A stretch of 4,160 nt of DNA from a virus (lineage: Duplodnaviria > Heunggongvirae > Uroviricota > Caudoviricetes), in the IMG/VR virus record IMGVR_UViG_3300030379_000187, one strand, 5' to 3'. Positions 1 to 4,160 of this stretch are shown here, one piece after another (positions within the stretch are counted from its first letter, which is position 1; the number at the start of each line of letters is the position of its first letter). The position numbers and the translations under genes are program-made. Below the pieces are notes generated by a model. That model was not told the origin of the DNA and did no database searches. It saw only the letters and a list, made by a program, of their open reading frames with translations.

Positions 1-205
1 CGTCAAAACGACTGGCGATATCGGCTTTGGAAAACACCAGCACCTGTTCACCAAATTCAGCCATGTACTGATTCCGTGTCTTATCTTCATCATCAACAAC
101 GATAAAAATTTTCCCGGTATAGCCAGCACGACGCAACGTCCGGTAAGTCAGAACTTTGTCCGGTCGCCCGTGAGTCAGAATAAAGGCGCAAAAATCATCA
201 CGCAT
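1..205 (-). CDS. Hypothetical phage protein, 5' end only (first ~68 codons; ORF continues past the window start)
   Basis: Minus-strand ATG at 205-203 preceded by a strong SD (GGAGGAGGA, + strand 209-217). The frame stays open to position 1, giving MRDDFCAFILTHGRPDKVLTYRTLRRAGYTGKIFIVVDDEDKTRNQYMAEFGEQVLVFSKADIASRFD... The ATG overlaps the TGA stop (200-198) of the upstream ORF as ATGCGTGA. Absent from the ORF track only because it has no stop inside the window. Function not recognised. Confidence 0.55.
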   Translation of the reverse strand, partial: MRDDFCAFILTHGRPDKVLTYRTLRRAGYTGKIFIVVDDEDKTRNQYMAEFGEQVLVFSKADIASRFD

Positions 206-572
206 ATTCCTCCTCCTCACCACCATGCATGATCTCCACCATGCGCTGCGTCATCCGGACAAATCCATTTTCAATAGCCTGCTGATAATCAATGATCACC
301 AGCGCCGACTCCTCGAAAAAACACTGAATTTCAGAGGGGGCGTGAGCGTAATAGTCCGCAATTCTGCTGAAATTAAACACCGTGTGACGTTCTGCCGCAC
401 ACAGGAGGAATTTCTCAATATCAGGCTCAAGGGACGCCGAACGTATCCGGCTGAGTTTTCGTATCGTCGTACAGTTCACTGATATCCGGTTTACCGCCCG
501 ACGGCTCATAAACAGGCGTATCAATTTTCGTCGTATACGGCTCCTCCTCATTTCCTGTACCGGGCAAAACAT
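198..572 (-). CDS. Small ORF of unknown function with uncertain start; possibly a frameshifted remnant or an overlapping gene (by position may correspond to ydaY of Rac)
   Basis: ORF-track frame 198-572. The first ~49 codons overlap the acidic 3' end of the ParB-like gene and translate as an Arg/Ser-rich string typical of out-of-frame reading, so only about 206-426 looks like real coding. No ATG lies between the upstream stop (427) and codon 107; the only in-frame ATGs (572, 551, 509) need an overlap of 83 nt or more, and the alternative is a GTG at 380-378 without a clear SD. Its stop overlaps the start of the next gene, which argues that it is translated. Confidence 0.4.
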   Translation of the reverse strand: MFCPVQEMRRSRIRRKLIRLFMSRRAVNRISVNCTTIRKLSRIRSASLEPDIEKFLLCAAERHTVFNFSRIADYYAHAPSEIQCFFEESALVIIDYQQAIENGFVRMTQRMVEIMHGGEEEEYA

Positions 573-978
573 CCGTCAACAGTTCATCAATTTCTGTCGG
601 GATGAAGCCTGTCAGGGAGACATCAAAATCAGCATTGATTAGGTCCGACAGCTCCATCCGCAACAGATCTTCATCCCAGCCAGCATTCATCGGCAGGCGA
701 TTATCTGCCAGGCGGTACGCCTTTTTCTGCTCATCCGTCAGGCCAGACAGAACAATGACCGGAACAGAATCCATTTTGAGCATTTCAGCCGCCATAACAC
801 GACCGTGACCCGCAATAATTTCGCCCTTTTCGTCAATCAGCACCGGATTAGTCCAGCCGAATTGCTTAATACTTTCTACCAGTTGTGCCACCTGCTCAGG
901 GCTGTGCGTCCTGGCGTTGTGCGCATACGGTGACAATTCTTGTAATGGGCGATAGACTATCTTTAATTTCTCGCTCAT
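427..978 (-). CDS. ParB N-terminal (ParB/sulfiredoxin-like) nuclease domain protein, 183 aa, with an acidic low-complexity C-terminal tail
   Basis: ATG at 978-976 with a weak SD (AAGG, 4 nt upstream). The N-terminal ~95 aa (KIVYRPLQELSPYAHNARTHSPEQVAQLVESIKQFGWTNPVLIDEKGEIIAGHGRVMAAEMLKMDSVPVIVLSGLTDEQKKAYRLADNRL) has the layout of the ParB N-terminal domain. The position just downstream of trkG matches where ynaK sits in Rac, but I assign that name only by recalled synteny. Confidence 0.85.
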   Translation of the reverse strand: MSEKLKIVYRPLQELSPYAHNARTHSPEQVAQLVESIKQFGWTNPVLIDEKGEIIAGHGRVMAAEMLKMDSVPVIVLSGLTDEQKKAYRLADNRLPMNAGWDEDLLRMELSDLINADFDVSLTGFIPTEIDELLTDVLPGTGNEEEPYTTKIDTPVYEPSGGKPDISELYDDTKTQPDTFGVP

Positions 979-990
979 ACAGCCTTGCTT

Positions 991-1029
991 TATGAATAAA
1001 ACGCACCCCAGCAGCCAGTGCTACTGGGG
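991..1029 (-). terminator. Candidate intrinsic terminator downstream of trkG
   Basis: Arms at + 1006-1014 and 1021-1029 form a 9-bp stem that is fully paired only in the minus-strand RNA, where position 1012/1023 becomes a G-U wobble (it is a C-A mismatch in the plus-strand RNA). It is followed on the minus strand by UGCGUUUUAUU. The U-tract is separated from the stem by 4 nt, so this is a weak terminator. Confidence 0.3.
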
Positions 1030-1115
1030 ACGGAGGTGTTGCTGGTAAAGTTAGGTATTGGATCAATGAGTGAGTCAACATAATATTAAACTCACAATTA
1101 TAAATCAGCCATATA

Positions 1116-2573
1116 TTAGGAGCGCCAAAAAAAACCTGAAAACAATATAATAACAGGATAAATTTCAAGGCGACCAAGAATCATAGCTATGCACATTAAA
1201 CATTTTGCAATGTCATTAAGCACTCCGAATGACGATGCAGTAGCCCCAAAACCTAATCCCATATTATTAATACATGCAGCCACTGTTGCAAATGATGTAA
1301 GAAAATCATATCCCATACCATTTAACACCAGTATAAAAAACACCGTGAAGAGAGTATAAAGAAAAAAGAAACTCCATACAGACCTCATTACACGATCTGT
1401 AACTATCTTCCCTCCTACATTTACACTCAACAACGCTCTGGGATGAGAAAGCTGATTTATCTCGTGTTTGCTTTGTTTGAAAAGTATAAGAAATCGAAGT
1501 GACTTAATTCCACCACAAGTTGAACCTATACATCCCCCAAAGAAACTTGACAACAGCAAAAACACTATCGTGTGCGTGGGCCAACTTGCATAATCCTGCG
1601 TAGCTAAACCATTATCAGTGAGCATGGAGCTGGCAAGAAAAAACGAATGAATAAAACTTCCATGCAAGTCATACATACCTATATGCCAGACCTGGAAAGA
1701 GGTAACAATGATCACCCCTAAGGCTATTAACAGAAAGAAACGAAGTTCAATATCTCTGATTAAAGGTTTTATCGTTTTCCTGCTAATAACAATATACCAA
1801 AGAGTGAAGTTGAAAGCCGATAGCAGGGAAAAAGAACCAGCCACCAGCTCAACCAAATAGTTATTAAAATATCCGATACTCTCGCTATGAGTTGAGAAAC
1901 CACCAAGCGAAACTGTGGAAATCCCGTGACAAATAGCATCAAACAAAGGCATTCCTGCAAGTCTATAACAGACAATACAAGCAATACCTAATAAAGAATA
2001 AGTTATCCACAGTGTCCGTGACGTATCGGCCAGGCGGGGAGTGAGTTTGTCATCCTTAAATGGCCCCGGCATTTCTGACTGATAAAGCTTTGCACCACCA
2101 ATACCCAATAATGGCAATACAGCAACCGCCAGAACAATAACTCCTAAACCACCTATAAAATTTAACTGTGACCGATAGTACAAATATGCCCGAGGTAATG
2201 AACTAACATCATCAATTACAGTTGCTCCTGTTGTTGTTATTCCAGAAACCCCTTCAAACAGAGCATCAATGAACGTTAAATTAAGTTCTGAGTCAATCCA
2301 TAAAGGGAATGCACTAATAACAGAAAACAAAATCCAAAACATTACAATTATAATAAACCCATCACGGGTACGTAATTGAATGCCAGATTTCTTAGTTGTA
2401 TACCACGCTCCGCCACCAATGCAAAAAAATATAACGAAAGTTATAAAGAAAACGAACAGGCTTTTTTCTTTATAAAACAATGCTACAACCATTGGTGGCA
2501 ACATTGAAAGACTATAGAGCCAAACCAGGAACCCACACATATGAGTAACAACTCTTACATGAGATGTATTCAT
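1116..2573 (-). CDS. trkG: TrkH/TrkG-family potassium uptake protein, 485 aa from the ATG at 2573; Rac-prophage-type trkG
   Basis: Polytopic membrane protein carrying the four pore-loop glycine motifs of the TrkH/KtrB superfamily (GITTTGATV, TVSLGGFST, MLTDNGLAT, NNMGLGFGA) and aligning with recalled E. coli TrkH along its length. The sequence from MNTSHVRVV onward matches my recollection of TrkG. The ORF-track start at 2591 is a TTG; the ATG at 2573-2571 gives the expected 485 aa. The gene is visibly AT-rich compared with its neighbours and lies directly downstream of Rz/Rz1, as trkG does in Rac. Confidence 0.9.
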   Translation of the reverse strand: MNTSHVRVVTHMCGFLVWLYSLSMLPPMVVALFYKEKSLFVFFITFVIFFCIGGGAWYTTKKSGIQLRTRDGFIIIVMFWILFSVISAFPLWIDSELNLTFIDALFEGVSGITTTGATVIDDVSSLPRAYLYYRSQLNFIGGLGVIVLAVAVLPLLGIGGAKLYQSEMPGPFKDDKLTPRLADTSRTLWITYSLLGIACIVCYRLAGMPLFDAICHGISTVSLGGFSTHSESIGYFNNYLVELVAGSFSLLSAFNFTLWYIVISRKTIKPLIRDIELRFFLLIALGVIIVTSFQVWHIGMYDLHGSFIHSFFLASSMLTDNGLATQDYASWPTHTIVFLLLSSFFGGCIGSTCGGIKSLRFLILFKQSKHEINQLSHPRALLSVNVGGKIVTDRVMRSVWSFFFLYTLFTVFFILVLNGMGYDFLTSFATVAACINNMGLGFGATASSFGVLNDIAKCLMCIAMILGRLEIYPVIILFSGFFWRS

Positions 2574-2710
2574 ATCTAAATATTCTTTCAATTATAACCA
2601 CCTTGCTGCAATATTATGATTATACTGTATAAAATTTAACTCCTCTTAGATCTTACTTCACTGTTCCTTATGAAACAATCATCAAAATGAATCATATTGT
2701 AGTTAAGATT
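2574..2710 (-). promoter_or_regulatory. AT-rich intergenic region upstream of trkG; probable autonomous promoter region (no precise -35/-10 assigned)
   Basis: 137-bp very AT-rich spacer between the Rz stop and the trkG start. The minus strand has two TATAAT hexamers (complement of + 2617-2622 and 2592-2597), but neither has a convincing -35 at 17 bp. The trkG SD is weak (GAAAGAA). Confidence 0.3.
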
Positions 2711-3175
2711 TTACTTTAAACACTGCTCGGTTATGTATTGCTGAGCACCTTCAAGTTGGGCCTGCATCATTACCAGTCGTTCCCGGAGGGTGAAATAATC
2801 CCGTTCAGCGGTGTCTGCCAGTCGGGGGGAGGCTGCATTATCCACGCCGGAGGCGGTGGTGGCTTCACGCACTGACTGACAGACTGCTTTGATGTGCAAC
2901 CGACGACGACCAGCGGCAACATCATCACGCAGAGCATCATTTTCAGCTTTCGCATCAGCTAACTCCTTCGTGTATTTTGCATCGAGCGCAGCAACATCAC
3001 GCTGACGCATCTGCATGTCAGTAATTGCCGCGTTCGCCAGCTTCAGTTCTCTGGCATTTTTGTCGCGCTGGGCTTTGTAGGTAATGGCGTTATCACGGTA
3101 ATGATTAACAGCCCATGACAGGCAGACGATGATGCAGATAACCAGAGCGGAGATAATCGCGGTTACTCTGTTCAT
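2711..3175 (-). CDS. Rz: Rz-type i-spanin (inner-membrane spanin subunit), 154 aa from the ATG at 3175
   Basis: N-terminal TM anchor ([20 protein letters not shown]) followed by a charged, coiled-coil-like periplasmic domain, and an Rz1 ORF embedded in the +1 frame. The ATG at 3175-3173 overlaps the endolysin TGA (3174-3172) as ATGA, with GGGG 6 nt upstream. The ORF-track start at 3187 is a GTG and is less likely. Confidence 0.85.
2770..2955 (-). CDS. Rz1: Rz1-type o-spanin, outer-membrane lipoprotein, 61 aa, embedded out of frame within Rz
   Basis: ATG at 2955-2953 with a near-consensus SD (AAGGAG, 7 nt upstream). Signal peptide plus lipobox ([19 protein letters not shown]|C) and a proline-rich mature part ([16 protein letters not shown]). 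Lies wholly inside the Rz ORF in a different frame, the classic Rz/Rz1 arrangement. Confidence 0.85.
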
Positions 3176-3669
3176 TGCTGACCCCACAAACAGATTTCAC
3201 GCTCAATCTCACGACGAGTCATGAGACCTTTCCATTGCTTACCGCCAGCATATGTCCAGCGACGTAGCTGATCACATGCGCCTTTGATATCGCCCTGGTT
3301 TATTTTGCGAAGAAGCGTCGATGTTCTGAAATTGCCAGCACCCACGTTGTAAACGAATGAGTAAAGAGCGCCGCGCATTGTTTCCGGTATATCGACTTTG
3401 ATGTACGGGTTAATTTGTCTGGCGACCGTGGCAAGGTCTTTATTCAAGAGTGTTTTGCATTCTGCTTTGGTATACGTTTTACCGAGCATGATGTCTTTTC
3501 CTGTATGCCCGTGACATACAGTCCATACACCAACAATATCTTTGTATGGTATGTAGCTGACACCTTCCAGACCATCGTTACCACTTGGGCCAGTGATTAA
3601 CACTGATGCTATAGCAATTGCTCCGCCACCAATAGCAGCAGCAACGGCTTTTCGTAATGATGGAGGCAT
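3172..3669 (-). CDS. R: SAR endolysin (phage-21 R-type lysozyme with N-terminal signal-anchor-release domain), 165 aa
   Basis: N-terminal Gly/Ala-rich weakly hydrophobic segment ([20 protein letters not shown]) typical of a SAR domain, then a lysozyme domain with Glu35, Asp44 and Thr50 at the catalytic-triad positions of the phage 21 endolysin. Near-identical to my recollection of phage 21 R and E. coli prophage lysozymes RrrD/RrrQ. The ATG at 3669-3667 overlaps the holin stop (TAATG), with GAGAGG upstream. Confidence 0.93.
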
Positions 3670-3884
3670 TATTCACCTCTCGCAGCCTTGCGCTTATCTT
3701 CTTTAATCTTGAAATAAAGGTTTGTCAGGTACGTCAGCAGGCCAAATACCAGGCTACCCAGCACACCTATTGCTGCCCACTGTGAGGGCGTGACTTTATC
3801 GAGCAGCTGTAAAAACCAGTAACCGGCACTACCTGCTGAGGTGCCATAGGCGACACCCGTTGTTAACTTATCCATGGATTTCAT
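3669..3884 (-). CDS. S: Class II pinholin (phage-21 S-type), 71 aa, with MKSM dual-start motif (antiholin from Met1, holin from Met4)
   Basis: Two TMDs: a Gly/Ala/Ser-rich TMD1 ([19 protein letters not shown]) and TMD2 ([23 protein letters not shown]), then a basic C-terminal tail ([13 protein letters not shown]). ATG codons at 3884-3882 and 3875-3873 are separated by Lys-Ser, as in S21 71/68. SD GAGGTGGGG lies directly upstream. Closely matches recalled phage 21 S and EssD-type holins. Confidence 0.9.
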
Positions 3885-3996
3885 AACCCCACCTCGCAGA
3901 CAAAGCGGGTGTAAATTGAGGGAATACTACGAAACGTAACAGACTCGGAGTCAGTGAATAACTCAGGTATTGGGTTATCAGCTAATATCGAGACTC

Positions 3997-4029
3997 AAAA
4001 AATGGAAAAACCCGCTCGACGGCGGGTTT
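3997..4029 (-). terminator. tR'-like rho-independent terminator in the late-transcript leader upstream of the lysis genes
   Basis: Minus-strand RNA forms an 8-bp stem (AAACCCGC / GCGGGUUU; + 4008-4015 pairs with 4022-4029) with a 6-nt loop, followed by UUUUUCCAUUUUUU (complement of + 3997-4010). On the plus strand only three T follow the stem, so the orientation matches the lysis genes. It sits about 115-145 bp upstream of the holin start, where lambdoid phages place tR'. Confidence 0.6.
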
Positions 4030-4073
4030 AAGCTGTGTGACGAAGTAACCACTCTTAACAGCATAACCAATTT

Positions 4074-4087
4074 TTTACGTACGTAAA
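4074..4087. repeat. Perfect 14-bp palindrome TTTACGTACGTAAA in the putative late promoter-proximal region
   Basis: Read directly: + 4074-4087 equals its own reverse complement. It lies about 45 bp upstream, in the minus-strand sense, of the tR'-like hairpin. Function unknown. Confidence 0.5.
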
Positions 4088-4160
4088 CCACTAAATGATA
4101 TTTGCGAGAATGCTACCGAGTATTGAAAACACCACTACAAATACATAAGCAAATCTCAAC

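What the first reader, a model, noticed from the sequence alone, without database searches (positions are those of the whole stretch)
1..978. Uncharacterised three-ORF cluster: ParB-like nuclease domain protein, an ORF without a start, and a translationally coupled third gene
This is the only part of the window I cannot assign to a known function. A 183-aa ParB-like nuclease domain protein with an acidic tail (427-978) is followed by coding-looking sequence in a +1-shifted frame (206-426) that has no ATG start of its own. That ORF's stop then overlaps the start of a third gene (ATGCGTGA at 198-205) behind a strong SD. Such tight coupling suggests the three are co-expressed and possibly work together. 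Phage ParB-like domain proteins are reported alongside DNA-modification and packaging functions, so a role in DNA processing is a hypothesis, not something the sequence shows.
Basis: partly seen in the sequence, partly recalled or inferred. Interest (0 to 1): 0.55.

Follow-up and report, generated by a model that had tools for sequence, protein, structure and literature searches.

The report
Frameshifted ParB partner of phage glycosyltransferase
The "three ORFs" are two prophage genes: a ParB-like adaptor gene split in this strain by an 11-base deletion, and the start of a glycosyltransferase gene of the DNA-modifying TAGT family; the pair is widely conserved in front of phage DNA-packaging genes, but its function has never been tested.

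Summary
They make up two genes, not three.

- **One broken gene.** Every comparable complete E. coli genome (957 records) has 11 more bases (TCAGGAGCTGA) at window 454/455. With them, ORF1 (427-978) and the "ORF without a start" (198-452) form one 263-aa ParB/Srx-like gene. Its stop overlaps the start of the next gene (ATGCGTGA). Apart from the deletion, window 1-1115 is identical to strain S30. The startless ORF is the orphaned C-terminal domain (CTD), the best-conserved part of the protein.
- **The third gene.** It is cut at codon 68 by the window edge. It encodes a 310-aa GT-A glycosyltransferase of Pfam family TAGT (TET-associated glycosyltransferase).
- **Conservation.** The ParB-like/TAGT pair lies just upstream of the terminase genes. 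This holds in E. coli, Yersinia, Lactobacillus phages, a haloarchaeal virus and metagenomic phages with at least four terminase types. No TET/JBP dioxygenase was found near it.
- **Partner domain.** TAGT always has the CTD next to it. The ParB nucleotide-binding domain is optional, and most variants lacking it start with a β-clamp-binding-like peptide (MKQxNLF).

Likely function, inferred only: a tethered, DNA-directed glycosyltransferase module, disabled or deregulated here.

The parts
427..978 (-). Truncated ParB/Srx-like gene (183 codons plus stop). It holds the nucleotide-binding domain (NBD, residues 1-~135, with GHGR at 57-60), the acidic linker and the conserved Y-x-x-K-x-x-x-P-x-Y-E-P motif. 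It is in frame with the intact protein up to Q176, followed by 7 out-of-frame codons.
   Evidence: ORF list. Pfam ParB_N 29.5 bits. Identical to S30 WP_001291094.1 residues 1-176. AF2 model and Foldseek hits to ParB, Noc and KorB.
451..455 (.). Junction of an 11-bp deletion (minus-strand TCAGGAGCTGA or an equivalent placement). The position is ambiguous within a 4-nt direct repeat (CTGA on the + strand, TCAG on the minus strand). The deletion removes codons E177-L178-I179 plus 2 nt, causing a frameshift.
   Evidence: Alignment with S30 and CFSAN061771. Zero mismatches over window 1-1115 once the 11 nt are removed. All 957 E. coli records covering at least 80% of the junction query match at 80-90% identity, and the 15 listed span 91 nt for the 80-nt query; none has the deletion.
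198..452 (-). It encodes the helical C-terminal domain (S180-A263 of the intact protein) plus stop TGA 198-200.
   Evidence: Translation identical to S30 residues 180-263. Matches CTD profile positions 34-116. This is the most conserved region of the family across bacterial and archaeal viruses.
1..205 (-). First 68 codons of a TAGT-family GT-A glycosyltransferase gene (310 aa when complete), cut by the window edge.
   Evidence: Identical to S30 WP_001204037.1 residues 1-68. Full-length protein matches Pfam PF20691 TAGT at E = 7.6e-35 and PHROG 842 at E = 1e-103. GT-A fold model.
198..205 (-). ATGCGTGA start/stop overlap. In the intact allele it joins the end of the 263-aa ParB-like gene to the TAGT start.
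   Evidence: Sequence. Similar overlaps between the two genes occur in S30, Yersinia, phi jlb1, HHTV-2, c5 and metagenomic loci.
209..218 (-). Shine-Dalgarno sequence GAGGAGGAGG, 3 nt upstream of the TAGT ATG. It lies within the acidic-tail codons (GGEEEEYA) of the ParB-like gene.
   Evidence: Sequence read-out.
1006..1029 (-). Intrinsic-terminator-like hairpin plus T-run after trkG, 27 nt upstream of the ParB-like start. It marks the upstream boundary of the cassette.
   Evidence: Consensus scan only.

Best explanation
Window 1-978 holds two late-operon genes of a Rac-like lambdoid prophage, not three.

**Gene 1** is normally a 263-aa ParB/Srx-like protein. It consists of:
- an N-terminal ParB-CTPase-fold nucleotide-binding domain (NBD) of the subtype also found fused to phage DNA methyltransferases;
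- an acidic disordered linker carrying an invariant YxxKxxxPxYEP peptide;
- a roughly 80-aa helical C-terminal domain (CTD).

In this window an 11-bp microhomology-flanked deletion shifts the frame after Q176. Only a 183-aa NBD-plus-linker fragment is made, and the CTD coding sequence is left without a start. This part is shown.

**Gene 2** is a TAGT-family GT-A glycosyltransferase with an invariant DDD motif. Its start overlaps the natural stop of gene 1. This part is also shown.

**Inferred mechanism.** The motif-plus-CTD module is the obligate partner of the glycosyltransferase. The N-terminal part of the partner places the enzyme on DNA. In cassettes next to the terminase genes, that part is an NTP-gated ParB-type domain. 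In NBD-less variants found in replication modules, it is a β-clamp-binding-like peptide. The enzyme would then transfer a sugar from a nucleotide sugar to phage DNA, or to something bound to it, late in infection around packaging. The acceptor is unknown, because no hydroxymethyl-pyrimidine-producing enzyme accompanies the pair.

In this strain the partner is broken. The glycosyltransferase, which keeps its own strong ribosome-binding site, would be untethered or inactive.

My confidence is about 0.95 for the two-gene, frameshift and TAGT assignment. It is about 0.4 for the tethered DNA-glycosylation mechanism.
For: **Frameshift**
- The best E. coli matches span 1126 nt against 1115, and 4171 against 4160.
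- The alignment places an 11-nt gap at window 454/455.
- Removing the 11 nt leaves zero mismatches with S30.
- All 957 E. coli records covering at least 80% of the junction query match at only 80-90% identity, so none has the deletion; the 15 listed each span 91 nt for the 80-nt query.
- The 183-aa product is not on record anywhere.
- S30 annotates one 263-aa CDS whose end overlaps the next gene.

**One gene across the family**
- Full-length homologs at 54-100% identity and about 100% coverage occur in Salmonella, Citrobacter, Klebsiella, Serratia, Pantoea, Yersinia and Hafnia.
- NBD and CTD lie in one ORF directly upstream of TAGT in 93 of 95 loci. The window is the only locus where the CTD is split between frames.
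- The same architecture is found in Lactobacillus phages phi jlb1 and c5 and in halovirus HHTV-2.

**ParB fold**
- Pfam ParB_N.
- GHGR aligns with GERR of Spo0J.
- AF2 NBD pLDDT about 90; Foldseek hits to ParB, Noc, KorB and PadC at E about 1e-6.
- The NBD matches the N-terminal module of type II DNA methyltransferases (PADLOC E = 2e-38; PHROG 498).

**TAGT**
- Pfam 121 bits.
- Invariant DDD at 102-104.
- GT-A fold with pTM 0.78.
- TM-score 0.75-0.84 to viral TAGT models.
- Characterised family members act on DNA-borne acceptors (T2/T6 enzyme; PMC13216743, PMC13390438).

**Position in front of the packaging genes**
- The pair sits upstream of Terminase_2/6N, Terminase_4/TerL_ATPase, GpA and Terminase_3 genes.
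- This matches the "ParB-terminase large subunit loci" that Iyer and colleagues predicted to modify phage DNA during packaging (PMC4738411).

**Partner logic**
- A CTD profile finds many stand-alone proteins of about 131 aa without an NBD, again overlapping TAGT.
- Of 87 such proteins, 59 carry Qxx[LMIV]F at the N-terminus, against 0.48 expected by chance. The β-clamp consensus is QL[S/D]LF (PMC3716654).
- One such pair lies between a DNA polymerase A gene and a β-clamp gene, with a sugar epimerase gene alongside.

**Precedent**
- Phage ParB proteins built of an NBD plus a CTD activate a DNA-modifying dioxygenase on dsDNA (PMC13229309).
Against: - No enzyme that makes 5hmC or 5hmU (TET/JBP, or a thymidylate-synthase-like hydroxymethylase) was found near any ParB-fused pair. 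None is annotated in the whole S30 prophage or the whole 31.8-kb phage c5 genome. The usual TAGT acceptor is therefore missing.
- GREB1, a TAGT relative, glycosylates a protein (PMC7968844, abstract).
- No binding, NTPase or transferase activity has been measured for this pair.
- CTD-TAGT contact is inferred from gene adjacency only.
- The clamp-motif reading is a sequence resemblance. The N-terminal peptide could instead be a remnant of the "SLTGF" segment of the fused proteins.
- The deletion could be an assembly or laboratory artefact rather than a natural allele.
- The terminase genes themselves lie outside the window.
Confidence: 0.7

Rival explanations
1. The three ORFs are real separate genes, or ORF1 and ORF2 are joined by programmed ribosomal frameshifting, so the arrangement in the window is the functional design.
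For: The second frame is open and coding-like and has no start. This is the arrangement a frameshift site would give.
Against: No other locus has the two-frame arrangement. All 957 E. coli records that cover the junction, and 93 of 95 loci from many phage lineages, have one continuous ORF. The difference is an 11-nt deletion within a 4-nt repeat in otherwise identical DNA. No slippery site is conserved, because the overlap does not exist in relatives. The CTD frame has no convincing internal start with a Shine-Dalgarno sequence.
Confidence: 0.02
2. The 11-bp deletion is not a natural allele but a sequencing, assembly or laboratory artefact. The source organism then has the ordinary intact 263-aa gene.
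For: The deletion is absent from all 957 E. coli records that cover at least 80% of the junction query. The truncated 183-aa protein is absent from a 15-billion-protein collection. The surrounding 1.1 kb is otherwise identical to S30.
Against: An 11-nt loss between 4-nt direct repeats is a typical replication-slippage deletion, not a typical sequencing error. Prophage genes in this locus decay often. K-12 keeps only an 87-codon remnant, and about 650 of the 1590 matching genomes cover less than 80% of the region.
Confidence: 0.15
3. The glycosyltransferase does not act on DNA. It glycosylates a protein (for example a packaging or virion protein, or the partner's own conserved T/S/Y-rich peptide) or an envelope polymer. 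The ParB-like protein would then be a regulator or substrate adaptor.
For: No source of 5hmC or 5hmU accompanies the pair. GREB1, a TAGT relative, is a protein O-GlcNAc transferase (PMC7968844). The closest solved folds are generic GT-A enzymes acting on sugars, proteins or small molecules. Pyle et al. note similarity of phage GT-A enzymes to the teichoic-acid enzyme TarP.
Against: The partner's NBD is the subtype fused to DNA methyltransferases. NBD-less partners carry a β-clamp-binding-like motif and sit among polymerase, helicase and clamp genes. Characterised phage TAGT enzymes act on DNA-borne acceptors (PMC13216743). The protein has no signal peptide or membrane segment that would suggest envelope work (sequence; by eye only).
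Confidence: 0.25
4. The ParB-like protein is a nuclease, partition protein or packaging-site factor that works with the terminase, and its adjacency to the glycosyltransferase is incidental.
For: The historic annotation is "ParB-like nuclease". The gene lies immediately before the terminase genes in many phages, and directly after the cos site in phage c5.
Against: The CTD half follows TAGT, not the terminase. NBD-less partners overlap TAGT in replication modules with no terminase gene adjacent. The pair accompanies at least four unrelated terminase families. No parA gene is nearby, and the match to the partition-ParB model TIGR00180 is below its cut-off (38.5 against 58.45 bits).
Confidence: 0.06

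Closest known systems
E. coli ParB/Srx family N-terminal domain-containing protein WP_001291094.1 (263 aa, strain S30 and many others) and K-12 YnaK (b1365, 87 aa)
   Same: Same gene. Window residues 1-176 and 180-263 are identical to WP_001291094.1. K-12 ynaK follows trkG in Rac in the same way.
   Different: The window allele lacks 11 nt and is split into a 183-aa product and an untranslated CTD. K-12 YnaK is a different, much larger truncation, fused to the tail-region gene ydaY, with the glycosyltransferase, terminase and head genes lost.
TAGT family (Pfam PF20691): T2/T6 β-glucosyl-HMC-α-glucosyltransferase, phage 5mYOX-associated GT-A enzymes, kinetoplastid base-J glucosyltransferase, GREB1
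   Same: Strong profile match, GT-A fold, DxD-type DDD motif, and structural similarity to viral TAGT models. RefSeq names the protein "GREB1-related protein".
   Different: No TET/JBP dioxygenase or hydroxymethylase was found nearby, so the acceptor cannot be assumed to be 5hmC, 5hmU or glucosyl-hmC. This subfamily always has the CTD partner directly upstream.
5mYOX-associated phage ParB activators (O'Toole et al., PNAS 2026, PMC13229309)
   Same: A phage ParB homolog with an NBD plus a C-terminal domain, lacking an evident DNA-binding domain, encoded next to a DNA-modifying enzyme. Both domains are needed for function in the published system.
   Different: The partner enzyme here is a glycosyltransferase, not a thymine dioxygenase. 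No activity data exist for this pair.
Phage ParB-terminase large subunit loci (Iyer, Aravind and colleagues; NAR 2013, as described in PMC4738411 and PMC8256090)
   Same: A ParB-like gene plus a DNA-modifying enzyme gene placed immediately before the terminase genes, predicted to modify phage DNA during packaging.
   Different: That is a computational prediction, and I could not read the 2013 paper. The CTD module, its stand-alone form and the clamp-motif variants do not appear in the papers I could read.
Phage ParB-DNA methyltransferase fusion proteins (PHROG 498; PADLOC MTase_II; ParB-N6_N4_MTase in PMC12704722)
   Same: The NBD (residues about 3-144) is closely related to their N-terminal module (E = 1e-50 and 2e-38).
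   Different: Here the NBD is not fused to the enzyme. It is fused to a linker and CTD encoded next to a separate enzyme.
Canonical chromosome/plasmid ParB (Spo0J, Noc, KorB)
   Same: Shared CTPase-fold NBD with the GxxR arginine retained.
   Different: No parA gene, no ParA-binding peptide, no recognisable HTH family match, and a score below the TIGR00180 cut-off. It is not a partition protein.

Membership tests
ParB/Srx N-terminal domain (ParB-CTPase fold, PF02195) | Profile match above the curated cut-off | tested here: met
   29.5 bits (window ORF) and 28.9 bits (intact protein) against a cut-off of 26.3.
ParB/Srx N-terminal domain (ParB-CTPase fold, PF02195) | ParB-type fold of the domain | tested here: met
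   AF2 pLDDT about 90 for residues 11-95. Foldseek hits to ParB-CDP, Noc, KorB, PadC, sulfiredoxin and SerK.
ParB/Srx N-terminal domain (ParB-CTPase fold, PF02195) | Box II GxxR phosphate-binding motif | tested here: met
   GHGR at 57-60 aligns with GERR of T. thermophilus Spo0J. GH[GTL]R is conserved across the family.
ParB/Srx N-terminal domain (ParB-CTPase fold, PF02195) | NTP binding and hydrolysis | not testable with these tools
   Needs DRaCALA or ITC with an R60A control.
Canonical partition ParB (TIGR00180) | Full-length match, HTH DNA-binding domain, adjacent parA | tested here: not met
   38.5 bits against a cut-off of 58.45, covering the NBD only. No parA in any neighbourhood.
5mYOX-dependent ParB activator system (PMC13229309) | NBD plus CTD architecture without an obvious DNA-binding domain | tested here: inconclusive
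   The model shows an NBD, a disordered linker and a helical CTD. The CTD has no Pfam family. Some Foldseek alignments extend over the helical part of ParB and KorB, so a degenerate HTH cannot be excluded.
5mYOX-dependent ParB activator system (PMC13229309) | Cognate TET/JBP-family dioxygenase encoded next to the ParB | tested here: not met
   No PF12851 hit in any examined neighbourhood, nor in the annotations of the S30 prophage or the phage c5 genome.
TAGT glycosyltransferases (PF20691) | Profile match above the curated cut-off | tested here: met
   121.1 bits against 27.5 for the full-length S30 protein, whose first 68 residues equal the window's. The window fragment matches TAGT profile positions 1-68.
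TAGT glycosyltransferases (PF20691) | GT-A fold with an acidic DxD-type metal/nucleotide-sugar motif | tested here: met
   pTM 0.78. GT-A hits include K4CP, GpgS, SpsA and glycogenin. DDD 102-104 is invariant in 51 and 21 sequences. This part of the protein lies outside the window.
TAGT glycosyltransferases (PF20691) | Genomic association with TET/JBP or another hydroxymethyl-pyrimidine source | tested here: not met
   None found near ParB-fused pairs. Only a faint Thy1 hit, near one NBD-less pair.
TAGT glycosyltransferases (PF20691) | Sugar transfer to a DNA-borne acceptor | not testable with these tools
   Needs nucleoside LC-MS/MS or an in vitro UDP-sugar transfer assay.
ParB-terminase-locus DNA-modification cassette (Iyer/Aravind) | ParB-like gene plus DNA-modifying enzyme gene immediately 5' of the terminase genes | tested here: met
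   S30 (identical DNA): ParB-like, TAGT, 69-aa ORF, TerS, TerL. The same order holds in Yersinia, phi jlb1, c5 and metagenomic phages. The terminase genes themselves lie beyond the window edge.
Programmed ribosomal frameshift gene | Two-frame arrangement conserved in homologs | tested here: not met
   Homologs have a single ORF. The window is the only split case among 96 loci and 957 genome records.

The most novel reading that the evidence does not exclude
The ParB-like/TAGT pair may be a TET-independent, tethered DNA-glycosylation system not previously described as such. A conserved partner module of about 115 aa (the YxxKxxxPxYEP peptide plus the helical CTD) would be the obligate subunit of this TAGT subfamily. 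It would couple the enzyme to a DNA-sliding platform. In packaging-module cassettes such as the E. coli one, the platform would be the partner's own ParB CTPase-type domain. In replication-module cassettes, it would be the β sliding clamp, bound through an N-terminal MKQxNLF peptide. The acceptor would be something other than 5hmC or 5hmU. The intact module is present in roughly one in six complete E. coli genomes.
Probability: 0.3. Interest if true: 0.75.

Novelty: new member of a known kind. Interest (0 to 1): 0.4.

Why it matters
For this window, the result removes an apparent oddity. A coding ORF with no start is simply the 3' half of a gene broken by a private 11-bp deletion, in a prophage locus that decays often.

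It also shows that K-12 YnaK, and the many RefSeq "ynaK pseudogene" calls, are fragments or mis-annotations of a 263-aa two-domain protein.

The intact ParB-like/TAGT cassette is common in E. coli. All 957 of the 5426 complete genomes that cover at least 80% of the 80-nt query around the deletion site have the undeleted form. The cassette is conserved as far as Lactobacillus phages and a haloarchaeal virus, yet it has no tested function and no obvious acceptor base.

It is a tractable system for two questions:
- whether ParB-like proteins direct DNA-modifying enzymes at packaging, a prediction from 2013 confirmed so far only for thymine dioxygenases;
- what a TAGT enzyme does when no TET/JBP partner is present.

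Tried and rejected
- **Exact-protein look-up** of the 183-aa product found nothing on record.
- **Programmed frameshift or three genes** was rejected by the comparisons.
- **A hidden dioxygenase.** I scanned neighbours of five divergent loci against Pfam and read the annotations of the whole S30 prophage and the whole phage c5 genome. No TET/JBP was found.
- **Anti-phage defence system.** TAGT has no PADLOC hit, and the NBD hits only the ParB-like module of MTase_II.
- **NCBIfam.** No model matches TAGT or the 69-aa ORF.
- **Solved structures.** A sequence search of the PDB with a TAGT profile gave no significant match.
- **The CTD against Pfam.** Only sub-threshold noise. The whole-model search is dominated by the NBD.
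- **Promoter and terminator scan.** No more promoter-like sites than in shuffled sequence, and one plausible trkG terminator.
- **Literature.** The first search was swamped by partition-ParB papers. Iyer et al. 2013 is not held under its DOI or PMC id, so it is cited only through papers that describe it. The ynaK/ydaY searches returned no functional study among the listed results.
- **Internal starts for the orphaned CTD frame.** None has a convincing Shine-Dalgarno sequence.
Full report
**Context.** The window is a stretch of a Rac-like lambdoid prophage of E. coli, with every gene on the minus strand. In order these are:
- holin (3669-3884);
- lysozyme (3172-3669);
- Rz, with Rz1 embedded in it (2711-3187 and 2770-2955);
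- the potassium transporter gene trkG (1116-2591);
- the region of the finding.

**Observation.**
- A 183-aa ATG ORF lies at 427-978 and matches Pfam ParB_N above the curated cut-off.
- Downstream is open, coding-like sequence in another frame with no start of its own, ending at TGA 198-200.
- The octamer ATGCGTGA at 198-205 overlaps that stop with the ATG of a third ORF.
- The third ORF is preceded by GAGGAGGAGG and runs off the window after 68 codons.

**What the startless ORF is.**
- Megablast against 5,426 complete E. coli genomes finds the region in 1,590 of them. The best matches span 1,126 nt for the 1,115-nt query, and 4,171 nt for the whole 4,160-nt window.
- The alignment shows 11 extra bases (minus strand TCAGGAGCTGA) in the other genomes between window positions 455 and 454.
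- With those 11 nt removed, strain S30 and window 1-1115 differ at no position. The deletion can be placed anywhere within a 4-nt direct repeat, as expected for a slippage deletion.
- In S30 the region is annotated as a single 263-aa "ParB/Srx family N-terminal domain-containing protein" (WP_001291094.1). The end of that gene overlaps the start of the next gene.
- The window's ORF1 equals residues 1-176 of that protein. The deletion removes E177-L178-I179 plus two bases. The startless ORF equals residues 180-263.
- An 80-nt query centred on the junction matches 957 genome records at 80% or more coverage. All match at only 80-90% identity, and the 15 listed each span 91 nt for the 80-nt query, which is the 11-nt gap. 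None carries the deletion.
- The 183-aa product is not on record in a collection of about 15 billion proteins.

The allele is therefore private to the source of this window, or an artefact. The two ORFs are one broken gene.

**Conservation of the intact gene.**
- Full-length homologs of 54-100% identity and about 100% coverage occur in Salmonella, Citrobacter, Klebsiella, Serratia, Pantoea, Yersinia and Hafnia.
- The part encoded by the startless ORF is the most conserved part. An alignment that adds the proteins of Lactobacillus phages phi jlb1 and c5, halovirus HHTV-2 and three metagenomic phages keeps the following elements:
  - a GH[GTL]R motif in the N-terminal domain;
  - a Y-x-x-K-x-x-x-P-x-Y-E-P peptide in the linker;
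  - a C-terminal block resembling "FLxxAAxRHxVFxFxxIAxYYAxA...SALVIIDxxxAIxNGFV".
- I built profiles of the N-terminal domain, the C-terminal domain and the downstream enzyme. I then searched six-frame ORFs of the window and the 95 other loci fetched by then, which include 80 IMG/VR viral contigs. Of the 95 other loci:
  - in 93, both domains lie in one ORF directly upstream of the enzyme gene;
  - one is cut by a contig end;
  - one has only the C-terminal domain.
- Only the window has the C-terminal profile split between two frames.

**The third gene.**
- The complete S30 homolog is 310 aa, and its first 68 residues are identical to the window's.
- It matches Pfam PF20691, TET-associated glycosyltransferase (TAGT), at E = 7.6e-35, and PHROG 842 at E = 1e-103. 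RefSeq calls it "GREB1-related protein" in some genomes.
- A DDD motif at 102-104 and an R-x-H-H motif at 258-261 are invariant from E. coli to the haloarchaeal virus.
- The AlphaFold model has pTM 0.78 and a GT-A fold. It resembles chondroitin polymerase, GpgS, SpsA and glycogenin among solved structures. It also resembles predicted viral TAGT proteins at TM-scores of 0.75-0.84.
- No solved structure of the family was found by sequence.
- According to two 2026 papers, the T2/T6 β-glucosyl-HMC-α-glucosyltransferase belongs to this Pfam family (PMC13216743, PMC13390438).

**The ParB-like protein.**
- The model shows a confident N-terminal domain (residues 1-134), a disordered acidic linker (136-154) and a confident helical C-terminal domain (157-235).
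- The N-terminal domain matches ParB-CDP, Noc, KorB, PadC, sulfiredoxin and serine-kinase structures. Its GHGR aligns with GERR of Spo0J.
- It is not a partition ParB. It scores below the TIGR00180 cut-off, and no parA gene is nearby.
- Its closest relatives at domain level are the N-terminal modules of phage DNA methyltransferases (PHROG 498, E = 1e-50; PADLOC MTase_II, E = 2e-38).
- The C-terminal domain matches no Pfam family.

**Neighbourhood.**
- In S30 the order is lysis genes, trkG, ParB-like, TAGT, a 69-aa ORF, terminase small subunit, terminase large subunit, portal.
- The same ParB-like/TAGT pair, with overlapping stop and start, lies just before the packaging genes in several other phages:
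  - a Yersinia prophage;
  - metagenomic phages with HK97-type, lambda GpA-type, Terminase_3-type and Terminase_6N-type terminases;
  - Lactobacillus phage phi jlb1;
  - Lactobacillus phage c5, where the two genes are the first after the cos site.
- This is what Iyer, Aravind and colleagues call "ParB-terminase large subunit loci", predicted to modify phage DNA during packaging (PMC4738411; also cited in PMC8256090). I could not read the original 2013 paper.
- No TET/JBP dioxygenase or hydroxymethylase appears in any of these neighbourhoods. None is annotated in the complete S30 prophage or the 31.8-kb c5 genome.

**An unexpected extension.**
- A profile of the linker motif plus the C-terminal domain retrieved 2,619 proteins. 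The top hits are stand-alone proteins of about 131 aa with no ParB domain.
- In every context examined they overlap the start of a TAGT gene. No ParB N-terminal domain lies within 7 kb, except in one enteric variant that keeps only the last third of the domain.
- The invariant partner of this TAGT subfamily is therefore the motif-plus-CTD module. The ParB domain is optional.
- Of 87 such proteins, 59 carry Q-x-x-[L/M/I/V]-F upstream of the linker motif, 45 of them at residue 3 (MKQINLFG, MKQTNLFG and similar). Shuffled sequences give 0.48 on average, and only 1 of 100 ParB-fused proteins has the pattern.
- The pattern matches the β-sliding-clamp-binding consensus QL[S/D]LF (UmuC QLNLF, Pol II QLGLF; PMC3716654).
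- These variants sit in replication modules, not packaging modules. One lies beside a DnaB helicase and RecT. One lies between a family-A DNA polymerase and a β-clamp gene, with an NAD-dependent sugar epimerase alongside.

**Mechanism.**
- Shown: there are two genes, one frameshifted; the folds and motifs are as described; the pairing and its genomic positions are conserved.
- Inferred:
  - the partner module binds the glycosyltransferase;
  - its N-terminal part puts the enzyme on DNA, through a ParB-type nucleotide-gated domain in packaging cassettes or through the β clamp in replication cassettes;
  - the enzyme glycosylates phage DNA or something bound to it.
- The nearest experimental precedent is the phage ParB (NBD plus CTD, no evident DNA-binding domain) that activates its cognate thymine dioxygenase specifically on dsDNA (PMC13229309).
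- The main weakness is the missing acceptor. These phages have no known route to 5hmC or 5hmU. Pyle et al. caution that glycosyltransferases without such neighbours are less obviously DNA-modifying.
- I rate a non-DNA acceptor at about 0.25.

**Consequence for this window.**
- The 183-aa product keeps the N-terminal domain and the YxxKxxxPxYEP peptide but lacks the helical domain.
- The helical domain has no credible start codon.
- Translational coupling to the glycosyltransferase gene is lost, although that gene keeps its own strong ribosome-binding site.
- The cassette is most likely inactive or deregulated in this strain. This fits the frequent decay of the locus: K-12 retains only an 87-codon remnant, ynaK, fused to tail-region DNA.

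**Verdict.**
- The finding resolves into a mutated copy of an annotated, computationally predicted, but experimentally uncharacterised phage cassette. That makes it a new member of a known kind, with modest interest for the window itself.
- The broader module, especially the obligate partner domain and its two alternative N-terminal tethers, is worth an experiment.

Noticed in passing
L001:6198-6989 vs L002:6198-6989 (homologous to window 198-978): Identical DNA is annotated differently by PGAP. In strain S30 it is an intact 263-aa CDS. In CFSAN061771 it is a "ynaK" pseudogene "missing C-terminus" covering only the first 86 codons. Many records list "none" under the 3' half. This looks like an annotation artefact driven by the truncated K-12 YnaK.
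   Followed up: yes
L100:5378-5981 (E. coli K-12 MG1655, Rac): K-12 ynaK (87 aa) directly abuts ydaY, which in S30 lies between the tail tube and tape-measure genes. K-12 Rac has therefore lost the ParB-like CTD, TAGT, the terminase, portal and head genes in one internal deletion.
   Followed up: partly
P0241-P0360; loci L096, L097, L101, L102, L103: Stand-alone TAGT partner proteins of about 131 aa lack the ParB domain. In 59 of 87 they begin with a β-clamp-binding-like peptide (MKQxNLF), against 0.48 expected by chance. The five loci examined lie among replication genes or away from any adjacent terminase gene.
   Followed up: partly
L102:4673-10276: Gene order: DNA polymerase A, TAGT partner (132 aa), TAGT, NAD-dependent sugar epimerase/dehydratase, β sliding clamp (DNA_pol3_beta). 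A faint ThyX-like hit lies 5 kb downstream. This could be a replication-coupled DNA glycosylation module with its own sugar-nucleotide tailoring.
   Followed up: no
L089:5280-9263: In one metagenomic phage an N6_N4 DNA methyltransferase (with a NUMOD1 domain) sits between TAGT and the Terminase_3-type large subunit. Two DNA-modifying enzymes therefore share one ParB-terminase locus.
   Followed up: no
L002:5086-5295 (just beyond the window's left edge); L004:8720-8968; L099:8339-8590: A small ORF of 69-83 aa overlaps the 3' end of TAGT and precedes the terminase small subunit gene. In E. coli it matches part of a "terminase small subunit" PHROG (309, E = 1e-17). It recurs in Yersinia and in another enteric phage.
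   Followed up: partly
window 1006-1029 (minus strand): A 10-bp GC-rich hairpin plus T-run follows trkG, 27 nt before the ParB-like start. It looks like the trkG insert's own terminator inside the late operon. Late transcripts would need Q-type antitermination to read through it.
   Followed up: no
L099:6923-7480: An enteric-phage variant of the partner (159 aa, seen in 8 samples) keeps only the last third of the ParB-domain profile plus the linker and CTD, and still overlaps TAGT. It is either a natural N-terminally shortened form or another decay product.
   Followed up: partly
window 2711-3187 and 2770-2955 (minus strand): The Rz-like spanin gene contains the Rz1-like lipoprotein ORF embedded in another frame. 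This is the ordinary lambdoid arrangement. The lysis cassette looks intact here, unlike in K-12 Rac.
   Followed up: no

What the first reader, a model, noticed from the sequence alone, without database searches (positions are those of the whole stretch)
198..572. Possible frameshift or pseudogenisation at the junction between the ParB-like gene and the next ORF
The ParB-like ORF stops at 427-429, yet the +1 frame immediately carries on as PDIEKFLLCAAERHTVFNFSRIADYY... for about 75 codons with no ATG. The in-frame ATGs upstream (572, 551, 509) would mean an 83-146 nt overlap, and that overlapping stretch translates as an Arg-rich string typical of the wrong frame of an acidic segment. The alternatives are a single ancestral gene of about 258 aa split by a 1-nt indel, a programmed frameshift, or a small gene with a non-ATG start.
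Basis: seen in the sequence. Interest (0 to 1): 0.45.

Follow-up and report, generated by a model that had tools for sequence, protein, structure and literature searches.

The report
Prophage ParB-like gene broken by deletion
A 263-codon ParB-like gene of an E. coli Rac-type prophage has lost 11 bases in this contig, which splits it into a truncated gene and an orphaned tail; this is an ordinary, recent, one-off gene-inactivating mutation, not programmed recoding or a hidden small gene.

Summary
On the minus strand the ParB-like ORF (978-427) stops at 429-427, and another frame stays open to 198.

The cause is an 11-bp deletion, not a 1-nt indel. Window 1-1100 is base-for-base identical to E. 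coli S30 except that TCAGGAGCTGA is missing. The junction lies in the TCAG at window 454-451.

- **Intact gene:** the gene is a single 263-aa ORF whose stop overlaps by 8 nt the start of a TET-associated glycosyltransferase (TAGT) gene.
- **Rarity:** all 957 complete E. coli genomes that cover the site keep the 11 bases. The junction 30-mer is absent from three large collections. The truncated protein is recorded on one 4160-nt JGI contig only.
- **Conservation:** homologues about 40% identical in Lactobacillus phages and a halovirus are also one ORF followed by TAGT. The orphaned frame matches their conserved C-terminal domain.
- **Stand-alone forms:** other phages encode that C-terminal module alone. 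Their starts lie upstream of a YTxKIxxPIYEP motif, which here stays in the ParB frame, so the deletion cuts through the module.

Verdict: recent frameshift pseudogenisation. Programmed frameshifting and a separate small gene are rejected. An IS3 element sits at the same spot in other strains, so the deletion could be an excision scar. Interest is low.

The parts
427..978 (-). Truncated ParB/Srx-N-terminal-domain gene: 176 native codons (M1-Q176), then 7 out-of-frame codons (PDTFGVP), then TGA at 429-427.
   Evidence: ORF list. Pfam ParB_N PF02195 E=7.9e-07, 29.5 bits against a cutoff of 26.3. Identical to codons 1-176 of the 263-aa gene of E. coli S30.
451..454 (-). Deletion junction. The single TCAG here replaces TCAGGAGCTGATCAG of the intact allele. 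11 bp are lost (gene nt 525-535 in the leftmost placement), removing codons E177-L178-I179 and shifting the frame by +1.
   Evidence: Alignments to S30 and CFSAN061771. The base-by-base comparison shows no other difference in window 1-1100.
198..452 (-). Orphaned 3' part of the same gene: codons S180-A263 of the intact protein plus the stop at 200-198. It encodes the conserved helical C-terminal domain (FLxxAAxRHxVFxFxxIADYYAHA...SALVIIDY..AIENGF).
   Evidence: Identical to the S30 gene. PHROG 620 positions 161-217, E=4e-13. Aligned with Lactobacillus phage and halovirus homologues and with 44 stand-alone module proteins.
453..572 (-). Spurious 5' extension of the mechanical ORF 198..572: the Arg-rich wrong-frame reading of the acidic ParB linker. 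Not coding in this frame. The ATGs at 572, 551 and 509 have no convincing Shine-Dalgarno sequence.
   Evidence: upstream 20-mers of every candidate start. In the intact gene this stretch is read in the ParB frame.
1..205 (-). 5' part of the downstream TET-associated glycosyltransferase (TAGT/GREB1-related) gene, which runs off the window. ATG at 205-203 overlaps the upstream stop by 8 nt (ATGCGTGA). A GGAGG Shine-Dalgarno sequence lies just upstream.
   Evidence: Pfam TAGT PF20691 E=8.9e-10 on the 68-aa fragment and E=7.6e-35 on the full 310-aa S30 protein. RefSeq annotation.
1006..1029 (-). Terminator-like hairpin between trkG and the ParB-like gene (context).
   Evidence: Consensus scan.
1116..2573 (-). 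trkG potassium transporter, a cargo gene between the lysis cassette and the ParB-like gene (context; marks the locus as a Rac-type prophage).
   Evidence: Pfam TrkH E=5e-145. RefSeq annotation of homologous loci.

Best explanation
The region is one gene inactivated by a recent frameshifting deletion.

**What the intact gene looks like (shown).** In Rac-type lambdoid prophages of E. coli, a 263-aa protein sits between trkG and the packaging genes. It has a ParB/Srx N-terminal domain, an acidic linker and a conserved C-terminal module. Its gene overlaps by 8 nt the start of a TET-associated glycosyltransferase (TAGT) gene.

**What happened here (shown).** In this contig, 11 bp (TCAGGAGCTGA) have been lost between two TCAG direct repeats. 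Translation from the normal start now leaves the native frame after Q176, adds 7 foreign residues and stops at 429-427. The last 84 codons remain perfectly conserved but sit in the +1 frame without a usable start.

**How it arose (inferred).** The deletion probably arose by slipped mispairing between the 4-bp repeats, either directly or during loss of an IS3 element that occupies the same spot in other strains.

**Consequences (inferred).**
- The C-terminal module is a dedicated partner of the glycosyltransferase, and ParB_N is an optional DNA-targeting head fused to it.
- The break falls inside that module: after the YTxKIxxPIYEP motif and three residues into its first predicted helix. The protein is therefore probably non-functional.
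- Translational coupling to TAGT is lost, although TAGT keeps its own GGAGG ribosome-binding site.
For: 1. Window 1-1100 equals E. coli S30 at every base except the 11-bp gap.
2. The S30 allele is a single 263-aa ORF, WP_001291094.1. That exact protein is recorded on at least 1000 contigs.
3. All 957 complete E. coli genomes covering the site retain the 11 bp; the best identity to a 120-nt probe is 91.6%, which equals 120/131.
4. The junction 30-mer is absent from GTDB representative genomes, IMG/VR and JGI metagenomes. The 183-aa product is recorded on one contig of 4160 nt only.
5. Homologues about 40% identical in Lactobacillus phages c5, phiLdb and jlb1, in a gut phage and in halovirus HHTV-2 align over 91-99% of the 263 aa as one tblastn piece. 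Each is followed by an overlapping TAGT gene.
6. PHROG 620 spans the whole intact protein (E=8.5e-91), and the orphaned 75 aa match its C-terminal end.
7. The downstream frame keeps all residues that are invariant across 45 module sequences, so no secondary decay has occurred.
8. The module gene lies immediately upstream of, and overlaps, TAGT in all 11 lineages examined.
9. In the AlphaFold2 model of a stand-alone module, residues 11-80 have block-mean pLDDT 85-98, so the segment upstream of the break is part of the fold.
10. Many other independent truncations of this gene exist in E. coli, including K-12 ynaK.
Against: - The allele is a singleton from a metagenome assembly, and I could not inspect the reads, so a technical origin cannot be formally excluded.
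- No expression data exist. Low-level restart or spontaneous +1 slippage at CCU-UGA-G (which would restore the downstream frame) cannot be ruled out from sequence alone.
- The proposed hairpin TCAG-GAG-CTGA is very weak: -1.4 kcal/mol, no better than shuffled sequences.
- The functional link between the module and TAGT rests on gene neighbourhood only.
Confidence: 0.85

Rival explanations
1. The 11-bp deletion is a technical artefact of sequencing or assembly of the metagenome contig, and the organism actually carries the intact 263-aa gene.
For: The allele is seen on a single 4160-nt JGI/IMG contig and nowhere else. The site is a known trouble spot for short-read assemblies in strains that carry IS3 there.
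Against: An 11-bp loss outside any homopolymer is not a typical read error. No de Bruijn path through either the intact or the IS3 allele can create the junction k-mers, because the shared repeat is only 4 bp (reasoning from the sequences). The deletion is flanked by direct repeats, as real slippage events are.
Confidence: 0.08
2. The deletion is real, but it is the scar of imprecise excision of an IS3 element rather than a direct 11-bp slippage. An IS3-bearing ancestor would have lost IS3, its 3-bp target duplication and 11 bp by slippage between the same two TCAG repeats. This is a variant of the best explanation, not an exclusive rival.
For: - IS3 (1258 bp, target duplication GAT) is inserted at gene nt 534-536 in strain AHM9C61I, inside the 15-nt stretch that contains the deletion.
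- Draft contigs from at least 49 collection blocks end at exactly that point.
- Chance co-location within a 792-nt gene is roughly 2% (my estimate).
- The IS3 allele still carries both TCAG repeats: one lies 7 nt left of the element, and the other begins in the last base of the right-hand copy of the target duplication.
Against: Flanking SNPs do not link the window to the IS3 lineage. S30, which lacks IS3, is identical over window 1-1100, whereas AHM9C61I differs at 1037 and 1622. The scenario needs two events instead of one.
Confidence: 0.15
3. Programmed +1 ribosomal frameshifting joins the two frames to make a full-length protein.
For: A +1 shift at CCU-UGA-G (432-426) would restore the downstream frame and replace only about 11 residues. 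This is read directly from the sequence.
Against: The frame break is not conserved; it is unique to this contig. All relatives are a single ORF. There is no known shift-prone motif or stimulatory Shine-Dalgarno sequence, and no Rfam match. The junction was created by a deletion, so it cannot be an evolved signal.
Confidence: 0.01
4. The region holds two genuine genes: a short ParB_N protein and a separately initiated small protein carrying the C-terminal domain, as in phages that encode the module alone.
For: Stand-alone module proteins of 115-148 aa exist directly upstream of TAGT, without ParB_N, in other phages.
Against: Those proteins start upstream of the conserved YTxKIxxPIYEP motif. In the window that motif is in the ParB frame, so any product of the 198..572 frame would lack it and would carry an Arg-rich nonsense N-terminus. 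None of the candidate starts (572, 551, 524, 509, 479) has a good Shine-Dalgarno sequence. No homologue is split at this position.
Confidence: 0.03

Closest known systems
E. coli 'ParB/Srx family N-terminal domain-containing protein' WP_001291094.1 (263 aa) of Rac-type prophages; PHROG 620
   Same: Same locus and same gene. It is 100% identical outside the deletion, has the same neighbours (lysis cassette, trkG, TAGT, terminase) and the same 8-nt overlap with TAGT.
   Different: The window lacks 11 bp, so the gene is split into a 183-aa truncated product and an untranslated 84-codon tail.
ynaK (b1365) of the E. coli K-12 Rac cryptic prophage
   Same: Orthologous 5' end: the first ~85 codons are about 99% identical. 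It is also a disrupted remnant of the 263-aa gene.
   Different: K-12 lost everything after codon ~85 through a large deletion that joined it to unrelated DNA. ydaY is not the C-terminal part. The window allele has a small internal deletion and keeps all remaining sequence.
IS3-disrupted allele of the same gene (e.g. E. coli AHM9C61I)
   Same: The gene is disrupted in the same 15-nt stretch, TCAGGAGCTGATCAG.
   Different: That allele has a 1258-bp insertion with a GAT duplication. The window has an 11-bp deletion and no IS sequence.
Chromosome/plasmid partition ParB (Spo0J/ParB/Noc)
   Same: Shares the ParB N-terminal (ParB/Srx) fold at the sequence level.
   Different: It scores below the TIGR00180 cutoff (38.5 against 58.45 bits). 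No HTH or dimerisation domain was detected. There is no parA partner; instead it is coupled to a glycosyltransferase next to the terminase genes. Its N-terminal domain is closest to the ParB_N heads of phage DNA methyltransferases, at about 50% identity.
TET/JBP-associated glycosyltransferase (TAGT) cassettes of phages
   Same: The downstream gene is a clear TAGT family member. The family is related to DNA-base glycosyltransferases of phages and kinetoplastids and to GREB1 (PMC7968844).
   Different: No TET/JBP gene was seen in any of the neighbourhoods examined. The constant partner is the ParB-linked C-terminal module instead.

Membership tests
Frameshift pseudogene (disrupted allele of an intact gene) | Close relatives carry one uninterrupted ORF spanning both pieces. 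| tested here: met
   263-aa ORF in S30 and CFSAN061771. All 957 complete genomes covering the site retain the 11 bp.
Frameshift pseudogene (disrupted allele of an intact gene) | A specific lesion whose length is not a multiple of 3 explains the frame break. | tested here: met
   11-bp deletion at window 451-455. It is the only difference from S30 in 1100 nt.
Frameshift pseudogene (disrupted allele of an intact gene) | Loss of the full-length protein in vivo. | not testable with these tools
   No expression or proteome data are available for the source organism.
Programmed ribosomal frameshift site | The two-frame arrangement is conserved among homologues. | tested here: not met
   The arrangement is unique to this contig, and homologues are a single ORF.
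Programmed ribosomal frameshift site | A slippery or shift-prone motif with a stimulatory element in the overlap. | tested here: not met
   Reading of 427-455 shows no X XXY YYZ motif and no prfB-like CUU UGA with an upstream Shine-Dalgarno sequence. No Rfam match.
ParB/Srx N-terminal domain superfamily (Pfam PF02195) | Match above the Pfam gathering score. | tested here: met
   29.5 bits against a cutoff of 26.3, residues 23-90.
Partition ParB/Spo0J (TIGR00180) | Match above the curated cutoff. | tested here: not met
   38.5 bits against a cutoff of 58.45, N-terminal domain only.
Partition ParB/Spo0J (TIGR00180) | A ParA partner in the operon. | tested here: not met
   The neighbours are trkG and TAGT.
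PHROG 620 (phage 'ParB-like partition protein', full-length architecture) | One polypeptide covers the whole profile, positions 3-217. | tested here: not met
   The intact S30 protein covers 3-217 (E=8.5e-91). The window's orphaned tail matches only positions 161-217, in a different frame from the ParB part.
TAGT glycosyltransferase (Pfam PF20691), downstream gene | Match above the gathering score. | tested here: met
   Window fragment 39.3 bits against a cutoff of 27.5. Full-length S30 orthologue 121 bits.
TAGT glycosyltransferase (Pfam PF20691), downstream gene | Association with a TET/JBP dioxygenase gene. | tested here: not met
   No TET/JBP gene was annotated or hit within the flanks viewed in the 11 loci. 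The flanks were limited to 2.5-4 kb.

The most novel reading that the evidence does not exclude
The roughly 115-aa C-terminal module (YTxKIxxPIYEP motif plus a helical domain with invariant R, Y, E and a SALVIID motif) may be an uncharacterised obligate partner subunit of TET-independent TAGT glycosyltransferases. These occur in tailed viruses of bacteria and archaea. The ParB_N head would be an optional DNA-targeting fusion. On this reading the window is a natural knock-out of that adaptor. A secondary possibility is that the TCAGGAGCTGATCAG site is a recurrent break point for both IS3 insertion and deletion.
Probability: 0.35. Interest if true: 0.4.

Novelty: already known. Interest (0 to 1): 0.12.

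Why it matters
There is little at stake for the finding itself. It is one more decayed accessory gene in a Rac-type prophage, and the intact gene is already in RefSeq.

It has three practical uses:
- The two ORFs should be annotated as one frameshifted pseudogene, not as a ParB gene plus a hypothetical protein.
- It exposes a recurring annotation problem. The intact 263-aa gene is labelled a partial 'ynaK' pseudogene in many complete genomes, because K-12's 87-aa remnant carries the ynaK name; I infer that as the reason.
- The comparison shows that the C-terminal module is strictly linked to TAGT glycosyltransferases across bacterial and archaeal viruses. That is a testable lead for anyone studying phage DNA glycosylation.

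Tried and rejected
- **K-12 ydaY as the missing C-terminal half: rejected.** Homology between K-12 and the intact gene ends at codon ~85, and ydaY is unrelated sequence.
- **Looking for the same deletion elsewhere: nothing found.** I searched for the exact junction 30-mer in GTDB genomes, IMG/VR and JGI metagenomes, and probed the complete E. coli genomes with a 120-nt sequence.
- **Recurrent contig ends at the 10-bp palindrome GCTGATCAGC as an inverted duplication (foldback): rejected.** No complete genome contains the foldback junction. The ends are explained by an IS3 insertion.
- **Using flanking SNPs to decide between direct deletion and IS3 excision: uninformative.**
- **Hairpin-promoted slippage: weak.** The stem gives only -1.4 kcal/mol, no better than shuffled sequences.
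- **Structure of the C-terminal module against the PDB: no significant match.** The best E-value was 2.5.
- **Literature searches (TAGT+ParB; ynaK): nothing relevant beyond the GREB1 paper.**
- **Protein search with the 85-aa tail returned only short proteins.** The absence of full-length hits is an artefact of the tool. The 263-aa protein sits in a cluster whose representative is the 310-aa TAGT protein, so that search says nothing about how common fused and stand-alone forms are.
- **Plus-strand ORFs 225..482 and 602..808: no family match. No Rfam family in the window.**

Full report
**What the window is.** All genes lie on the minus strand:
- holin (3884-3669)
- lysozyme (3669-3172)
- Rz with embedded Rz1 (3187-2711; 2955-2770)
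- the potassium transporter trkG (about 2573-1116)
- a ParB_N-containing ORF (978-427)
- the 198..572 frame
- the first 68 codons of a TET-associated glycosyltransferase, TAGT (205-2)

The same order occurs in Rac-type lambdoid prophages of E. coli, where terminase genes follow. In K-12 it is the rzpR-trkG-ynaK region of the cryptic prophage Rac. An exact-sequence look-up shows the 183-aa ORF product is recorded on a single JGI/IMG contig of 4160 nt, which is the length of this window.

**Checking the observation.** The stop at 429-427, the open second frame down to 198, the ATGs at 572, 551 and 509, the 75 codons from PDIEK... and the Arg-rich wrong-frame stretch are all as described. There are two minor corrections. 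ATGs do occur late in the 75 codons (254, 242, 230). The next gene starts at 205, not 206.

**What caused it.** Megablast of window 1-1100 against 5,426 complete E. coli genomes gave 943 full-length hits. The best were 99.0% identical, spanning 1111 bases in the record against 1100 in the query. Alignment and a base-by-base comparison show that the window equals strain S30 at every position except for an 11-bp gap. The intact sequence AAAAC-TCAGGAGCTGA-TCAGCCGG has become AAAAC-TCAGCCGG. The junction is the TCAG at window 454-451.

In S30 the gene is a single 263-aa ORF (WP_001291094.1). Its stop overlaps the TAGT start by 8 nt, ATGCGTGA. In the window the ParB frame keeps residues 1-176, then reads PDTFGVP and stops. 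Codons 180-263 are intact but lie in the +1 frame.

**How common is the allele?**
- A 120-nt probe centred on the junction matched 957 complete genomes over at least 80% of its length. None exceeded 91.6% identity (120/131), so all keep the 11 bp.
- The junction 30-mer is absent from one-genome-per-species GTDB contigs, from IMG/VR and from the JGI metagenome collection.
- The intact 263-aa protein is recorded on at least 1000 contigs.
- The rest of the gene shows no secondary decay. All residues invariant across 45 module sequences are retained.

The event is therefore private and recent.

**Is one ORF the ancestral state at depth?**
- tblastn against about 50,000 phage genomes found 25 records covering at least 80% of the 263 aa.
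- These include Lactobacillus phages c5, phiLdb, PMBT4 and jlb1, a human-gut phage and the archaeal halovirus HHTV-2. Identities are about 40-44%, each as one uninterrupted piece.
- In c5, jlb1, HHTV-2 and the gut phage the next, overlapping gene is a TAGT.
- PHROG 620 covers the whole intact protein (E=8.5e-91). The window's orphaned 75 aa match its positions 161-217 (E=4e-13).
- The multiple alignment places the window's downstream frame on the conserved motif FLxxAAxRHxVFxYxxIADYYAHAxxExQxLMExSALVIIDYxxAIxNGF.

**A complication: the stand-alone module.** Searching with the 85-aa tail returned about 50 short proteins (95-148 aa) with no Pfam domain. They begin 0-45 residues upstream of a conserved YTxKIxxPIYEPxG motif and then carry the same helical domain. 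Their genes always sit directly upstream of, and overlap, a TAGT gene. In five lineages there is no ParB_N gene immediately upstream (L008, L011/L012, L019, L020, L021). In one lineage ParB_N and the module are two overlapping ORFs separated at a G8 run (L009/L010).

Two conclusions follow:
1. The functional unit linked to TAGT is the C-terminal module, and ParB_N is an optional N-terminal fusion. This is an inference from 11 of 11 neighbourhoods.
2. These proteins do not rescue the 'separate small gene' reading for the window. The deletion falls inside the module: after the PVYEP motif and three residues into the first predicted helix.

An AlphaFold2 model of a stand-alone module has high confidence over residues 11-80, which includes the segment upstream of the break. 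It has no significant PDB neighbour. The absence of full-length proteins is a tool artefact. The 263-aa protein belongs to a cluster represented by the 310-aa TAGT protein.

**Origin of the deletion.** The lost segment lies between two TCAG repeats, the classic signature of slipped mispairing. The intervening TCAG-GAG-CTGA could form a hairpin, but it is negligible energetically. There is also a link to IS3:
- Many draft contigs encode a 178-aa partial protein ending ...TQEL, and they terminate at exactly this point.
- A complete genome (AHM9C61I) shows why. IS3 (1258 bp, GAT duplication) is inserted at gene nt 534-536, inside the same 15-nt stretch.
- The window allele could therefore be an imprecise IS3 excision scar that used the same TCAG repeats.
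- Flanking SNPs cannot decide, and the direct deletion from an S30-like allele is the simpler route.
- A foldback explanation for the contig ends was tested and rejected.

**Artefact or real?** I cannot see the reads. An 11-bp loss outside any homopolymer, bounded by direct repeats, is not a usual sequencing error. No assembler path through the intact or IS3 allele can generate the junction k-mers. I rate an artefact at about 8%.

**Programmed frameshift or internal start?** Neither is supported.
- The frame break is unique to this contig. There is no slippery motif and no Rfam hit.
- A +1 slip at CCU-UGA-G would happen to restore the frame. It would be an accident of a new junction, not an evolved signal.
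- None of the in-frame starts (572, 551, 524, 509, 479) has a convincing Shine-Dalgarno sequence. Any product would begin with nonsense sequence.

**Consequences (inferred).**
- The truncated protein keeps the ParB_N domain and the acidic linker but loses the TAGT-linked domain.
- Ribosomes now terminate 221 nt before the TAGT start, so translational coupling is lost. TAGT keeps its own GGAGG site.
- The gene is frequently destroyed in E. coli prophages. Breakpoints occur at many positions, including K-12 ynaK at codon ~85 and BL21. This is consistent with a dispensable prophage accessory function.

**Comparison with known families.**
- The N-terminal domain is a bona fide ParB/Srx domain.
- The protein is not a partition ParB. 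It scores below the TIGR00180 cutoff and has no ParA partner. No HTH domain was detected.
- Its head is closest to the ParB_N domains fused to phage DNA methyltransferases.
- The partner is a TAGT family glycosyltransferase, related to phage and kinetoplastid DNA-base glycosyltransferases and to GREB1 (PMC7968844). No TET/JBP gene was seen nearby.

**Verdict.** This is an ordinary, recent, strain-specific frameshift pseudogene. Interest is low. The by-product worth keeping is the strict module-TAGT linkage.

Noticed in passing
L017 4073-5330 (E. coli AHM9C61I); corresponds to window 451-455: IS3 (1258 bp, 3-bp GAT target duplication) is inserted in the same 15-nt stretch, TCAGGAGCTGATCAG, where the window has its deletion. 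Draft contigs from at least 49 collection blocks end at exactly this point (L013-L016). The site contains a 10-bp palindrome, GCTGATCAGC.
   Followed up: yes
L009 916-1723 and L010 373-1180: In a metagenomic phage, ParB_N (141 aa) and the C-terminal module (147 aa) are two overlapping ORFs whose frames switch at a G8 homopolymer. The protein is carried on 6 contigs, and the split was read in two of them, from independent assemblies (ERZ24773540 and ERZ28613772). This could be a sequencing error, a fixed split or phase variation.
   Followed up: partly
L002 3623-3880 and L018 4683-4940 (complete E. coli genomes): RefSeq/PGAP annotates only the first 258 nt of the gene as a 'ynaK ... partial' pseudogene and leaves the rest unannotated. 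In L002 the full 263-aa ORF was translated and found intact; L018 carries the same partial label but was not translated. My reading is that the 87-aa K-12 remnant serves as the naming reference.
   Followed up: yes
L003 3878-4481 (K-12 MG1655 ynaK/ydaY): K-12 ynaK is the first ~85 codons of the 263-aa gene, joined by a large deletion to unrelated DNA. ydaY is not the missing C-terminal part.
   Followed up: yes
L001, L004-L012, L019-L021: The C-terminal module gene (fused to ParB_N or stand-alone) lies directly upstream of, and overlaps, a TAGT (PF20691) gene in all 11 lineages examined, from E. coli prophages to a halovirus. No TET/JBP gene was seen in the flanks viewed.
   Followed up: partly
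model m0beb76dcec30 (P0002, 115 aa), residues 82-88: The most conserved motif of the module, SALVIID, is predicted as non-helical with lower confidence (block means 72 and 59), while the helices around residues 11-80 score 85-98. It may be a strand that pairs with a partner protein.
   Followed up: no
window 1006-1029 (-) and 1116-2573 (-): trkG sits as a cargo gene between the lysis cassette and the ParB-like gene. It is followed by a strong terminator-like hairpin (10-bp stem, 7 GC pairs) just upstream of the ParB-like start.
   Followed up: no
protein collection, cluster 2: The 90%-identity cluster that holds the 263-aa ParB-like protein is represented by the unrelated 310-aa TAGT protein. 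This presumably arose through a read-through fusion member. It hides the full-length protein from word-based homology searches.
   Followed up: partly

What the first reader, a model, noticed from the sequence alone, without database searches (positions are those of the whole stretch)
979..2710. AT-rich trkG moron in the slot downstream of Rz/Rz1 that bor occupies in lambda
The potassium transporter gene and both flanking spacers are visibly far more AT-rich than the phage genes around them (roughly 35-40% G+C by eye against about 50%; not computed). trkG has its own upstream spacer and a candidate downstream terminator, which is how an independently expressed moron looks. trkG in Rac is established knowledge for E. 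coli K-12; here it sits beside an apparently intact lysis cassette, so this is probably a more complete Rac-like prophage than the K-12 remnant.
Basis: partly seen in the sequence, partly recalled or inferred. Interest (0 to 1): 0.4.

Follow-up and report, generated by a model that had tools for sequence, protein, structure and literature searches.

The report
Known AT-rich trkG prophage cargo gene

Summary
Window 979-2710 is 37.3% G+C against 49.1% in each flank. The trkG coding sequence is 38.1% (GC3 32%) and its upstream spacer is 25.5%. The 485-aa product is 100% identical to E. coli K-12 TrkG and 41% identical to chromosomal TrkH.

All genes lie on the minus strand: phage-21-type holin, endolysin, Rz/Rz1, trkG, then a ParB-like ynaK gene. 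A phage with a near-identical lysis cassette (PhiR26_1) carries bor at the same position, so the "bor slot" reading is right.

Low G+C, prophage location, H-NS repression and independent promoter activity of trkG are all published. The finding is therefore already known.

My refinements:
- The AT-rich trkG-specific DNA is about 1066-2710.
- It always travels with a divergent last 75 nt of Rz; the junction is at 2786.
- The downstream hairpin (1006-1029) is real, but it is homologous to an element in trkG-less relatives, so it is not the insert's own terminator.
- The closest complete contexts are lambda-type prophages at other attachment sites. Only their late region is Rac-like.
- About 28-30% of complete E. 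coli genomes carry the junctions.
- The ynaK-like gene is frameshifted in this window.
- The true trkG start is probably a TTG 18 nt upstream of the annotated ATG.

The parts
3669..3884 (-). Phage-21-type holin S (71 aa, begins MKSM..., i.e. two Met codons at positions 1 and 4)
   Evidence: Full-length Pfam PF04971 match, E = 2e-35. Annotated essD or holin S in relatives.
3172..3669 (-). Endolysin R (165 aa, phage lysozyme, rrrD-like)
   Evidence: Pfam PF00959, E = 2e-45. 99.8% nt identity to phage PhiR26_1 over 2786-4160.
2711..3175 (-). Rz i-spanin gene (ATG at 3175 as annotated in relatives; a longer GTG ORF reaches 3187)
   Evidence: Pfam PF03245, E = 4e-53. rzpD annotation in F404 and H10407.
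2770..2955 (-). Rz1 o-spanin lipoprotein gene, embedded in Rz
   Evidence: Pfam PF06085, E = 2e-19.
2711..2786 (-). Divergent 3' end of Rz (47% G+C) that is always linked to trkG. 2786 is the mosaic junction with bor-carrying phages.
   Evidence: Alignment is 100% identical to PhiR26_1 down to 2786 and only distantly similar after that. In the phage collection this allele occurs only with trkG. Remnants of it lie upstream of the icd-site and E. albertii trkG copies.
2574..2710 (-). AT-rich trkG 5' region (25.5% G+C). Holds two conserved TATAAT hexamers (2624-2619 and 2596-2591), an AAGGTGG Shine-Dalgarno-like site (2604-2598) and an in-frame TTG at 2591. The promoter is inferred to lie here.
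   Evidence: A K-12 reporter fragment from inside rzpR to just before the ATG is promoter-active (PMC9898762 text and primers). An RNAP-sigma70 SELEX peak is reported at trkG (PMC5811629).
1116..2573 (-). trkG coding sequence (485 aa as annotated; 491 aa if the TTG at 2591 is the start)
   Evidence: 100% identical to K-12 TrkG and 41% to TrkH. Pfam PF02386, E = 5e-145. G+C 38.1%.
1066..1115 (-). AT-rich 3' tail of the trkG-specific DNA (26% G+C). The left module boundary is about 1050-1066.
   Evidence: Homology to the icd-site copy ends at 1066. In hand alignment, diverged homology to trkG-less ParB phages reaches to about 1050-1065, while BLAST matches end at 1001-1028. G+C.
992..1029 (-). 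Terminator-like hairpin (stem 1029..1006) followed by a U-rich tract. It lies in the ParB-side module.
   Evidence: Scan hit. Folding energy -22.8 kcal/mol, z = -3.3. trkG-less phages have a homologous hairpin plus T-run at the same place, with stem changes that keep pairing between L088 and L114.
427..978 (-). ParB/Srx-like gene (ynaK homologue), frameshifted by an 11-bp deletion near 454/455. The remainder of the intact 263-aa frame continues to the stop at 198.
   Evidence: Pfam PF02195. Alignment with intact copies in 683R6 and F404.
1..205 (-). 5' end of the next late-region gene (311-aa hypothetical or 'GREB1-related' protein in relatives). It runs off the window.
   Evidence: Annotation of F404, hubt-sl and H10407.

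Best explanation
The interval holds trkG, the prophage-borne paralogue of the Trk potassium-uptake channel subunit. It is carried as a passenger gene (a moron) in the late region of a mosaic lambdoid prophage, between the spanin genes Rz/Rz1 and a ParB-like gene that precedes the terminase genes.

About 1.65 kb of foreign, AT-rich DNA (window about 1066-2710) holds an approximately 120-137-nt 5' region, the coding sequence and an approximately 50-nt tail.

In a lysogen the gene is transcribed from a promoter in or just upstream of the AT-rich 5' region. That transcription is partly repressed by H-NS (shown in K-12, inferred here). Transcripts most likely end at the hairpin and U-tract at 1029-992, which belongs to the neighbouring phage module (inferred).

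Because trkG points the same way as the late operon, Q-antiterminated late transcription would also read through it during lytic growth (inferred).

The protein joins the host's TrkA and SapD (TrkE) to give Na+-dependent K+ uptake, a lysogenic-conversion function (shown in K-12 for the identical protein).
For: - Identity: 100% to K-12 TrkG and 41% to TrkH. Full-length TrkH-family Pfam match.
- Composition: 38.1% G+C in the CDS, 25.5% in the 5' spacer and 49.1% in each flank. Rare-codon excess. Protein hydrophobicity does not explain the composition: the Enterobacter homologue, 70% identical, is 56.7% G+C with GC3 72%, and trkH is 53%.
- Position: bor occupies the same place after an identical lysis cassette in PhiR26_1. 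trkG-less phages carry the same ParB, terminase and head module.
- Independent expression: K-12 Rac keeps only window 725-3155, with no S or R, and its annotation shows no Q gene or late promoter. Even so, trkG is transcribed at trkH-like levels there, is raised in an hns mutant, and its upstream fragment drives luciferase (PMC9898762). An RNAP-sigma70 SELEX peak is reported at trkG (PMC5811629), and trkG is listed in the H-NS regulon (PMC5797941).
- The 5' region, with both TATAAT hexamers and the Shine-Dalgarno-like site, is conserved in the 84-89% diverged copies at the icd site and in E. albertii. The regulatory region therefore travels with the gene.
- The hairpin at 1006-1029 is stable.
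Against: - No clean empty site was found, meaning the same Rz allele joined directly to the same ParB gene without trkG. Simple insertion therefore cannot be told apart from module exchange.
- Promoter-like matches in the window are no more frequent than in shuffled sequence, and no candidate has a good -35 element.
- The terminator is not part of the AT-rich insert.
- No transcription data exist for this particular prophage.
- All ten phage-collection records that carry trkG look like in-silico prophage calls (not confirmed for Salmonella phage SPF_0923), so no cultured trkG phage is documented there.
Confidence: 0.9

Rival explanations
1. trkG is not an independently expressed passenger but a working part of the late operon. 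It would be transcribed only from the Q-dependent late promoter and serve the phage during lytic growth, for example by modulating K+ flux or membrane potential and so the timing of pinholin triggering.
For: - It has the same orientation as S, R and Rz.
- In every context where the upstream contig sequence is available, it remains linked to this Rz 3' allele.
- The spacer contains no strong consensus promoter.
Against: - K-12 Rac has lost the holin, endolysin and late promoter, yet it still expresses functional trkG at trkH-like levels under H-NS control (PMC9898762).
- Copies survive outside any prophage, in E. albertii between yebY and pphA and at the icd site. That implies a benefit to the host.
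- Related phages function without it.
Confidence: 0.05
2. The low G+C is not a mark of foreign origin. It would simply reflect the codon needs of a very hydrophobic membrane protein (Phe, Ile, Leu and Tyr codons are A/T-rich), or mutational decay in a silenced cryptic gene.
For: - TrkG is a polytopic membrane protein.
- GC2 (39.9%) is low, as expected for hydrophobic proteins.
Against: - GC3 is 32%, against 63% in trkH, which has the same fold and 41% identity.
- The Enterobacter homologue is 70% identical at the protein level and has GC3 of 72%.
- The non-coding spacers are even more AT-rich, at 25-29%.
- The reading frame is intact and identical in thousands of database members, which argues against decay.
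Confidence: 0.02
3. trkG arose by duplication or capture of the E. coli chromosomal trkH gene into Rac, as suggested in PMC5811629.
For: - Same family, same length and same partner proteins.
- The paper states the idea by analogy with argF/argI.
Against: - Identity to trkH is only 41%.
- TrkG-type proteins form a separate group. Members in Enterobacter, Buttiauxella, Serratia, Morganella and other genera are 61-79% identical to TrkG, and in the loci examined (Enterobacter, Buttiauxella, Morganella) they have host-like G+C. The Enterobacter protein, the one tested, is 41% identical to TrkH.
- The donor was therefore a TrkG-type gene from another, unidentified lineage.
Confidence: 0.02

Closest known systems
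trkG locus of the cryptic Rac prophage of E. coli K-12 (rzpR'-rzoR-trkG-ynaK'-ydaY)
   Same: The DNA is 99.55% identical over window 725-3155 and the TrkG protein is identical. The Rz 3' end, both spacers, the hairpin and the start of ynaK are all the same.
   Different: K-12 lacks the holin, the endolysin and the first approximately 30 nt of Rz, and its ynaK is truncated after 254 nt and fused to ydaY-side DNA. The window keeps the whole lysis cassette and a longer, though frameshifted, ParB-like gene. The closest complete relatives have lambda-type early regions at other attachment sites, not recET and ttcA.
bor of phage lambda and relatives (lysogenic-conversion moron downstream of Rz/Rz1)
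   Same: It occupies the same slot. In PhiR26_1, bor directly follows an Rz that is identical to the window's down to position 2786. Like trkG, it is an accessory gene not needed for phage growth (lysogen expression of bor is from my own knowledge of the literature).
   Different: bor is a small lipoprotein gene on the opposite strand. trkG is a 1.46-kb channel gene on the late-gene strand. The DNA downstream also differs: lambda-type Nu1/A terminase against a ParB-like gene plus P22-like head genes.
Chromosomal TrkH (E. coli core K+ transporter subunit)
   Same: Same Pfam family (PF02386), same length and the same TrkA/SapD partners (the partners are from published work, PMC9898762).
   Different: Only 41% identical. 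TrkH is 53% G+C and lies in a core-genome location between yigZ and hemG. It is not H-NS regulated and its K+ uptake is Na+-independent (PMC9898762).
Chromosomal TrkG-type genes of other Enterobacterales (Enterobacter, Buttiauxella, Morganella, Serratia and others)
   Same: 61-79% protein identity over the full length. Many are 491 aa long, with an N-terminal extension that matches the TTG-initiated frame in E. coli.
   Different: In the three genera whose loci were examined, G+C is host-like (47-57%). In Enterobacter the gene lies in a non-phage neighbourhood between a radical-SAM gene and a multicopper-oxidase (sufI/ftsP-like) gene, followed by acyltransferase (plsC-like) and topoisomerase IV subunit A (parC-like) genes, as judged from Pfam hits. 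None is close enough, or AT-rich enough, to be the donor.

Membership tests
TrkG (prophage-borne Trk K+ transporter of E. coli) | Protein sequence matches K-12 TrkG rather than TrkH | tested here: met
   485/485 identical to NP_415881 as translated from NC_000913. 197/482 (41%) identical to TrkH. The score against the NCBIfam TrkH equivalog (450 bits) is far below its 866-bit cut-off.
TrkG (prophage-borne Trk K+ transporter of E. coli) | Full-length TrkH-family cation-transport domain | tested here: met
   PF02386, residues 40-483, E = 5e-145. TIGR00933 scores above its cut-off.
TrkG (prophage-borne Trk K+ transporter of E. coli) | Low G+C (about 38%) and a lambdoid-prophage location between Rz/Rz1 and ynaK | tested here: met
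   38.1% G+C. Gene order confirmed against K-12, F404 and H10407.
TrkG (prophage-borne Trk K+ transporter of E. coli) | Na+-dependent K+ uptake together with TrkA and SapD | not testable with these tools
   Shown experimentally for the identical K-12 protein (PMC9898762).
Phage moron (Hendrix/Juhala sense) | Present in some and absent from other closely related phages, at one position between conserved genes | tested here: inconclusive
   bor replaces it after an identical lysis cassette, and 9 of 80 ParB-module viral contigs plus the prophage of E. coli strain hubt-sl lack it. However, no genome was found with both flanks the same and trkG simply missing.
Phage moron (Hendrix/Juhala sense) | Nucleotide composition distinct from the surrounding phage genes | tested here: met
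   36.7% G+C for 1066-2710 against 49.1% in the flanks, with an abrupt change at the Rz stop codon.
Phage moron (Hendrix/Juhala sense) | Own promoter that allows expression from the repressed prophage | tested here: inconclusive
   Sequence alone gives only weak candidates. Published K-12 data (reporter fusion, SELEX peak, qRT-PCR) support a promoter within the region corresponding to window about 2574-3085. The 5' region is conserved in diverged copies.
Phage moron (Hendrix/Juhala sense) | Own downstream terminator | tested here: not met
   A stable hairpin with a U-tract exists at 1029-992. It is homologous to an element found in front of the ParB gene in trkG-less phages, and the icd-site copy of the trkG module ends at 1066, before reaching it.
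Rac prophage | Integration at ttcA with intR, recET, racR and ydaS/T early genes | not testable with these tools
   The window holds only late-region DNA. The closest complete relatives (99.3-99.4% over the window) are at dsdC and at the ybhC-side lambda attachment site, and carry the Red recombination genes (bet, exo) and the O/P replication genes. Only the late and structural module is shared with Rac.

The most novel reading that the evidence does not exclude
Window about 1066-2786 (the last 75 nt of a divergent Rz allele, the AT-rich leader, trkG and a 50-nt tail) may be a discrete cassette that entered Escherichia once, downstream of a phage Rz gene, and has since moved or survived as a block.

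The icd/e14-site copy (89% nt identity) ends at 1066 and 2784. Those are the same two points where the window's homology to trkG-less ParB phages and to bor phages breaks. The E. albertii chromosomal copy still carries 43 nt of Rz.

This could point to a recombination hotspot in the Rz 3' end. More speculatively, it could point to a functional coupling between TrkG and spanin or pinholin-mediated lysis.
Probability: 0.12. Interest if true: 0.3.

Novelty: already known. Interest (0 to 1): 0.1.

Why it matters
It matters little beyond correct annotation. trkG is a classic example of a host-beneficial gene delivered by a lambdoid prophage and partly silenced by H-NS.

The window shows the gene in a fuller phage context than K-12 does. 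That context is common: roughly 28-30% of complete E. coli genomes carry the trkG junctions, and 681 of 5,426 carry at least 80% of the whole window.

The useful by-products are a sharper map of the module boundaries, evidence that the Rz-trkG junction predates all AT-rich Escherichia trkG copies, and a probable correction of the start codon.

Tried and rejected
- Empty site. I looked for the same Rz allele joined to the same ParB gene without trkG. None turned up in the phage collection, in the sampled partial matches from E. coli genomes, or among 80 IMG/VR contigs. The trkG-less relatives found all have a different lysis cassette.
- Transposon-like ends. I searched for terminal direct or inverted repeats at the module ends, about 1066 and 2786. 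Only short matches of the kind expected by chance in AT-rich DNA appeared.
- Promoter. A consensus scan and a simple position-weight-matrix scan gave several weak hits and no clear winner.
- Donor. The nearest non-Escherichia proteins are at most 77% identical, and the E. fergusonii, Citrobacter and Enterobacter homologues checked are 42-57% G+C. The AT-rich donor remains unidentified.
- Known RNAs. An Rfam scan of the window found nothing above threshold.
- Original paper. I could not read Schlosser et al. 1991 because it is not held. Its content is cited through PMC9898762.
- Viability. The 'phage' records that carry trkG come from a study of prophages located in clinical isolates, so they do not show that such phages are viable.
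Full report
**Anatomy.** Every gene in the 4160-base window is on the minus strand. In order of transcription they are:
- a phage-21-type holin (3884..3669);
- a phage lysozyme (3669..3172);
- Rz (3175..2711) with the embedded Rz1 (2955..2770);
- a 137-nt spacer;
- a 485-aa TrkH-family gene (2573..1116);
- a second 137-nt spacer;
- a ParB/Srx-like gene (978..427);
- the start of a further gene that runs off the window.

**Observation.**
- The finding interval 979-2710 is 37.3% G+C, and each flank is 49.1%.
- The coding sequence is 38.1%, with GC3 of 32.3%. The neighbouring phage genes have GC3 of 40-54%, and trkH has 62.6%.
- The upstream spacer is 25.5%.
- The downstream spacer is mixed: 1050-1115 is 28.8%, but 979-1049 is 52.1%.
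- The drop in G+C is abrupt at the Rz stop codon.
- Rare codons are in excess: 57 of 485 in trkG, 15 of 483 in trkH and 33 of 577 in the flanking genes.

Only the ynaK-proximal half of the downstream spacer is not AT-rich.

**Identity.** The product is 485/485 identical to K-12 TrkG and 41% identical to K-12 TrkH.

**Context.**
- The whole window matches 681 of 5,426 complete E. coli genomes over at least 80% of its length. The best match is 99.4%.
- Queries spanning each junction show the ynaK-trkG junction in about 1,444-1,615 genomes and the trkG-Rz junction in 1,501 genomes.
- K-12 Rac matches only window 725-3155 (99.55%). It has lost the holin, the endolysin, the start of Rz and the distal part of the ParB-like gene. 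The window is therefore a fuller version of that late region.
- The two closest complete contexts I examined are full-length lambdoid prophages. One lies beside dsdC (strain F404). The other, in ETEC H10407, is bounded on its integrase side by ybhC, the lambda attachment region.
- Both carry lambda-type early genes: the Red recombination genes gam/bet/exo, the O/P replication genes, and cI/cro or HTH repressors. Both also carry a porin gene between Q and S.
- Only their late and structural module (ynaK ... ydaY ... tape measure) corresponds to Rac. Published work already describes rac as mosaic and variable, with trkG among its best-conserved genes (PMC5700373).

**The bor slot.** Phage PhiR26_1 and many phages with 434- or 21-type lysis cassettes match the window from 4160 down to 2786 at 96-99.8%. 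In PhiR26_1, bor follows Rz directly, on the opposite strand. The alignment is identical down to 2786. After that point it continues only as a distantly related Rz 3' end. So trkG does occupy the bor position. The mosaic joint, however, lies 75 nt inside Rz, and also inside the last five codons of Rz1, rather than at the stop codon.

**Module boundaries.**
- In the phage collection, the divergent Rz 3' allele (2711-2786, 47% G+C) is found only next to trkG.
- Among the 80 best IMG/VR contigs encoding the ParB-like protein, about 70 carry trkG and nine lack it. Wherever the contig extends far enough, trkG comes with this Rz. The endolysin and holin beyond Rz vary.
- In the trkG-less contigs, and in the prophage of E. 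coli strain hubt-sl, BLAST homology to the window ends at 1001-1028. Hand alignment shows diverged homology back to about 1050-1065.
- A second trkG lineage sits at the icd/e14 site in strain WL297. It is 96% identical at the protein level and 89% at the nucleotide level. It matches window 1066-2784.
- An E. albertii chromosomal copy lies between yebY and pphA. It is 93% identical at the protein level and 84% at the nucleotide level. It matches window 1112-2753.
- Both of these copies therefore still carry a remnant of the Rz 3' end.

I conclude that the AT-rich trkG-specific DNA is about 1066-2710. The unit that has been inherited together is about 1066-2786. The Rz-trkG junction is older than the divergence of all AT-rich Escherichia trkG copies. 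No terminal repeats mark the ends, and no exact empty site was found. Insertion and module exchange therefore cannot be distinguished.

**Terminator.** It lies in the ParB-side DNA. trkG-less phages have a homologous hairpin with a T-run at the same distance from the ParB start codon. Stem substitutions between contigs L088 and L114 keep the pairing. It probably ends trkG transcripts, but the insert did not bring it.

**Promoter and start codon.**
- Consensus and weight-matrix scans give only weak candidates.
- Two perfect TATAAT hexamers (2624-2619 and 2596-2591) and an AAGGTGG site (2604-2598) are conserved in the diverged icd-site and E. albertii copies.
- Independent expression rests on published K-12 data. 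A fragment running from inside rzpR to just before the ATG drives luciferase. trkG mRNA is at trkH-like levels and rises in an hns mutant (PMC9898762). An RNAP-sigma70 SELEX peak maps to trkG (PMC5811629). trkG is also listed in the H-NS regulon (PMC5797941).
- An in-frame TTG at 2591, six bases after AAGGTGG, would give a 491-aa protein.
- The 491-aa homologues have no Met at the position of the annotated start.
- Citrobacter has CTG at that position but keeps the TTG.
- I therefore think TTG 2591 is the real start.

**Origin.** TrkG-type proteins are widespread in Enterobacterales at 61-79% identity. In Enterobacter, Buttiauxella and Morganella the genes have host-like G+C, and in Enterobacter the neighbours are ordinary chromosomal genes. 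The Enterobacter protein is 41% identical to TrkH. TrkG is therefore an old paralogue, not a recent copy of E. coli trkH. The AT-rich donor was not found.

**Mechanism.**
- Shown elsewhere for the identical protein: TrkG works with the host's TrkA and SapD (TrkE) to give Na+-dependent K+ uptake and can substitute for TrkH (PMC9898762).
- Inferred here: expression in the lysogen from the AT-rich leader under partial H-NS repression; termination at the borrowed hairpin; and read-through by Q-modified polymerase during lytic growth, because the gene is co-oriented with the late operon.

**Comparison and verdict.** The low G+C (38% against 53%), the rac location and the foreign-origin argument go back to Schlosser et al. 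1991, as cited in PMC9898762. H-NS control and promoter activity are also published. The finding is a correct reading of known biology, and its interest is low. The refinements above are minor. The most novel reading still open is that 1066-2786 behaves as a discrete cassette tied to the Rz 3' end. I rate that as unlikely to reflect a special mechanism.

Noticed in passing
window 2585-2606 (minus strand): An in-frame TTG at 2591, preceded by AAGGTGG (2604-2598), would make TrkG 491 aa long (MKEYLDMNTSH...). The 491-aa homologues from Pectobacterium, Pantoea, Enterobacter and Cronobacter have I, L, H or A where the annotated Met1 sits. Citrobacter has CTG there but keeps the TTG. The annotated ATG at 2573 is probably not the true start.
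   Followed up: partly
window about 454/455 (within 198-978, minus strand): An 11-bp deletion (TCAGGAGCTGA, lying between TCAG repeats), relative to 683R6, F404 and H10407, frameshifts the 263-aa ParB/Srx-like gene. The result is a 183-aa ORF (978..427) and an overlapping 124-aa ORF (572..198). None of the 30 best-matching genomes shares the deletion.
   Followed up: yes
L008 (E. coli WL297) 6001-7698; L011 (E. albertii) 5819-7462: Diverged AT-rich trkG copies lie outside recognisable prophages. One is at the icd/e14 site next to an IS5-family remnant. The other is between yebY and pphA in E. albertii. Both still carry a remnant of the Rz 3' end upstream of trkG.
   Followed up: partly
window 1-978 and relatives (L001 19273-20989; Lactobacillus phage phiLdb hits): The ParB/Srx-like gene is followed by a 311-aa gene annotated 'GREB1-related' or, in Lactobacillus phages, 'beta-glucosyl-HMC-alpha-glucosyltransferase'. 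The pair recurs just upstream of the terminase genes in very distant phages (Lactobacillus, with a ParB-like hit also in Haloarcula at about 40% identity). This hints at a conserved two-gene module of unknown role.
   Followed up: no
window 4008-4029 (minus strand); just beyond window end in L001 24469-25551 and L004 5673-6770: A second terminator-like hairpin with a U-tract lies upstream of the holin gene. In the closest relatives an OmpC/OmpD-like porin gene on the opposite strand sits between Q and this region. That is another passenger gene in the same late region.
   Followed up: no
L088/L114 4925-4985 versus window 992-1050: The terminator-like element in front of the ParB gene shows paired stem substitutions between trkG-less lineages (CGUCAUCGGC/GCCGAUAGCG against CACCAACAGC/GCUGUUGGCG). 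In the trkG lineage it is remodelled into a different hairpin. A structure is therefore maintained at this spot.
   Followed up: partly
L027 (Shigella flexneri SFBU0723) 4661-8550: The same S-R-Rz-trkG-ParB block is present at 95% identity with 42 gap openings, and tblastn shows a broken trkG frame. It is apparently a decaying copy, or a low-quality assembly.
   Followed up: no
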